Shown piece by piece: positions 1 through 64,000 of a DNA stretch of 64,000 nt; position 1 is the first letter of the stretch, and the number at the start of each line of letters is the position of its first letter. Under the pieces are notes generated by a model. It did no database searches. It was not told where the DNA came from and worked only from the letters and a program-made list of their open reading frames with translations. The stretch lies in assembly GCA_963666055.2 (NCBI GenBank), contig CAXWPH010000011.1, positions 224,001-288,000 on the forward strand, in the 5' to 3' direction. The position numbers and the translations under genes are program-made. This DNA is from Acidobacteriota bacterium (GTDB lineage: Bacteria; Acidobacteriota; UBA890; WLXD01).

Positions 1-392
1 CCGAAGCTCCCCAGCAGGTCACGGAGCGATTTGAGAATCAGCTCCACACCTTCGCGGTAGCCGTCGGCTTCGGCGTCTGCGTCGATGGCGCGCTCGAAGT
101 CGTCGAGCACCGGCAGCAGGTACTGGATCACTTCGATGCGGCCTCTCTCCACACGTTCGCTGCGCTCCTGTTGTGTACGACGGCGGTAGTTGGCCATCTC
201 GGCCTGTTGTCGCAACAGCTGATCTTTGAGCTCCGCGACCTCCGCCTCGAACGGCAGGAGCTCCCGCGTCTCGCCCAGATCCTCGCCGGCAGGGGCATCC
301 GAGGCAGCATCCTCGCTCGCCGTGCCCTCGGCGCTCTCCTCGAGCGTCGCCGCCCACTTGTCCTCCAGGGAGGTGCGCTTGTCGTCGGTCAT
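1..392 (-). CDS. grpE: Nucleotide exchange factor GrpE (3' end runs off the window; not in the ORF track)
   Basis: Manual translation from ATG 392: MTDDKRTSLEDKW...LKDQLLRQQAEMANYRRRTQQE...LLPVLDDFERAI...GVELILKSL, which are GrpE motifs; directly downstream of hrcA. Confidence 0.93.
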   Translation of the reverse strand, partial: MTDDKRTSLEDKWAATLEESAEGTASEDAASDAPAGEDLGETRELLPFEAEVAELKDQLLRQQAEMANYRRRTQQERSERVERGRIEVIQYLLPVLDDFERAIDADAEADGYREGVELILKSLRDLLGSF

Positions 393-434
393 TCGTAGTC
401 CTCGCAGCCGCCGCACAGCCGAACGCGGCCGAAG

Positions 435-1478
435 TCAGAGCGTGACACGCCCCAACACATCCGAAGTGGCCTGCGCCATGGCCTCGACCAGCGCGATGGT
501 CCGAGCGTAATCGAGCCGCGTCGGACCCAGCACTGCGAGCGAGCCAAGAGCGTGACCGCTCGACCAATAGGTCGCGACCACTAATGAGCACGCTCCCAGT
601 GTCGCAGGAAGAGGATCGGCACCGATGAAGATACGAGCCTCCTGGTCGCCAGTGCTCTCCATGGCACCGCGCAGCTCGCGGCGCTCTTCGAGCGTCTCGA
701 TCATCGCCTGCAGGCAGCCACCACCGTCAAAGTCCGGCTGCCCGAGAAGGCTTGCGGCGCCCTCCACCATGACCTCAGCCTCGTTGAGATCCGGCGTCAA
801 GGAGCGAGCACCCAGTCGAATCGCCCGCGACTGACATCGATCGAGATGCGCGTCGGCCTTGAGCAACAGCTCGCGCACCCGCGCCGATACCCGGCGCAGG
901 CTGCGGCCGGCAAAGCGACGCACCAGGTACGCCGCCGATCGATCAAGCTGCTCCTGGGTCATGGGCTGGTCCAGCGCCACCACCCGATTCTTCACCTGGC
1001 CGCTGCGAGCAACAACCATGGCAAGCACCCGGTTGCCCTCCAGGGCAATGAAATCGATGTGCTGAAAAACCGTGTCGGCCAGCGTCGGACCAGATACCAC
1101 GCCCACTAAGTCGGATAGCTCGGCAAGGAGATGACAAGTGCGCCGCAGCAGCTCGCGCACCTCGATCGGATCCGTCTCCAGGCAGGATCGCAGCGGCGCG
1201 GGGTCGAGCTCATCGACTCGTCCGGCCGCCATTAACCCACCCACGTAGCGTGTGTACCCGGCCCGTGTAGGTGTACGCCCAGCGGAGGTATGCGGCTGCT
1301 CGAGAAGTCCGAGCCGCTCGAGCTCCGCCATCACGTTGCGGATGGTCGCCGGCGACAGCGACTCAGGCAGCTGATCGGCGATCGCCGACGACCCCACCGG
1401 TCCGCCGGTGGTGATGTGGCGCTCGACGACCGCGTCGAGAACAGCCGCACTGCGCGCTGTCAGCTCAGAAACCCGCAT
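435..1478 (-). CDS. hrcA: Heat-inducible transcription repressor HrcA
   Basis: PVGS..LSPATIRNVMAELERLGLLEQPHTSAGRTPT N-terminal motif; C-terminal GPTRLDY; CIRCE upstream, grpE downstream. Confidence 0.96.
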   Translation of the reverse strand: MRVSELTARSAAVLDAVVERHITTGGPVGSSAIADQLPESLSPATIRNVMAELERLGLLEQPHTSAGRTPTRAGYTRYVGGLMAAGRVDELDPAPLRSCLETDPIEVRELLRRTCHLLAELSDLVGVVSGPTLADTVFQHIDFIALEGNRVLAMVVARSGQVKNRVVALDQPMTQEQLDRSAAYLVRRFAGRSLRRVSARVRELLLKADAHLDRCQSRAIRLGARSLTPDLNEAEVMVEGAASLLGQPDFDGGGCLQAMIETLEERRELRGAMESTGDQEARIFIGADPLPATLGACSLVVATYWSSGHALGSLAVLGPTRLDYARTIALVEAMAQATSDVLGRVTL

Positions 1479-1567
1479 GCCAAGTGCCCTGCGTCCGGGC
1501 GAAGCACCCTACTCCCGGGTTAGAAGAATGGAACTCAAAAATACGTGCCCCCTTGTCTCGGCCCCGC

Positions 1568-1594
1568 TTAGCACTCTCTCGGTTCGAGTGCTAA
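1568..1594. promoter_or_regulatory. CIRCE element (HrcA operator)
   Basis: TTAGCACTC-tctcggttc-GAGTGCTAA, exact match to the TTAGCACTC-N9-GAGTGCTAA consensus, ~90 bp upstream of hrcA. Confidence 0.97.
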
Positions 1595-1746
1595 CGTAAT
1601 GAAACAATCCCCCGACCTGCCCGTCAAGCATCTTCTTGCAGAGCGTGTCGAAGCGCGCCCACCCGACGGCACCAGCCGACCCCATGCTACCATCCCGGTG
1701 GGTCGAATCCGCCTCCACGAGTGCCATCGAGAACTCCGGCAACCGC

Positions 1747-4140
1747 ATGATCGACCGTTTTCTCGCCGCCGCCGCTCGCACCGTAGCACCGATGATCCGG
1801 CATCCCGTGCTCGTCGCCCTGCCATTCGGGGCTGTAATTAGCGGCCTCGCAGCGGGCTTCATGATCGCCTACGTCCCGGATGCGGCGATCGTTGACGCAC
1901 TGCGGATCTACGAGCCAAGCCTGGTGACGCGGATCTACGATCGCGACGGGGTGCAGTACGCCGAATGGCTACAACAACGACGTGAGGTGGTGAACTTCGA
2001 CGAAATCGCCCCGGTCATGGTGCAAGCGGTAATCGCGGCCGAGGATGCGCGGTTCTTTGACCACGTCGGTATTGACCCCCAGGCCGTCCTACGTTCGCTA
2101 CTTGCCGACCTGCGCTGTGGCTACTTCTGTGAGGGGTTCAGCACCATCACGATGCAGGTGCCGCGGAACCTCGATCGCTACCTGGGCGGCGACAACTGGC
2201 TGCCACGGGACAAGACGCTGGAGCGCAAGATCCGCGAGGCGATCTATGCGATCCAGATCGAGCGCCACTACACGAAGGAGCAGATTTTCAGCATCTACGC
2301 GAACCAGATCTTCATGGGCAGCAGTGCCTACGGCTTCCAGGCGGCGTCGAAATTCTACTTCGGTAAGCCGATCTCGGATGTCACGCTGCCCGAAGCAGCG
2401 CTGCTCGCCGGGATGATCCAGCGACCTTCGAGTTATCGGCCAGACCTGCATCCGGACAACGCCATCGCCAAGCGAAACATCGTGCTGGACCGGATGCTCG
2501 ACGAGGGCTTCATCAGCGCAGAGGAAAACGCCGAGGCGAAGGCAGCACTTCTACTCGTGGCTGAGGATACCCGCAACAACAAGCTCGGCGACTATTTCAC
2601 CGAGGATATTCGCAAGACGCTGATCCAGACCTACGGCATGGAGGGCATCTATCGCTCCGGCCTTCGAGTGCAGACGACGCTCGACCGACAGCTCCAGCGC
2701 GCCGCCGAGGTCGCACTCGACCGTGGGATTCGCGAGGTCGACAGACGCTCTGGCTGGCGCAGCGACCAACGGAACCTGCACGACGAGGGTATCGACCTCG
2801 CCGTCTACGAAGACCCCCGCTGGCAAAGGACGATGCAGCCGGGCGATTTCGTGCCCGCCGTCGTCACGCAAGTGAGGCCACAGGCGGCCAGGGCGCGGAT
2901 CGGCGACATGATCGTCGAGATCAACCCCGACGACGCGGAGTGGACCGGGCGCACCACCATGGGTCGGCTGGTGCGCGCTGGAGATCTGATCGAAGTTCTC
3001 TTGGAGTCTCGGGTCGAGGGCGGAACCTGGGAGGTCGAGCTCGACCAGACACCGAAGTTGCAGGGTGCTGTGCTGGTGGTGGAGAACGACAGCGGCGAAG
3101 TCCGCGCCATGATCGGGGGACGCGTCTTCGACGATTCGGAGTTCAATCGCGCCACCCAGGCGGTCCGCCAGACAGGGTCGATCTTCAAGCCCTTCGTCTA
3201 CTCCACGGCGGTGACGATGGGCCTCACTCCGTCCTACCTGTTCGTCGATCAGCAAACGACGTTCCGCGATCCCACCACGCGCCAGCCGTACTCGCCGGCA
3301 AATTTCAACAACGAGTACATCGGCGTTACCTCCATGGCCGAAGCGATCTCCAAGTCGCGCAACGTGCCAACGATCATGCTTCAACAGAAGATCGGGGTGG
3401 AGAACGTCATCGACATGGCTCGCAAGTTCGGCCTCACTGCCCCGTTCGGCCCCTATCTATCGCTCGCACTGGGCGTCATGGATATCTCGGTCTGGGAGAT
3501 CGTGCGCGCCTACACGGTGTTCCCCAACATGGGCGTTCTGGTCGAGCCTCACTTGGTTCGGGCGGTTTACGACCGGCGGGGCAAGCTGCTCGAAAAAACC
3601 CAGCAGTCAGCGCGCTCGGTGATGAACGCCGACGAGGCCTATGTGATGGCGCGCATGCTGGTCGCCGGTATCCAACGTGGTACGGGCGTGCGAGCCCGGG
3701 CGCTGGAGCAAGAGCTGCAGCAAATGCTGGGCGGAAAATCCGGCACAACCGACGATCGGACCGACGTCTGGTACGTCGGCTTCTCCCCCAATCACACCGT
3801 AGGCGTATGGCTCGGCCACGACAAGAAGGAGCGGATTCACCGCCGCGCCACTGGCTCGAACTCGGCCCTGCCAATTTGGATCGAGATCATGCGTGTGGCC
3901 GAGACCGGCAACCCGCCGGCGGTGCTGCCGCGGCCGGGCAACATCGAACTGCGCACAGTCGATCCGTTCACCGGCCTTCTCTACAGCGCGTATTGCAAGG
4001 AGGCGCTCGAGCTGGCGTTCATCGCCGGCACAGCGCCGACTCGCGCGTGCGGGCCAGCCGAACGCGCCATCCTCAACCTCGAGGCGTATCAGCAGGCCTA
4101 CTTCGTCAAAGATGGACGCCTCGACACTACCGGGTACTGA
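1747..4140 (+). CDS. Penicillin-binding protein 1A family (transglycosylase/transpeptidase)
   Basis: EDARFFDHVGID and STITMQ glycosyltransferase motifs; SIFK (SxxK), SRN (SxN), KSGT transpeptidase motifs; N-terminal TM. Start uncertain (ORF opens at 1636; ATG 1747 chosen). Confidence 0.92.
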   Translation: MIDRFLAAAARTVAPMIRHPVLVALPFGAVISGLAAGFMIAYVPDAAIVDALRIYEPSLVTRIYDRDGVQYAEWLQQRREVVNFDEIAPVMVQAVIAAEDARFFDHVGIDPQAVLRSLLADLRCGYFCEGFSTITMQVPRNLDRYLGGDNWLPRDKTLERKIREAIYAIQIERHYTKEQIFSIYANQIFMGSSAYGFQAASKFYFGKPISDVTLPEAALLAGMIQRPSSYRPDLHPDNAIAKRNIVLDRMLDEGFISAEENAEAKAALLLVAEDTRNNKLGDYFTEDIRKTLIQTYGMEGIYRSGLRVQTTLDRQLQRAAEVALDRGIREVDRRSGWRSDQRNLHDEGIDLAVYEDPRWQRTMQPGDFVPAVVTQVRPQAARARIGDMIVEINPDDAEWTGRTTMGRLVRAGDLIEVLLESRVEGGTWEVELDQTPKLQGAVLVVENDSGEVRAMIGGRVFDDSEFNRATQAVRQTGSIFKPFVYSTAVTMGLTPSYLFVDQQTTFRDPTTRQPYSPANFNNEYIGVTSMAEAISKSRNVPTIMLQQKIGVENVIDMARKFGLTAPFGPYLSLALGVMDISVWEIVRAYTVFPNMGVLVEPHLVRAVYDRRGKLLEKTQQSARSVMNADEAYVMARMLVAGIQRGTGVRARALEQELQQMLGGKSGTTDDRTDVWYVGFSPNHTVGVWLGHDKKERIHRRATGSNSALPIWIEIMRVAETGNPPAVLPRPGNIELRTVDPFTGLLYSAYCKEALELAFIAGTAPTRACGPAERAILNLEAYQQAYFVKDGRLDTTGY

Positions 4141-4156
4141 GTGACCAGGGCGTCTC

Positions 4157-5270
4157 CTACGAGTCGGTACCGCTGCCCGCCCCGGCGCGCCATTTCAGAA
4201 AGCCGTCCATGAACGGCTGTAGGTCGCCATCGAGAACAGCATCCACATTGCCCTTCTCGACGTCGGTGCGGTGGTCCTTGGCCATTTGATAGGGGTGCAA
4301 CACGTAGGAGCGGATCTGCGACCCGAAGCCGATCTCCATCTTCTCGCCCTGTTTCTCGGCGATCTCCACCTCGCGTAACTGACGCTCGCGCTCGTACAAG
4401 CGCGCCCGCAAGACCTTCAGCGCCATCGCCTTGTTGCGGTGCTGCGAGCGCTCCGCCTGGCTCTGGGCGACGATTCCCGTCGGCAGATGGGTAACGCGAA
4501 CCGCCGAGTCGGTCACGTTGACATGCTGCCCGCCCGCTCCACTGGCGCGATAGGTATCGACGCGAACGTCTTTGTCGTCGAGCTCGATCTCGATGTCATC
4601 GTCGATCTCGGGGGCAACCGCAACCGAGGCGAACGAAGTGTGCCGCCGGCTCGCAGCATCGTACGGCGATATCCGCACGAGACGGTGCACGCCAGTTTCT
4701 CCTTTGAGGTATCCGAACGCGTACGGCCCCTCGATGCGTAGCGTTGCGCTCTTCAGACCGGCTTCCTCACCGGGCTGCTCATCGATCATCTCGACCTTGT
4801 AGCCCCCTGCCTCCGCCCAACGCTCCAGCATGCGCAGCAGCATGGCGGCCCAATCTTGTGACTCGGTTCCCCCGGCCCCCGGGTGGATATCGATCAGCGC
4901 CGGACGCACGTCGTCCGGATCGCCCAAGAGCAACTGCACCTCGTAAGCGTCGAGGCGCTTGCGCAGCTCGACGAGGGCCACCTCGGCCTCGCCTACGGCC
5001 TCCTCCTCGCCCTCGTCGGCAAGCTCGAGAAACGCTTCGGCCTCATCGACTTTCTCGCTCAGAGCAGCATCGAGTTCAATGCGTGCCTGCAGCTCACTGC
5101 GCTCACGCACCAGGTTCTGGTCGCCGCCGTCATCCCAGAACGCCGGTGCGACCATCAGCTTCTCGATCTCGCTCAGTCGATCTCGAGTCCCAGCAGGGTC
5201 AAAGATGACCTCCAAGCGCCTGGTATCGCGAGCGCAACTCATCGAGAGCGCGACGGGGTTCTTCGATCAT
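4157..5270 (-). CDS. prfB: Peptide chain release factor 2, with programmed +1 frameshift after codon 23
   Basis: SPY (SPF-like) motif, GGQ motif, GGTESQDWA; short upstream frame MIEEPRRALDELRSRYQALGGHL* (ATG 5270) joined via CTT TGA C. Confidence 0.96.
5198..5213 (-). other. prfB +1 ribosomal frameshift site
   Basis: Minus strand GGAGGT-CAT-CTT-TGA-C: internal SD 3 nt before the slippery CTT TGA C. Confidence 0.95.
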
Positions 5271-5337
5271 GCTCGTGTCCCTTGGGAAGCCGATCCGCAT
5301 CAGCGAATGTATCGTGAATCCCACCGCTGCGTGGCCA

Positions 5338-6858
5338 TCAGGCTGCGGGCCGATACAACCATCCGAGGCGCGGCCAAATGGCGCCCGCCACGCACGCTGC
5401 CGCCAGCAGGGTACAGGCGAGCGCAAACGCGTCGCCGATACGTACGTACAGAGTCAAATCGTGACGAGCCCGCACTTCGCCCACGATGACAGCCTCCGTT
5501 TCCATCTCGGTGCGCTTCAAGGCGCGACCCCAGGGGTCGACGATACCGCTGATACCGGTGTTGGCCGCGCGTAGCAGCCAGCGCCGGTTCTCGATGGCGC
5601 GTAGACGCGCCATGTCGAAATGCTGATAGGGGCCGCTGGTGGTGCCGTACCACGCGTCGTTGGTAATGGTTATCAGGAACTGCGCACCGGCGCGCACTTG
5701 CCCACTCACCAGGCTCGGAAAGATGATCTCGTAGCAAATCGCCAGGCCGAAGGGCGGCACCCCGGCAGTCGGCGCCGACAGGAGCGGCTGCGACGAATCG
5801 CCCGCCCGCATCGCGCCTACCGACTGCACGAGTGGCCCCAGGAACCGTAGGTACCGTTGTAGAGGCAGGTACTCGCCGAACGGAACAAGGTGCGATTTCT
5901 CGTACCGCCCGGCCCAGTCGCCATTGGCGTCCACCACTACGGCGGCGTTGGCGACCGTGTACCCGAGCTCGCTGTCCTCGACGTGTACGGTGCCAACGAC
6001 TAGCGCGGCCCGGGTGCGTCGCGCCATGGCTGTTAGTAGCCTCGATGCCTGCGCGTCGCGCTCGACACCGTAGGGATCGGGCCAGCTGCTCTCAGGCCAC
6101 ACCAGCAACCGGGCGCCGCTCTGTGCGCCGCGCTCAGACAGCAGCAAATGGCGCTTCAGCGTGCGCTCCCTGAGGCCGGGATCCCACTTGTTGTCCTGTG
6201 CCACGTTGCCCTGTACCAGCGCCACAGGCACGGTCGTGCCGACGTCCGTCGCCGGTCCGGTGGACAGTCGTCCATACCCATAGAGGATGCTAGCCGCCAG
6301 CATGACGACCGCCGGCATCGCCGTCGCGCGCCAGCCAGGCCTGCCGCGGGCGGCCGCCGCAAAGGCGCCGTTCCCCAGCATCACGAGGAAAGACAGCCCG
6401 TATACGCCGGCGAGATCAGCGACCTGGGCCACCGGCAGGTAGGCAGCCCCGGCATACCCCAGTAGCGCCCAAGGGAACCCGCTCAGGAAAACCGATTGCA
6501 CGTACTCCAGACCGGTCCACGTCGCCGCCAGCAGCAGCACCGCCTCGGGCCGCTCGACCCCGGCGCGGTTCACCACTAGTGCGAACAGGCCCCAATAGGC
6601 GGCCAGATAGGCAACCAACAAAGCGACACCCAGGGCAGCAATCGGCAGGGACAAGCCGCCGAAGCGCGTCATCGCATGGATCACCCAATACAACGTCGCG
6701 GCGCGAAACGCCGACCCGAAGAGGAACCCGTACCACCAGGCGCGCACCGGGGAGGTATCGGTCACCGCCATGAGCAGCGGCGCAACCGCCACCCAGGCGA
6801 GCGGATACCATCCGACCTTGGGGAAAGCCGCGGCCAGAGCGAGGCCGCTGACAAGCAC
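5338..6858 (-). CDS. lnt: Apolipoprotein N-acyltransferase
   Basis: GFPW, VQGN, WPES, YEKSHLVPFGEY, ICYE, ITNDAWYG, RAANTGIS motifs; multiple TM helices. Confidence 0.95.
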   Translation of the reverse strand: MLVSGLALAAAFPKVGWYPLAWVAVAPLLMAVTDTSPVRAWWYGFLFGSAFRAATLYWVIHAMTRFGGLSLPIAALGVALLVAYLAAYWGLFALVVNRAGVERPEAVLLLAATWTGLEYVQSVFLSGFPWALLGYAGAAYLPVAQVADLAGVYGLSFLVMLGNGAFAAAARGRPGWRATAMPAVVMLAASILYGYGRLSTGPATDVGTTVPVALVQGNVAQDNKWDPGLRERTLKRHLLLSERGAQSGARLLVWPESSWPDPYGVERDAQASRLLTAMARRTRAALVVGTVHVEDSELGYTVANAAVVVDANGDWAGRYEKSHLVPFGEYLPLQRYLRFLGPLVQSVGAMRAGDSSQPLLSAPTAGVPPFGLAICYEIIFPSLVSGQVRAGAQFLITITNDAWYGTTSGPYQHFDMARLRAIENRRWLLRAANTGISGIVDPWGRALKRTEMETEAVIVGEVRARHDLTLYVRIGDAFALACTLLAAACVAGAIWPRLGWLYRPAA

Positions 6859-6884
6859 CGCCCAACTGGAGCGCGACAGGCCCT

Positions 6885-7487
6885 CTAGCCCTGGGTGATC
6901 CAGGTATCGACGATGTCGCGACGGCCGCTGAGCGCAACCGCGACACGCTCGGCAGCCGACTCCTCGCGATAGCGCCCGACGCGCACGCGGAACATTGTCG
7001 TCCCGGCAACATCGCCGGACACGACAAACGCCGGAAAGCCCGCCGATGCGAGGCTTGCCTGGAGCGTGTCCGCCTCTTCGCGATCGCTCGTCGCCTTAAC
7101 CTGCACGACATAGCCGCTGGCGATCGAAGGGTCCGCCTCCGGCAGATCGTTTGTAGCGACCGACGTCGACGCGGCGGCCGGCCGAGATGTAGCGATCGGC
7201 TCCGCCGCCTCTGTGCCGAGGTTGGCGCTCGTCCCCTCCGCCGGCTCTTCCATGCGTCCGAGGAAATCCGTATCAGCAGGAGCGACCGCCGCTACAAGGC
7301 CAGCGTCGTCGCCGAGCGCCTCGACCAAGCCACCTTCCAGCAACGGCTGCGGTCCCTGACCGCGCCCTACCATGACCCCGAGCATGAACACGGCAACGCC
7401 CAGGCCGACCGCCACCAGAAAGGCCACGATCAGGCTGCTGTTGCTGAGTTGGATCTCGTAGAAACTCTGCTTGCCCGATCCGTTCAT
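6885..7487 (-). CDS. SPOR-domain membrane-anchored protein (FtsN/DedD-like)
   Basis: N-terminal TM, low-complexity linker, C-terminal YVVQV...FRVRVGRY SPOR domain; ATG 7487 chosen. Confidence 0.8.
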   Translation of the reverse strand: MNGSGKQSFYEIQLSNSSLIVAFLVAVGLGVAVFMLGVMVGRGQGPQPLLEGGLVEALGDDAGLVAAVAPADTDFLGRMEEPAEGTSANLGTEAAEPIATSRPAAASTSVATNDLPEADPSIASGYVVQVKATSDREEADTLQASLASAGFPAFVVSGDVAGTTMFRVRVGRYREESAAERVAVALSGRRDIVDTWITQG

Positions 7488-7617
7488 CTTCCCACCCCGC
7501 ACGCAGGACCCACGCCGTGATAGCGGCGCGCTAGCGTGGCCAATATTCAGCAAAGTCTATCGCATCGAGAAACGATTCTCTGCCCGGGCGGGACGTCGCT
7601 ACCCGCGCCCGAACTAC

Positions 7618-8412
7618 TCAGTCGTCTGCGTCGTCACTGCGCGCCGCTGTGGCCCCACCGCTACCGGCACCCAGTCCGCGTATCATCATGTCCATGGGAA
7701 GCGGGAATACGATGGTCGAACTGCGATCGGAGGCCACCTCGGTCAACGTCTGGAAGTAACGCAGCTGAACGGCAACAGGCTCCTGCGCCAGAACCGTCGC
7801 CGCCGCAAACAAACGTTCCGACGCCTGCGCCTCCCCTTCCGCATGGATGATCTTGGCTCGCTTCTCGCGCTCCGCTTCGGCTTGGCGCGCGATGGCGCGG
7901 ATCATCTCCTGCGGCAGGTCGACGTGTTTCACCTCCACCATCGACACCTTGATGCCCCACGGGTCGGTATGGTCGTCGAGGATCGACTGCAACTGTGAGT
8001 TGAGGTTATGACGCTCCGATAGCAGTGCGTCGAGTTCGACCTGGCCGATCACCGAGCGCAACGTCGTCTGCGCCAGCTGCGAGGTAGCGTACATATAGTT
8101 CTCGACTTCGACCACAGCGCGCGTCGAATCCATGACGCGGAAATACACCACCGCGTTTACCTTCACCGAGACGTTGTCGCGCGTGATCACGTCCTGCGGG
8201 GGCACGTCGAGAACGATCGTGCGCAGCGACACTCGCTCCATCTTGTCGATCGGCCAGAAGACGAAGATGATGCCCGGCCCCTTGGTATCCGGCAGGAGCC
8301 TGCCGAGCCGAAAGATAACCGCGCGCTCGTACTCCTTGAGAATGTTCACCGAGCTGAGCAGGTAAAAAGCGAGCAGGATGAACAAGAACGTTACGGGCGA
8401 AAGCAATCCCAT
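7618..8412 (-). CDS. Stomatin-like SPFH/band-7 (slipin) protein
   Basis: [57 protein letters not shown]; paired with nfeD. Confidence 0.95.
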
Positions 8413-8419
8413 GGGTCAG

Positions 8420-9757
8420 CTACCTTTCGTGTGCGTGGCTGGGGCGCACCCGGATGACCATGCCACTCTCCACCCCGACGACCTCCACTCGGTCGCCGGA
8501 GCGAACTGGCACGTCCGACCGAGCTCGCCATAGCTCTCCGTGAACGAATGCCGAACCCGGCTCTCCGGGTGCGAGGTCCGAAGCCGCGTGTCCGGTCTTG
8601 GTTACGAGGCCCTTCAGGCCAGTCTGGACGCGCGCTCGATGCGAGTGTACGACGAGCCATACGAGCGACCCGGTGATCGCCAGTACGCCGAGCGCCGTCG
8701 GAAGGACGAAGCCCAGTTGCAACCGTAGCTCCGGAATCGGTCCAGGCACCAGCATCAACGAGCCGAGCACGAATGCCACGACTCCCGCTACTGTCAGCAA
8801 GCCGTAGGAGGTCACCTTTACCTCGAGGATAAAGAACAGAAGTGCCAGGCCGATGAGCAACAGGCCGGCAAAGCTGATCGGGAGTATCTGGAACGCTTGT
8901 AGCGCCAACACCAGGCAGATGCCGCCGAGCACGCCCGGCAACACCGCGCCGGGTGTGGAGAACTCGAAATACAACCCTGCCAGCCCGGCCAACATGAGGA
9001 TGAAGGCTACCTGTGGGTCCGCCAGAACGGCAAGGACTCGCTGCCGCAACGACAGCTCCAGCGTCTCGACCTGGGCGCCATCTAGCTGCAACACGATGTC
9101 CGCGCCACCCTTGCTGATCCGCCTGCCGTTTATGGTCGCCAGCAAGGCATCGATATCGTCGACGATGAAGTCAGCCAGCCCCACATCGAGCGCCTCCTGA
9201 GCCGCGAAGGAGCGTCCGTCGGTAACCGCCTCGGCGGCCAGATCGACCGGGCGGCCGAGCTCTTCAGCCAGGCTGCGGATGTAGGCCTCGGCGTCCTGGA
9301 TCATCTTCTTCTGCATCGTCTCGTCGGCGCCGCCCCCTACCAGCACCGGGCTTGCAGCACCCATGTTGGTGCCCGGCGCCATTACCACGACGTCTGCTGC
9401 CATGGCCATGAAGAAGCCGGCCGAGGCGGCGCGCGCTCCCGACGGCCCGACGAACAGACACACCGGCACGGGGCTGGCTCGGAAGGCTTGAATGATGTCC
9501 CGCATCGACCGATCCAGACCACCCGGCGTGTCGATCTGTAGCAGAAATAAATCGGCACCGCGGTCGATTGCCGTATCGAGCGCCTCGACGACGTACTCCG
9601 AAGTAATGGAGTGGATGGTGTCGGCGAGCTCTGCCACCAGGACGAACGGCTGTCTTTCGGGAGCCTGAGCGGCAGCGGGGAGAGCTACACACAGCAGAAC
9701 TGCCGCCGGCACCAGGCAACACGCACCACGACGAGTTCTCACTCCCCTATTGTGCAC
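8420..9757 (-). CDS. nfeD: NfeD family membrane-bound ClpP-class serine protease
   Basis: DTPGG, AASAG, GAASPV motifs, TM block, C-terminal OB fold GELWRARS; start uncertain. Confidence 0.92.
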   Translation of the reverse strand: MHNRGVRTRRGACCLVPAAVLLCVALPAAAQAPERQPFVLVAELADTIHSITSEYVVEALDTAIDRGADLFLLQIDTPGGLDRSMRDIIQAFRASPVPVCLFVGPSGARAASAGFFMAMAADVVVMAPGTNMGAASPVLVGGGADETMQKKMIQDAEAYIRSLAEELGRPVDLAAEAVTDGRSFAAQEALDVGLADFIVDDIDALLATINGRRISKGGADIVLQLDGAQVETLELSLRQRVLAVLADPQVAFILMLAGLAGLYFEFSTPGAVLPGVLGGICLVLALQAFQILPISFAGLLLIGLALLFFILEVKVTSYGLLTVAGVVAFVLGSLMLVPGPIPELRLQLGFVLPTALGVLAITGSLVWLVVHSHRARVQTGLKGLVTKTGHAASDLAPGEPGSAFVHGELWRARSDVPVRSGDRVEVVGVESGMVIRVRPSHAHER

Positions 9758-9921
9758 GCTGCCCGCGCAAAGCGCACCGTGGAGAGTCCGCCTCCGCCAG
9801 TGCTTTCACATCTGGTCAAAGAGCGCGGCGCAATCTTCGTGGCGGCTCTGACCACCGTCATTCACCGAGGGCCGGGCTGCGGCCGAGTGCATGTTCACCG
9901 CTCAGGGCTCGATCGATTGAT

Positions 9922-10095
9922 CTAGCAGGCCGTGGTGAAAGTGTGGTGGGTCTGGCGACAGGGTCTTGCGAAGTGGAGGCAAGGAGAGAGGAGGAGGCGA
10001 TGATTACCGCATCGTTGACGAGGAACAACGCAGCATACGCGCGCAACCCCCTGCCGCCCGAAGGGTTACACCACACTTTCACCACGGCCTGCTAG
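9922..10095. mobile_element. MITE-like non-autonomous element (174 bp) with 27-bp perfect terminal inverted repeats ending in CTAG
   Basis: 9922-9948 CTAGCAGGCCGTGGTGAAAGTGTGGTG is the exact reverse complement of 10069-10095 CACCACACTTTCACCACGGCCTGCTAG; intergenic; no transposase. Confidence 0.85.
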
Positions 10096-10100
10096 CGCCA

Positions 10101-10454
10101 CTAATCGCCGGTTTTCCGTCCGTAGCGATCTTCGAGCCTGACCACGTCATCGAGATGGGGTGTGGAGACCTCGAAGACATCGCAGGTGGTCAACGCCCGC
10201 ATGCGATGAATGGTCCGCGGTGGGATGTGCTGTACTTGCCCGGGCTCGAGGATCACGGCGCGCAAATCGCCATCAACCCCCTCTCCGATCTCGAGCTCGA
10301 GACGTCCCGACTGGCAGAAGAGCGTCTCCTCCTTGACCTCGTGATACTGGAGGCTGAGCTGCTCGCCCTCGTCGATGTGCAGGATCTTACCTACGTAGCT
10401 GTCTGTCTCGGCCCAGATGATCTCATGGCCCCAGGGCTTGTCGACTTTGCGCAT
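10101..10454 (-). CDS. Small cupin-domain protein (mannose-6-phosphate isomerase-like cupin)
   Basis: KPWG, LSLQYHEVKEET, HIPPRTIHRM, EVSTPHLDDVVRLEDRYGR. Confidence 0.85.
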   Translation of the reverse strand: MRKVDKPWGHEIIWAETDSYVGKILHIDEGEQLSLQYHEVKEETLFCQSGRLELEIGEGVDGDLRAVILEPGQVQHIPPRTIHRMRALTTCDVFEVSTPHLDDVVRLEDRYGRKTGD

Positions 10455-10550
10455 TCCTTCGCCCCGCCGTGGCCGGATCCCGTCGTCAGGCGAATCCGAC
10501 GCTTGCGGCGGCCCAGCGGTCGCCGCGCCCGGCTTTGGTTAATCGTAGGT

Positions 10551-10571
10551 ACCGTCGGGGAAGTGTGCCAT
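10551..10571. repeat. 21-bp direct repeat, copy 1 (att-like; duplicate of the ptsI 3' end)
   Basis: ACCGTCGGGGAAGTGTGCCAT, identical to 12328-12348; minus strand reads MAHFPDG then TYD* (TAA at 10539-10541). Confidence 0.9.
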
Positions 10572-10661
10572 CCAAGACCTGAGTCTGCTGACCGTCTGTG
10601 AACACTCAGCATCTACGCCTCTGGAGTTGCCCAAACACTTGCGGCAGGTCACCTTCCTCAG

Positions 10662-10725
10662 ATGAAACTTGAGCTTCTCACCGATCGATTGTTTCTTCGT
10701 CCCCTTTCGTCTCGATGACCTATAA
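10662..10725 (+). pseudogene. RimJ/RimL-type GNAT acetyltransferase N-terminal remnant
   Basis: ATG 10662: MKLELLTDRLFLRP, then after removing one C from CCCC (10701-10704) FRLDDL*; matches the typical l.T.RL.LRp...D start of RimJ/RimL GNATs. Confidence 0.55.
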
Positions 10726-10809
10726 CTGGGGGCGTCTCAGGAGCTTCCCGGCGCGGGTCAGGCAAGTGAGTACTAGACTAATACCTCACTTTTACGGAAA
10801 GGAGCCAAC

Positions 10810-11118
10810 ATGCCGAGGTTCGTCAAAGTAGCCAGAACATCGGAGATCGCCGACCAATCTGCCACGTGCGTCGAAGTCGAAGGCAAGACCATCGCCATTT
10901 TCAACCTTGGTGGCAAGTTCTACGCTATTGATGACACATGCACGCATCATGGCGGGCCACTCAGCGAAGGCTCTGTCGACGGCGAGAAAGTCGAATGCCC
11001 TTGGCACGGCGCCCACTTCAACATCAAGTCCGGGGAGGCCACCGGACCCCCGGCCACTGAAGGTGTCACCAACTACACCGTTCGGCTCATAGGGGACAGC
11101 ATAGAGATCGAGGTGTAA
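10810..11118 (+). CDS. Rieske [2Fe-2S] ferredoxin (dioxygenase ferredoxin subunit-like)
   Basis: CTH...CPWHG Rieske ligands; AAGGAG SD upstream. Confidence 0.93.
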   Translation: MPRFVKVARTSEIADQSATCVEVEGKTIAIFNLGGKFYAIDDTCTHHGGPLSEGSVDGEKVECPWHGAHFNIKSGEATGPPATEGVTNYTVRLIGDSIEIEV

Positions 11119-11339
11119 CACTGGACTAAACCCTCGGCGGCCCAACACACGTGAGCCGAGCGTCTCACGGAGTGTGTCGTCACCGTCCGGTGAGCCAGAG
11201 GCTGCTGTCGGGGGCTCACGACCGTCCTCGCGTGCCTCAGCGATAGGCTTCAGGCTGCTCACCTACGCTGCTGGATGCGCCATGGAGCCCGGCACGCGAC
11301 CAGGTCAACACTGGGAAACAGTCCGGGCGAGGAGAAGCC

Positions 11340-11667
11340 ATGTCCGACTACACGTACGAGGAGCTCAAGTCCAAGCCCGTCGCCCTGCTAAGGGAGATCG
11401 CAGCGGAGCTGGAGCATGAGGCGGTGCACGGCTACACCATCATGCACAAGGAGCCATTGCTGCACGCTGTTTGCACCGCGCTCGGTCTCGAGGAGCACGC
11501 GCACCACGACATCGTCGGTATCGACAAGTCTGAGGTCAAACGGCAAATCCGCGAGCTCAAGGTCGAGCGCAACGGCGCCCTGCAGGCCCACGACTCGCGT
11601 GAGCTCAAGCGGATCCGTCGACAGATTCCGCGGCCTCAAGCGCAAGATCAGGAAGGCTACCGTCTGA
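11340..11667 (+). pseudogene. Small Rho-N-like helical protein, frameshifted near its 3' end
   Basis: MSDYTYEELKSKPVALLREIA...HKEPLLHAVC (Rho-N/HeH-like); extra C at 11628-11629; the amphipathic basic helix RRQI continues as RGLKRKIRKATV* in another frame (stop 11667). Confidence 0.6.
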
Positions 11668-11721
11668 TCTCGGGACACCCCGAAAGCTCCGACACGGTTG
11701 GTGTTCCGTCTCTCGAGACGA

Positions 11722-11800
11722 GGCGCTGGCGGCATGGGCAAGGTGTAGCTGGCCCGGGACACACGCCTGGACCCCAAGGTGGCGATCAAGGTGCCTGCCG
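11722..11800 (+). pseudogene. Hanks-type Ser/Thr protein kinase N-lobe fragment
   Basis: GAGGMGKV*LARDTRLDPKVAIKV(+C)LP: glycine-rich loop and VAIK motif with an in-frame TAG (11746-11748) and a frameshift. Confidence 0.8.
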
Positions 11801-11814
11801 CCGCACTACCTAGG

Positions 11815-12237
11815 TCAATCCTCTGGAAAGCCCCTCTCATGCCGGGGCAAGCCGTCATCTAGGCGGAGCCATTCGAGCCGGCTCGCCGTCCAGACATGCT
11901 CCCCAGGTATCATCTGTTCCGGCTCGTCCAGGCTACAGACGGTCACCCAGACTCCCCCCGAATCGTCCGGCCGCTGGTACGTCATCTGGGTGCCACAGGC
12001 GCTGCAAAACTGACGGCGGGCTCGTGCTCCGGCATCGTTCCGCGACTCGTAGCATCCCGGTGAGCCGGCTGTGAACTCGAACTCGTCGGTAACGAAGTTG
12101 GCCCACGCCAAGCAGGGAGCACCTGAAGACCGGCGGCAATCGCTGCAGTGGCAGAAGTGCACCCGAGAATCCGCCAGTACCCCGCGATAGCGAATGGCGC
12201 CACAGAAACACCCACCCTCGACGATCACACCCTCCAC
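11815..12237 (-). CDS. GFA family (glutathione-dependent formaldehyde-activating/CENP-V) zinc protein
   Basis: GGCFCGAIRY, CHCSDCRR, RQFCSACGT motifs. Confidence 0.92.
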   Translation of the reverse strand: MEGVIVEGGCFCGAIRYRGVLADSRVHFCHCSDCRRSSGAPCLAWANFVTDEFEFTAGSPGCYESRNDAGARARRQFCSACGTQMTYQRPDDSGGVWVTVCSLDEPEQMIPGEHVWTASRLEWLRLDDGLPRHERGFPED

Positions 12238-12306
12238 CGGATCCTCCCGGCCGTCTCATTGCCTGAATCGATTGATCTACCCGCGCCGTTGTCTCTACAG
12301 GACTCG

Positions 12307-14073
12307 CTACTGGTCGAACGACAGAAGACCGTCGGGGAAGTGTGCCATAAGCCGCTCGAGTGCGAGCTCCTCGACTTCCTGTGCGGTGCGGAACTCCATG
12401 GCCTGTGCAAGCAGTTGGCGCGTATCCCGCGCTGGCACCTTCCGGATCAGCCGCTTGATCACCGGAACGGAGCTCGGGGTCATGCTGAGCTCATCGATGC
12501 CGTATCCGAGAAACACCATCGCGGTCAATGGATCCGAGGCCGCTTCACCACACAGGCTGACGGGAACACCACGCTCACGGGCTCTGCTCACCACCTGTTC
12601 GAGCAATCGCAACACCGCCGGATGCAAGGGCTCGTAGAGATGCCCCACGCCGTCGTTGTTTCGATCCACCGCCAGCAGGTATTGAATCAAATCGTTGGTT
12701 CCGATCGAGAAGAAATCAACTTCCTCGGCAAGATGATCGACGATCAAGGCTGCAGCTGGCACCTCCAGCATCACACCAATCGGGACTTGTTCGGCGACGG
12801 CGTGCCCGGCAGCCAGCACCGCTTCCCGGGCTCGCCGTAGCGCTGCTTTCGCCTGGCGCACCTCGTCGAGATCGGTCACCAGCGGAAACACGACGCGCAA
12901 ATCGCCATGCACGCTCGCCCGATACAGGCCGCGCAACTGAGTTTCGAACAGTTCCAGCTTCTCGAGCGACTGCCGGATACCGCGCACGCCGAGCAAGTTG
13001 CTGTCCGCTTGAATGGCGCCCTGACGACCCGGGAGCGCTTTCTCACCGCCCAGATCGAGGGTGCGGATAGTAACCGGTTCGGGGCTCATGGCCTCCAGAA
13101 CGGCACGGTACTCCCGATAGTGGGCTTCTTCGTCGGGCAGACAGTCAGGTGACCTCAGATAGAGGAACTCCGATCGGAACAACCCCACCCCCGCAGCGCC
13201 GAACCGCAGCGCCGTTTCAGCCTCGTCGGCGCTCTCGATGTTCGCGGCCAACCGTACCTGGACGCCATCGGGGCTGATCGCAGGCAGGTCGCGGTCGCGT
13301 AACAGCGCCTTGTCGCGGCGGCGAGTCGACGATTGTTTGTCGCGATATCGGGTCAGCAACTCGGCGTCAGGATGAACGACGACCGTGCCGTCGCTGCCGT
13401 CGACAATGACCTGGTCCCCAGTGCGAACCCACTCGCTGGTGTCGTGGGCGCCGACGACGGCCGGGATCTGCAGCGAGCGGGCCATGATCGCCGTGTGGCT
13501 GGTGCGTCCACCAACATCGGTCACAAAGCCCAGCACTCGATCCCGATTCAGCAGAGCGGTATCCGAGGGCGAAAGGTCGTAGGCAAAGAGCACCGGCAAG
13601 TCGCGGAGATCCTCGAGCCTCATTCCCTCCTCGCCGCTCAGAGTCCGCAGCAACCGCGTTGTCAGATCACCGAGATCATTGCGACGCTCGCGCAAGTACG
13701 GATCGGCGATGCGGGCGAAACGCGCGCTCAGATCGTCGCCCACCGACTTGACCGCCCACTCGACGTTCTGCCCGAGCTTACGTATGCGATCACGGATGGG
13801 TTCAACGAGGCCGCTGCCGTCGAGCATCAGACGCTGCGCATCGATGATCTGGGCAATGTCGTGGCCCAGTTCCCGGTCGGTTATCTCTTCGATTGCCGCG
13901 AGCTGTTGCCGCACACTCGCGACAGCGGCGTCCAGTCGCACCAGCTCATGCTCGATCCGATCCTCCGACAGCTCGTAGCGCGGCACGTGGCTCACGCGGC
14001 GCTCGATCACGAATGCGGTTCCGATGGCAATGCCCGCAGACACCCCGATCGCCTGACGAACGACGGGCTCCAT
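12307..14073 (-). CDS. ptsI: Phosphoenolpyruvate-protein phosphotransferase (PTS enzyme I)
   Basis: GGRTSHTAI phospho-His motif, GLFRSE, IRTLDLGGEK, SIGTNDLIQY; ATG 14073 chosen (MEPVVRQAIG). Confidence 0.96.
   Translation of the reverse strand: MEPVVRQAIGVSAGIAIGTAFVIERRVSHVPRYELSEDRIEHELVRLDAAVASVRQQLAAIEEITDRELGHDIAQIIDAQRLMLDGSGLVEPIRDRIRKLGQNVEWAVKSVGDDLSARFARIADPYLRERRNDLGDLTTRLLRTLSGEEGMRLEDLRDLPVLFAYDLSPSDTALLNRDRVLGFVTDVGGRTSHTAIMARSLQIPAVVGAHDTSEWVRTGDQVIVDGSDGTVVVHPDAELLTRYRDKQSSTRRRDKALLRDRDLPAISPDGVQVRLAANIESADEAETALRFGAAGVGLFRSEFLYLRSPDCLPDEEAHYREYRAVLEAMSPEPVTIRTLDLGGEKALPGRQGAIQADSNLLGVRGIRQSLEKLELFETQLRGLYRASVHGDLRVVFPLVTDLDEVRQAKAALRRAREAVLAAGHAVAEQVPIGVMLEVPAAALIVDHLAEEVDFFSIGTNDLIQYLLAVDRNNDGVGHLYEPLHPAVLRLLEQVVSRARERGVPVSLCGEAASDPLTAMVFLGYGIDELSMTPSSVPVIKRLIRKVPARDTRQLLAQAMEFRTAQEVEELALERLMAHFPDGLLSFDQ
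12328..12348. repeat. 21-bp direct repeat, copy 2 (within the ptsI 3' end)
   Basis: ACCGTCGGGGAAGTGTGCCAT, identical to 10551-10571. Confidence 0.9.
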
Positions 14074-14241
14074 GCCGACTAGTGTCCTGTAACAGAGGTT
14101 CGTTGCATATTGTGGCGCGCGCCACCAAGTCGGACCCAAGGTGGCTCGATGAGGGCGATGCTGTGCGCATCGCAGAGGAGGGCGGATGGCGCAGACGGTC
14201 GGTCGCGCGGCCACCCGCTCAACATGCTCCCCGCACCGGCG

Positions 14242-14508
14242 CTACTCCTCGCCGAAGAGGTTGTTCACCAGGTCCGTCAGGGCATCGACCGCGTTGTGCT
14301 CATCGGGACCGTCGGCGATTACCAGGATCCGGCTTCCCTTGGGCGCCGCCAGCAGCAGGACGCCGATGATGCTCTTGCCGTTCACCGTTATGGCGTCCTT
14401 GCCGACCTGAATCTCGCACTCGAAAGGACTGGCGCACTTGACGAACTTGGCGGCAGCACGGGCATGTAGGCCGAGCTTGTTGAGGATCACCAGTTCTTTT
14501 TGGATCAT
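14242..14508 (-). CDS. ptsH: Phosphocarrier protein HPr
   Basis: NKLGLHARAA (His15) and NGKSIIG (Ser46). Confidence 0.95.
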   Translation of the reverse strand: MIQKELVILNKLGLHARAAAKFVKCASPFECEIQVGKDAITVNGKSIIGVLLLAAPKGSRILVIADGPDEHNAVDALTDLVNNLFGEE

Positions 14509-14538
14509 CTGCTCATGCCGCGCGTCGCATCCATCGGT

Positions 14539-14985
14539 CTACAACTTTTCCTGAGTCGAGAGGATCTCGCTAGCCACACGCACGCTGCTCTGGCCGCGGT
14601 CGCGCACCTGGCAAGCGATTTCCGCCAGCGACGCGCCGCTACCTTGCAGGTTCGCCAGCTTGACCAACATCGGCAGGTTGACGCCGGTAAGAATCTCCAC
14701 GCACCCGGTTTCGAGGAACGAGAGGCTGACGTTGGTGGGCGTGCCGCCGAACATGTCCGTGAAGATCAGCACACCGCTCGGCGCGGTCACCTCGCCGATT
14801 GCCCTTTCGATCTGGTCGCGCGCGTCGGCGACCTCACCATCCCAGTCGATCGACACCGCGCGGATATGTTCGATCGGACCGACGATGCGCTCGGCAGCCT
14901 TGAGGAGCTCCGTTGCCAGTCCCCCATGAGTAACCACAACTGCCCCGACGGAAACGGGTGGCGGGGCGTTACTTCCGCCGGTCAT
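14539..14985 (-). CDS. PTS mannose/fructose-family EIIA component
   Basis: VVTHG, TDMFGGTPTN, GVNLPML motifs. Confidence 0.93.
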   Translation of the reverse strand: MTGGSNAPPPVSVGAVVVTHGGLATELLKAAERIVGPIEHIRAVSIDWDGEVADARDQIERAIGEVTAPSGVLIFTDMFGGTPTNVSLSFLETGCVEILTGVNLPMLVKLANLQGSGASLAEIACQVRDRGQSSVRVASEILSTQEKL

Positions 14986-15866
14986 CGAGCCGCGCTACGC
15001 GCCGTCGCGTCGCTGAGGTCTGCGTGCGTGAGCGTAGTCGGATACCCGCGTTCGCCCAGGTGTGCGGCCACCAAGCTGGCTATGGCGACAGACCGGTGCC
15101 GTCCGCCCGTGCATCCGAATGCCAGCGTGAGGTACGTCTTCCCTTCCTCGCCATACCGCGGCAGAAGGAACGACAAGAGCCGTTCCAGATGTTGGAGAAA
15201 CTCTGCCGTGCCGGAGCTCGACTCTACGAAATGGCGCACCGGATCGTCCAAACCGGTAAGCGCTCTGAGCTCGGGATCGTAGTGCGGGTTCGGCAGGAAC
15301 CGTACGTCGAAGACCAGATCGGCGTTCGGCAACACGCCGTTGCGATACGCAAAACTAGTAACTGCGACATTGAGAGACGGAGCTTCCTCTTCGGCGAAGC
15401 GCTTGAGCAAGAACTCACGCAGCGAACGAACGCTGAACTCGCCGGTATCGATCACCGCATCCGCGAGGCTGCGCAATGGCAGCAGCACTTGGCGCTCCTG
15501 CAGAATTCCCTCCGCCACGGACCCCCTCGGGGCCAGGGGATGTGGCCTACGAGTCTCGGAGAAACGCTGCACCAATACGCTGTCGGGAGCATCGAAGAAC
15601 AGCAGCAGAGACCGAGGTGAGCGCTCCTTGACATCCGACCATGCCGGCCCGAACTGCTCCAGAAACTCCCCGGTGCGTGCGTCGACCGCCAGCGCCAGGC
15701 GCGGCAAGCTAGGGGTGCTCCGATGGCATAGGTCGATGCAGGTCTCCATCAGCGGCGGCGGCAAGTTGTCGACGCAGTAGTAGCCAATATCCTCGAAGGC
15801 GCGCAACGCGCTGGTCTTGCCGGCACCAGACATCCCCGAGACGATCAGGATGCGGCGCCCGCTCAT
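14982..15866 (-). CDS. rapZ: RNase adapter / P-loop protein RapZ (YvcJ)
   Basis: GMSGAGKT, CVDNLP, RFSETRRPHPL, DVRFLPNP, GCTGGRHRSV. Confidence 0.95.
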   Translation of the reverse strand: MSGRRILIVSGMSGAGKTSALRAFEDIGYYCVDNLPPPLMETCIDLCHRSTPSLPRLALAVDARTGEFLEQFGPAWSDVKERSPRSLLLFFDAPDSVLVQRFSETRRPHPLAPRGSVAEGILQERQVLLPLRSLADAVIDTGEFSVRSLREFLLKRFAEEEAPSLNVAVTSFAYRNGVLPNADLVFDVRFLPNPHYDPELRALTGLDDPVRHFVESSSGTAEFLQHLERLLSFLLPRYGEEGKTYLTLAFGCTGGRHRSVAIASLVAAHLGERGYPTTLTHADLSDATARSAAR

Positions 15867-16870
15867 TCGAGATCTCCCTCGTCTAATCCATAGGCGCCCA
15901 CCTTGAAGTGCGGGTGCGGCTGCTCCATCGCGTTGCGCAGCCGTAATTCCAGGTCGGCCGCCGGGTTGAGCCCCTTGAAACGCAACAGCAGGTTGCGGGC
16001 CGCAACCTCGACGAGGTTCGAAAGACTGCGGCCGGGCACCACCGGCAGCCGCACCAGCGGAATCTCGACGCCCAACAGCTCAGTGGTCTCGGCATCGAAG
16101 CCCAGTCGCTCGCAATCGTCGTTGACATCGCCACGCTGGAGATCGATGACCAACTCAACGCGCTTGCGCTGACGGGTCGCGGCTACGCCGAACAAGTGCG
16201 CGATGTTGATGATTCCGAGTCCCCGCACTTCCATGTGATGACGCACGAGCTCAGACCCACGCGCCACCAGAATTTCGTCCTGTCGGCACCGGATCTCGAC
16301 GACATCGTCCGAGACCAGCCGATGGCCGCGCATCACCAGGTCGAGCGCACACTCACTCTTGCCGATCCCCGAAGGCCCGGTGAGCAGCACGCCGACGCCG
16401 AAAACATCGACCATTACTCCGTGCACGGTCGTACGCGGTGCGAAGTGCGCGTCGAGAAAGTGGTTCAAGCGATCGATGAACGTTGACGACAACAGCTGGC
16501 TGCGCAGCAGTGGAATGTCCTGCGCCTCGCACAGCTCGGCGAGCTCCGGCGGCACCCCCAAACCCTTCGTAATCGCCACGCACGACAGCGGACAAGCGGT
16601 GATCGGCTCCAGCAGTTCGCGCTGGCGTTCGGCATCGAGAGCCACCAGGTAGGTGATCTCGGATTCACCGAAGACCTGCACGCGTCCAGGATGGATAGAG
16701 GCCACATGGCCGGCCATCGCCAGGCCCGGCTTCTGAATGCGTTGGTGGGTGATTAGCTTCTCGACGCCCGATCCCCCGGCAATGAGCTCCACCTCCAGGT
16801 AATCCTTGCCGGCATCGAGCAGCTCGAGAACCGCTACTCCGGCAGTTGCATCCGACGCCGCTGAGCTCAC
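15863..16870 (-). CDS. hprK: HPr(Ser) kinase/phosphorylase
   Basis: HGVMVDVFGVGVLLTGPSGIGKSECALDL..RGHRLVSDD, EVRGLGII. Confidence 0.96.
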   Translation of the reverse strand: MSSAASDATAGVAVLELLDAGKDYLEVELIAGGSGVEKLITHQRIQKPGLAMAGHVASIHPGRVQVFGESEITYLVALDAERQRELLEPITACPLSCVAITKGLGVPPELAELCEAQDIPLLRSQLLSSTFIDRLNHFLDAHFAPRTTVHGVMVDVFGVGVLLTGPSGIGKSECALDLVMRGHRLVSDDVVEIRCRQDEILVARGSELVRHHMEVRGLGIINIAHLFGVAATRQRKRVELVIDLQRGDVNDDCERLGFDAETTELLGVEIPLVRLPVVPGRSLSNLVEVAARNLLLRFKGLNPAADLELRLRNAMEQPHPHFKVGAYGLDEGDLE

Positions 16871-16891
16871 TCGTCTACGTCCCGATCAACC

Positions 16892-17236
16892 TCAAGAAGC
16901 GTCGACCGTTTCGGTGATCACCGAGACGGCGTGACGTCGACGCTCGACGAGTTTGTCGTGTGCCTTTCGCGTCTGGCTGTCGAGTCGTCGTAGCACGTCG
17001 CGCACGGCGACGGCGGGGTCAGGCGACTCCTGCTTGGCGGTGAACGTGCCCAAGCGGTGTCGCACGATAATCTCCACCGTATGTCGTTCCAAGGGGCTGT
17101 CTCCCTCCTTCGTCACGACCACATGCGCTCCCCGATCGCCTTGCAGGAAACGTTCGAGCTTACCCAAGTGCTGTTCGATCTTGTCGCGCAGCTCTCTGCC
17201 CACCGAAGTGCCACGGGCGGTCCAGTCAATCTTCAT
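16892..17236 (-). CDS. hpf: Ribosome hibernation promoting factor (short HPF/RaiA)
   Basis: Size and S30EA-like pattern; position immediately after rpoN. Confidence 0.8.
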   Translation of the reverse strand: MKIDWTARGTSVGRELRDKIEQHLGKLERFLQGDRGAHVVVTKEGDSPLERHTVEIIVRHRLGTFTAKQESPDPAVAVRDVLRRLDSQTRKAHDKLVERRRHAVSVITETVDAS

Positions 17237-17296
17237 GGAGTCGGCTTCCTCCTTGACGAAAAAGGACGATCAGTCCGATACCCACTCAGCACACTA

Positions 17297-18733
17297 CTAC
17301 CCTATCGCGCGCCGGACCCTCGAGGCAGGTATCCGCATTTCCTCGCGGTACTTCGCCACCGTGCGTCGGGCGATCACCAGCCCCCCTTCTTTGAGCCGGT
17401 TGGCAATGGCGGCGTCGGACATCGGCTTCCGTGCCTGCTCCGACTCGATGAGCCTACGGATCTTGTCCTTGACGCTTACCGATGACACCTCTGAGCCGCT
17501 CGCGTGTCCTAGGCCGCTGTGGAAGAAGAATCGCATCTCCAACAGGCCCTGCGGCGTATGCATGTACTTGCCGTTGACGACGCGCGAGACCGTTGACTCG
17601 TGCATGCCGATGTCGTCCGCGACATCCCGCAGCACCATCGGGCGTAGCGCTGTCAGCCCGTGATCGAAGAAGTCGTGCTGATACGCAAGGATGCTTGCCG
17701 CGACCTTGCCGATAGTTCGCTGCCGCTGGCCATATGACTTGATGAGCCACAGCGCCGAACGCATCTTCTCCTGCAAGTATTCGTTTGCCTTCTTGGAGAG
17801 GCCGTTGTCGGAGCGCAGCATGTCACGGTACAAACGCGACACGCGCAGCTTCGGAAGGCCGTCATCGTTTACCGTGGCCACGTAGTCGTCTCCGTCCTTG
17901 CGGACGTATACGTCCGGAACGATGTAACGCGGCGACTCCGACGTAAACTGCTGTCCGGGCTTGGGATTGAGCGTGCGGATGATGTCGACCGCTTCAGAAA
18001 TCTCTTCGGCGCGCGCGCGGGTAGCACGTGCGATCTCCTTGAAGCGGTAGGCGGCTAGCGCGTCCATGTGGTCCCGCACAATGATGCCCGGCAACTGCTG
18101 CTCGACGCCGAGGCGCTCCAGTTGCAAGAACAGGCATTCGCGCAGGTCACGCGCTGCTACCCCGAGTGGATCCAACTCCTGCACCGCAGCTAGGACCCTC
18201 TGGACCTCGAGAACGGGCCACCGCCCCATTTCGGCGATCTCCTCGCAGCTGGCGCGCAGATAGCCGCTCTCGTCCAGGTTGCCAAGAATCATCCGGCCAA
18301 TTGCCATCCGGCCAGGAGCCAAGGACGTCGTTTCCAATTGCCAGATCAGATGATCAACCAACGAGGGCAGGGCGGTCAGCGTGTTCTCGAACGGCAACGC
18401 CTCGCCCTGCTCGTACATGTTCGCGGTGGTGGGCTGATAGTCGAACATCTTGGAGAAGAACTCGTCGGCGTCGAAGTTGTCGCCCAACTCCTCGGTGCCC
18501 GCTGCCACCTCGTCCGTCGTCTCGGTGGCCGCTTCGGCCTCGGCGAGCTCGGCAGCACTGGGCTCCTCACGTTCCTCGCCCTCCTCCAGGACGGGGTTCT
18601 CCACCATCTCCTGCTGTAGCGTGGCCTCTAACTCGAGCCTGTTGAGCTGCAGAAGCTTGATCGCCAGCTGCAAGGCCGGTGTCATCACCAGCCGTTGCTG
18701 CAAGCGCATGGAAAGTCGTAGTTCGAGTGCCAT
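17297..18733 (-). CDS. rpoN: RNA polymerase sigma-54 factor
   Basis: Q/L-rich region I, HESTVSR HTH, RpoN box ARRTVAKYRE. Confidence 0.97.
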   Translation of the reverse strand: MALELRLSMRLQQRLVMTPALQLAIKLLQLNRLELEATLQQEMVENPVLEEGEEREEPSAAELAEAEAATETTDEVAAGTEELGDNFDADEFFSKMFDYQPTTANMYEQGEALPFENTLTALPSLVDHLIWQLETTSLAPGRMAIGRMILGNLDESGYLRASCEEIAEMGRWPVLEVQRVLAAVQELDPLGVAARDLRECLFLQLERLGVEQQLPGIIVRDHMDALAAYRFKEIARATRARAEEISEAVDIIRTLNPKPGQQFTSESPRYIVPDVYVRKDGDDYVATVNDDGLPKLRVSRLYRDMLRSDNGLSKKANEYLQEKMRSALWLIKSYGQRQRTIGKVAASILAYQHDFFDHGLTALRPMVLRDVADDIGMHESTVSRVVNGKYMHTPQGLLEMRFFFHSGLGHASGSEVSSVSVKDKIRRLIESEQARKPMSDAAIANRLKEGGLVIARRTVAKYREEMRIPASRVRRAIG

Positions 18734-18736
18734 GGC

Positions 18737-19549
18737 TCAGTTGAGGCTAAAGGACTCGCCGAGGTAGATCTTGCGGACCTGCGGATCGCGCTCGAGATCT
18801 CCAGGGGCACCGGAGCGGAATATCTGGCCATCCGTGAGGATGTAGGCGCGATCGGTGATGCGCAGCGTCTCGCGCACGTTGTGATCGGTTACCAGCACGC
18901 CGATCCCGCGCATCCGCAGCTCGCGTACGAGCTTCTGGATATCGCTGATGGCTATCGGATCGATGCCCGTGAACGGCTCGTCAAGAAGCAGGAAGGACGG
19001 ATTGGTCGTCAGGGCACGAGCAATCTCGACCCGCCGGCGCTCGCCACCCGAAAGAGTGTAGGCTCGATGGTCTGCGAGATGGGTGAGCCCGAGATCGGCC
19101 AGCAACACCTTGCAACGGCGCTGGCGCTCCTGGCGGGTAAGTCGCAGGCCCTCGAGGATCGCCATGAGGTTTTCCTCTACGGTGAGGCGTCGGAACACGG
19201 ACGGCTCCTGCGGCAGGTACGAGATCCCATGGCGACGCGCCCGGATGTACATAGGCTCGCGGGTAATCTCGATGTCAGCAGCGTAGATTCGTCCCTCGTC
19301 GGGACGAACCAGCCCGACCACCATGTAGAACGTGGTCGTCTTTCCGGCACCGTTGGGGCCGAGCAGGCCGACGACCTCACCCTGAGAGATGCTGAAGTTG
19401 ATCCCGTCGACCACCCGGCGACCGCCGTACGCCTTGACCAGACCGTCAACCCGTAGAGTCCGCGCCGGCAGGTCCGGCTCCGTGCCCGGCAGCGGCCCTG
19501 CACCGCTCACCGACACCGCCGGCGGCGAGAGATTCGATCGTTCATGCAT
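18737..19549 (-). CDS. lptB: LPS export ABC transporter ATP-binding protein LptB
   Basis: [54 protein letters not shown]; start uncertain (ATG 19549 or GTG 19510). Confidence 0.95.
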
Positions 19550-19555
19550 GCAGAT

Positions 19556-19585
19556 ATCGTACCAATGTGGCAGCAACTCGGTCAA
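19556..19585 (-). promoter_or_regulatory. Putative sigma70 promoter for the lptB-rpoN operon
   Basis: TTGACC-N18-TACGAT with extended -10 TG (TGGTACGAT). Confidence 0.5.
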
Positions 19586-19659
19586 CGTGACAAGAGACCG
19601 CCGATTCGTTGATTTTCTGTGTGTTTAAACGAACTTACGCTCGTCGATCGAATCTTTTG

Positions 19660-19815
19660 AGCTCCGATATCGGAGACTCGCATACCTGTGCTGCATACTC
19701 AGAGATGACTTATATTAAGTTATACAGATGTATATAGGCTAATACTATTGTTTAACAATGAATTAAAGATTTTAGTTGATTTATTATATGGTTTACTGCT
19801 TTTATAGTCACTGAG
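19660..19815. promoter_or_regulatory. AT-rich divergent control region with several palindromes
   Basis: 21 G+C in 19711-19810; palindromes CTCCGATATCGGAG (19662-75), ACTTA-tat-TAAGT (19708-20), TATACA-ga-TGTATA (19721-34), ATTGTT-t-AACAAT (19747-59). Confidence 0.6.
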
Positions 19816-19848
19816 ATCCAAGAACAAGCCCCCGCCGGACAAGGCCTA

Positions 19849-20289
19849 ATGAAGCTCGGACAGATACTTCTATTCCGCAAGCTGATCGGGCGCGATCAGC
19901 TTCGTGAAGCGCTGCGGCGCCAACGCGCTACGGGTCGCCCAGTCGGCGAGATCCTGCTGCGTATGGGCGTAATCTCCCGCGCCAATATCGTCGAAGCGCT
20001 GCTCGCACAGCCGAAAGCGTCGGTGAACGCCGCCGCGTTGGCGAAGGTGAGTGCAGAGGTCGTTCATGCAGTTCCACGTCCCCTAGCAGAACGGCACTGC
20101 TGCCTCGGGCTGGTACGCAGCGACGGGCATCTGGTACTTGCAATGGTGGACCCTCTGGATCAGTCGGTGATCGCCGAGGTCGAGGCGGCAACGCAGCTCT
20201 GCGTCCTACCCGTAGCAGCATCTGGCGGTGATCTACGGGACGCAATCGCAACCAAGTACACGAGCTCGCAAGCGTGCGGCGCAGACTAG
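19849..20289 (+). CDS. Stand-alone MshEN (GspE/PilB N-terminal) domain protein, putative c-di-GMP receptor
   Basis: KLGQILL..KLI....L..AL..Q and PVGEILL..GVI....I..AL..Q tandem motifs plus LAMVDPLD; no ATPase domain. Confidence 0.85.
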   Translation: MKLGQILLFRKLIGRDQLREALRRQRATGRPVGEILLRMGVISRANIVEALLAQPKASVNAAALAKVSAEVVHAVPRPLAERHCCLGLVRSDGHLVLAMVDPLDQSVIAEVEAATQLCVLPVAASGGDLRDAIATKYTSSQACGAD

Positions 20290-20314
20290 GCACCTCCCGG
20301 GGCTGAGGCCGACA

Positions 20315-22462
20315 ATGCGCACCGACAGCATCCAAACGGACGCGGCTGAGCCTGACGGAGCCCTGGCGGAAGCGCTACAGCGGCTCGACATCGCCGTACA
20401 AACAAGCCGCATGTACCCCGCATCGGCGCCGACGGTCGTACAGTCCGTCGAAGTGGCTCATGCTTCGCTGGTGGCCGCGATAGGCGACGAGCCGGTTTCA
20501 CTCCAGATCCGACCCCAAGAGATCTCGTGGGTCGACCGCCTCACCAAGGAGACTCAATCCGCCATTCTCGAGCGCCTCGCAGAACAGCTTCACCGGCGGC
20601 ACGTTGCACGCCTCACTCTAGGCCCCGGCCTGTCTCTGGAGTCGGTCCTGACGCTGATTGGCGCCCTGGCGCAACGGGAATTCGAGCATAACGACGACGC
20701 CCTGTTGCTCGGAACGATCCCTGGGATCCGCGCGGATCCGCTGGAGCTGCAGGGCTTGGTCGACGGAGGCTCGCAACGCTTCGACCCGGACGACGTCTGG
20801 GGCCAGATCCTGGCTGAGTTCGGCAGCGGCACCGACGATAGCCCCGACTGGGAAGGCATCGCTTTGGATGCAGAGCGTGCGCGGGGCTTTCTCCGGTGGG
20901 CTCTGGATCCCGAGCATCAGCCGGCCGCGATGGCTCACCATTCCCAGACAGACGGTTTCACGCTGCTCGTCGAGCAGATCGCCGGGCGCGCGCCTCAGGT
21001 CGAGAACCTCATCGAAACGCTGGTCGAGGCCTCCACAAGCCTGTTCGACGAGCTCGACCTAGAGGCCTGGATCGACATCCTGACCGACCCGTTGCCGCTG
21101 CAGACTGACGAAGCGAGCGCCCCAGTCGATCTCACGAAACGCCTCGCGAAAGCACTCTCCAGCGGTCAAGTGATGCGCCTAGTGAACTACACCATGAGCT
21201 CGCGGTCGCGAGCTACGCCGCGACTCTACAAGTTCCTGTCGCGGGTCGTTGCCAGCCGCCCAGAGCGATCGGAGATCGCCAACCGTGCGGTACAGATGAC
21301 CAACAGCTCTCCGGTCGAGCTCGCCAAGGCATGGCCCGATCTAATCGAGGTCATGACAGGCGAGAACCCGGATCCTTTCCTGCACCGCGACTATCGAGCG
21401 TTGCTGGAGGACGACTCTGAGATCGGCAAGTCGGCATGGAACAGCGCCAAGGTCCGGGCGCGCTTCGGCGAGCTGGACGGCGACTCCCTGCGTGTACGAA
21501 AGACGCGGATCGCCCACTCGTTGTTGGTGAGCAATCGCGAGTCCCGCTTCTACGAGCACCTGGTGGATGCCCTCGGGAGCTCCCTCGAGACCATCGTGCG
21601 AATGGGCGAGCTGACGCTGCTGGAGGAGATCCTGCTCACGCTGGCGCAACATATCAGTGATGCCGACCGACCCGGCGCAGAGCGCCAGCTAGCCCATCAA
21701 GCGCTGCTTGGCATGCAACAGCGGGAGCTCATCGTGCTGCTCGTCCAGCGCCTCGCCCGGGCCGGCGGGGACGGCTTCCACGCCCTCTGGAGAATAGTGG
21801 AGCATCTGGGACAGCAGTTCCTGCCCGAATTGCTCCAGGCGCTTGCGACAACTAGGTCGCCCTCATACCGGCACCATCTACTACGCATCCTGCGAGGAGT
21901 CAGCGAGCTGCCGCTAGAGGAGTTCGGAGAGTCGCTCAACGACCGCCGCACACCGTATGTACGGGATTTCGTGTGGTTGCTGGCGGAGCTGCGCCGGCCG
22001 GAGCTGGCCCCGCTGCTGCAGGCTGCGGCAACCCACGCCGATGCCAAAGTCCGCAGCGAGGCGCTCGGCGGCTTCGCCTTCCTGTCCGACGAGCCATCGG
22101 AGCTTGCACTCCTTGAAGCCCTCGCAGACACCTCTCTCGAGGTGCGCGTGGCAGCGTTGCGGGCGTTCCGACAACGGTTCGCGAGCCGCTCGCAAGAGCG
22201 CCTGCTGGGCTATTTGTCGCTGCCCAACTGGAACGGCGAAAATACGCGGCTGATTGCCGCAGCCCTCAGTGTGCTCGGTCAGATCGGCGACGAAGCGGCT
22301 CTGGCGGCCATCGTGCCGTTGGCGCGGCGGACTTGGATATTCCGACGGCGTAGACGCACGGTGACCCAGGCGGCTATCGGCGCGGTGCAGAGCATCAACC
22401 AACGTGCGCAGCAGCGGAGCGCAGCAGCGCCACAACCGCAGGAAACTACCCGTGCCGCCTGA
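20315..22462 (+). CDS. HEAT-repeat protein with an uncharacterised N-terminal domain
   Basis: C-terminal HEAT/PBS-like repeats (HADAKVRSEAL, DTSLEVRVAAL); N-terminal YP-containing domain homologous to that of the downstream gene; ATG 20315 chosen. Confidence 0.8.
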   Translation: MRTDSIQTDAAEPDGALAEALQRLDIAVQTSRMYPASAPTVVQSVEVAHASLVAAIGDEPVSLQIRPQEISWVDRLTKETQSAILERLAEQLHRRHVARLTLGPGLSLESVLTLIGALAQREFEHNDDALLLGTIPGIRADPLELQGLVDGGSQRFDPDDVWGQILAEFGSGTDDSPDWEGIALDAERARGFLRWALDPEHQPAAMAHHSQTDGFTLLVEQIAGRAPQVENLIETLVEASTSLFDELDLEAWIDILTDPLPLQTDEASAPVDLTKRLAKALSSGQVMRLVNYTMSSRSRATPRLYKFLSRVVASRPERSEIANRAVQMTNSSPVELAKAWPDLIEVMTGENPDPFLHRDYRALLEDDSEIGKSAWNSAKVRARFGELDGDSLRVRKTRIAHSLLVSNRESRFYEHLVDALGSSLETIVRMGELTLLEEILLTLAQHISDADRPGAERQLAHQALLGMQQRELIVLLVQRLARAGGDGFHALWRIVEHLGQQFLPELLQALATTRSPSYRHHLLRILRGVSELPLEEFGESLNDRRTPYVRDFVWLLAELRRPELAPLLQAAATHADAKVRSEALGGFAFLSDEPSELALLEALADTSLEVRVAALRAFRQRFASRSQERLLGYLSLPNWNGENTRLIAAALSVLGQIGDEAALAAIVPLARRTWIFRRRRRTVTQAAIGAVQSINQRAQQRSAAAPQPQETTRAA

Positions 22463-23822
22463 GCGCTGTTCCCGAGAAGAGGTTCTGATAGATCTCGGCC
22501 GACATCTGCTGTGCGCCCAGCAGAGCCAAGCCATCTACCCAACAAACCACCCGCGCGCGGTCACCGCGCTCCGCGACCTTTACCTTCGTACGGTTGAGTT
22601 GCTGACCGAAGAGGGTGATCTGCGGTTCGCGCTGGCCGACCGCACGTTCATCTTCGACAACGAGGTCCTGCCGATCAACGGCGAGGTACTCGAAGGATTG
22701 GCGGAGCTGTTCTGTCGACGGGGCATCGGCCGCATGGCAGTGTCACGCGGGCTACGCCGGTGGGAGATTACGTCCCTTGTGCAGGCACTCAACGCGCAGA
22801 CCGAAGCCGACGAAGGCATCGAAGCTCTCCTTGCACGGGAGGGCGTCCAGCACGTCGAGGCAGCGCCACTAACCGGCCGAACCGGTGACCCGCGCGGTGG
22901 GTCGGCATCGAGCGGCCCGACGTTGTCGCGGGCCTGGGAGGTCTACTCGGCCAGCCTGGAGAACATGCGCCAGCTCAAGAGCCGCCTCAGCGACGGTATC
23001 GACGCCGACGCGATTGCCCAGGCTGGCTGTCTGGCCGGTGACTTGGTCGACGTCGTGCAAGCGCAGCCACAAGCGTTCTCGCTGCTGTACGCACTCAAGA
23101 ACCACGACGACTATTCGTACACGCACTCCCTGAACGTGGCGATGCTCTCCTTGACGATCGCCCGGTGGCTGGAGCTGCCGCACGAGATGCTCACGCAAGT
23201 CGCCCTCGCAGCTATTCTGCACGACATCGGCAAGGTGATGGTGCCCGACGGCGTGCTCAACAAGCCGGGAAAGCTAACCGACGAAGAGTGGGCGGTCATG
23301 CAGCGCCACGGCGACGACGGAGCGCGCCTGTTGCTCGAATCGCCGGTCAACGATCTGGTCTTCGTGGTTGCCTACGAGCACCAGCTGGCCTACGACGAGC
23401 GGCACACCGACTTCGGCCGGTGGCCGCTGCACCTGGTATCCGAGCTGGTGTGCCTAGCCGATGTATACGACGCGCTGCGGTCGGTTCGACCGTACCGCGA
23501 CTCGCTGCCACCCGACGTCGCCATGAGAATCATGGAGGAGGACGCCGAGACTAAGTTCGATGCCGACTTGTTCGCGGGATTCCGGCGCATGCTGGGCTAC
23601 TATCCTCCCGGAACTTGCTTGAGGCTCAGCGATGGTCGCACGGCGGTCGCGCGCACCACCAACCTCCTCGATCCGGAGCACCCGCGAGTGCTGGTTGTCC
23701 GCACCGTCGACGGCGACGAGATAGAGCCGCCGGAGGCTCTCGACCTGGCGCAAGCCGAGATCGACGTTGAGGAGGTCGCGGACCCGGAGCTCCTAGACAT
23801 CGACCCCGTCGACTATCTCTGA
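22452..23822 (+). CDS. HD-GYP-like (HD-domain) phosphohydrolase, atypical
   Basis: HDDYSYTHSLNV, LHDIGK, LNKPGKLTDEEW..MQRH, ADVYDAL...RPY; GTG 22452 overlaps the upstream gene's end, with AGGA upstream. Confidence 0.88.
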   Translation: MPPERCSREEVLIDLGRHLLCAQQSQAIYPTNHPRAVTALRDLYLRTVELLTEEGDLRFALADRTFIFDNEVLPINGEVLEGLAELFCRRGIGRMAVSRGLRRWEITSLVQALNAQTEADEGIEALLAREGVQHVEAAPLTGRTGDPRGGSASSGPTLSRAWEVYSASLENMRQLKSRLSDGIDADAIAQAGCLAGDLVDVVQAQPQAFSLLYALKNHDDYSYTHSLNVAMLSLTIARWLELPHEMLTQVALAAILHDIGKVMVPDGVLNKPGKLTDEEWAVMQRHGDDGARLLLESPVNDLVFVVAYEHQLAYDERHTDFGRWPLHLVSELVCLADVYDALRSVRPYRDSLPPDVAMRIMEEDAETKFDADLFAGFRRMLGYYPPGTCLRLSDGRTAVARTTNLLDPEHPRVLVVRTVDGDEIEPPEALDLAQAEIDVEEVADPELLDIDPVDYL

Positions 23823-23834
23823 CGTACCGGCCTG

Positions 23835-26141
23835 CTACGGACTCTGCACTTCCTCGCGCGGCACCGGGATGGTCTGAGTCCTGCCATCCTCGGTCGACTC
23901 GATGACAACCTCGTCGGTCTCGTAAACGACGCGCAAGGCGTCCCGACTCTTGTACTCGATGCCTCGATAGGCGAAGCGGGCGGGCACGGCAGGCGTTCCC
24001 CGTAGAAGTAACTCGCCGCTTTCCATGTTGTAGGTAAGCTCGTTTCCGCTTGCCTCCGCCTGGGTATCGCGGAACTGCACCGCGTCCTCGGCGACGACCT
24101 CGCTCCAGCCGCCTTCCTCACTGACCTCCACCCGGAGCTTGTCGGCCTCGATGATACGAGAGCGTTGGCGCATGCTGGCGGCACCACCGAGGCGCAGCTG
24201 CATACCGTCTTGCTCGACGAGAAGGTTGGCTGCGCTCACCGTGGCGTACTCGGGCTCCCCATCCTCGCCGGTCGCCGCTACCGCTACCAGCTCGACCGCG
24301 CCCTGGGCCCGCAGTCGCCCCGGATTCGACTCCAATCGCAGCTCGGCGGTTTCCAACGATTGTGATTCCCAGATGACCTGGACGTTGTCGCGCAGGATCA
24401 GCACCCCTTCGACATCGAGCTCGGCTGACTCGGCGGTCATCTCGACGGCCGGGGTATCGCCGAACAGCACGCTGGCCGCGTCGAGATACTCGTCGGCCAC
24501 GTCGGCGCGGATCGACCCAGTCGCCTCGATGCCCTCGTCCGGTCGCCACGTCATCTCGTCGGCGTACAGATCTACACCACTCGCCGACAGGACCGGGGCG
24601 GGGTCGCCATGTAGTCTCCAGGCGCCCGAGTCCGCGGTATACGAGGCGGCCCCCGCCGACATAGCGCGACCGTCAGCCTCGAACTCGACTCCATCCGGCC
24701 ATTCTGCCTCGTCAAGCGCCCCCTCGACCCAACTGGCAATCAGCTGCTCTCCGGTGAAAATGAGCGAAGCCTCGGAGCTCGACATCGCCAGATCTGCCAC
24801 GACGTTGCCGGCCGCTTCGACGCTCTGCAGGCCAGCTTCGCCAGCGGTGAGCATGAGCTCCGACGCAGTAAGCTCGCGCAAGCTCTCGGCGTCGCCGCGC
24901 GCGCGCCATGCAACGCCGCGGCGCGCCTCGACCGACTGACGGTCGCCATCGGGCCGGAGCTCGATCTCCCGCGCCTCCAGCCGCCCAAAGCCAGGCAACG
25001 TGAGTCGGGAACCCAGCCGTCCACTGATCGCTACGAGGGCGGCCAACTCACCGGTGGCAAATTCGATCCGGATGGTAGCTCCACGAAGGAGACGCACGTC
25101 GCCATCATCGCCGCCGCCTGTCGGGCTCGTGTCGCCAGCGGCTGGGCCGATATCGGCCACACCAGCGATGTCGGTGCTGTCGGTGCCAGCGACATCGACA
25201 GAGGCTACTTCGGAGTCCATCCCTGGCAGCCTGGTCACCTCGTCGTCAAGAGGTTCGACCTGCTCGCCGTCGCTTTCCAGCGCGGCCTGCGCGGCAGCCG
25301 CCGGATTGTCCGCGCGCGGGAAAAACCTTACCCGCGCCCCGCCCGTGGCCTCGATACGGCGCAGCTCGCTGACTCCTGATCCGACGTCGAGAACGATCTC
25401 GTCTGCGCGAACCGAGGCCTGGTTCATCTCCAGCTCGGCGGTTCCCTGCAGGCGCACCTGATCTCCGCCCGGCCGTACCCGCATCTCCTCGGCACTACCG
25501 CGCAGACCTGCCGGCATGGCGCCCTCACCGGCACCACGCCGCAGGGTCAAATCGCCCCACATCCGCAGCTCCTCTGCCACCACGTTCTGTCCGCTGGTAA
25601 CGTCGCCGGCCGTCTGGAAGTGAAGACAGTCCCCGCGCGACTCCATGCCCGCATAGAACAATGTGCTGCGGTTGCAGTTGCTGACCACACCGCTCACCAC
25701 GTCGTAATTGAGCCGCCGTGTTTCGAAGTACCCGTTGTTCGGCAACTCGGCGCGCACGTTACCGATGATGCGAATTTCGTCGAAGTCATCACCGTCCCCG
25801 CTTGTTCGCATCGTGTCGCCAACCACAACGACGTCCTTGTCGGGCCCGTCTTTGCCGAAGATACGCATGCGCACGCCAGCCCACGTGTTCCAGCCGTCGG
25901 AAAAATCGAGCAGCTCGTCGGCAGCAATCTCGTAGAGCTTGCGATTGCCGCGGAACTTGACGAAGTTGATCTTCTCGGTGTGCGACTCGACGCTACGATC
26001 GCCCTCCGGCATTGCCGGAACCTCAACGCGGTCGGAGGCGCGCTCGAGTCCCGCTGCCGGCTGCCAGCTGAGATACACCACCAACGACACCGCGACTGCG
26101 AGGCTTGCGAACGCGAGGCGGAGAAAGGCCGTGACTCGCAT
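23835..26141 (-). CDS. lptC: Fused LptC/LptA-like (multi-OstA beta-jellyroll) LPS transport periplasmic protein
   Basis: N-terminal TM followed by repeated beta-strand OstA-like units (A.G.V, ADE/ADK..Y); synteny with lptB and DUF507 genes. Confidence 0.72.
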   Translation of the reverse strand: MRVTAFLRLAFASLAVAVSLVVYLSWQPAAGLERASDRVEVPAMPEGDRSVESHTEKINFVKFRGNRKLYEIAADELLDFSDGWNTWAGVRMRIFGKDGPDKDVVVVGDTMRTSGDGDDFDEIRIIGNVRAELPNNGYFETRRLNYDVVSGVVSNCNRSTLFYAGMESRGDCLHFQTAGDVTSGQNVVAEELRMWGDLTLRRGAGEGAMPAGLRGSAEEMRVRPGGDQVRLQGTAELEMNQASVRADEIVLDVGSGVSELRRIEATGGARVRFFPRADNPAAAAQAALESDGEQVEPLDDEVTRLPGMDSEVASVDVAGTDSTDIAGVADIGPAAGDTSPTGGGDDGDVRLLRGATIRIEFATGELAALVAISGRLGSRLTLPGFGRLEAREIELRPDGDRQSVEARRGVAWRARGDAESLRELTASELMLTAGEAGLQSVEAAGNVVADLAMSSSEASLIFTGEQLIASWVEGALDEAEWPDGVEFEADGRAMSAGAASYTADSGAWRLHGDPAPVLSASGVDLYADEMTWRPDEGIEATGSIRADVADEYLDAASVLFGDTPAVEMTAESAELDVEGVLILRDNVQVIWESQSLETAELRLESNPGRLRAQGAVELVAVAATGEDGEPEYATVSAANLLVEQDGMQLRLGGAASMRQRSRIIEADKLRVEVSEEGGWSEVVAEDAVQFRDTQAEASGNELTYNMESGELLLRGTPAVPARFAYRGIEYKSRDALRVVYETDEVVIESTEDGRTQTIPVPREEVQSP

Positions 26142-26182
26142 ATGTCAGGCGCCAGGCGTCCGGCCGAGCAGCGAGCGTCCTG

Positions 26183-26464
26183 TCAGCGGACGGGACGGTG
26201 CCGGTCGAATTCCTCGCGGTAGTACTGCCGGTAGAGAATCTCCCATTCCCTTCCCCCCTCGGGAATGTCGCGCTTCTGCGAGGCGATCTTCTGCTGCACC
26301 TTACGGTCGATGTACTCGTCGCGCCGAAGCTCCTCCTGGAAGATCTCGACGATCGCCAGCCGTACGGTGTTCGGCTCGCGGCGCAGCTCCACGGACTCAT
26401 CCTCCCCTAGTGCATCGACCAGGAGGCGTGACAAATGGTTGACCTTGGCGCGAGATAAACGCAT
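26183..26464 (-). CDS. DUF507 family protein
   Basis: MRLSRAKVNHLS...IDRKVQQKIASQKRDIPEGGREWEILYRQYY..E pattern. Confidence 0.8.
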   Translation of the reverse strand: MRLSRAKVNHLSRLLVDALGEDESVELRREPNTVRLAIVEIFQEELRRDEYIDRKVQQKIASQKRDIPEGGREWEILYRQYYREEFDRHRPVR

Positions 26465-26469
26465 ATCGA

Positions 26470-26748
26470 TCAGAGGATGATGTTGCGTTCCCTGGCGAGC
26501 TTCGCCTTGATCACCTTGAACATCTCGTGAAGCTCGACATCGGCGCGCCGGATCTGGTCATTGTAGGTGCGCATGATTTCGCGTACCTCGTCGTTGAGAC
26601 GATCCTCGACCATCAACTCGTCGACGACGATCCCGCTCATGCGGCCTTCTGTTTCTGCGGCGTTTTCGACGCGGATCAACCCGAGTTTGCCGAGGTCGCG
26701 GACGACTCGGAAGGCGATCACGTCGATCTGCTCCTGAGTCATGCGCAT
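26470..26748 (-). CDS. DUF507 family protein
   Basis: ELMVEDRLNDEVREIM...MFKVIKAKLARERNIIL pattern. Confidence 0.8.
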   Translation of the reverse strand: MRMTQEQIDVIAFRVVRDLGKLGLIRVENAAETEGRMSGIVVDELMVEDRLNDEVREIMRTYNDQIRRADVELHEMFKVIKAKLARERNIIL

Positions 26749-26867
26749 TGGTGCCGCCGGGGATCAGCTCGTGGTGAGCGTGGAGTGGTCGCGTTTTTGT
26801 GGATCGTACCACGCCCCTGCCCCGCGCCAGGCGGCAACCTACCAGGCTAGCACGCCGCGAACGGTGG

Positions 26868-28313
26868 TTACTCGATGCGTACCTTCGCCTCCAACGGAAC
26901 GGCGCCATCATCCAGACGGAGGCGCAGCACGTAGTCGCCGGCGACCCCTGCTGGCATCATTGCTTGAACGATCAGGGGGCCCGCCACCGCGTTGGTGCCC
27001 CAGTCGGCGCTCACCTCTTCGAGCTCAACCTCGGCGCCGGCCGAGTCGACTAGCGTCATGCGCACGGTTTCCGCATCAGGGACCTTGCCCCGAAGCCAGG
27101 TGAGGGCAGAGAAGCTGTCGCCCGCAATCAACCGCGGCTCGGCTCCGGAGATGATTCCCACCTCGCCCTCGCGTAACCGAGTCACTGACCGACCAATGAT
27201 CAGCGGGCTGGCAGCGCTACCGCTGTCGGAGATCTCCACCTCTCCATCCCACGTGAACGCCGTCTCCGAGAGCGGATCGAGCACGCGTACGTCTAGCGTG
27301 TATCCGCCTGCTTCCGCCCGCAATAGCAGTGCCGTGCGCAGCGACGCGGCCCCGATGCGCGCCACATCCGCCGCTGGCAAATCGACGGTCCATTCTTGCG
27401 TTCCACGCAACTCATCGGTACCGCCCAGACGCAGCAGCGATGCGTCAATCCGGAGCGTCGCCCGCAGACCATCACCGACAGGTTCGAACAACAGCCCCCG
27501 CAGAGGAATCTCGATTGGGATCACCAGGGCGCCCGCCACCCCGTTGATACCCCAGGTCTCGGCCAGCACGGTGAGCGGCTCGGTTCGCGCCACCGTCTCG
27601 CGAATCGCTACCCTCGTGCTGGCTGCTCCCGCACCGGGCCGGAACTCAGTCACGGTATCTACTAGAGCGCCCTCGTTGGTGAACAAGAACGCGGTTCGCA
27701 GGTCGGTCGGCATACCGCCGACGCCGAGCATGCCCGGATCGCAGAGCTCGAACTGGCCGATACGCGTCTCGACGAAGACCACGTGGAACTCGCCCATCTG
27801 CGACCGAAAGGCCATGTTGTTGGTGCGGTAGGTCCACCACTCCCCCTCCGGATACGAGCAGCGGCCGAAACCCCGCAAGTCCCTCCGGCGCATGCCTCCG
27901 GTGGGTCGGCCGAGGATAACCCAAACTCGGCCACGATCGGACCTCCAGCCACGAGGGAACCCGCGAAACCGCTTGTTCACGAAGGCTACCCGTCGGTAGA
28001 ACTCCTCCTGGAACGCGTGCCCCTCGTCGCGAGTATCAAGGTCGCGCCGGTCCCAGAACCACTTTATGAACTGACGGCGGAGCTCGTCGGTCTTCTGGTC
28101 CTTCCAGGTGTCGTGCTCGTAGTCCAGGATGAGGTATTCGACCGGGCCCCCAGCCCAGTCTTTGAGTGGCCGCTCCTCCTCATAGAAGCGTCGTGCCGCC
28201 TCCATGGTCTTGGGGAACTCGTCCTTCTGTGCAAACGCTGGACGGGTGGTGCCGATCGCTACGATCGGCAGAACAAGGACGATGAGGGCGCGAAATCGGT
28301 CAGGCAAAACCAT
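26868..28313 (-). CDS. GWxTD-domain secreted protein
   Basis: Signal peptide; FIKWFW..RD, EEFYRRVAFVN..F, GWRSDRGRVWVILGRP (GWxTD variant); beta-rich C-terminus. Confidence 0.85.
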   Translation of the reverse strand: MVLPDRFRALIVLVLPIVAIGTTRPAFAQKDEFPKTMEAARRFYEEERPLKDWAGGPVEYLILDYEHDTWKDQKTDELRRQFIKWFWDRRDLDTRDEGHAFQEEFYRRVAFVNKRFRGFPRGWRSDRGRVWVILGRPTGGMRRRDLRGFGRCSYPEGEWWTYRTNNMAFRSQMGEFHVVFVETRIGQFELCDPGMLGVGGMPTDLRTAFLFTNEGALVDTVTEFRPGAGAASTRVAIRETVARTEPLTVLAETWGINGVAGALVIPIEIPLRGLLFEPVGDGLRATLRIDASLLRLGGTDELRGTQEWTVDLPAADVARIGAASLRTALLLRAEAGGYTLDVRVLDPLSETAFTWDGEVEISDSGSAASPLIIGRSVTRLREGEVGIISGAEPRLIAGDSFSALTWLRGKVPDAETVRMTLVDSAGAEVELEEVSADWGTNAVAGPLIVQAMMPAGVAGDYVLRLRLDDGAVPLEAKVRIE

Positions 28314-28603
28314 TCGATGTGCTCCAGGCGGACCAGGCTAGCACCCTGGTGGCCGCGGCTACGGGACAACGACGGCAGCTGGCTGCCCTCCCGGACCCCG
28401 TGCGTACTCGGTTACGATTGTAGCCGGCCGGAGAACGTGCCGGCAAAGGATACCGCCGCGTTGGCGTCGTCTGATCGGCAATCGCGAAGCCACCCTACAG
28501 CTCTGGACAAACGCGAATTCGGGTGGCGTGACGATCACCGGCGGACGGAGGTTGCGGCCGGGCCTCGACACGACGGCCGCCAACAACTATCGGAGAGTCC
28601 ACC

Positions 28604-29944
28604 TTGACCCAGCTGGAGGCGTATCTCGACCAGGCCACGTCCGCCGCCATCGAGCAGCTACAACAGCTCATTGCTGTGCCGAGCGTGTCGGCGCGCGGCG
28701 AGCATCTGCCGGAGGGCGCGGCGGCATTCGCCGCCCTGTTGCAAGAGTGCGGGCTGCAAACGACCGTTTGGGAGTCCTCGGGCGCACCAGTGGTTTTCGC
28801 CCACCATCCGGCACCGCCAGGCAAGCCGACAGTACTTATCTACGGCCACTACGACGTGCAGCCACCGGATCCGATCGACGAGTGGCGCACCGATCCGTTC
28901 GAGGGAGTGTTGCGCGACGGTGCGGTTTACGGGCGCGGCGCGGCCGACAACAAAGGGCAGCTGCTGGCGCACATCATGGGTGTCGCGCTACTCCAGAGGC
29001 TCAACCGACTCGATGTCGGGATCAAGTTTCTTATCGAGGGCGAGGAAGAAACGGGCAGCCCCCATCTCGCGCAGGTAGCAGAGCAGCATCGACCTGAGCT
29101 AGCCGCTGATCTCGCCCTGACCTCCGATGCCCCATTCCACGACGATGGGACTCCCGTGGTCATCTTCGGCGTACGCGGCCTCCTCTATCTCGAGCTCGAG
29201 GCGCACGGTGCCGATCGCGACGTACACTCGGGCAATCGGGGCGGTATCGCCCCGACGCCCGCTTGGGATCTCGTCGCCGCCCTGGGCTCGATGTGCGGCC
29301 CCGGCGGCGGCGTGCGCGTCGCGGGTTTCTACGACGATGTCCGCCCACCATCGGCAAACGAACAGGAGCTGCTACGACGACTTCCCTTCGATCGCCAGGC
29401 CTTGCGGCGCGAGCTCGGCGTCCGGCGGCTCCCACCGCTGGCCGAGGAGGACCCGGCACAGGCCCTGATGTTCTCGCCCACCTTCAACATCTCCGGGCTA
29501 ACCAGTGGCTACGGCGGCCCCGGCGCCAAGACGATCGTGCCCTCGCGGGCCACCTGCAAGCTCGATCTTCGGTTGGTCGCCGACCAGGATCCGGAACGGA
29601 TCTTCGCGTCCATCGAAACGCACCTGCATCGACAATTTCCGTCCATTCGCCTGACGAAGCTCGCCTCGGTGCCACCATCAGCAACGTCACCGGATACTCC
29701 GTTCGCCGAGCCGATCATCTCCGCCGTGGCACGCGCCTGTGGCCAACCGCCGCTCCTGAGGCCTCGCTTGGGCGGCACGACGCCCGACTTCATCTTCACA
29801 CGGGTGCTCGGAATGCCCAGTCTGCTGATCCCCTACGGACAACCGGGGATGAATCACCACGCTCCGAACGAGCACATCACCGTAGCGGCCCTACGCCGCG
29901 GCATCGGCTGCACCGTCGAGATCTGCGAGGCACTGGGGCGCTGA
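28604..29944 (+). CDS. M20/M25/M40 family metallopeptidase (dipeptidase/ArgE-DapE-like)
   Basis: YGHYDVQP, GRGAADNKGQ, EGEEETGS, HSG, HAPNE motifs. Confidence 0.93.
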   Translation: MTQLEAYLDQATSAAIEQLQQLIAVPSVSARGEHLPEGAAAFAALLQECGLQTTVWESSGAPVVFAHHPAPPGKPTVLIYGHYDVQPPDPIDEWRTDPFEGVLRDGAVYGRGAADNKGQLLAHIMGVALLQRLNRLDVGIKFLIEGEEETGSPHLAQVAEQHRPELAADLALTSDAPFHDDGTPVVIFGVRGLLYLELEAHGADRDVHSGNRGGIAPTPAWDLVAALGSMCGPGGGVRVAGFYDDVRPPSANEQELLRRLPFDRQALRRELGVRRLPPLAEEDPAQALMFSPTFNISGLTSGYGGPGAKTIVPSRATCKLDLRLVADQDPERIFASIETHLHRQFPSIRLTKLASVPPSATSPDTPFAEPIISAVARACGQPPLLRPRLGGTTPDFIFTRVLGMPSLLIPYGQPGMNHHAPNEHITVAALRRGIGCTVEICEALGR

Positions 29945-29966
29945 GACGGGGTGGCGACGGCCGTAC

Positions 29967-32132
29967 TCAAGGCTGCGCGGCGCAGAAGACCTCGAACGCG
30001 GGAGCCACAGTGCCGGGCGGCGCACCCGCACGCAGTAGTTCGGAGATCAGCGGCGTCGCAGCACAGGCGCCAGGTAGCAGGCTCGCCAGCGTCTGGCCAT
30101 CGTCGCGCCCCGCTCCGATGAGCCACCGGAGCGCCGCGTGAAGATCGTGGAGCGTCGCCAGGACCGACTCCAACGACATGTCGTCGCGTGGGCTGGCGAA
30201 GCGCACGAAGGCCTGCGCGATGCCCAACGGGGTCAGCACTCGGCCGAGAGTCTGGCCAGATTCGTCGAGCACTCCCCACCAGCCGTGCAAAGTCTCGTCG
30301 CCACGGTCGATCGGTCGCGCCAATCCCACCAGCAGCCGCCCGTTTGCGAGGTCAGCCTGTGCCACCGATTGGGCCGCAGCCGGCCATTGCTCTGGCGAGG
30401 CATCCTCGGCGAGCCACCACTGCAACCGGCCGCCGCTGCCGACAGCCCGTAGCGTCACGTCAAAGGCAGTCACCGGCGGGCGGTCTGCAACACGGTTCAA
30501 CACCTGGCCCGTGAGTGCCGAGCGCAACAGCCCGTACGCGCCGGCAGTCGCCGATCTCTGGTGGCGCTCCAGCCCGCCGAGGCGCAGCGGATCGCTCGTC
30601 CAAACCGTCAGTCGACCCTCGCTCTCCACAGCGGGCGGCGTCCAGTGCACGGCTGCCATGCGGGCGGAACCCCGATACGCCCCCCGGGCGGGTGGCCGCA
30701 GGCTCTCACCAGCCACCAGCAGGGCAACAGCGATGGCATCCAGGCCGTCCCTTTCGAGCACCTGCCAGGACCGTAGTGCGGCGATGTGCAACGCCGTTGC
30801 CGGGTGCTCGGGGTCGCCGGCCTCGACCTTCGGTCCGGCTGGCCGCAGCTCCAGCACCGGTCCCACGGGCGGCGACATCGAACGGTTGCGCGGTCGCACC
30901 GCCCACGCTTCGAAAGCTGCGAGCTCGGCAACCGACAGCTCACTCAACGCGTCGAAAAGGGGCACCGTCCGATCCCGGAGGTAGGCTCGCGGCATCGCGC
31001 CAGAAGCGAAGACAACCGCCAGGCGCGCCAGCGGGTCGGCGCCGAACGGGATGCGGGCATGAATGTCAGACCCCATTGGGACGTCAACGTCGATCTCGAG
31101 CTCGACCTGTGCAAGTTCAGCAAGCTCAATCAGCGGGGTAATGGCCGTTCGGCCCGCAGCCCTGAGCTGCAGCGCCACGGATCCAACCGGGGCGGGAACC
31201 AGCACGTCGGCGAGGGCCGCGGCAAGTCGCGCTGCCGCTTCGGCTTCTTCGCCGAGTGGCTCATCAGGCGGAGCGTCCTCCAGCGAAGCCTCCGTATCCA
31301 CGACCACGACCTCGACGAGATCCTCCGAGGCGTTTTCTACGACGCGATCTAGGCGCACGATCGAGCCAATCAACTCGCCCAGCGGCAACTCCAGGTTCAC
31401 AAGCGTAGCTTCGTCGAGCTGAACGCGGATCGACGCCATCGTACGGAGAACCGCCGGTGGCGCATCGAAGGCCGCACCTCGTTGCCCGACCGTCTCGCCA
31501 ATGGCGGTGCCGGCAAACGACGCATCCATGGCAATCCATTGATCGTCCCGACGTACTTCTAGCCACCAGTGGTCGGCGGCCATCTCGATCCACCGGAGCC
31601 AGGGATCGCCACGGCCAGTGTGTGTGGCGGCAGGTTCGCCTACCAGCGCCACCGCGTCGCGCCACGCAAGGCGGCCGCGCACCAGCCTCACAGCGATGCC
31701 ACGGGCGCGATAAAGCCCCGCAAGCAGCAGCGTCTGGTCGAGCGAGTTACCGCTGGACGCCAGCAAAGCGCCGCGAGCGCCGCGCACACTGCCGGCGTAG
31801 GGCTCGTATCGTACCTGGCGTTGAACGAAACGAAACGGCCCCTCGATACCGGGTTCGAGTCTGGCGCTCAGCGTTGCTACGTCATCGCCCGCTGGTGCGC
31901 GGCGGGGCGACTGGAGCCCCAGCATTACCTCCTCGACATCGACACGCTCAAAAAACGTTCGCAACGTAGCGACCGCCGCGTCAGGCCATTGAACGACCGG
32001 CTCAGCATCCAACTGCTGTACCTGCTGCGCGCTCGCGACCAGGTCAGGCAAGATGCAGATACTCACCCCGACAACGACGATGCACGGCCACACCCGCCTG
32101 CAGGGGGCCGAACCCAAGCTACTGGAGACCAT
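29967..32132 (-). CDS. Secreted hypothetical protein with transglutaminase-like N-terminal domain
   Basis: YEPYAGSVRGARGALL...GNSLDQ.LLL..L.R..G...R...G, DHWWLEV, W..MDAS; signal-peptide-like N-terminus. Confidence 0.65.
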   Translation of the reverse strand: MVSSSLGSAPCRRVWPCIVVVGVSICILPDLVASAQQVQQLDAEPVVQWPDAAVATLRTFFERVDVEEVMLGLQSPRRAPAGDDVATLSARLEPGIEGPFRFVQRQVRYEPYAGSVRGARGALLASSGNSLDQTLLLAGLYRARGIAVRLVRGRLAWRDAVALVGEPAATHTGRGDPWLRWIEMAADHWWLEVRRDDQWIAMDASFAGTAIGETVGQRGAAFDAPPAVLRTMASIRVQLDEATLVNLELPLGELIGSIVRLDRVVENASEDLVEVVVVDTEASLEDAPPDEPLGEEAEAAARLAAALADVLVPAPVGSVALQLRAAGRTAITPLIELAELAQVELEIDVDVPMGSDIHARIPFGADPLARLAVVFASGAMPRAYLRDRTVPLFDALSELSVAELAAFEAWAVRPRNRSMSPPVGPVLELRPAGPKVEAGDPEHPATALHIAALRSWQVLERDGLDAIAVALLVAGESLRPPARGAYRGSARMAAVHWTPPAVESEGRLTVWTSDPLRLGGLERHQRSATAGAYGLLRSALTGQVLNRVADRPPVTAFDVTLRAVGSGGRLQWWLAEDASPEQWPAAAQSVAQADLANGRLLVGLARPIDRGDETLHGWWGVLDESGQTLGRVLTPLGIAQAFVRFASPRDDMSLESVLATLHDLHAALRWLIGAGRDDGQTLASLLPGACAATPLISELLRAGAPPGTVAPAFEVFCAAQP

Positions 32133-32139
32133 GTGTGCC

Positions 32140-32169
32140 AGGCTAGAGGCGCCGCCAAGCGGCTGTCAA
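32140..32169 (-). promoter_or_regulatory. Putative sigma70 promoter (possibly leaderless transcript)
   Basis: TTGACA-N18-TAGCCT, with the -10 seven nt upstream of ATG 32132 and no SD. Confidence 0.55.
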
Positions 32170-32276
32170 ACTCGGCGCGGAGCCCATAGCAAGCGGCGCG
32201 GACGGCCCCGCCGACTGGCGGCCGCGCCGCCCACGAGAGCCACCGGCTAGAATACGTTGCCCCGCGGAGGGAACAG

Positions 32277-33845
32277 ATGCTACGAACACACCCGCTGGGC
32301 GGCGCGCTCGGGCTCGTCGTCCTGTTCACTTGCGCTTGCGGCGCACCCGAGAATCCCGGCCCGGACCTGATCCTCACCGCCGGGCGTATCTACGCCTCGG
32401 CGGAGTCGACGGAACCGGTATCCGCGTTGGCGATCGCCGGCGATCGCATCGTCGCCCTCGGCACCGACGAGGAGGTTCGGGCTCTGGCGACGGACTTCAC
32501 CCAGGAAATGGACCTCAGCGGCGCAGCGGTACTTCCCGGATTCCACGACGCGTGGGTCGACCTCGAGGCCGTCGGACGGCGCGCCGATATGCTCGATCTC
32601 ACCCGAACGGCTGCATCACGCGAGGTGCAGGCGCGAGTGCGCGCCGCCTCCGTCGAGGGGTCCGGTTGGATTGTCGGGTGGGGATGGGATGAGACGATTT
32701 GGCCTAGCGGGCAGGTACCGGACCGGCGCTTGCTCGACGGTATCGCCGATACGCGCCCGGTACTCTTGTACCGTCGCATCGGCCGGGTAGCTTGGCTCAA
32801 CGGCACAGCCCTGGCGACGACCGGCACTACCGACCAGGTGCTGAGAGACGTGGACGGTAACCCTACGGGCCTGTTGGCCGGTGCAGCGCTGCAGCGTGCG
32901 GAGGCCATGTTGCCCATCGCCACGTCCGACCAGCGGCGTGGCTGGATCATCGCCGGCTTGCAGGCCGCGGCAGCGGCCGGCTTCACTTCGGTGTCGTCCG
33001 CACCGCTCGATGAACAGGCCGTCGAGCTACTGTTAGAGCTAGCGAACATCGGCGACCTGCAGATTCATGTTCGTGTCCGCCTGCAGCCTACCGTTGCCCC
33101 TCCCGACCGGCTCGGGACGGACAACCACCTTCAGATTACCTCGATTGGTCTCGACCTGGATGGTCCTTTGGCGCTGCGCTTGGCGGCCGTGTCCGCGCCG
33201 TATGCGGATGCATCGACCGTCACGCCTCCGGCTCCGGCTTCCGGACTCGACGCGGCGTGCGATCGTGCCGCCGCGGTGGGTCTACCTCTCGACACCCATC
33301 TCCGGGGCGACGCCGCCATCAACGCGGTTGGCAACTGCGCGGCCGCCGACAAGGGCCTCGTGGTGGGCGCCGACATCCTGCCTCCAGGGGCCAACGTCAG
33401 CGCTCGGCAGGTCGCCATCGTGCCGCATCGCATGGCCCACGACCTGTACTGGCTGGCGGATCGAATCGGCGTACAACGTGCCTCGGAAGCCCACGCTTAT
33501 CGCGATCTCGCCCGCGCCGGAAAGCTGGTAGCGTTCGCAACGCGCGCCCCGGCATTCCCCCTCGACCCGATGGGAGCGCTCTGGATCATGAACCGGCGAC
33601 AGGATCTACAGGGCTATCCACTGGACGGTTGGAACGCTCCCCAGCGATTGTCGGTTCGCGACTCCCTGCGCGTTGCCTTCGCGCACCAACTGCTCGGGGC
33701 ACGTGGCCTCACGATCGATGCCAAAGCCGACCTTGTGGTCTGGTCGGAAGACCCCTTCGACGAAGACACGCAGCTTGACGATACGCAGGCGCTGATTGTT
33801 CTCGTGGATGGCCGGGTGATCTTCTCGCGTCCGACCGTACCTTGA
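32277..33845 (+). CDS. Amidohydrolase_3 (YtcJ-like) family lipoprotein, metal ligands degenerate
   Basis: Lipobox-like FTCAC; DL.G..VLPGFHD, WIVGWGWDE..W, AWLN..AL, G.PTGLL, ADLVV...DP. Confidence 0.8.
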   Translation: MLRTHPLGGALGLVVLFTCACGAPENPGPDLILTAGRIYASAESTEPVSALAIAGDRIVALGTDEEVRALATDFTQEMDLSGAAVLPGFHDAWVDLEAVGRRADMLDLTRTAASREVQARVRAASVEGSGWIVGWGWDETIWPSGQVPDRRLLDGIADTRPVLLYRRIGRVAWLNGTALATTGTTDQVLRDVDGNPTGLLAGAALQRAEAMLPIATSDQRRGWIIAGLQAAAAAGFTSVSSAPLDEQAVELLLELANIGDLQIHVRVRLQPTVAPPDRLGTDNHLQITSIGLDLDGPLALRLAAVSAPYADASTVTPPAPASGLDAACDRAAAVGLPLDTHLRGDAAINAVGNCAAADKGLVVGADILPPGANVSARQVAIVPHRMAHDLYWLADRIGVQRASEAHAYRDLARAGKLVAFATRAPAFPLDPMGALWIMNRRQDLQGYPLDGWNAPQRLSVRDSLRVAFAHQLLGARGLTIDAKADLVVWSEDPFDEDTQLDDTQALIVLVDGRVIFSRPTVP

Positions 33846-33870
33846 CAACACACAACTACGGCCATACTTT
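33842..33870 (+). promoter_or_regulatory. Putative sigma70 promoter for the lipoprotein-lipoprotein-acs genes
   Basis: TTGACA-N17-TACTTT. Confidence 0.5.
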
Positions 33871-33919
33871 CGGCTCTGTGCTTCGGCCCCTTGGCTTCGA
33901 TCCTCCTACGACCCGTTTG

Positions 33920-34405
33920 ATGTCCTATCGCGGACGATTCATCCATCGGGCGGTAGCCGTTGCGGCTGGCTTACTGACGTTTGCGTGCACGACAACCGAC
34001 CCCGAGATTGTCGCGATCGAGTACATGCGGGCGACGCGCCACGCGGACTCGGATGACGCGCTCGCGAGGCTCGATCTGGACGAGATCGTCGCCCGCATCG
34101 AGGACGATGTGACTCTTGTGCTCAAGGATGGGAACTCGACCACGTTTCTACGAAGCTCCGTGGAGACGATGCTTTGGGGCCTGTTTCAGGAAACTCCGCG
34201 CGAGGAGAACCTCATTTATGATGCGCAGCCGGCGACCGTCGACGGCGAACGTGCATCGGTAGAGGTGACGATGACTGACCCTGACCGTCGAAGCCGTACG
34301 CGCACGGTTTACTTGCGGCGCACGCCCGAGGGTTGGCGCGTGTCGGGACGCTCGGTGGACAGCCTCGTGAGCTATGTCGTACAACGGCTCGAGGAGCGGT
34401 ATTGA
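33920..34405 (+). CDS. Hypothetical lipoprotein (NTF2-like fold suspected)
   Basis: Lipobox LTFAC; helix followed by beta strands ending L.R...GWRV; ATG 33920 chosen. Confidence 0.65.
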   Translation: MSYRGRFIHRAVAVAAGLLTFACTTTDPEIVAIEYMRATRHADSDDALARLDLDEIVARIEDDVTLVLKDGNSTTFLRSSVETMLWGLFQETPREENLIYDAQPATVDGERASVEVTMTDPDRRSRTRTVYLRRTPEGWRVSGRSVDSLVSYVVQRLEERY

Positions 34406-34475
34406 GACAGCCTTTTGAAGACCGCCCGAGACCCGTTTCTGCCCGGTGCCGGCCTCGAAAAGGAGACTCACGACG

Positions 34476-35210
34476 ATGATTCGACGATCCCCCCTGGTGC
34501 TGGCGCTGCTGGTAACGGCAGCGTGCGGTACGCCGGTCGAGAACGCGTCACAGGAGCTCATAGAACAAGTTCGCCTCGGTGACCCGCTGGCCCAGCAGAC
34601 CTACGCCGAGAACCTGGAACTCCTCGAGTCGGCGGAGGCGCTGCCCATCTGGATCGATGCGCTGGAGAACGACGACAACGACCAGGTCAAACAATGGGCA
34701 GCGCAGATAATCGGCAACATCGGCGACGCTGCCGCGCTACCGGCCTTGACGGCAGCAATGTCCGACTCGCGCGGCGTACGCGACGCCGCCGTGGCAGCCA
34801 TACGGCAATTCGACGACGCGACGGCGGCCGGGGTTTTCGCACAGACTCTCAGCGAGGGAACACGCGACGCCCAGGTGGCAGCACTATCGCAGTTGAGCCG
34901 GCTGGAGACCGGGGCCGACTTGGCGGTCGGGGCAATAGCGGTCACCGCTGCATCGAGCGACGAGCTGATTGCACGGACATCCATGGACACGCTGAGCGAC
35001 ATCGCCAACGAGGAAGCCTGCGCAGCTATCGCGGCCGTGGCCACCAACGCCGGTTTAACCGCCGAGATGCGAGCCTACGCGATAAGCACCCTCGGACGCA
35101 TCCAGAACGATGCGTCCGCTGCGCAGATCGACGCCGTGGTGGCGGCGTTGCAGGATGCCGACGACGACACCGCAGCCGACCTGATAGCGCAGGCACGGAG
35201 CCTCCGCTGA
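34476..35210 (+). CDS. HEAT-repeat lipoprotein
   Basis: AGGAG SD; lipobox TAAC; repeats such as VKQWAAQIIGNIG, VRDAAVAAI, MRAYAISTLGRI. Confidence 0.75.
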   Translation: MIRRSPLVLALLVTAACGTPVENASQELIEQVRLGDPLAQQTYAENLELLESAEALPIWIDALENDDNDQVKQWAAQIIGNIGDAAALPALTAAMSDSRGVRDAAVAAIRQFDDATAAGVFAQTLSEGTRDAQVAALSQLSRLETGADLAVGAIAVTAASSDELIARTSMDTLSDIANEEACAAIAAVATNAGLTAEMRAYAISTLGRIQNDASAAQIDAVVAALQDADDDTAADLIAQARSLR

Positions 35211-35259
35211 CGCCGAGCCGTCATTCAGCAACGAAACAGTAGCGCCCTCGCGAGCGTGC

Positions 35260-37176
35260 ATGGAGCCAATCGACCTGGATTCGGTCCTGGAGGAGCAAGG
35301 GAAGGTCTCCTCTCCTGACGCCTTCGTCGAGGCCGCCGTCGTACCGAACCCCGAGGCGGTGCGAGCCCGAGCGGCAGACGACCCCGAGGCTTTCTGGGCG
35401 GGGGTGGCCGACGAGCTCGAGTGGCACCGGCACTGGGATGAGGTGCTCGACTGGAATCCGCCGTTTGCGCGATGGTTTCCTGGTGCGCAGTGCAACATCG
35501 TGCACAACGCCATCGACCGTCACCTATCGACCTGGCGGCGCCACAAAGTAGCACTTCTGTGGGAGGGCGAGAACGGCGACCGGCAGGTGCTCACCTACGC
35601 CGAGCTCGCAGCCGAAGTCAATCGCCTGGCGAACGGGCTGCGCCGACTCGGTATCGAGAAAGGCGACTGCGTCACCATTTACATGCCGATCTGTCCCCAA
35701 CAGGCAATCGCCATGCTCGCCAGCGCCAAGGTCGGCGCGTTTCACAGCGTCGTGTTCGGCGGGTTTTCGTCGGACGGCCTGCGTGATCGCATCAACGACG
35801 CCCAGTCGAAGCTGCTCATTACCGCCGACGGTGGCTACTACCGGGGCAACATCGTGCCGCTGAAACAGGCGGCGGACCAAGCGGTACGACAGTGCCCGTC
35901 GCTGGCGCAGGTGGTGGTATACCAGCGCACCGGAGCTGACGTTTCCATGCAGGCGGGTCGCGACATGACATGGTCGGAGGCCGTCGAAGGGTGTCCCTCA
36001 ACGGCCGATGCCGAGATCATGGATGCTACGGATCCCCTCTTCGTGCTCTACACCTCAGGCTCGACCGGCAAGCCCAAGGGCATCGTTCACTGCCATGGTG
36101 GATACATGGTCGGTGTTTACCAGACGATGAAGTGGGTGTTTGACCTCCGCGATACCGACTTGTACTGGTGCACTGCCGACGCCGGATGGGTCACCGGGCA
36201 CAGTTACATCGTCTACGGACCACTGATGAACGGCGCCGCCGGCTTCATGGCCGAAGGCGCACCCGACTATCCGGATCCGAGTCGATGGTGGCGCTTCATC
36301 GAGCGCTACGGAATCAACATTCTCTACACTGCTCCCACCGCCGTCCGGATGTTCATGCGCTTGGGAGAACAGTGGCCGGCGGCGCACGACCTGTCGAGCC
36401 TGCGGCTGCTCGGCACCGTTGGCGAGCCCATCAACCCCGAGGCCTGGCGCTGGTACCACCGCGTGATTGGCGGCGACAACTGCCCCATTGTCGATACCTG
36501 GTGGCAAACCGAGACCGGTTCGATCCTCATTACGAACCTGCCCGCCGAAGCGCAAAAGCCCGGCTCTGCCGGCCTGCCGTTTCCTGGAATCGACGTCGAC
36601 GTGGTCGACGCCGAGGGTAATCCCCGGGAGCCCGGTCAAGGCGGATACCTGGTCATCCGCAGACCCTGGCCGTCGATGCTCTCGACGATCTACAACGACC
36701 CTGAGCGCTACCGAGAGACCTATTGGGAAATCGTACCGGGGATGTACACCGCCGGCGATGCCGCCGTTCGAGACGAGGATGGGTACATCCGCCTGCTGGG
36801 GCGCATGGACGATGTCCTCAACGTCGCCGGGCATCGGCTCGGTACCATGGAGATCGAGAGTTCTCTGGTCGCCCACGCCGCGGTAGCCGAGGCCGCTGTC
36901 ATCGGCATGCCCGACGAGATCAAGGGGGAGGTGCCGAAGGCGTTCGTCCTTTTGCATCAGGGTATCGAGCCCACCGACGAGCTCGCCAGCGAGCTGCGTG
37001 AGCATGTCGGCAACCAGATCGGCAAGATCGCGCGGCCGCAGATCATCGAGTTTGTCTCGAGCCTGCCGAAGACTCGGAGCGGCAAGATCATGCGGCGACT
37101 GCTCAAGGCAAAGGAACGCGGCGAGGACGTCGGCGATACGTCAACGCTGGACCCGGGCAGCGTACCGAACGACTAG
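35260..37176 (+). CDS. acs: Acetyl-CoA synthetase (acetate-CoA ligase)
   Basis: YTSGSTGKPKG, VGEPINPEAW, DTWWQTETG, LPKTRSGKIMRR. Confidence 0.96.
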   Translation: MEPIDLDSVLEEQGKVSSPDAFVEAAVVPNPEAVRARAADDPEAFWAGVADELEWHRHWDEVLDWNPPFARWFPGAQCNIVHNAIDRHLSTWRRHKVALLWEGENGDRQVLTYAELAAEVNRLANGLRRLGIEKGDCVTIYMPICPQQAIAMLASAKVGAFHSVVFGGFSSDGLRDRINDAQSKLLITADGGYYRGNIVPLKQAADQAVRQCPSLAQVVVYQRTGADVSMQAGRDMTWSEAVEGCPSTADAEIMDATDPLFVLYTSGSTGKPKGIVHCHGGYMVGVYQTMKWVFDLRDTDLYWCTADAGWVTGHSYIVYGPLMNGAAGFMAEGAPDYPDPSRWWRFIERYGINILYTAPTAVRMFMRLGEQWPAAHDLSSLRLLGTVGEPINPEAWRWYHRVIGGDNCPIVDTWWQTETGSILITNLPAEAQKPGSAGLPFPGIDVDVVDAEGNPREPGQGGYLVIRRPWPSMLSTIYNDPERYRETYWEIVPGMYTAGDAAVRDEDGYIRLLGRMDDVLNVAGHRLGTMEIESSLVAHAAVAEAAVIGMPDEIKGEVPKAFVLLHQGIEPTDELASELREHVGNQIGKIARPQIIEFVSSLPKTRSGKIMRRLLKAKERGEDVGDTSTLDPGSVPND

Positions 37177-37224
37177 TGGCACAGGCCACTAGCGCGGAGC
37201 CAATATCCTCCAGCGGCGATACGA

Positions 37225-37251
37225 AGAGCGCCCGTCGGCGACGGGCGCTCT
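37225..37251. terminator. Hairpin between the convergent acs and tRNA-Ala genes (possible bidirectional terminator)
   Basis: 12-bp stem AGAGCGCCCGTC-ggc-GACGGGCGCTCT; U-tracts weak. Confidence 0.6.
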
Positions 37252-37255
37252 CGAG

Positions 37256-37328
37256 TGGACCGTGGGGGGCTCGAACCCCCGACCTCCGGCATGCGAGGCC
37301 GGCGCTCTCCCAACTGAGCTAACGGCCC
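37256..37328 (-). tRNA. tRNA-Ala(CGC), CCA not encoded
   Basis: GGGCCGTTAGCTCAGTTGGGAGAGCGCCGGCCTCGCATGCCGGAGGTCGGGGGTTCGAGCCCCCCACGGTCCA; anticodon CGC, G3:U70 pair, TTCGA T-loop. Confidence 0.96.
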
Positions 37329-37349
37329 TCACTGGCTGTGGCAGCCAGG

Positions 37350-37943
37350 CTATCGTTCGCTCTCGTCTTCGTCAGACGAGTCGCCTGCATCCGACGGATC
37401 GATGGCCTCCTCTTGCGGAGCAACCTCGTCGACAACGTCGCCCTCTGCGCCGGTAGTGTCGGCCTCGGCGGGATCGCTGCTCGGCGCGTCGTCGTCGATG
37501 TCCGCGGTGGTCTCCGCAGCCACGGTGTCCTGAGACGCGGTACGTGGCCCGGTCTTCTTCTTGCGCTTGCGCTTGCGTTGCGGCAACTCCGCTTCGACTA
37601 GCTCGATTACCGCCATGTTGGCGCGATCGCCGGCACGCGAGGAGAGCTTGATGATACGCGTGTAACCTCCGGATCGCTCCGCGTAGCGTGGGGCCAGGTC
37701 ATCGAAGAGCTTGCGGAGGACTGCCTTGTCGCGGATGATTCGCGCCGCATGACGCCTTGCATGTAGCGACTCGCGCTTCCCGAGCGTGATCATTCGCTCG
37801 GCGAGTGGCCTGAGTACTTTGGCCTTGGCCTCGGTGGTGCGGATCTTCTCGTGCCGCAACAGGTCCGTGACCATGTTACGCAACATGGCTTTGCGGTGCG
37901 CCGGCGTTCGGCCCAACGTCGCGGTAGTTTGGCGGTGACGCAT
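37350..37943 (-). CDS. rplQ: 50S ribosomal protein L17 with long C-terminal extension
   Basis: MRHR...[22 protein letters not shown]. Confidence 0.96.
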
Positions 37944-37953
37944 CAGTTCTCTC

Positions 37954-38937
37954 TCAGACGGCGTCCGGCGGCGGCGGCAGGTCCGATAGATCCATATCGA
38001 GCGTTAGCCCCATCTCCGCCAGCACCTCTTTGATCTCCTGAAGCGACTTCTTACCGAAGTTCTTGGTCTTCAACATCTCCTGTTCACTGCGCTGTACGAG
38101 ATCGCGGATGGTGCGAATGCTCGCATTCTTCAGGCAATTATAGGAGCGCACCGAAAGCTCGAGCTCGTCAACAGAGCGATTCAGATGCGAGTAGAACGCG
38201 GTGAGATCCTGGTCGGGCTCGTCGTGCTCGTGTTGCGGCTCCTCCTCGATGTCGACGAAGATCGCCAGATGATCGCGCATCAGCTTACCGGCCAGCGCGA
38301 TCGCACGGTCGGGTGTGACCGTACCGTTCGTCCACATCTCGAGCACCAGGCGCTCGTAATCCGTTGAGCGACCGAGCCGTGCACGCTCCACCTTGTAGTT
38401 CACGCGCTTGACTGGCGAATGCACCGCATCGATGGGAATCCAGCCGATGCCCATATCCTCTTCCATATTCCGATCAACGGGAACGTAGCCGCGGCCACGC
38501 GCCAGACGCATCTGCAGTTCGATCGCCCCCCCTTTGGACAGGGTGCAGATGTGCGCATCCGGGTCGATGCAGGTGAAATCGGGATCTTGCTCGATATCCG
38601 CGGCCGTCACCGAGCCCTCGGCGTCCTTGCGTAGGACCAGGGTCTTCGGCTTATCGACGTTCAGGCGGAACGGAATGCTCTTGAGGTTGAGGATCAAATC
38701 GGTGGTGTCTTCGATCACGCCGGGAAGCGAGCTGAACTCGTGCAGCACGCCCTCCACTTTGAGCGCCGTGATTGCCGCACCCTCGACAGAGGACAGCAGC
38801 ACTCGACGCATCGCGTGCCCGACGGTGATGGCAAAGCCGCGTTCGAACGGCTGGGCGACGAACTTCCCGTATCCATCTGTTAGCGAATCGAGATCGACCT
38901 CGAGTCGCTTGGGTCGTTGGAACCCAGTCCAGAGCAT
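37954..38937 (-). CDS. rpoA: RNA polymerase subunit alpha
   Basis: [42 protein letters not shown]. Confidence 0.97.
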
Positions 38938-38985
38938 ATCCGGGGCCTCCTGAAAGACAGCGGTTTCTGCAGCGCGTCGATTGCT

Positions 38986-39615
38986 CTACTTCGAGTAGAG
39001 CTCGACGATCAGCTGTTCTTGGATTTCGATGCCGACATCTTCACGCATCGGCAATCGCGCCACGGTGCCGGTGAGCTTGTCGTGGTCTATCTCGATCCAC
39101 TCGACCGGGCTCCCTACCTTGGCGTTCTCGACGGCCAGCATAATCTCGGTGTTGTTGCTACTACGGTCGCGTACTGCAACCGTATCGCCCTGATGTGCCT
39201 GGTACGAAGGTATGTCGACGCGTGAGCCGTTGACCGCGATATGCCCGTGCTTGACCAACTGGCGGGCGTGTGACCGCGATAGTCCGAACCCCATGCGGTA
39301 GACGACGTTGTCGAGGCGCCGCTCGAGCGACATCAACAAAGTCTCTCCGGTGATCCCACGCTCGCGCGCCGCGGCGTAAAAGTAGCGGCGGAATTGGCGC
39401 TCCAGCACGCCATAGATGCGCTTCACCTTCTGCTTCTCGCGCAACTGCGCCGAATAATCCGATGGACGACGACGTCGCCGTCGCCCATGCTGGCCGGGCG
39501 GGTAGTTACGCCGCTCGATCGCGCACTTGTCCGACATGCAGCGCGTGCCCTTGAGGAAGAGCTTCATCGCTTCCCGTCGGCACAACTTGCAAACCGGGCC
39601 CGTATAACGCGCCAC
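38986..39615 (-). CDS. rpsD: 30S ribosomal protein S4
   Basis: [33 protein letters not shown]. Confidence 0.97.
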
Positions 39616-39640
39616 TGTTGTTACCTCCTAAGGACCAACC

Positions 39641-40027
39641 TCAGACTCTGCGTTTCTTCGGTGGCCGGCATCCGTTGTGTGGAATCGGCGTCACATCGCG
39701 GATCGCCGTGACGTTGATGCCGGCAGACTGCAAACCTCGTATCGCTGATTCACGCCCGGCTCCAGGTCCCTTGATACGAATCTCGACGCGCTGAATGCCG
39801 TGCTCTTTGGCCTTGGTGGCGGCGTCGGTGGCGGCGATCTGAGCAGCAAACGGGGTGCCCTTACGCGATCCCTTGAACCCCTTCGACCCGGAGCTTGACC
39901 ACGAGATCGTATTCCCTTCCGTATCGGCGATCGTGATGATCGTGTTGTTGAACGTCGCCTGAATGTGGGCTATGCCCGCGGCGATGTTCTTCTTGACCTT
40001 CTTCTTGCCTGGCTTTCGATGTGCCAT
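39641..40027 (-). CDS. rpsK: 30S ribosomal protein S11
   Basis: [26 protein letters not shown]. Confidence 0.97.
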
Positions 40028-40093
40028 AGCCTGAACCTGTATTTATTCCCTGGAGTGGCCGCGTTGCCGGCTCGTTCGGTGCTCGACCAGGGG

Positions 40094-40474
40094 CTAGAGT
40101 TTGGCCTTCTGTCTCTTCTTGATGGCCATGCCTCGTGGCCCCTTCCGGGTTCGCGCGTTCGTCTTGGTGCGCTGCCCACGAACCGGCAGGTTGCGCCTGT
40201 GCCGCATGCCGCGGTACGAGCCGATCTCGATCAACCGCTTGATGTTCATCTGAAGCTCTTTCCGTAGATCGCCCTCGACTCGGCCCTGGCGATCGATCAC
40301 CTGACGAATGCGGCTTACCTCCTGCTCGGTCAGGTCCTTCACGCGGCGCTCGACCTCGACCTTCGCGGTCGCAAGAATCGAGTGCGCGCGTGCGCGACCG
40401 ATACCAAAGATATCGGTCAACGCGATCTCAACGCGCCTGTCCAGACGCAAATCCACACCCGCGATACGGGCCAT
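40094..40474 (-). CDS. rpsM: 30S ribosomal protein S13
   Basis: [25 protein letters not shown]. Confidence 0.97.
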
Positions 40475-40564
40475 CGGAAAGCTCCTCTTACTGACGTCCG
40501 CCGAGCTCGAGCGCGAGTGCCACGTTCGACACCGACTCCGGCTGCTCTGTTTCGACCGCTGGCG

Positions 40565-40678
40565 TTATCCTTGCCGCTGCTTGTGCTTTGGGTTCTCGCA
40601 GATGACGTAGACTGTGCCCCTGCGGCGCACAATCTTGCACTTGTCACACATGCGACGAACGGACGCTCTCACCTTCAC
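40565..40678 (-). CDS. rpmJ: 50S ribosomal protein L36 (too short for the ORF track)
   Basis: Manual translation from GTG: [37 protein letters not shown]. Confidence 0.96.
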
Positions 40679-40715
40679 GGCAAACTCCCACCAACTTTAT
40701 CTCAGCGGAGAGCCG

Positions 40716-40724
40716 ATTGTAGCA
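40716..40724 (-). promoter_or_regulatory. Putative extended -10 promoter for the rpmJ-alpha operon
   Basis: TGcTACAAT ~38 bp upstream of rpmJ. Confidence 0.45.
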
Positions 40725-40780
40725 GGATTGCGACTCGCCGGCATCCACCCCCACACCGCCTGAGCGCGAGTCGATATTCC

Positions 40781-41002
40781 TTACTTGTAGCGGTACACGA
40801 TTCGTCCACGTGCCAGGTCGTAGGGCGACAGCTCCACCAGCACTTCGTCACCCGGGAGGATGCGGATGAAGTACTTCCGCATCTTTCCGGAGATATGCGC
40901 CAGCACCTTGTGCCCGTTGTCGAGCTCGATCCTGAACATGGCGTTCGGCAACGTCTCGACGACCTTGGCGCGAACCTGCACGGCCTGTTCTTTCTGCGTC
41001 AT
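40781..41002 (-). CDS. infA: Translation initiation factor IF-1
   Basis: [39 protein letters not shown]. Confidence 0.97.
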
Positions 41003-41009
41003 GCTTTAC

Positions 41010-41792
41010 TCAGCGGCTCGCGACTCGGGCCATCTTCCGGTCACCCGATGCGCTGAGGACCCAAGGGCCCTCGTCAGTGATTGCCACGCTGTGTTCGAAG
41101 TGTGCCGAAGGTCGACGATCCACGGTCACGGCTGTCCAGCCATCGTCGAGAACCTCCATCGCCGCACTACCGAGATTGACCATGGGCTCGATCGCCAGGA
41201 CCATCCCCGGCCGCAACCGAACGCCAATGCCCGGAGGTCCGAAGTTGGGGATCTGCGGATCCTCGTGCAGCGACCTACCAATCCCGTGCCCGACGAACTC
41301 TCGTACCACCGAGAATCCGGCCGATTCTACATGCTGCTGCACGGCGTGCGAGATATCGCCCACTCGGTTGCCAGTCACACATTGATCGATAGCGCAGTCT
41401 AACGCCTCGGCGGTCACGAGGAGCAACCGGTGCACCTCAGGCTCGAGCGGCGGCACCGGCACCGTGATCGCCGAATCGCCGTAGAAGCCGTCGAGACAGA
41501 CACCAAGATCGAGACTGAGGATGTCCCCTGGCGCGAGCCGTCGGGTCGGCGACGGAATACCGTGCACGATCTCCTCGTTCAGCGACGCGCACACGGTGGC
41601 CGGGAAGCCCCGATAGCCCTTGAAGGCGGGCTCGCCACCAAGCTCGCGCACGCGAGCCTCGGCATAATCGTCGAGCTGGGCCGTGGTCACCCCGGGAGCC
41701 ACGCGCGCTGCCAGCTCGTCGCGAACCGTGGCGACAATCTGGTTGGCGGCGTGCATGCGCTCGAGCTCAGCCGGCGACTTGTACTCAATCAT
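41010..41792 (-). CDS. map: Methionine aminopeptidase type I
   Basis: SLNEEIVHGIP, GHGIG..LHEDP, AIEPM, SAHFEH. Confidence 0.96.
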   Translation of the reverse strand: MIEYKSPAELERMHAANQIVATVRDELAARVAPGVTTAQLDDYAEARVRELGGEPAFKGYRGFPATVCASLNEEIVHGIPSPTRRLAPGDILSLDLGVCLDGFYGDSAITVPVPPLEPEVHRLLLVTAEALDCAIDQCVTGNRVGDISHAVQQHVESAGFSVVREFVGHGIGRSLHEDPQIPNFGPPGIGVRLRPGMVLAIEPMVNLGSAAMEVLDDGWTAVTVDRRPSAHFEHSVAITDEGPWVLSASGDRKMARVASR

Positions 41793-42448
41793 GCGCTCAC
41801 CAGCTCGCTGAGCGCCGCGTCACTGCGCTCGAACACCTCATCAATTCCAGCATCGCCGTCGATCCGAACAAGTTGCCCCTTCGCTCGGTAACGATCCACC
41901 AGCGGTCGCGTCTTCTCGCGGTAGACGGCCAGCCGCTCGCGTACGACGTGCTCGCGATCATCATCGCGTTGGACGAGCTCGGTACTGCAACGATCGCATC
42001 GCGAGCCCTGTGCCGGCGGATTGAACGTCATGTGATAGTTGGCACCGCACTCCGGGCATGCACGGCGGCGCGACAGCCTCTCAACGAGAACGCTTTCAGG
42101 CACGTCAAGGTAGAGCACCAAGTCAACGCCCTCGTGGGACGTTCGCGCCAGCAGCTCATCCAAGGCAACTGCCTGAACCGTAGTACGCGGGAACCCATCC
42201 AGGATGGCACCGGCGGCGGTGTCCGGCTTCCGCAATCGCTCCTGCACGACCTCGCGCATCGTGTCGTCGTCGACGAGCCCGCCGGAATCCATGATCGCCT
42301 TCATCTTGCTCCCGAGCTCGTCCCCTGCGGCCACGGCCTCGCGAAGCATGTCCCCGGTAGATACCTGTGGGATGCCGTACTTGGCCGCGAGGCGCGCCGC
42401 CTGCGTGCCCTTGCCGGCACCCGGCGGCCCAAGAAAGACCACCAGCAT
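41789..42448 (-). CDS. adk: Adenylate kinase
   Basis: GPPGAGKGTQA, STGDMLR, LDGFPRT, Zn-lid CPEC..CDRC; ATG 42448 overlaps the secY stop. Confidence 0.96.
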   Translation of the reverse strand: MLVVFLGPPGAGKGTQAARLAAKYGIPQVSTGDMLREAVAAGDELGSKMKAIMDSGGLVDDDTMREVVQERLRKPDTAAGAILDGFPRTTVQAVALDELLARTSHEGVDLVLYLDVPESVLVERLSRRRACPECGANYHMTFNPPAQGSRCDRCSTELVQRDDDREHVVRERLAVYREKTRPLVDRYRAKGQLVRIDGDAGIDEVFERSDAALSELVSA

Positions 42449-43833
42449 CAGACGAACCGCCGCGACTTGATCCGTCCGCCTTTGATGAAGCCGTCGTAGT
42501 GCCGCATGACGAGTTGGCTTTCTACCTGGCGCACGGTGTCCATCGACACGCCGACGAGAATCAACAGCGAGGTTCCACCGAAGAAGAACGTGACCCCGAG
42601 CCCTTCCGTAACCCACAACGGCAGCATCGAGTCGAGATACGGGCCGATCAACGGGATCGGGGCTACCTTGAACCCCGAGATCAGGAACTGCGGCAACATC
42701 GCCACCGCTGCCAGGTAGACGGAACCGATCAACGTCAGCCGGGTCAGAATGTCGTCGATGTACTGAGCCGTACGCTTGCCAGGCCGGATACCGGGAACGA
42801 AGCCGCCGTACTTGCGCATGTTGTCGGCGACATCCTCCGGATTGAAGATGATCGCGGTGTAGAAGTAGCAGAAGAAGATAATCCCGCTCACGTAGATCAG
42901 ATTGTAAAGCGGCATTCCCCATGCCAACGCATCGCTCACCGCCTGTGCCCACGGATGGGTAATGAACGACGTGATCGTCTGCGGGAACATGATGATCGAG
43001 GAGGCGAAGATCACCGGGATAACGCCAGCCGTATTGACGCGAATCGGCAGGTGGGTACTCTGCCCACCGTAGAGCTTTCGGCCTACGACGCGTTTGGCGT
43101 ATTGCACCGGTATGCGACGCTGACCGCTCTCCATCAACACCACGAACCCGGTAACCGCAACCATGAGCGCACCGAGCAACGCCAGCGTCAGCAGGTTGAG
43201 CGATCCGGCCTCGAGCTGCAGGTAGGTGGTGATCAGCGCGGTCGGGAGGCTGACTGCGATTCCCGCGAAGATGATCAGCGAGATGCCGTTACCGATGCCG
43301 CGCTCGGTGATCTGCTCGCCGAGCCACATCAGGAATGCGGTCCCGGTGGTGAGCGTAAGCACCGTCATCAGGCGGAAGCTCAGGCCTGGCGTATCAACGA
43401 AGGACGCGCCCGACGGGCTCGTGGTGCTCTCGAGCACGAAGGCAATCGACATTGATTGGACAATCGAAAGAAGAATCGTGCCGTAGCGCGTGTACTGGGT
43501 GATCTTCTTGCGGCCGAGGTCGCCCTCTTTCTGCAATCGCTCCAGGTAGGGCCATACGACCGTCAACAACTGCAGAATAATCGACGACGAGATGTACGGC
43601 ATAATGCCGAGCGCAAAGATCGTCATGTTGCTCAGGGCGCCGCCCGAGAACAGATCGACGAAACCGAAGAAGCTCCCCTGCAGAGACTGGAAAAACTCCA
43701 GAACCGCAGCCGAGTTGACCCCAGGCGTGGGGATGTTGGCACCAACCCGGAAAACGGCTAGCAGGCCGAACGTATAGAAAACCCGCTGACGGAGCTCCGG
43801 AATCGCCAGGATGTTCCGGAAGCTCTCGATCAT
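42448..43833 (-). CDS. secY: Preprotein translocase SecY
   Basis: FALGIMPYISSSII, GIGNGISL, GGFVPGIRPG, GGTSLLI. Confidence 0.97.
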   Translation of the reverse strand: MIESFRNILAIPELRQRVFYTFGLLAVFRVGANIPTPGVNSAAVLEFFQSLQGSFFGFVDLFSGGALSNMTIFALGIMPYISSSIILQLLTVVWPYLERLQKEGDLGRKKITQYTRYGTILLSIVQSMSIAFVLESTTSPSGASFVDTPGLSFRLMTVLTLTTGTAFLMWLGEQITERGIGNGISLIIFAGIAVSLPTALITTYLQLEAGSLNLLTLALLGALMVAVTGFVVLMESGQRRIPVQYAKRVVGRKLYGGQSTHLPIRVNTAGVIPVIFASSIIMFPQTITSFITHPWAQAVSDALAWGMPLYNLIYVSGIIFFCYFYTAIIFNPEDVADNMRKYGGFVPGIRPGKRTAQYIDDILTRLTLIGSVYLAAVAMLPQFLISGFKVAPIPLIGPYLDSMLPLWVTEGLGVTFFFGGTSLLILVGVSMDTVRQVESQLVMRHYDGFIKGGRIKSRRFV

Positions 43834-44279
43834 CCGAGCACCTCCGCAGTGCCGCCAGCCTCGGTGATCTTCATGGCCGCCGAGCTCGTGAAGCGGTGGA
43901 CCTTGATGTTGAGCGCCACGCCAAGCTCACCGCGCCCCATCACCACGACCTTGTCGTAGCGCCCCTTGATCAAGCCGGTCGAGGCGAGCAACTCGGGATC
44001 GACCGTGCTACCAGTGTCGAAGCGCGCCAACTGGTCGAGGTTCACCTCCGCCCAATTCGTCCGAAAAGGATTCTTGAATCCGCGCTTGGGAATACGGCGA
44101 ACGAGCGGCATCTGCCCGCCCTCGAAACCGCCTTTGCGGCTGTAGCCTGAACGCGATTTGGCACCGTTCTCACCGCGGCAGCTGGTCTTGCCGTGGCCCG
44201 AGGAGCGGCCACGACCGACTCGCTTGCGCGCCCGTCGACTACCCTGCTTCGGCCCTACCTCGTGGATCTTCACGCCCAA
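43830..44279 (-). CDS. rplO: 50S ribosomal protein L15
   Basis: RVGRG.SSG.GKT, GFEGGQMPL.RR.PKRGF. Confidence 0.96.
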   Translation of the reverse strand: MGVKIHEVGPKQGSRRARKRVGRGRSSGHGKTSCRGENGAKSRSGYSRKGGFEGGQMPLVRRIPKRGFKNPFRTNWAEVNLDQLARFDTGSTVDPELLASTGLIKGRYDKVVVMGRGELGVALNIKVHRFTSSAAMKITEAGGTAEVLG

Positions 44280-44308
44280 CCTCCTGTCGGATCGCCAAAC
44301 CTGGCGGC

Positions 44309-44497
44309 CTACGACCCGGCTTCCTCCACCTTCACTAGATGCGAGATTACGTTAATCTGCCCACGTACGCGCGGCGAGTCGTCACGCTCGACACGATGGC
44401 CAATGCGCCGCAGACCCAGTCCCTTGAGCGCCTCGTGCTGCGGCTTCGGCCGTCCGATCTTGCTACGCGTCTGCTCGATGATCAGCTTCTTCGCCAT
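44309..44497 (-). CDS. rpmD: 50S ribosomal protein L30
   Basis: RSKIGR...[10 protein letters not shown]...SHLVKV; position in spc operon. Confidence 0.93.
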
Positions 44498-44509
44498 GGT
44501 CCGGATCCT

Positions 44510-45037
44510 TTACTTTGCCGAAGGCTGCAGGTGCTCGAGCGGCACGCCACGGATGCGTGCTACGTCTGCTGGGTCTTTGAGCTTGGCGAACGCGTCGAAG
44601 GTCGCCTTGAGCATGTTGTGCGGGTTACGCGACCCGATGCACTTCGTGAGGATGTCACCCACGCCGGCTAGCTCGAGCGCCGCGCGCACCGCACCGCCGG
44701 CGATCACTCCGGTCCCGGGTCCGGCAGGCTTGAGCAGCACGTGCCCAGCGCCATACCGACCCTCGATACCATGCGGCACCGTCGTACCGCTCATCGGCAC
44801 CTTCACGAGCGACTTCTGCGCTTCTTGCACGCCCTTGCGAATCGCCAGCTGCACCTCACGGGCCTTGCCGAGCCCATACCCAACGTGCCCATGACGATCA
44901 CCAACCACGACCAAGGCGTTGAACCCGAGATTCTTGCCGCCCTTAACCACCTTGGTGACGCGATTGATCGCCACCACGGTGTCCTGCAGCTGATGCTCGA
45001 TTTGAGACTGGTCGATGTAGTTGACTCTCTTCTTCAT
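44510..45037 (-). CDS. rpsE: 30S ribosomal protein S5
   Basis: [23 protein letters not shown]; ATG 45037 chosen. Confidence 0.96.
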
Positions 45038-45050
45038 TCGCCGCCTCTCC

Positions 45051-45428
45051 TCAGAATTCCAGGCCGCCCTCGCGCGCGGCTTCGGCAAGCGCTTGGACGC
45101 GCCCGTGATAGTCGTAGCCGCCACGGTCGAAGACGATCTGCTTGATGCCAGCGCCAAGAGCGCGCTCGGCAAGCAACGTACCCGCCGCAGCGGCGGCTTC
45201 GCAATTCGCCCCGGCATCGAAACCGCGCGCATGAAACGCCTTCTCGAGCGTCGACACCGACGCCAAGGTGCGCCCGGCATTGTCGTCAATGATCTGTAAA
45301 TGCAGGTGCCGATTCGATCGGAACACGCACAACCGTGGGCGCTGCTCACTGCCGCTCACCTTGCGTCGCACGCGGAGCCGCACTGCCGCCCGCCGGGCTT
45401 CTTTTTTCTTCCTGCGATTAACCTGCAT
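45051..45428 (-). CDS. rplR: 50S ribosomal protein L18
   Basis: [34 protein letters not shown]. Confidence 0.96.
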
Positions 45429-45443
45429 GGGTCGAAACCTCTA

Positions 45444-45989
45444 CTAGGCAGCCGTTACGCCGGCCTTGCCGACCTTCGTGCGAACCAACTCATCGCGGTA
45501 GCGAATGCCCTTGCCTTTGTAGGCGTCGGGCGGGCGGTAGCGTCGGATTTGCGCGGCAATCTCGCCTACCCGTTGCTTGTCGATGCCCTCGACGACGATC
45601 TTCGTCTGCTCCGGCGTGGAAATCTGGATATCCTTCGGCACCGGAAACTCCACCGAATGCGAGAATCCAAGCTGCATGCTCAGCGTGCTTCCCTGCATCG
45701 AGGCCCGGTAACCAATGCCCTGAATCTCCAGCTCTCGCTTGAAGCCTTCGCTCACGCCGACCACGGCATTAGCCGCCAACGCCCGCGCCAAACCGTGAAA
45801 GGCCCGCGTCTGCTTGGCATCGTCGGCACGCTTCGCCAACAACTCGGCACCCTCGATCTCGAAGCTAATGCCGGCGGGCACCGGCGAAGTCAGCTCGCCC
45901 TTTGACCCGGTCACGACGAGCCGGTCGCTCCCTATGTCGACCTTTACGCCGTCTGGCACCGGGATGGGCTTGTATCCAACGCGTGACAT
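45444..45989 (-). CDS. rplF: 50S ribosomal protein L6
   Basis: MSRVGYKPI, LGFSH, RPPDAYKGKGIRY; ATG 45989. Confidence 0.96.
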   Translation of the reverse strand: MSRVGYKPIPVPDGVKVDIGSDRLVVTGSKGELTSPVPAGISFEIEGAELLAKRADDAKQTRAFHGLARALAANAVVGVSEGFKRELEIQGIGYRASMQGSTLSMQLGFSHSVEFPVPKDIQISTPEQTKIVVEGIDKQRVGEIAAQIRRYRPPDAYKGKGIRYRDELVRTKVGKAGVTAA

Positions 45990-45991
45990 GG

Positions 45992-46387
45992 CTACCACAC
46001 CTCGCAAAGCACCTCGCCGCCGATGCCGTGTTCGCGGCACTGACGATCGGTGAGAACACCGCGCGAGGTCGAAATGATGGCAACTCCCAATCCGTTCAGA
46101 ATGCGCGGCAGGTCGCTCTTGCCACAATAGATGCGGCAGCCCGGCTTGCTGACGCGCTGCAACCCGGTAATCGCCGACTCTTCGCCGCCGACGTACTTGA
46201 GCTCGATGTCGATTGCGCCCTGGGGGCCATCCTCGATGGGCTCGACCGATTTGACGTACCCCTCTTCGCGCAGGATTCGGGCGATCTCGTGCTTGGTCTT
46301 TGACGCCGGAATTCGTACGTGGTCATGCCGCGCACCAATAGCGTTGCGAATCCTGGTCAGCATGTCTGCGACTGGGTCTGTCATCAT
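45992..46387 (-). CDS. rpsH: 30S ribosomal protein S8
   Basis: [31 protein letters not shown]. Confidence 0.97.
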
Positions 46388-46403
46388 GGTTCGGGTCTCC
46401 GGC

Positions 46404-46589
46404 CTACCAGCTCGCCTTCTTGACGCCTGGAAGCTCCCCGTTCAGCGCCCGCTGTCGAAAGCAGATGCGGCAAAGCTGGAACTTCCGCATATACGCTCGC
46501 GAGCGTCCGCAGAGACGGCAACGACTGACCCTGCGAGTCGAGAACTTGGGCTTGCGCTTCGACTTGGCGATCCAAGCTGTGGTGGCCAC
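46404..46589 (-). CDS. rpsN: 30S ribosomal protein S14 (zinc-binding type Z)
   Basis: RCRLCGR...CRICFR...[11 protein letters not shown], 61 aa. Confidence 0.96.
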
Positions 46590-46602
46590 GTTTGTTAGCG
46601 TC

Positions 46603-47151
46603 CTATTCGTCGCGGCGGAACGGCATGCCCAGCGCCTCGAGCAACGTGCGGGCGCCTTCGTCCGTAGCCGCGGATGTACAAATCGTCACGTTCATACCCC
46701 GAACCTTGTCCACCTTGGTGTAGTCGACCTCGGGAAAGATGAGCTGGTCGGTGAGGCCTAGAGTGTAGTTTCCGCGACCGTCGAACGATCGCCGCGGAAC
46801 ACCGCGAAAATCCCTCACGCGAGGCAACGTGATGGTGATCAGCCGATCCAGAAACTCCCACATTTTCTTGCCGCGCAAAGTCACCGAGCAGCCTACCGGC
46901 ATCCCCTCGCGCAACTTGAATGCAGCAATGGACTTGCGAGCACGGCGTATCACCGGCTTCTGGCCGGTAATCACGCTGAGCTCGTCTACCGCCTTATCGA
47001 GCTCCTTGATGTCTTGTGAAGCGCCCCCAACGCCCATGTTGACGCTGATCTTGACGAGTCGCGGCGCCGCCATCGGGTTCGAATACGCGTCGTTCTCGAC
47101 GAGCTTGGAAAGGATCTCTTCATCGTAGAGCTTCTTCATACGCGCCATCAT
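46603..47151 (-). CDS. rplE: 50S ribosomal protein L5
   Basis: ITGQKP...[28 protein letters not shown]; ATG 47151 or 47148. Confidence 0.96.
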
Positions 47152-47164
47152 CGTCTCGTCCTCG

Positions 47165-47491
47165 TCAACTCTTGTCGATGATGGCGCCTTGACGACTGAC
47201 CCGTACTTTCGAGCCGTCCTCGAGGAACTGATATCCAACCCGCGTCGGCAAGTTGGTCTCGGGGTCAATCACCGCGACGTTGGAAATGTGCAGAGTCTGC
47301 TCGCTGCGCACGAGACCGCCCTTGATGTTCTTCTGCGGGTTCGCCCGAACCGCACGGGTCACCATGTTGACCCCCTCAACGAGCACCCGCTGCTTCTCGG
47401 GGTGCACCGCGAGCACCCGACCGGTCTTGCCCTTGTCGCGCCCCGCGTTGACGTAGACGGTATCGTGGCGCTTCACCCGTGGTCCGGCCAT
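47165..47491 (-). CDS. rplX: 50S ribosomal protein L24
   Basis: [22 protein letters not shown]; ATG 47491. Confidence 0.95.
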
Positions 47492-47862
47492 TACAGCACC
47501 TCGGGAGCAAGCGAAACGATCTTCATGAACCGTCGCTCGCGAAGCTCGCGCCCGACCGGGCCGAACACGCGGGTTCCGATCGGCTCGTTCTGTGCGTCGA
47601 CAAGTACCGCAGCGTTGTTGTCGAAGCGGATGTACGAGCCATCCTTGCGCCCGGTCTCCTTGCGCGTGCGTACGATCACGGCACGCACCACTTCGCCCTT
47701 CTTGATCGTACCGTGAGGCACCGCTTCCTTTACCGCCGCCGAGATGACGTCGCCCAAGCCGGCGATCTGCCCCACACTCGATCCACCCAGCCGCCGGATG
47801 CAAGCGATCTTGCGGGCGCCGGAGTTGTCAGCAACGTCGAGCACCGTCTCCATTTGAATCAT
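47491..47862 (-). CDS. rplN: 50S ribosomal protein L14
   Basis: [32 protein letters not shown]. Confidence 0.97.
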
Positions 47863-47877
47863 GTGCGTGCCTCGTCG

Positions 47878-48183
47878 TCACTCGCCCGTGCCGACGACGC
47901 CGCCGGGAGCACGTTGGATAATCTCGGCCACACGCCAGCGCTTGCGCGCCGACATCGGCCGGCATTCGGTTACTCGAACACGATCGCCCATCTGGCAGCT
48001 GTTGTCTGCATCGTGCGCCATGAACTTGGTACGCGTGCGGACGACCTTGTTGTACAGCGGATGCGACCAGACGCGCTCGACGGTAATCACCACGGTCTTG
48101 TCCATCTTGTCGCTCGTAACAACGCCGACCTCTTCGCGCTTGTTACCGCGCGGGCGAGTTTCTTCAGCGCTCGCTGTGTTCAT
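47878..48183 (-). CDS. rpsQ: 30S ribosomal protein S17
   Basis: [27 protein letters not shown]; GGAGGA SD before ATG 48183. Confidence 0.96.
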
Positions 48184-48202
48184 TGCAAAGTCCTCCAAGA
48201 GC

Positions 48203-48430
48203 TCACGTAGCGGCCGGAGCCGTCTCGCCGGGTACCGCAGGCGTCAGCTCCCGCTCACGCAGAATCGTCAGCCCGCGTGCAACCTCTCGACGAACTCTAG
48301 ACAGCTTGGCGGCGCTTTCGACTTGGCCGGTGGTTTTTTGGAACCGGAGCTTGAATAGCTGCTCACGCAGGTCTCGGATCCGGTCGTTGATCTCGCTGTC
48401 GGTCATGTCGCGGAGCTCATCGGCTACCAT
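48203..48430 (-). CDS. rpmC: 50S ribosomal protein L29
   Basis: ELR......[12 protein letters not shown]...RREVAR.LT. Confidence 0.94.
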
Positions 48431-48849
48431 CGCAGCTCCTCCACAACACGCTTCACTACACGCGTGCGAATGGGCAACTTGGCCGCAGCCCGTCGCATTG
48501 CGGCCCGTGCAACGGCCTCACTCACACCTTCTATCTCGTACATGATGCGCCCCGGCCGCACGACCGAGACCCAGAACTCAGGGTTGCCCTTGCCTTTACC
48601 CATCCGAACTTCCGCCGGCTTCTTGGTCACTGGCTTGTCGGGAAACACCCGGATCCAGATCTTGCCGCCGCGCTTGACGTGCCTGGTCATGGCAACGCGA
48701 GCCGCCTCGATCTGACGGGCGGTAATCCACGCCGGCTCCAACGCCTGCAACCCAAACTCACCGAAGGAGACCGTGGCACCACGCAAGGCCTTGCCCCGAC
48801 GATGTCCCCGGTGCTGCTTGCGGTACTTGACTTTCTTGGGCATTAACAT
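48424..48849 (-). CDS. rplP: 50S ribosomal protein L16
   Basis: [22 protein letters not shown]. Confidence 0.97.
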
Positions 48850-48861
48850 CTGAGACGCTCC

Positions 48862-49521
48862 TTACGACGACGCCCTGGTGCGGCGGGCCAAGTCGGGGCT
48901 GAGTATCTCGCCCTGGTAGACCCACACTTTCACGCCAATGCGCCCGTAGGTCGTGCGGGCCTCGGCAAAGCCATAGTCGATGTCGGCGCGAAGCGTGTGC
49001 AACGGCAGCTTGCCGTGTAGGTACCACTCGGCGCGCGAGATCTCGAGACCGCCAAGGCGTCCCCCGCAGCGTACTCTGATTCCCTCGGCGCCGAAGCGCT
49101 GCGCGTTCTCGACCGCCTTGCGCATTGCGCGGCGGAACGCGATGCGACGCTCCAGCTGCATCGCCACGCTCTCTGCAACGAGCTGAGCATCGAGCTCGGG
49201 GCGATGAACCTCCTGGATGTTGATGAACACCTCGCGGCCAGTCATCTCTTCCACACTCCGCTTCAGGCGGTCGACCTCGGCACCCTTGCGACCGATTACG
49301 ATCCCCGGCCGCGCGGTGTACACATCGATCTTGAGCTTGTTCGCGGCGCGCTCGATATCTACCTTGGAGATCCCCGCGTGATACAAGCGCGTCTTGATCA
49401 TGTCGCGCAGGGCGATGTCCTCGTGCAGCAGTTCGGCGTAGTCCTTGATGGAGAACCAGCGCGAGCGCCACTCCTTCGTGTACCCGAGGCGGAAGCCGTA
49501 TGGATGAACTTTCTGGCCCAA
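48862..49521 (-). CDS. rpsC: 30S ribosomal protein S3
   Basis: [24 protein letters not shown]. Confidence 0.97.
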
Positions 49522-49522
49522 T

Positions 49523-49876
49523 TCAGGCCTCCCTCTCTGCCAGCTTCACCGTCACGTGGCTGGTTCTCTTGATGATCGGGAACGCCCGACCCATGGGCTG
49601 AGGCCGGATGCGTGTCGGTAGCGTCGGACCGGGATCGACCGCAATCGTCGCGATGTAAAGCCCGTCCACATCGACTTCCGGCTTGATGTTTTCGGCGTTG
49701 GCGACCGCCGAGCGCAAGACCTTCTCGATCGCCAGCGAAGCTCGCTTGGTGGAAAGCTCCAGGATACCGAGAGCCTCGGGTACGGCTCGACCTCGGATCA
49801 AGTCAACCACGAGCCGGAACTTCTGCGGCGACCCGCGTAGGTAGCGTCCATACGCCTTGCTCACGTTCTCACTCAT
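49523..49876 (-). CDS. rplV: 50S ribosomal protein L22
   Basis: [28 protein letters not shown]; ATG 49876. Confidence 0.95.
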
Positions 49877-49878
49877 GA

Positions 49879-50166
49879 CTATCTGAACCCAGCTTTGCGA
49901 TCCGACCGCGCACCAGCATGGGAGCGGAAGGTCCGGGTCGGGGCAAACTCGCCGAGCTTGTGACCCACCATGTTCTCGGTTATGTAGACAGGGATGAACC
50001 GTTTGCCGTTGTGCACCGCCAGGGTGTGTCCGACCATCTCCGGCACGATGGTCGAACGACGCGACCACGTCTTGACCACATTGCGGTCACCGGCGCTGTT
50101 CATGAGGTCGATTTTGCTCCGCAGCGAGGCCTCGACGTAAGGCCCTTTCTTGAGCGACCGTGCCAT
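49879..50166 (-). CDS. rpsS: 30S ribosomal protein S19
   Basis: [25 protein letters not shown]. Confidence 0.97.
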
Positions 50167-50169
50167 TCC

Positions 50170-51009
50170 CTACTTCCTCCTGCGGCCTTGATCTCGGCGC
50201 CTGACAATGGAGCGATCGGTGCGCTTGTTGTTGCGGGTCTTGGCACCTTTGGTCGGCTTACCCCACGGCGTGCACGGATGCCGACCACCCGATGCCTTGC
50301 CCTCGCCACCGCCCATCGGGTGATCGATCGGGTTCATCGCAACGCCTCGCGTATGGGGCCGCCGACCAAGCCACCGCCGGCGGCCGGCCTTGCCGTACGA
50401 CTCGTGGTTGTTCTCGACGTTACCCACCTGGCCGATAACAGCCATGCAGTCGAGATGGATCAGCCGAACCTCTGCCGACGGCAACCGGATGTGAGCATAC
50501 CGACCCTCCTTCGCCGCTAAGGTCGCCTGGGCGCCCGCGCTGCGCGCAATCTGGGCGCCTTTGCCAGGCTTCATTTCAATACACGAGATGATCGTGCCGA
50601 GCGGTATGGCCCGCAGCGGCAACGCGTTTCCTGGTCGGATGTCGGCCTGGGGTCCTGACATCAGCATATCGCCAACGCCCACCCCGACCTGCGCCACAAT
50701 GTAGCGTTTTTCCCCGTCGAGATAGTGCAGCAGGGCGATGCGCGCGGTGCGATTCGGATCGTACTCGATCGTCGCAACCTTGGCCGGCACGCCCGTCTTG
50801 CCGCGCTTGAAGTCGATAGCTCGATACCTGCGCTTGTGTGCACCACCGCGATGGCGGATCGTCATCCGGCCCTTGTGGTTGCGTCCTGACGTCGCGCGCT
50901 TCCCTCTGGTCAGTGCGCGGAGCGGCTTGGATTGAGTGATATCGGCGAAATCGGAGCCCCTGTGGAAGCGCGTGCCCGGGGACGTAGGCTTCCGCTGTCG
51001 CATGCCCAT
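50170..51009 (-). CDS. rplB: 50S ribosomal protein L2
   Basis: [28 protein letters not shown]. Confidence 0.97.
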
Positions 51010-51010
51010 C

Positions 51011-51301
51011 TCAGACTCCCTCGAAGTACTCGATCATGCTCTGATCGGCTGCCAGCCGCACGTAGGCCTTCTTCCACGCCGGCTTGTAGCCGGCATAGCG
51101 ACCGAGACGCTTTGGCTTACCGCGCACGTTCATGATCCGCACGCCCTCTACCTTGACCTTGAAGACCTTCTCCACCGCACGCTGGACGTCGACGGACGTG
51201 GCGCGCTTCGCCACCTCGAAGCAGAGCGTATGCTCGCTGTCTTTCAAGAGCGTCGCTTTCTCGGTAATCACCGGCCGGCGAATAACATCGTGCACGTTCA
51301 T
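51011..51301 (-). CDS. rplW: 50S ribosomal protein L23
   Basis: [16 protein letters not shown]. Confidence 0.96.
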
Positions 51302-51921
51302 CGCAGGGCCTCGTCGATCTGACTGATCCCCGCCTTGGTGGTGAGCAGCGTGTCGTGCAGCAGCAGGTCATAGACGTGGAGCCCGAAACCGCCAACCACC
51401 TTTGTGTTGGGCAGGTTCCGAGCCGCGCGTGCGAACTCCTCACTACCCTCCGGATCGTAAATCAACGTCTTGCCGCTGAGCTCCAATCCGGCAAGCAACG
51501 TCGCCATCAACTTCGTCTTGGGGGCGTCGAGCGCCATCTCGTCCAGAACGACGATCTGCCCGTCGGCACACTTCGATGACAGCGCCATCTGCAGCGCGGC
51601 GCGCATCTTGCGACGCGGCATTATCGTCGAGTGGTCGCGTACTTGCGGACCGAACGTCGTGCCACCCTTGCGCCAAATCGGGCTGCGCCGATCGCCGACG
51701 CGGGCGCGCCCGCTGCCCTTCTGTCGCCACGGCTTGCGCTTCGACCCTCGAACCTCGCCGCGCGTCTTGGTGGCATGCGTGCCGCGCTGCTGGGCCGCTC
51801 GGTAGTTCACCACGGCTTCGTGCAACAGGCTCCGCTTCACCGGTCGCTCGAAGACGCTGGCGCCGACCTCGACCGAGCCGACAACCTTGTTGCTGCGATC
51901 CCGCACGTCCAACGTTGGCAT
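51298..51921 (-). CDS. rplD: 50S ribosomal protein L4
   Basis: [31 protein letters not shown]; ATG 51921. Confidence 0.96.
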
Positions 51922-51923
51922 GG

Positions 51924-52556
51924 TTAACCCCGGACCGCTTGGCGGATGAGCACGTAGCCACGCGGCGCCCCGGGCACCGCTCCCCTGACCATCAGCAGGT
52001 GGCGCTCCAGATCCACCTTCACTACCCGCAGCCCCTGCTGGGTAACACGCCGACCGCCCATCTGGCCGGGCATCTTCTTGCCTTTGAACACTCGCGATGG
52101 CCACGCCGCCTGGCCGATAGCGCCGGGGGCGCGATGGAACATCGAGCCATGTGTTGCCTTGCCGCCCTTGAAGCCGTAGCGCTTCATCACACCGGCGAAG
52201 CCACGCCCCTTGCTCGTCGCCGTTACATCCACTTTCTCGACGTCGCTGAAGAGCTCGACCGTGAGTCGATCGCCCTCTTTCGTATCGGCATCGGGAGACA
52301 ACGGGAACTCACGGATCATACGCACCGGTGGCGCTCCGACCTTGGCGAGATGCCCTCGGGTCGGTTTGTTAAGCTTTTCGGGGCGCAGACCCTCCTCGAT
52401 GTAGCCCAGCTGCGCGGCGCGATAGCCATCACGCTCCTCGTTGCGCACCTGCAACACGACGCACGGTCCGGCACGCAACACGGTTACCGGCACGTGGTTG
52501 CCGGCGTCATCGAAAATCCGTGTCATCCCGACCTTCTGTCCGATCAGACCCTTCAT
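51924..52556 (-). CDS. rplC: 50S ribosomal protein L3
   Basis: [30 protein letters not shown]. Confidence 0.97.
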
Positions 52557-52567
52557 CGCCGCCGCCG

Positions 52568-52888
52568 TCAGTGTTCAGGCCCGAAGGCCTTGATCTCTAC
52601 GTCCACGCCGGCCGGAAGATCGAGCTTCATCAGCGCGTCCACCGTTTGCGGAGTGGCTGTCAGGATGTCTACGAGCCGCTTGTGGGTGCGGATCTCAAAC
52701 TGTTCCCGCGACTTCTTGTTGACATGGGGAGAGCGCAGCACCGTGTAAACAACGCGCTCGGTAGGTAACGGGATCGGACCGGCTACTTCGGCCCCGGTGC
52801 GCTCGGCCGTGTCGACGATCTCATGTGCCGACTGGTCGAGCACGCGATAGTCGTAGGCCTTGAGCCGGATTCGAATTTTCTGGTCCAT
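52568..52888 (-). CDS. rpsJ: 30S ribosomal protein S10
   Basis: [30 protein letters not shown]. Confidence 0.97.
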
Positions 52889-52931
52889 CCCTTACACCTT
52901 TAGCGTCTGTGAGAACCCCGAGATCGGCGTC

Positions 52932-54125
52932 CTACTCGTGGATTTCAATGACGGTGCCAGCACCTACCGTTCGTCCGCCCTCGCGAATAGCGAACCGCAG
53001 GCCCTTCTCCATCGCGATCGGGGTGATCAGATCTCCGACGATTGTCACGTTGTCCCCGGGCATCACCATCTCCACGCCTTCGGGCAGCTCTACCGAACCT
53101 GTCACATCCGTCGTCCTAAAATAAAACTGCGGCCGATATCCCTTGAAGAACGGCGTGTGCCGGCCGCCCTCATCCTTGGTCAACACATACACCTCGGCCG
53201 AAAACCTGGTGTGCGGCTTAATCGATCCCGGCTTCGCCAGCACCTGGCCCCGCTCCACATCCTCACGGTCTGTTCCTCTCAACAACACGCCCACGTTGTC
53301 TCCGGCTTGCCCCTCATCGAGAATCTTCCGGAACATCTCTACCCCCGTGACCACCTTCTTCTGCGTCTCACGGATCCCGACGATCTCCACCTCTTCTCCC
53401 GTCTTCACCACCCCCCGGTCGATTCGGCCCGTCACCACCGTGCCCCGTCCCGAGATCGTGAACACGTCCTCGATCGCCATCATGAGGTCTTTGTCCAGCG
53501 CTCGCTCCGGCTCCGGTATGTAGGTGTCGAGCGCCTCGATCAACTCCAGAATCTGCTTGCCTGACTCCGACTCCGGATCCCCCGACTCCGCCGCCTGCAG
53601 CGCTGAACCCTTGATCACCGGAAGTTCGTCCCCTGGAAACTCGTACGTCTCCAGCAGCTCCCTCACCTCCAGCTCAACCAGCTCCAGTAGCTCCTCGTCG
53701 TCCACCATGTCGACCTTGTTCAAAAACACCACCATCGCCGGTACTCCCACCTGCCGTGCCAGCAATATGTGCTCCCGCGTCTGCGGCATCGGCCCATCTG
53801 CCGCCGACACCACCAAGATCGCTCCGTCCATCTGCGCCGCACCCGTGATCATGTTCTTGATGTAGTCCGCGTGCCCGGGGCAGTCCACGTGTGCGTAATG
53901 CCTTGTCTCGGACTCGTACTCAACGTGCGCTATCGCGATCGTGATCCCTCGCTCCCGCTCCTCGGGCGCCTTGTCGATCTCATCGAACGGCGTGTAGTCC
54001 GCTCGTCCCAACTTCGACAAAATTAGCGTGATCGCCTGCGTCAATGTCGTCTTGCCGTGGTCCACGTGCCCAATCGTCCCCACGTTTACATGCGGCTTCG
54101 TTCGTTTGAATTTCTCCTTCGCCAT
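52932..54125 (-). CDS. tuf: Elongation factor Tu
   Basis: [33 protein letters not shown]. Confidence 0.98.
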
Positions 54126-54165
54126 CGCTTCTTTCTCCCCAGGATTCTCTCAGCGGTCCGTCAGG

Positions 54166-56262
54166 TCAGACCGCTTTGCCCCGCACCCGCAGGACGATCT
54201 CATCGGTAATGGTTTTCGGAACTCGCTCATAGCGCTTGAAGTGCATGGTGAAGTTGGCACGCCCCTGTGTCGCCGACCGCAGGTCGGTCGCGTAGCCGAA
54301 CATCGCCGACAACGGCACGCGGCCGGTGATGATCTTCAATCCGTCGCGCGTGTCGAGGTTCTCGATGCGACCGCGGCGGCTGTTCATATCGGAGATCACC
54401 TCGCCCATGTACTTCTCGGGCACGACGATCTCCAGGTCCATGATGGGCTCCATCAACACCGGCGCCGCGCTCTTCATGGCGTCCTTGAACGCCATGCTAC
54501 CGGCGATCTTGAAGGCGATCTCTGAGGAGTCGACCTGGTGGAACGAGCCGTCCACCAGAATGGCACGAACGCCCTCCAACTCGTAGCCAGCGAGCGGGCC
54601 GTTGTCCATGGCCTCGCGGATACCATGCTCGACGGAGGGGATGTACTCGCGTGGGATCTTGCCGCCGACAATGCGGTTGATGAACTCGAACTTCTGGCCC
54701 TCTTCTGGCGGCAGTGGCTCAATCTCGATCTTCGCGTGGCCAAACTGTCCGCGACCGCCCGTCTGCCTGACGAAGCGCCCCTCGCCCTTGGCAGGCCTGG
54801 TGATCGCTTCACGGTAGGCGACCTGAGGTGCACCCACATTTGCCTGCACGCCGAACTCGCGCAGCATCCGATCCACCAGCACGTCGAGGTGTAGCTCCCC
54901 CATTCCGGCGATGATCGTTTGGCCGGTCTCGTCGTCGCGATGCACCTTGAACGTCGGGTCCTCTCGTTGCAGCTTGGAGAGCGCGTCGCCGAGCTTCTCC
55001 TGATCGGCGCGCGTCTTCGGCTCGATGGCCATCGCGATCACCGGCTTCATGAACTCCATCGTCTCGAGCAGCACCGGATGGGCCGGGTCACAAATCGTAT
55101 GGCCGGTCGAAACGGTCTTCGGAGCGACTGCGGCAGCAATATCGCCTGCCCGCACCTTCTTGATCTCTTCGCGCTTGTTGGCGTGCATCTTCAGCAAGCG
55201 TCCGATGCGCTCCTTCTTGCCGGTTGTCGTGTTCAGTACGCGCTCACCCGACCCAACCTGGCCCGAGTACACGCGGAAGAAGGCGAGCTGACCAACAAAC
55301 GGATCGGTCATGATCTTGAACACCAGAGCCGAAAATGGCTCGTCGTCGTCAGCCTTGCGCTCGATGATCTGTTGATCGTCGGCCGGGTCGGTACCCTTGA
55401 TCGGCGGCACGTCTACGGGCGACGGCAAATAGTCGATGACCGCGTCGAGGAGCGGCTGGACACCCTTGTTCTTGAATGCAGATCCGGCAAGCACAGGGGT
55501 TAGCTGCAGCATCACGGTACCCTGACACAAAGCGGCAATGATCTCATCAGCTGAGACCTCCTCGGCGGCGAGGTACTTCTCGAGTATGCCGTCGTCGATC
55601 TCGCTCGCCGCATCCAGCACCTTCTCTCGTGCAGCCTCGACATCGGCAAGACAGTCTGCAGGGACCTCTTCGGCCACCGGCTCGGTACCCAGATCATCAT
55701 TCTTGTAGCGCAGGGCACTGCGGCGTACGACGTCGATCACGCCGATGAAGTTCTCCTCGGCGCCCCAGGGAATCACTACCGGCACCGGCTTCGTGTGCAG
55801 GCGGTCCGCCATCATCTGCAAACAGCGCTCGTAGTTGGCTCCGACGCGGTCCATCTTGTTGACGAAGGCGATGCGCGGCACGCGATACTTGTCCGCCTGG
55901 CGCCATACAGTCTCGCTCTGTGGCTCCACGCCGGCCACCGCATCGAACACCGCAATGGCTCCGTCGAGAATGCGTAGCGAGCGTTCGACTTCGGCGGTGA
56001 AATCGACGTGGCCCGGCGTATCGATGATGTTGATGCGATGGTCCTTCCACATGCATGTGGTGGCGGCTGACGTAATGGTGATGCCGCGTTCCTGCTCCTG
56101 GACCATCCAGTCCATCTCGGCGGTCCCTTCATGGACCTCACCGAGCTTGTGGGTGATCCCGGTGTAGTAGAGAACGCGCTCCGTCGTCGTCGTCTTACCG
56201 GCATCGATATGCGCCATGATGCCGATGTTGCGTATTGACGCGAGCGCCACCTTGCGAGGCAC
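54166..56262 (-). CDS. fusA: Elongation factor G
   Basis: [29 protein letters not shown]. Confidence 0.98.
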
Positions 56263-56283
56263 AGTCGTTACTCCTGCGAGTCA

Positions 56284-56760
56284 TTACCAGCGGTAGTGCG
56301 CAAAGGCCTTGTTGGCCTCTGCCATCCGATGGGTGTCTTCTCTCTTCTTCACGGCTGAGCCGCGACCGCTCGACGCATCGAGCAGCTCGTTGCACAGACG
56401 CTCGGACATTGTCCGTTCTCCGCGTGAACGCGCCGCGGCAATTAGCCACCGCATCGCCAACGACGTACGACGACGCGGGTAAACCTCGATCGGAACCTGG
56501 TAGGTCGAACCACCGACGCGCCTCGACTTGACCTCGAGTACCGGACGTACGTTGTCTATGGCGCGCTTGAAGATACCCAACGCATCGTCATCGTCGGACT
56601 TCTCCTTGGCACGTTCGAGAGCGTCATACACCAACCGCTGAGCCAAGCTCTTCTTGCCGGTGAGCATCACGTGGTTGATGAACTTAGACAGCTGACGACT
56701 GCCATAGATCGCATCCGGCGCGACGGCGTGCTGCCTGACCTTGACGTCTTTTCTCGGCAT
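56284..56760 (-). CDS. rpsG: 30S ribosomal protein S7
   Basis: [25 protein letters not shown]. Confidence 0.97.
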
Positions 56761-56773
56761 GGCTTTTCTCCGC

Positions 56774-56801
56774 CACCGGAGGGCACGAAGCCCGTCCGGT
56801 G
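56774..56801 (-). promoter_or_regulatory. Stable hairpin in the rpsL-rpsG intercistronic region next to the rpsG SD
   Basis: CACCGGA-c-GGGC-ttcgt-GCCC-TCCGGTG on the minus strand, followed by gcGGAG and ATG. Confidence 0.45.
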
Positions 56802-56879
56802 ACCGTACACAATTCCCCTAGTATTGCCGGAAAGAGGTGGGAAGGGCCGGCGGAATGCGCCGACAAAGGCGAACAGGCG

Positions 56880-57254
56880 TCAGGACTTGGGCCGCTTGGC
56901 TCCGTACTTCGACCGACCCTGCCTACGGCCCTCGACGCCCGAGGCGTCGAGCGTGCCACGAATGACGTGATACCTGACTCCAGGAAGATCCTTAACGCGA
57001 CCGCCGCGAATCAGAACGATGGAGTGCTCCTGCAAGTTATGCCCGATGCCGGGAATATATGAGGTAACTTCCATTCCGTTCGTCAAACGCACCCGCGCGA
57101 CTTTGCGCAACGCCGAATTAGGCTTCTTCGGGGTCGTCGTATACACACGGGTACACACACCGCGACGCTGCGGACACCTTTGCAGGGCCGGGCTTGACGT
57201 CTTGGCGGTGACCCGCTTACGCCCCTTCCTTACCAGTTGGTTGACGGTAGGCAA
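56880..57254 (-). CDS. rpsL: 30S ribosomal protein S12
   Basis: [20 protein letters not shown]; TTG start. Confidence 0.98.
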
Positions 57255-57429
57255 AAAATACCTCTACAACCGTTTCCGGGTTCGTCCGCCGCAGGCAAAG
57301 CTCCCTCCCAACCACGAGTCAGGTGGGGGCCAGGGGCCGCAACAACCCTAGGCGGAAAAACAATAATCTCGTTCAAGGGCCGCGTGGTCAGCCCACACGA
57401 CCCCCCTATCTGCCCCTGGGCAGGCGCTC

Positions 57430-57457
57430 AGTATAGCAGTCGCTTTGCGCCAGTCAA
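57430..57457 (-). promoter_or_regulatory. Putative sigma70 promoter of the str operon
   Basis: TTGACT-N16-TATACT with extended TG, in the rpoC-rpsL gap. Confidence 0.65.
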
Positions 57458-57483
57458 TCCGACCGGTGGGCCAGAAAACCCCG

Positions 57484-61683
<4,200 letters not shown>

Positions 61684-61738
61684 GATCCCACCACCTTGTT
61701 CGACGGGGAAACTCTGACAACTCTGCGCGTCCGGGCCA

Positions 61739-64000
61739 TCACAGGGTCATCTCCGGGTCCGCTTCTTTAGACCGCTTGCTGCGATAAAGCTCCACATCAA
61801 GTGCTAGCCCCTGGAGCTCCTTTACGAGCACATTGAAAGACTCCGGCAGACCGGGTTCCAGATCTCCCTCGCCCTTGACGATCGACTCGAAGATCTTGGC
61901 GCGGCCGTACACGTCATCGCTCTTGACGGTCAGCAACTCCTGCAGCGTATGCGCCGCGCCATAGGCCTCGAGCGCCCAGACTTCCATCTCGCCGAATCGC
62001 TGCCCGCCGAATTGCGCCTTACCTCCAAGCGGCTGCTGCGTGATCAGCGAGTAGGGTCCGATCGAGCGTGCATGGATCTTGTCGTCGACCATATGTGACA
62101 GCTTCAGCATGTAGATGTAGCCGACCGTCACCTGGTTTTCGAAAGGCGCGCCGGTGATCCCATCCCGCAGCTCGATCTTGCCACCGGTCGGTAACCCGGC
62201 CTTGGTGAGCTGCTCCTTGATCTCTGCCTCGGTCGCACCATCGAACACCGGGGTCGCGAAATGCACCCCCAGCGCCTTTGCGGCCCATCCGAGATGAGTT
62301 TCTAGGATCTGACCGACGTTCATGCGCGACGGCACGCCCAGCGGGTTGAGCACGATATCCACCGGCTGACCGTCCGGCAGGAAGGGCATGTCTTCCTCCG
62401 GCAACACGGTAGCGATGACCCCCTTATTGCCGTGTCGGCCGGCCATCTTGTCGCCCGCCTGTACTTTGCGCTTCATGCCGATGTAAACCTTGACCATCTT
62501 GATCACGCCCGGCGGCAGCTCGTCGCCGCGGCGATACGCTTCCTGACGCTCCTCGAAAGCCGCCCGCAGATGAGCGATTCGCTCACCAAGCTGGCTGATG
62601 AGGGCCTGGATCTTCGACTCCGCGCTCTTGTTGGACTTCGCCAATCGAATCTTCGCCAGGCTGTCATATGGCAGCGACTGCACGAGCTCGTCGTTGATCA
62701 CCTGCCCCTTGGCGGCGAGCGTCTCACCAGTCGATGGATGCTTGATCCCCATGTCGAGGGTCTTACCACCGGCCAGACTCGTCACCTGACCGCGCATGCC
62801 AGCCTTGAGAATGCGGATTTCGTCGTCCAGATCTCGCTGCAGGCGGTTGACGTCGTCATCCTCGATCTCGATCGCCCGCTCGTCCTTGTCGACTCCCTTG
62901 CGAGTGAATACCTTCACATCGACGATGATGCCCGTAATGCCGGGTCGGCAGGTCAACGACGCGTCTTTCACGTCGCCCGCCTTTTCCCCGAAGATGGCGC
63001 GCAGCAGCTTTTCCTCGGGCGTGAGCTGCGTCTCGCCCTTCGGCGCCACCTTGCCAACGAGAATGTCACCGGGGCCAACCTCGGCGCCGACGCGGATAAT
63101 GCCGCTCTCGTCGAGGTTCCTCAGCGCTTCCTCCGAGACGTTCGGAATGTCGCGGGTGATCTCCTCGGGACCCAACTTCGTGTCGCGCGCCTCCACCTCG
63201 AGCTCGTCGATGTGGATCGAGGTAAACCCATCGTTCTTGACGAGCTTCTCCGAGATCACGATCGCATCCTCGAAGTTGTAGCCACGCCAAGGCATGAAGG
63301 CGACGAGCACGTTGCGGCCTAGCGCCAGCTCGCCCTGGTCGGTAGCCGCGCCGTCCGCGAGCACCTGGCCGGCGGTAACCTCGTCGCCGGCGAAGACCAG
63401 CGGCTTCTGGTTCAGGCACGTGTCCTGATTCGAGCGTCGGAACTTGGCCAGACCGTAGATGTCGCAGTCGATCTCGCCACCGGCACTCCCAACGCGCACG
63501 ATGATGCGCTCCGAATCAACGAAGTCGACCACCCCCCCGCGTCGCGCCATGACGACGGCACCCGACACCTGTGCTGTCGTGGCCTCCATCCCGGTACCAA
63601 CCACCGGCGCCTCAGGCCAATAGAGCGGCACCGCCTGGCGCTGCATATTCGATCCCATGAGAGCACGGTTAGCATCGTCGTTCTCGAGAAACGGGATCAA
63701 CGACGCCGCCACCGAGACCACCTGCTTGGGCGAGACGTCGATGAAGTCGATCTCCTCGACCGGCGCCAGGCGGAAATCTCCCTTGATCCGTGCCGTCACC
63801 CGATCGCGCAAGAATCGTCCGGACTTCGTATCGATCGGCGCGTTGGCCTGCGCGATCACGTGACCATCCTCCTCGATGGCAGAGAGGAACGCCGGGGCGT
63901 ACTCCCACGTCGCTGCGGCCGCCTTGCCGACCTTCTTGTTGAGCTTCACGAGGTCGTTGAGCGCAATCTCCGTGCCGGCCTCGACATCGGTGCCACCCGG
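61739..64000 (-). CDS. rpoB: RNA polymerase subunit beta (C-terminal part; 5' end outside the window)
   Basis: [44 protein letters not shown]. Confidence 0.98.

Follow-up and report, generated by a model that had tools for sequence, protein, structure and literature searches.

A stand-alone MshEN gene beside a recurrent HEAT-repeat/HD-GYP pair: a candidate c-di-GMP operon in an Acidobacteriota bacterium

Three closely spaced genes of an Acidobacteriota bacterium, which encode a stand-alone MshEN protein, a HEAT-repeat protein and an atypical HD-GYP protein (Table 1), are likely part of an unstudied c-di-GMP signalling circuit, since the unit sits behind a class of AT-rich tract shared by most c-di-GMP genes of the genome. 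These genes do not constitute a fixed module; at the core of the locus is the pair of HEAT and HD-GYP genes, which recurs in several phyla without the MshEN gene. The favoured reading, with a probability of about 0.5, is that the genes form one c-di-GMP operon with two layers: an old HEAT/HD-GYP pair connected through a shared domain, and a freed MshEN that is predicted to sense c-di-GMP, the unit being co-regulated with pilus and secretion motors. Four elements are new here, namely the origin of the MshEN, the promoter class marked by AT tracts, an HD-GYP domain without GYP and with Gln in place of His, and the occurrence of the shared domain in GGDEF-ATPase-HEAT proteins.

Table 1. Features of the locus and its flanks. 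Positions are those of the window, the whole 64-kb stretch of DNA that was analysed.
Feature	Positions	Strand	Remarks
lptB, left flank, outside the unit	18737-19585	-	followed by rpoN, hpf, hprK, rapZ and PTS genes
AT-rich tract upstream of mshEN	19708-19797	.	GC 0.20
Stand-alone MshEN/GSPII gene, 146 aa	19849-20289	+	ORF
HEAT-repeat gene, 715 aa	20315-22462	+	ORF
Uncatalogued N-terminal domain (alpha/beta fold, YP motif), first copy, HEAT protein, residues ~13-150	20351-20764	+	
Atypical HD-GYP gene, 456 aa	22452-23822	+	ORF, GTG start
Uncatalogued N-terminal domain, second copy, HD-GYP protein, about residues 6-140	22467-22874	+	
lptC/lptA fusion, right flank, outside the unit	23835-26141	-	converges on the HD-GYP gene across a 12-bp gap

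The original prediction described three tightly spaced plus-strand genes, on the strand opposite to all neighbours, with a 25-bp gap followed by an overlap. The ORF coordinates agree: the genes lie between the minus-strand lptA/C and lptB genes, 25 bp separate the MshEN and HEAT genes, and the HEAT and HD-GYP genes overlap by 11 bp. The 146-aa protein matches Pfam MshEN (PF05157; 44.1 bits, cut-off 23.1) and the NCBIfam c-di-GMP motif NF053729 (55.8 bits, cut-off 38), the 715-aa protein matches Pfam HEAT_2 (35.2 bits, cut-off 27.7) and the 456-aa protein Pfam HD_5 (67.2 bits, cut-off 27.2). Since contigs from two public runs, one of which may be the source sample, cover the whole window uninterrupted with 0 and 1 differences, the stop after the MshEN domain is no assembly slip. 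The codon-position GC of the unit resembles that of its neighbours and gives no sign of a recent acquisition by horizontal transfer. The original prediction had missed that the HEAT and HD-GYP proteins share an N-terminal domain, that the HD-GYP protein has Gln for one His and that the MshEN is a truncated ATPase ortholog.

The HEAT and HD-GYP proteins have an N-terminal domain of about 135 residues in common (hhalign 99.0%, E 6e-18, 135 columns; blastp E 1e-7). This domain counts 7485 representatives at E<=0.001 and was found in 81 of 301 genomes of the phylum. Among 26 N-domains, no Pfam family scored above its cut-off and none matched DUF3391 (PF11871) at E<=1; searches with the N-domain gave no match among PDB sequences and none in the Atlas at a score of at least 0.9. 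An Atlas score of 0.75 against the Bd1817-type DUF3391 is a lead only. The VIA alignment of the HD-GYP protein to 3TM8, with the domain placed within the whole-protein model, begins at residue 34 with an rmsd of 8.6, and the fold searches with both proteins were driven by their HEAT and HD parts and barely probed the N-domain. In the HEAT protein, the shared domain is followed by a helical middle, a HEAT solenoid and a basic C-terminal patch; the solenoid of tandem helical hairpins (residues ~370-705) is identified by the HEAT_2 match, the model and fold matches. A homolog search with the single HEAT protein returned only 8 proteins. Within the phylum but outside the order, HEAT and HD-GYP genes are adjacent at 16 of 18 loci; among the matches listed, they are so at 9 of 11 further named loci in five phyla, while 67 of the 80 named-genome loci listed are HD-GYPs without the N-domain. 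Trees of the two proteins for 48 pairs are congruent (Spearman 0.81; identical nearest neighbour in 34), and tandem copies have been duplicated as pairs. The domain also occurs in a kinase and in cyclases of the GGDEF-ATPase-HEAT type: 14 of the best 150 of the 7485 representatives have a GGDEF-AAA-N-N-HEAT architecture, Pfam GGDEF, AAA_16 and HEAT_2 were confirmed in 9 of 55 N-domain proteins scanned, and at one locus (L040) a gene of this type lies directly upstream of a HEAT/HD-GYP pair. The tandem N-domains of the GGDEF proteins were considered as a fusion argument and set aside, as the copies did not sort into a HEAT-type and an HD-type. The HEAT and HD-GYP proteins are predicted to cooperate by way of this common domain. 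In the open-access literature searched, neither the pair nor the three-gene unit is described, although the supplements of an HD-GYP survey and of an MshEN paper may list such architectures.

A gene-neighbourhood search had been suggested for the three genes, which were proposed to form one module. Within the family this holds: the order MshEN-HEAT-HD-GYP is retained in seven genomes of four genera, and one genome (G009) has lost all three genes together, so that lptA directly adjoins lptB. As a general module the arrangement fails, as MshEN is missing beside the pair at 18/18 loci in the phylum's other orders, at 11/11 further named loci among the matches listed and at five second copies in the sister family. 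The retained order and the joint loss would also suit a self-contained complex where MshEN, once it has bound its ligand, acts through the HEAT scaffold to switch the phosphodiesterase, as would the retention of MshEN when its ATPase disappeared and the union of MshEN and HD-GYP domains in MXAN_2807 of Myxococcus xanthus (PMC8844925). MXAN_2807 is a single polypeptide, whereas separate ORFs with a HEAT partner are found here and in relatives. Such a complex is nevertheless improbable, given the many pairs without MshEN, the breakage of MshEN in one genome of the family (G003) and the AT tract that ties the unit to distant genes. The sister family has a J-domain gene whose C-terminal part is limited to 4 of the 301 phylum genomes, each from that family; for this reason its loss by the MshEN family is not claimed.

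The MshEN likely originates from a motor ATPase. At the corresponding lptA-lptB site, the sister family carries an intact orphan ATPase of the PilB/GspE type, and the ATPase ortholog is present in 7 of 15 sister-family genomes and in 0 of 11 genomes of the MshEN family. In the tree, a clade of eight stand-alone MshEN proteins is sister to five lptB-linked full ATPases (support 100/98), and placing it with PilB or with other short MshENs is rejected by AU tests (p 0.0002 and p 0.0004, respectively). The protein ends after residue 146 without the T2SSE C-terminal domain that its sister-family ortholog has. By sequence, the stand-alone MshEN is thus placed as the ortholog of the N-domain, or head, of this orphan ATPase, and it is likely the surviving head freed from a pilus-type motor lost in this family. 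The claim of an MshEN without ATPase or pilus link therefore applies to this family and not to the sister family, where MshEN heads a full ATPase. The stand-alone gene is under purifying selection, with dN/dS of 0.05-0.16 against 0.18-0.23 for HEAT, at dS up to about 2. That it is a decaying leftover of the deleted ATPase, kept by position only, would fit its branches, which are much longer than those of the sister family, the missing Arg of motif II and the inversion that disrupts the gene in G003 with HEAT and HD-GYP intact; these dN/dS values and an open frame of 140-158 aa that stops at the domain boundary in eight genomes of five genera make this most implausible.

The 146-aa protein is predicted to be a c-di-GMP receptor. 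Both 24-residue motifs and the 5-residue spacer are present, and similarity extends to PilB (E 9e-11) and MshEN (E 9e-9). Mapping of the ligand positions by motif onto PMC5013675 identifies both glutamines (Q25, Q54), the Gly of both xLG starts (G4, G33) and the hydrophobic triads L18/L22/V32 and L3/I47/L51 as retained, with K2 and P31 in place of the motif-start Arg and K11 in place of the first turn Gly; in motif II, most family members have Pro where the consensus is Arg. The KLG and PVG starts had been correctly noted and taken to make ligand binding doubtful. For KLG this doubt was overstated, since Lys at the first position of GSPII-B of Thermus thermophilus PilF goes with a KD of 6 nM, a binder in which Lys and Leu at the motif start are tolerated (PMC11731258). 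The Pro of motif II stays as an argument against binding; when Ser stood at this position in a PilF domain that had been engineered, binding was abolished (PMC12002112). With MshE of Vibrio cholerae (5HTL), PilF GSPII-B (8PDK) and PilB of M. xanthus (3JC8), the protein has in common a complete two-subdomain MshEN of ~140 residues, the tandem 24-residue motifs and both Gln residues, and its Lys start is that of PilF GSPII-B. It differs from all three by the lack of an ATPase, by Pro for Arg in motif II and by a gene that adjoins HEAT and HD-GYP genes instead of lying in a pilus operon.

The HD-GYP protein consists of the shared N-domain, two long helices, an HD-GYP fold (model pLDDT 90.2; best matches 4MCW, 9RBZ, 3TM8 and 4R8Z) and a small C-terminal beta domain. 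Of the metal ligands (H, HD, H, HH, D), located by motif mapping and not by superposition, 6/7 are kept, and the second His of HH is replaced by Q311, the equivalent of H277 in PmGH. His-Gln for His-His is found in all six family members aligned and in 25 of 100 parsed homologs. The GYP of the HHExxDGxGYP motif is absent from 17/17 aligned proteins of the order and present in distant homologs (e.g. P0248-P0253). Since GYP is missing and Gln replaces one metal-binding His, the protein may act as a receptor or have only weak enzymatic activity. Its proposed role as eraser becomes uncertain because of the Gln at the H277 position, with the other six ligand positions in its favour. A catalytically dead HD-GYP acting as second c-di-GMP receptor, which would make the unit an effector of two sensors and a scaffold, gains from the recurrence of His-Gln, the missing GYP loop, the retained guanine-binding motifs RxY[K/R] (RPYR, R346-P-Y-R349) and KPG (K271-P-G273), and the near-complete loss of PmGH activity in H277A (PMC4159591). 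In addition, the genome's seven other HD_5 and two EAL proteins could perform turnover, and DvhD of Desulfovibrio vulgaris (9RBZ) is a precedent for an HD-GYP domain as c-di-GMP receptor with altered metal ligands (PMC13090378). DvhD is a membrane receptor that has lost both HD and HH, whereas the protein studied here is soluble and has lost one His. A dead enzyme is unlikely, considering the six other ligand positions and the conserved D219, K261 and D340, the continued activity of PmGH GYP mutants (PMC4159591) and the activity reported for an RpfG lacking one His (bioRxiv 2021.11.05.467447). Some HD-GYP and MshEN domains accept 3'3'-cGAMP, and Asn follows GHxxG in two cyclases of this genome; that the unit handles this nucleotide and not c-di-GMP is highly unlikely, as RPYR is a c-di-GMP-type motif which in cGAMP-preferring enzymes ends in Gln or Asn. 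Compared with PmGH (4MCW), the Bd1817/DUF3391 family (3TM8) and PA4781 (4R8Z), the protein lacks GYP, shows Gln in place of the second HH histidine and carries an N-domain that Pfam models do not recognise and that is also present in the neighbouring HEAT protein.

The tract upstream of mshEN is, as had been observed, the only strongly AT-rich one in the window: it is the 90-bp stretch of lowest GC, followed by 0.47 for the next lowest. Tracts of this class (GC 0.14-0.33 in this genome) also precede the GGDEF genes, most HD-GYP genes and pilB, gspE, pilT and pilA, in a genome that carries pilB, pilT, pilC and pilS. They mark a promoter class for most of the genome's c-di-GMP genes: 8 of 10 other c-di-GMP turnover operons have one, compared with 51 of 2786 operon leaders (Fisher p 3e-13, at a GC threshold picked after the link had been noticed), and in three other genera 13 of 14 GGDEF genes reach an upstream GC <=0.40. 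Just 15 of 44 tracts precede c-di-GMP or pilus genes. A type of tract in common with cyclase and pilus genes elsewhere in the genome weakens the description of the unit as self-contained. The tracts yielded no shared sequence motif, with an unconvincing k-mer search; 15 upstream regions contained no sigma-54 pattern, the IHF consensus occurred once (0.44 expected) and the two sigma-70-like sites found are both on the minus strand. In Sinorhizobium fredii, promoters of diguanylate cyclases are silenced by MucR1, and low-GC upstream regions likewise flag scattered c-di-GMP genes (PMC8546604). Unlike in S. fredii, the present genome (95.7% complete) has no match to the MucR, H-NS or Lsr2 families, the tracts are sharper and pilus genes are included.

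Under the favoured two-layer operon, one AT-binding regulator would switch the unit along with cyclase, phosphodiesterase and pilus or secretion motor genes. The HEAT protein would dock the HD-GYP protein via the shared domain and set its activity or place, in the way that shared domain and HEAT repeats are built into GGDEF-ATPase proteins. The HD-GYP protein would bind c-di-GMP and cleave it slowly, at most to pGpG. The free MshEN would bind c-di-GMP and act in trans, most likely at a PilB/GspE motor platform or as a buffer; a role as needed subunit of the pair is less favoured. The unit would likely control the activity of type IV pili or of type II secretion, and its pilus link comes solely from the MshEN origin and the AT tract. 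Several observations speak against this reading. Neighbours may be inherited jointly without contact, pairs at any place other than this one locus have no MshEN next to them, MshEN is broken in G003 while the pair is intact, and the unit is absent from G009. Additionally, the motif II position is occupied by Pro and the first turn Gly is replaced in MshEN, PmGH H277A, essentially inactive, corresponds to Gln here, and just 15/44 tracts precede c-di-GMP or pilus genes, with no shared motif and a threshold chosen afterwards. It is conceivable, if doubtful, that the N-domain is a general docking module for cyclases, HD-GYPs and kinases on HEAT scaffolds in many phyla, with the freed MshEN as the scaffold's c-di-GMP switch and an AT-tract regulator other than H-NS, MucR or Lsr2 gating the c-di-GMP/pilus network.

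Among the hydrolases of c-di-GMP, HD-GYP enzymes are understood least, and the organisation of local c-di-GMP signalling is a standing question. Here, a HEAT partner with a domain that is also found in cyclases and a kinase represents a widespread candidate scaffold, in a system of two soluble proteins. The AT tracts provide a list of candidate regulon members and a bait for a global regulator in Acidobacteriota. Finally, the locus would show how a free receptor arises from a motor ATPase, the intact form of which persists in the sister family.

The core of the unit between lptA/C and lptB is a pair of genes, HEAT and HD-GYP, whose products have homologous N-termini (blastp E 1e-7; hhalign of the two copies 99.0%, E 6e-18, 135 columns). 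This N-domain is predicted with high confidence to have one helix-helix-strands layout in both protein models. It has no match among Pfam families or PDB sequences, and the portion consulted of an HD-GYP survey (bioRxiv 2021.11.05.467447) does not describe it. The three plus-strand ORFs were found as first described, with 25 bp between mshEN and HEAT and an 11-bp overlap of HEAT and HD-GYP. They are flanked by lptC/A and lptB within an lpt-rpoN-hpf-hprK-rapZ-PTS cluster, and an order-wide conserved block comprises the lptC/lptA fusion, DUF507 divided between two genes, and a GWxTD protein. The whole stretch is found in contigs of two public runs (0 and 1 differences), and close homologs carry Acidobacteriota as their source label. 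A minus-strand sigma-70-like site overlaps a block upstream of lptB (19537-19590) conserved in 5/5 genus members, which suggests a putative promoter of its own for lptB-rpoN.

Features of the unit and the adjoining conserved block (window positions)
Feature	Position	Strand	Remark
AT tract	19708-19797		GC 0.20
mshEN gene	19849-20289	+	MshEN match above curated cut-off
HEAT gene	20315-22462	+	HEAT_2 match above curated cut-off
HD-GYP gene	22452-23822	+	HD_5 match above curated cut-off
lptC/lptA fusion	23835-26141		768 aa
DUF507	26183-26748		split in two
GWxTD protein	26868-28313		

A profile of the N-domain matched 7485 representatives and was found in 81 of 301 genomes of the phylum. At 16 of 18 loci outside the order, taken from the best-scoring ones, an N-domain gene is followed directly by an N-domain HD-GYP gene (HEAT match in 15); HEAT occurs without HD-GYP at the other two. 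Among the matches listed, 13 of 80 named loci hold the N-domain or pair domains, two of them from a genome already counted; a clean pair is present in nine of these 11 further loci (Acidobacteriota, Omnitrophota, Thermodesulfobacteriota, Myxococcota, Bacillota, Gemmatimonadota), one of the others ending at a contig edge and one being frameshifted. HEAT and HD-GYP trees agree for 48 pairs (Spearman 0.81), and an old tandem duplication took both genes together; this shows joint inheritance of the pair, not contact. Tandem duplicated pairs are seen in other Acidobacteriota loci (L053, L055, L056, L057, L133, L134, L135), their two copies forming old, separate clades, and two loci of one other family have N-domain HEAT genes without an adjoining HD-GYP (L060; L063, in tandem).

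In the best 150 of the 7485 representatives, the architectures include N-HEAT (76), the domain alone (33), GGDEF-AAA-N-N-HEAT (14) and N-HD (11). Pfam scans of 55 of these, chosen mainly by unusual length, gave GGDEF with AAA_16 and HEAT_2 in nine and a PAS histidine kinase joined to the N-domain in one (P0064). The GGDEF-AAA_16-N-N-HEAT proteins (P0039, P0042, P0049 and others) span ~1400 aa with the N-domain twice in tandem, and one such gene lies directly upstream of a pair (L040:8928-13430). The HEAT C-terminus has a conserved basic/aromatic patch (window 22330-22360) that could be a candidate binder of membrane or nucleic acid.

For the HD-GYP protein, modelling recovers the HD-GYP fold, and motif mapping retains the PmGH positions H189, H221, D222, H250, H276, D305, D183, K225 and D308, with Tyr at the E185 position and KPG and RxYR kept. 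GYP is absent from 17/17 proteins of the order and present in distant homologs; PmGH GYP mutants remain active (PMC4159591). Gln occupies the H277 position in the source family; of 120 homologs examined, 100 could be parsed, and 25 of these have it too. Since H277A essentially abolishes PmGH activity (PMC4159591), reduced or no catalysis is a real possibility. A unit in which the HD-GYP is a dead enzyme serving as receptor, for which DvhD offers a precedent (PMC13090378), would draw on the same substitution and is rated an improbable alternative.

MshEN, HEAT and HD-GYP co-occur, in that order, in 7/11 source-family genomes (one, G002, frameshifted). MshEN matches number 0/18 at the best-scoring loci outside the order, 0/11 beside the pair at the further named loci, among the matches listed, and 0/5 beside second copies. 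With this distribution, a three-protein complex is considered unlikely. Among the other source-family genomes, the G008 contig breaks off early in HEAT, with MshEN present, G009 has lptA adjoining lptB and nothing in the gap, and the locus is absent from G010 (77% complete). In G003 a ~235-bp inversion (L022:8749-8983) has turned round the promoter with its AT tract and the first ~31 mshEN codons; it may be genuine or stem from misassembly. At this position sister-family genomes carry, ahead of the pair, a J-domain gene and a gene for a 675-aa MshEN-ATPase-zinc-ribbon protein (15 genomes: complete 5, partial 3, J gene alone 2, empty 1, unseen 4). In G011 and G021 the J gene is the sole gene separating lptA from lptB. 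Orphan MshEN-ATPases with a C-terminal double zinc ribbon precede the J-domain protein at L027:3376-6256, L034:308-3166 and L036:3340-6290; that J-domain protein has an uncharacterised C-terminal part for which matches came from the sister family alone.

Eight stand-alone MshENs are sister to five locus ATPases (support 100/98) in a 35-domain MshEN tree (midpoint rooting only). AU tests, run with two long-branch rows omitted, reject a clade of these proteins with PilB and likewise one with the other short MshENs. The simplest reading is a head freed from a motor ATPase by truncation, because the neighbouring clades are mostly ATPases and the ATPase ortholog occurs in 0/11 source-family vs 7/15 sister-family genomes; source-family best matches are paralogs (45-51% identity). 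Within the genus, dN/dS is 0.05-0.16 for mshEN, 0.18-0.23 for HEAT, 0.13-0.34 for HD-GYP and 0.03-0.09 for lptB; mshEN is thus under purifying selection, and its being a remnant is highly improbable. A separate sister-family clade comprises MshEN proteins of ~200 aa that lack an ATPase and have RLG/KLG motifs (L076, L079, L083).

MshEN retains the two Gln, the Gly at the start of either motif and the two hydrophobic triads (reference PMC5013675), and probably binds c-di-GMP. PilF GSPII-B combines a motif I Lys with a motif II Leu at a KD of 6 nM, Lys is present in other tight binders, and one motif of GSPII-C starts PLG; this domain binds too, and any of its three motifs may be the binding one (PMC11731258). 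Against binding, motif II Arg to Ser abolished it in engineered GSPII-A (PMC12002112); RLG at motif II is kept by sister-family ATPases and lost in the source family. Action of the unit on cGAMP seems very doubtful.

The AT tract, unique of its kind in the window as first described, marks a promoter class. By our own crude gene calls (4612 genes) and an 80-bp upstream window with GC <=0.33, 51 of 2786 source-genome operon leaders qualify (126 at 0.40). The c-di-GMP turnover genes (5 GGDEF; 2 EAL, both within GGDEF proteins; 8 HD_5) form 11 operons; with the mshEN unit excluded, the tract precedes 8/10, one scored via the operon's first gene, including 5/5 GGDEF genes (Fisher p 3e-13). It also precedes 3/6 secretion ATPases (pilB, gspE, one pilT), 2/3 PilZ genes (one without a gene call, measured within 1 kb) and pilA, added afterwards; about two thirds of 44 tracts lie before unrelated genes. 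The threshold was fixed after the c-di-GMP link was noticed, and other genomes were therefore checked. The tract precedes mshEN in 6/7 other source-family members. In 700-bp windows, GC <=0.40 is reached by 13/14 GGDEF genes from three other genera (<=0.33 by 5/14), against 1/6 in a sister-family genome; the background there is approximate, and the set leaves out G004 as well as a single gene from G005 and another from G011. Source-genome tracts lie, e.g., at C3:39834, C3:167340, C10:99425, C14:424824, C15:967435, C15:581593, C15:2187259, C15:2190324, C15:2196777 and C9:46542, and also before most HD-GYP genes and bactofilin, hipAB-like, gapA, SpoIIE and PadR-like genes. In Sinorhizobium, MucR1-bound low-GC upstream regions mark cyclase genes (PMC8546604); unlike that case, no MucR, H-NS or Lsr2 match was found in the source genome.

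Gene order, homology, selection and the common tract are observed; the whole reading built on them, a co-expressed unit with an N-domain-docked HD-GYP and a free MshEN sensor in trans, has a probability of roughly 0.5. The unit would be expressed together with c-di-GMP and pilus genes, HEAT would dock and regulate HD-GYP via the common N-domain, HD-GYP would bind c-di-GMP, perhaps with slow cleavage, and the free MshEN would sense c-di-GMP and act in trans. All the named parts are members or derivatives of known c-di-GMP families, but in the open-access literature searched no published description of the pairing domain, its HEAT partner, the freed head at the lpt site or the tract-marked regulon was found.

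Follow-up and report, generated by a model that had tools for sequence, protein, structure and literature searches.

Two adjacent genes in the window, by which we mean the whole 64,000-nucleotide stretch of DNA analysed here, encode proteins with homologous N-terminal domains (NTDs); one of these proteins continues into HEAT repeats and the other into an HD-GYP-type domain. At about even odds (probability near 0.5), we read the NTD as an interaction module by which a HEAT scaffold binds the HD-GYP protein. The HEAT protein would recruit the HD-GYP-type protein that is encoded directly behind it, so that cyclic dinucleotides would be turned over or sensed within a single local complex. We infer both the binding and the contact surface: the NTD of the HD protein may pair with that of the HEAT protein, as tandem-NTD proteins suggest, or it may sit on the solenoid where the NTD of the HEAT protein would otherwise lie.

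Table 1. Features of the three-gene region, in window coordinates.
Feature	Position	Strand	Remark
MshEN-type stand-alone gene, 146 aa	19849..20289	+	predicted operon gene 1
NTD-HEAT gene, 715 aa	20315..22462	+	NTD, ~330-aa middle region without assignment, C-terminal HEAT repeats
NTD copy 1, HEAT type, about residues 14-147	20354..20755	+	
Copy 1 signature loop Y34-P-A-S-A-P39	20414..20431	+	
HEAT-repeat region, about residues 488-690	21776..22384	+	
NTD-HD-GYP-type gene, 456 aa	22452..23822	+	likely GTG start
NTD copy 2, HD type, about residues 9-144	22476..22883	+	
Copy 2 signature loop Y29-P-T-N-H-P34	22536..22553	+	
HD-GYP-type domain	23079..23591	+	
HD protein C-terminal extension	23592..23819	+	without Pfam match

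The GTG at 22452 is most likely the start of the HD gene, giving an 11-nt overlap with the HEAT stop, and a database record of 456 aa agrees with it. Pfam HEAT_2 matched three stretches of the HEAT protein (E=1.5e-8; 35.2 bits against a gathering cut-off of 27.7), whose gene has a dN/dS of 0.12-0.25. Rfam returned a single tRNA in the window and no riboswitch at gathering score; a promoter scan placed two sites on the minus strand and none on the plus strand.

The first-pass annotation had quoted an N-terminal segment from each protein and proposed a shared domain of ~110 aa. Both segments are present in the sequence and the homology stands, but the domain is longer than was thought, ending at ~135 residues. 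When the first 150 aa of the HEAT protein were compared with the first 150 aa of the HD protein, 31/110 residues were identical (BLASTP, E=2e-6), and the NTD pair gave a Smith-Waterman score of 83 that none of 5000 shuffles reached (mean 29.7, maximum 73). When the genome's 37,765 six-frame ORFs were searched, each NTD had the other as its best non-self match (phmmer, E=0.0096 and 0.022). An HMM made from the HD NTD and 40 of its 44 database matches, with the window's HEAT protein left out along with four TPR or other repeat matches judged to be repeat artefacts, found the HEAT NTD at E=4.8e-15, the runner-up being at E=0.94. Profile-profile alignment, which had been proposed as the check on significance, matched 27 HD-NTDs to 26 HEAT-NTDs over 137 columns with a probability of 99.5% (E=9.9e-23). 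The C-termini had been called unrelated, and indeed full-length HEAT and HD profiles (61 rows each) matched over 133 NTD columns alone, their other alignments having probabilities <=0.6. The genome-wide phmmer, HMM and profile-profile results rule out chance similarity.

In a FastTree phylogeny the HD-type NTDs cluster separately from the HEAT types (support 0.86), and cognate NTDs are 20.6% identical compared with 18.9% for non-cognate ones. The tree and the identity comparison rule out repeated local duplication within each operon; the split between the two types is old. That age, the slight excess of cognate identity and the frequency of solo NTD-HEAT genes would also suit an NTD that is the relic of an old duplication or fusion, with co-regulation keeping the genes together and both NTDs binding not each other but a shared third partner, for instance a protein of the membrane or pole. 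We regard this as very unlikely: the scanned loci have no conserved third gene in common, a link to MshEN or an ATPase being seen only in the window's order, and a stoichiometric pair fits the fixed gene order and tight abutment.

The NTD is present in 110/301 genomes of Acidobacteriota and 72/151 of Geobacter's phylum. In 109 loci, picked from top matches and not at random, an NTD gene immediately precedes 76 of the 77 NTD-HD-GYP genes, and in 69 cases it is an intact NTD-HEAT gene; the reverse order alone, HD before HEAT, occurs for none of the 77. The proposal that the shared domain couples the two proteins is partly supported, in that they form an ordered two-gene unit inherited far beyond this genome; NTD-NTD docking as the contact is plausible. 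The dependence runs one way, as 27 of the 96 NTD-HEAT genes are not followed by an NTD-HD gene. That count also speaks against the interaction reading, as do the varied neighbours in the scanned loci.

The first-pass annotation had missed the upstream MshEN gene and the wider range of NTD architectures. The fusion partners are otherwise nucleotide-signalling domains. They include GGDEF-AAA-NTD(x1 or x2)-HEAT (16/32 matches, plus 9 locus ORFs), NTD-HEAT-cNMP(-PilZ), NTD..PilZ and NTD..HisKA (3/40 matches). Tandem NTD-NTD proteins that have no other domains exist as well. An AlphaFold2 model of a tandem, from 23 rows with the last ~27 columns out of register, folded both halves (pTM 0.54) with no confident packing between them. 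Complex prediction for the HEAT-NTD and HD-NTD from 65-row paired alignments scored 0.00 in two runs, against a mark of 0.32, with the controls not folded, and counts for neither side. Among 59 cognate pairs there was no NTD-specific co-evolution signal, the distance matrices correlating at Spearman 0.50-0.58 for all pairs of regions and 0.58 for NTD-NTD.

The tandem proteins are also compatible with an NTD that oligomerises with itself, for example to form an active HD-GYP dimer, any contact between HEAT and HD proteins being a secondary hetero-dimer or running through other surfaces; a dimer-promoting role has been proposed for DUF3391 of the Bd1817 family in the part of the HD-GYP census that treats it (10.1101/2021.11.05.467447). 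We judge this quite unlikely, for self-association alone leaves the NTD gene ahead of 76/77 NTD-HD genes unexplained, and the tandem model did not pack with confidence.

The first-pass annotation could not assign the NTD to a named family, and Pfam and NCBIfam profile searches likewise give it no name in either protein. The model of copy 2 is confident (pLDDT 92.7, pTM 0.87) and runs in the order helix-hairpin, three-strand meander, helix, strand, two helices, strand. Foldseek, an earlier suggestion, matched this model to nothing in PDB or BFVD at E<=0.001, a result that does not in itself establish a new fold. VIA-align against 48,161 chains reached a best Z of 7.1, nearly always on the first helix hairpin alone, and a best Z of 5.4 with the tandem model. 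Feature searches of the ESM Atlas yielded only leads below 0.9. The sole PDB sequence match to the NTD profiles, the designed protein Octarellin V.1 (E=1.3e-4, 39 columns), was taken as chance.

Conservation among 251 non-redundant NTDs falls mainly on hydrophobic or turn residues, the conserved polar ones being Tyr23, His27 and Glu99 only. The YP(xx)P motif seen earlier in both proteins has the family-wide form Y-P-x-x-H-P, from which the window's HEAT copy, YPASAP, departs: the family His is Ala in copy 1, and is Ser or Ala in all HEAT copies of the window's order. The Tyr is kept in 246/251 NTDs, the other five having His and never Phe. At the His position 246/251 have H, S, N, T or D, a residue set typical of helix N-caps.

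The near-invariant Tyr, and a His kept in 73/80 HD-type copies, would suit a small-molecule or metal sensor through which both proteins answer one signal without binding each other by the NTD; the N-terminus of HD-GYP proteins is the usual site of sensor domains according to the portion of the census that deals with them (10.1101/2021.11.05.467447). A sensor nonetheless seems unlikely to us, as polar conservation is limited to those three residues and the His gives way to S, N, T, A or D in 87/251 NTDs, including the HEAT copies of the window's order and 29/30 GGDEF-fused copies. As an observation in its own right, the Tyr and the HD-type His could mark a ligand site, which would count against the NTD being a handle.

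The HD protein had been called a phosphodiesterase, a label that calls for caution in this lineage: with its altered active site it may be a binder or a slow enzyme. It matches HD superfamily profiles (Pfam HD, E=3.8e-15; HD_5, E=1.8e-18; dyad H257-D258) and aligns with PmGH (PDB 4MCW/4MDZ) over residues 209-374 (E=4.8e-22). Like PmGH, PmxA and Bd2325 it has the HD, KPG and RxY(K/R) elements and most metal ligands: H225, H257-D258, K261, H286, H310 and D337 are kept, as are the substrate residues K271 (in K271-P-G) and R346-P-Y-R349. The HHExh(D/N)GxGYP motif is absent, the PmGH alignment reading H310-Q311-L312...H-T-D, so that the second His of HHE is Q311, the triplet reads HQL, and GYP is replaced by HTD. 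E185 of the three-metal site is also absent; Y221 stands there, as in 57/69 family members, which by sequence assigns the protein to the two-metal subtype. Whereas HD-GYP phosphodiesterases have HHE, the NTD-HD family has E-H-H-[LIM], with the Glu preceding the His pair in 66/69; GYP is missing throughout the window's order, and the second His is Gln in the window's family. For the HD gene, dN/dS is 0.07-0.09 in comparisons with three congeners and 0.26 with the closest congener. The domain is thus under strong purifying selection despite the loss of GYP and one HHE His, and because it is so conserved we think it likely that in this lineage it would act as a c-di-GMP binder or a slow 'trigger' enzyme.

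The MshEN gene passes Pfam MshEN (E=2e-11; 44.1 bits, cut-off 23.1) and NCBIfam NF053729 (55.8 bits, cut-off 38). Its product and the N-terminal parts of syntenic MshEN-T2SSE-DZR proteins share 35-38% identity (88-99 bits), and with PilB-like proteins of its own genome it reaches <=64 bits; in the sister family a whole MshEN-ATPase occupies the same locus. By sequence the gene is an N-terminal remnant of a PilB/GspE-like ATPase. With a dN/dS of 0.07-0.16 it is, like the HD gene, under too much constraint for pseudogene decay. Like the receptor domain of MshE, PilB and GspE it has two motifs, each of 24 residues, joined by a 5-residue linker; against the consensus RLGxxL..G....L...L..Q (PMC12943098), motif 1 fits 9/11 defined positions and motif 2 8/11. 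It differs from that domain in standing alone in this family, outside an ATPase, and in having K2 and P31 where the two motifs canonically begin with Arg, replacements that make c-di-GMP binding by this protein uncertain. Given the whole ATPase at the sister family's locus, the HD and MshEN proteins would together act on PilB/GspE-type pilus or secretion ATPases.

We consider doubtful a broader extension of the interaction-module reading, in which the NTD would be a general plug-in docking domain defining an undescribed class of cyclic-dinucleotide hub. NTD-HEAT scaffolds would capture NTD-HD-GYP enzymes, or be fused to GGDEF-AAA, cNMP or PilZ, and a large HD-GYP family, spread over Acidobacteriota, Desulfobacterota and further phyla, would have HEAT as its obligate partner subunit; in the window's lineage the hub would have been rewired to a complex of MshEN, scaffold and degenerate HD-GYP receptor that controls pilus ATPases in trans.

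Among known systems the closest is the Bd1817 family (DUF3391-HD-GYP; PF11871; PDB 3TM8; PA4108, VC2497), which also has an unexplained cytoplasmic N-terminal domain of ~120-140 aa on its HD-GYP, as far as the relevant part of the census describes it (10.1101/2021.11.05.467447). 3TM8 matches residues 194-298 of the window protein (E=2.4e-5), but PF11871 was found neither in the window HD protein at E<=1 nor in 44 homologues at E<=1e-3. DUF3391 has four strands followed by two long helices, in the same part of that source, and the NTD is predicted to have two long helices followed by a mixed sheet. An ESM Atlas comparison of the NTD with a DUF3391 cluster scored 0.75, at noise level; a PF11871 search of 21 Geobacter-related genomes gave none over cut-off and, as 14 controls also gave none, is uninformative. 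The portion of the census on DUF3391 proteins describes almost all as DUF3391-HD-GYP and mentions neither a HEAT partner nor GGDEF, PilZ or cNMP fusions (10.1101/2021.11.05.467447), and 'heat' occurs 0 times in its main text (10.1101/2021.11.05.467447). HnoD, ECA3548 and RpfG share with the window's HD domain an altered active site and a proposed role through protein contacts; the window protein is milder than these degenerate regulators, with HD intact, and differs in that its proposed partner is a HEAT solenoid bearing a copy of the enzyme's NTD. Local or 'trigger' c-di-GMP modules (PMC10211494) similarly co-localise a source or sink with an effector.

Our search of openly accessible literature, including the main text of the census preprint, found no description of an NTD-HEAT/NTD-HD-GYP pair. 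Many N-terminal domains of HD-GYP proteins are undefined and more are still to be delineated, according to the census (10.1101/2021.11.05.467447); one such domain is now delineated, in about one third to one half of sampled genomes from two phyla, with a candidate partner. Should these enzymes require HEAT as a subunit, it has been an error to model them as one-component systems, and solo assays could miss their regulation. RxYQ, a variant reported to favour cGAMP (10.1101/600031), occurs in 21/77 NTD-HD family members, making these enzymes candidates for cGAMP turnover. The presence of the two-gene unit in cultured Geobacter and Desulfuromonas makes it testable how specificity arises among many c-di-GMP enzymes; in Geobacter sp. 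OR-1, NTD-HEAT, NTD-HD-GYP and a GGDEF gene form one overlapping run.

The N-terminal domain (NTD) common to the HEAT and HD-GYP-type (HD) proteins is a real, widespread and uncatalogued domain, and it defines a putative two-gene cyclic-dinucleotide signalling unit. The first-pass annotation had proposed a shared domain of about 110 aa; pairwise alignment, shuffles, HMM and profiles bore out the homology, but the length had to be revised to about 135 aa. Alignment of the two N-termini gives E=2e-6 with a score above 5000 of 5000 shuffles, and in a search of 37,765 ORFs of the genome each has the other as its best non-self match. When the HEAT protein of the window was left out of the HMM, its NTD was still found at E=5e-15. 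Profile-profile comparison of the relatives' HEAT and HD NTDs was likewise significant (probability 99.5, 137 columns), and full-length HEAT and HD profiles have no match outside the NTD. The domain was also correctly described as lacking a named family: none was found in Pfam or NCBIfam, and an Atlas structure search with a Desulfuromonas HEAT NTD returned HEAT clusters and one HD cluster (TM 0.85-0.95) with no family annotated on the aligned part. AlphaFold2 predicts the fold confidently (pLDDT 92.7) as two long helices joined by a Y-P-x-x-H-P loop, three strands, a helix, a strand, two helices and a strand.

Conservation was assessed in 251 NTDs (319 before de-duplication at 80%). The loop Tyr is kept in 246 and is His in the remainder; because it is never replaced by Phe, it may have a ligand or contact role. 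That the NTD is a shared sensor is an unlikely reading, although the least unlikely of the three alternatives to the one that we prefer. The 'His' position is H in 164, S in 49, N in 26, T in 6, A in 5 and D in 1. Since H, S, N, T or D before Pro is a helix N-cap pattern, a structural role seems likelier than a catalytic or metal one. Glu99 apart, conservation elsewhere in the domain falls on hydrophobic, Gly, Ala or Pro positions.

A 43-row NTD profile matched 110 of 301 Acidobacteriota genomes and, in the phylum that includes Geobacter sp. OR-1, 72 of 151; the commonest taxa of the Atlas clusters add Actinomycetota and Gemmatimonadota. The 109 loci that we fetched were picked from top hits and are thus a non-random sample; they hold 192 NTD ORFs (96 NTD-HEAT, 77 NTD-HD, 10 GGDEF/AAA fusions and 9 other or broken). 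In this sample NTD-HD shows a one-way dependence on an upstream NTD gene, and the order is fixed: such a gene lies within 3 kb on the same strand for 76 of the 77 NTD-HD genes (an intact HEAT gene in 69), the sole exception sitting at a contig end, and NTD-HD follows 69 of the 96 NTD-HEAT genes. With greater sensitivity, an earlier count had put the figure at 66 of 68, the second exception being locus L043 in a frameshift-rich assembly. Some HEAT or HD genes are broken into several ORFs, likely through assembly frameshifts. All 68 HD-type copies form one group (support 0.86) in a FastTree built from 164 NTDs, and NTDs of cognate pairs are barely more similar than non-cognate ones; the two types thus seem to have diverged long ago, and the pair to have been inherited together.

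We give about even odds (0.5) to a reading in which the HEAT protein acts as a scaffold and the NTD as the handle for interaction; the NTD of the HD protein may contact either the NTD or the solenoid of its partner. On this point a model of a tandem-NTD protein reached pTM 0.54 on a weak alignment, and distance correlations between cognate proteins showed no NTD-specific excess. Self-oligomerisation is improbable to nearly the same degree as a sensor, and binding of the NTDs to a common third target is the most doubtful alternative.

NTDs also occur in GGDEF-AAA-NTD-NTD-HEAT and GGDEF-AAA-NTD-HEAT fusions whose active-site loop reads GGDEF or AGDEF, and in NTD-HEAT-cNMP, NTD-HEAT-cNMP-PilZ, NTD..PilZ, NTD..HisKA and stand-alone NTD-NTD architectures. 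The GGDEF-AAA fusions are 1200-1470 aa long with a STAND-like AAA part; Desulfobacterota copies read AGDEF, and at L122 two of these genes lie in tandem. Genes of a solo NTD-HEAT clade, which lack an adjacent NTD-HD gene within the sequence fetched, at times stand two in tandem. The Geobacter sp. OR-1 locus keeps an intact GYP and is a convenient test system.

The HD protein of the window is of HD-GYP descent yet fails the GYP/HHE test, hence the name HD-GYP-type; its layout resembles that of the Bd1817 family, but the DUF3391 profile does not match it. Aligned to the HD-GYP enzyme PmGH (numbering offset by 6 from the paper's), it retains HD, KPG and RxYR, lacks a GYP motif, and carries Tyr where E185 and Gln where the second His of HHE would be; we take that His to be a metal ligand in the PmGH structure. 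In a 69-row alignment this Gln occurs in 8 rows, all from the window's family, and GYP is absent across members of its order. The HD domain is nonetheless maintained by selection, since its dN/dS (0.07-0.09 in comparisons with three congeners, 0.26 with the closest one) is close to that of lptB (0.05-0.10). The HEAT NTDs of the order have Ser or Ala for the His (18 of 59 pairs, all without GYP), a co-occurrence confined to one lineage and so not scorable as co-evolution. RxYQ, linked to cGAMP preference in 10.1101/600031, is present in 21 of 77 NTD-HD proteins, and in several loci two HEAT/HD pairs lie in tandem, of which one has RxYQ and the other RxYR. Neither the NTD nor the pair is described in the parts consulted of 10.1101/2021.11.05.467447, 10.1101/600031, PMC12943098 and PMC10211494.

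Features of the window and of the relatives' loci (L-numbers)
Feature	Location	Strand	Remark
Intergenic stretch	19620-19820		between divergent lptB (minus) and MshEN gene (plus)
MshEN protein, 146 aa	19849-20289	+	first of three genes
NTD-HEAT protein, 715 aa	20315-22462	+	second of three genes
NTD-HD protein, 456 aa	likely GTG start at 22452	+	third of three genes; overlaps HEAT stop by 11 nt
768-aa gene	23835-26141	-	in lptC/lptA position
481-aa product	26868-28313	-	
721-aa product	29967-32132	-	
MshEN-PilB/GspE-like ATPase, C-terminal double zinc ribbon; then DnaJ-domain protein (shown for L027); then HEAT/HD pair	L027:1796-6967; also L028, L031, L033, L037		sister family; lptB-lptA/C site
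GGDEF-AAA-NTD(x1 or x2)-HEAT	L094, L097, L112-L115, L117, L122; database hits P0060-P0078		
NTD-HEAT-cNMP(-PilZ), then DnaB_C/RecA-like ATPase gene	L116:5484-12000, L121:3815-8480		
NTD-HEAT, NTD-HD-GYP, membrane-anchored GGDEF gene	L104:3947-8614		Geobacter sp. OR-1; overlapping run
Solo NTD-HEAT clade	L052, L056, L057, L068, L071, L074, L075, L101, L102		
RxYQ NTD-HD	L036, L047, L050, L053-L055, L058, L059, L061, L064, L066, L067, others		
Broken HEAT or HD genes	L016; L035, L037, L043, L100		last four from one relative's genome (G012)

The three genes are flanked by lptB and a convergent lptA/C-like gene in a housekeeping region (hrcA, prfB, lnt, ribosomal proteins and rpoA/B/C by NCBIfam matches; PTS-hpf-rpoN-lptB are labels that we presume from translations). 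A homologue that shares 75% identity with the HD protein is labelled Acidobacteriota. At the same locus in the sister family, the HEAT/HD pair is preceded by genes for a complete MshEN-T2SSE-zinc-ribbon ATPase and for a DnaJ-domain protein (shown for L027); the window's family retains only the MshEN part. With one query, no close orthologue of this ATPase was found in the window's genome or in the family's 10 others (best 41-52% identity); by local profiles the window's genome has further PilB-like ATPases, along with 5 GGDEF ORFs and 7 HD-GYP-type ORFs besides the one described here. The stretch upstream of the MshEN gene is AT-rich within a 63% GC region and has two sigma-70-like sites, both on the minus strand. 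At E<=1e-25, NCBIfam gave no match for any of the three minus-strand genes downstream of the pair. The 768-aa gene is presumably of LptC/LptA type and, to judge by its length, may encode a fused or repeated form; the 481-aa protein, we assume, resembles GWxTD-domain proteins.
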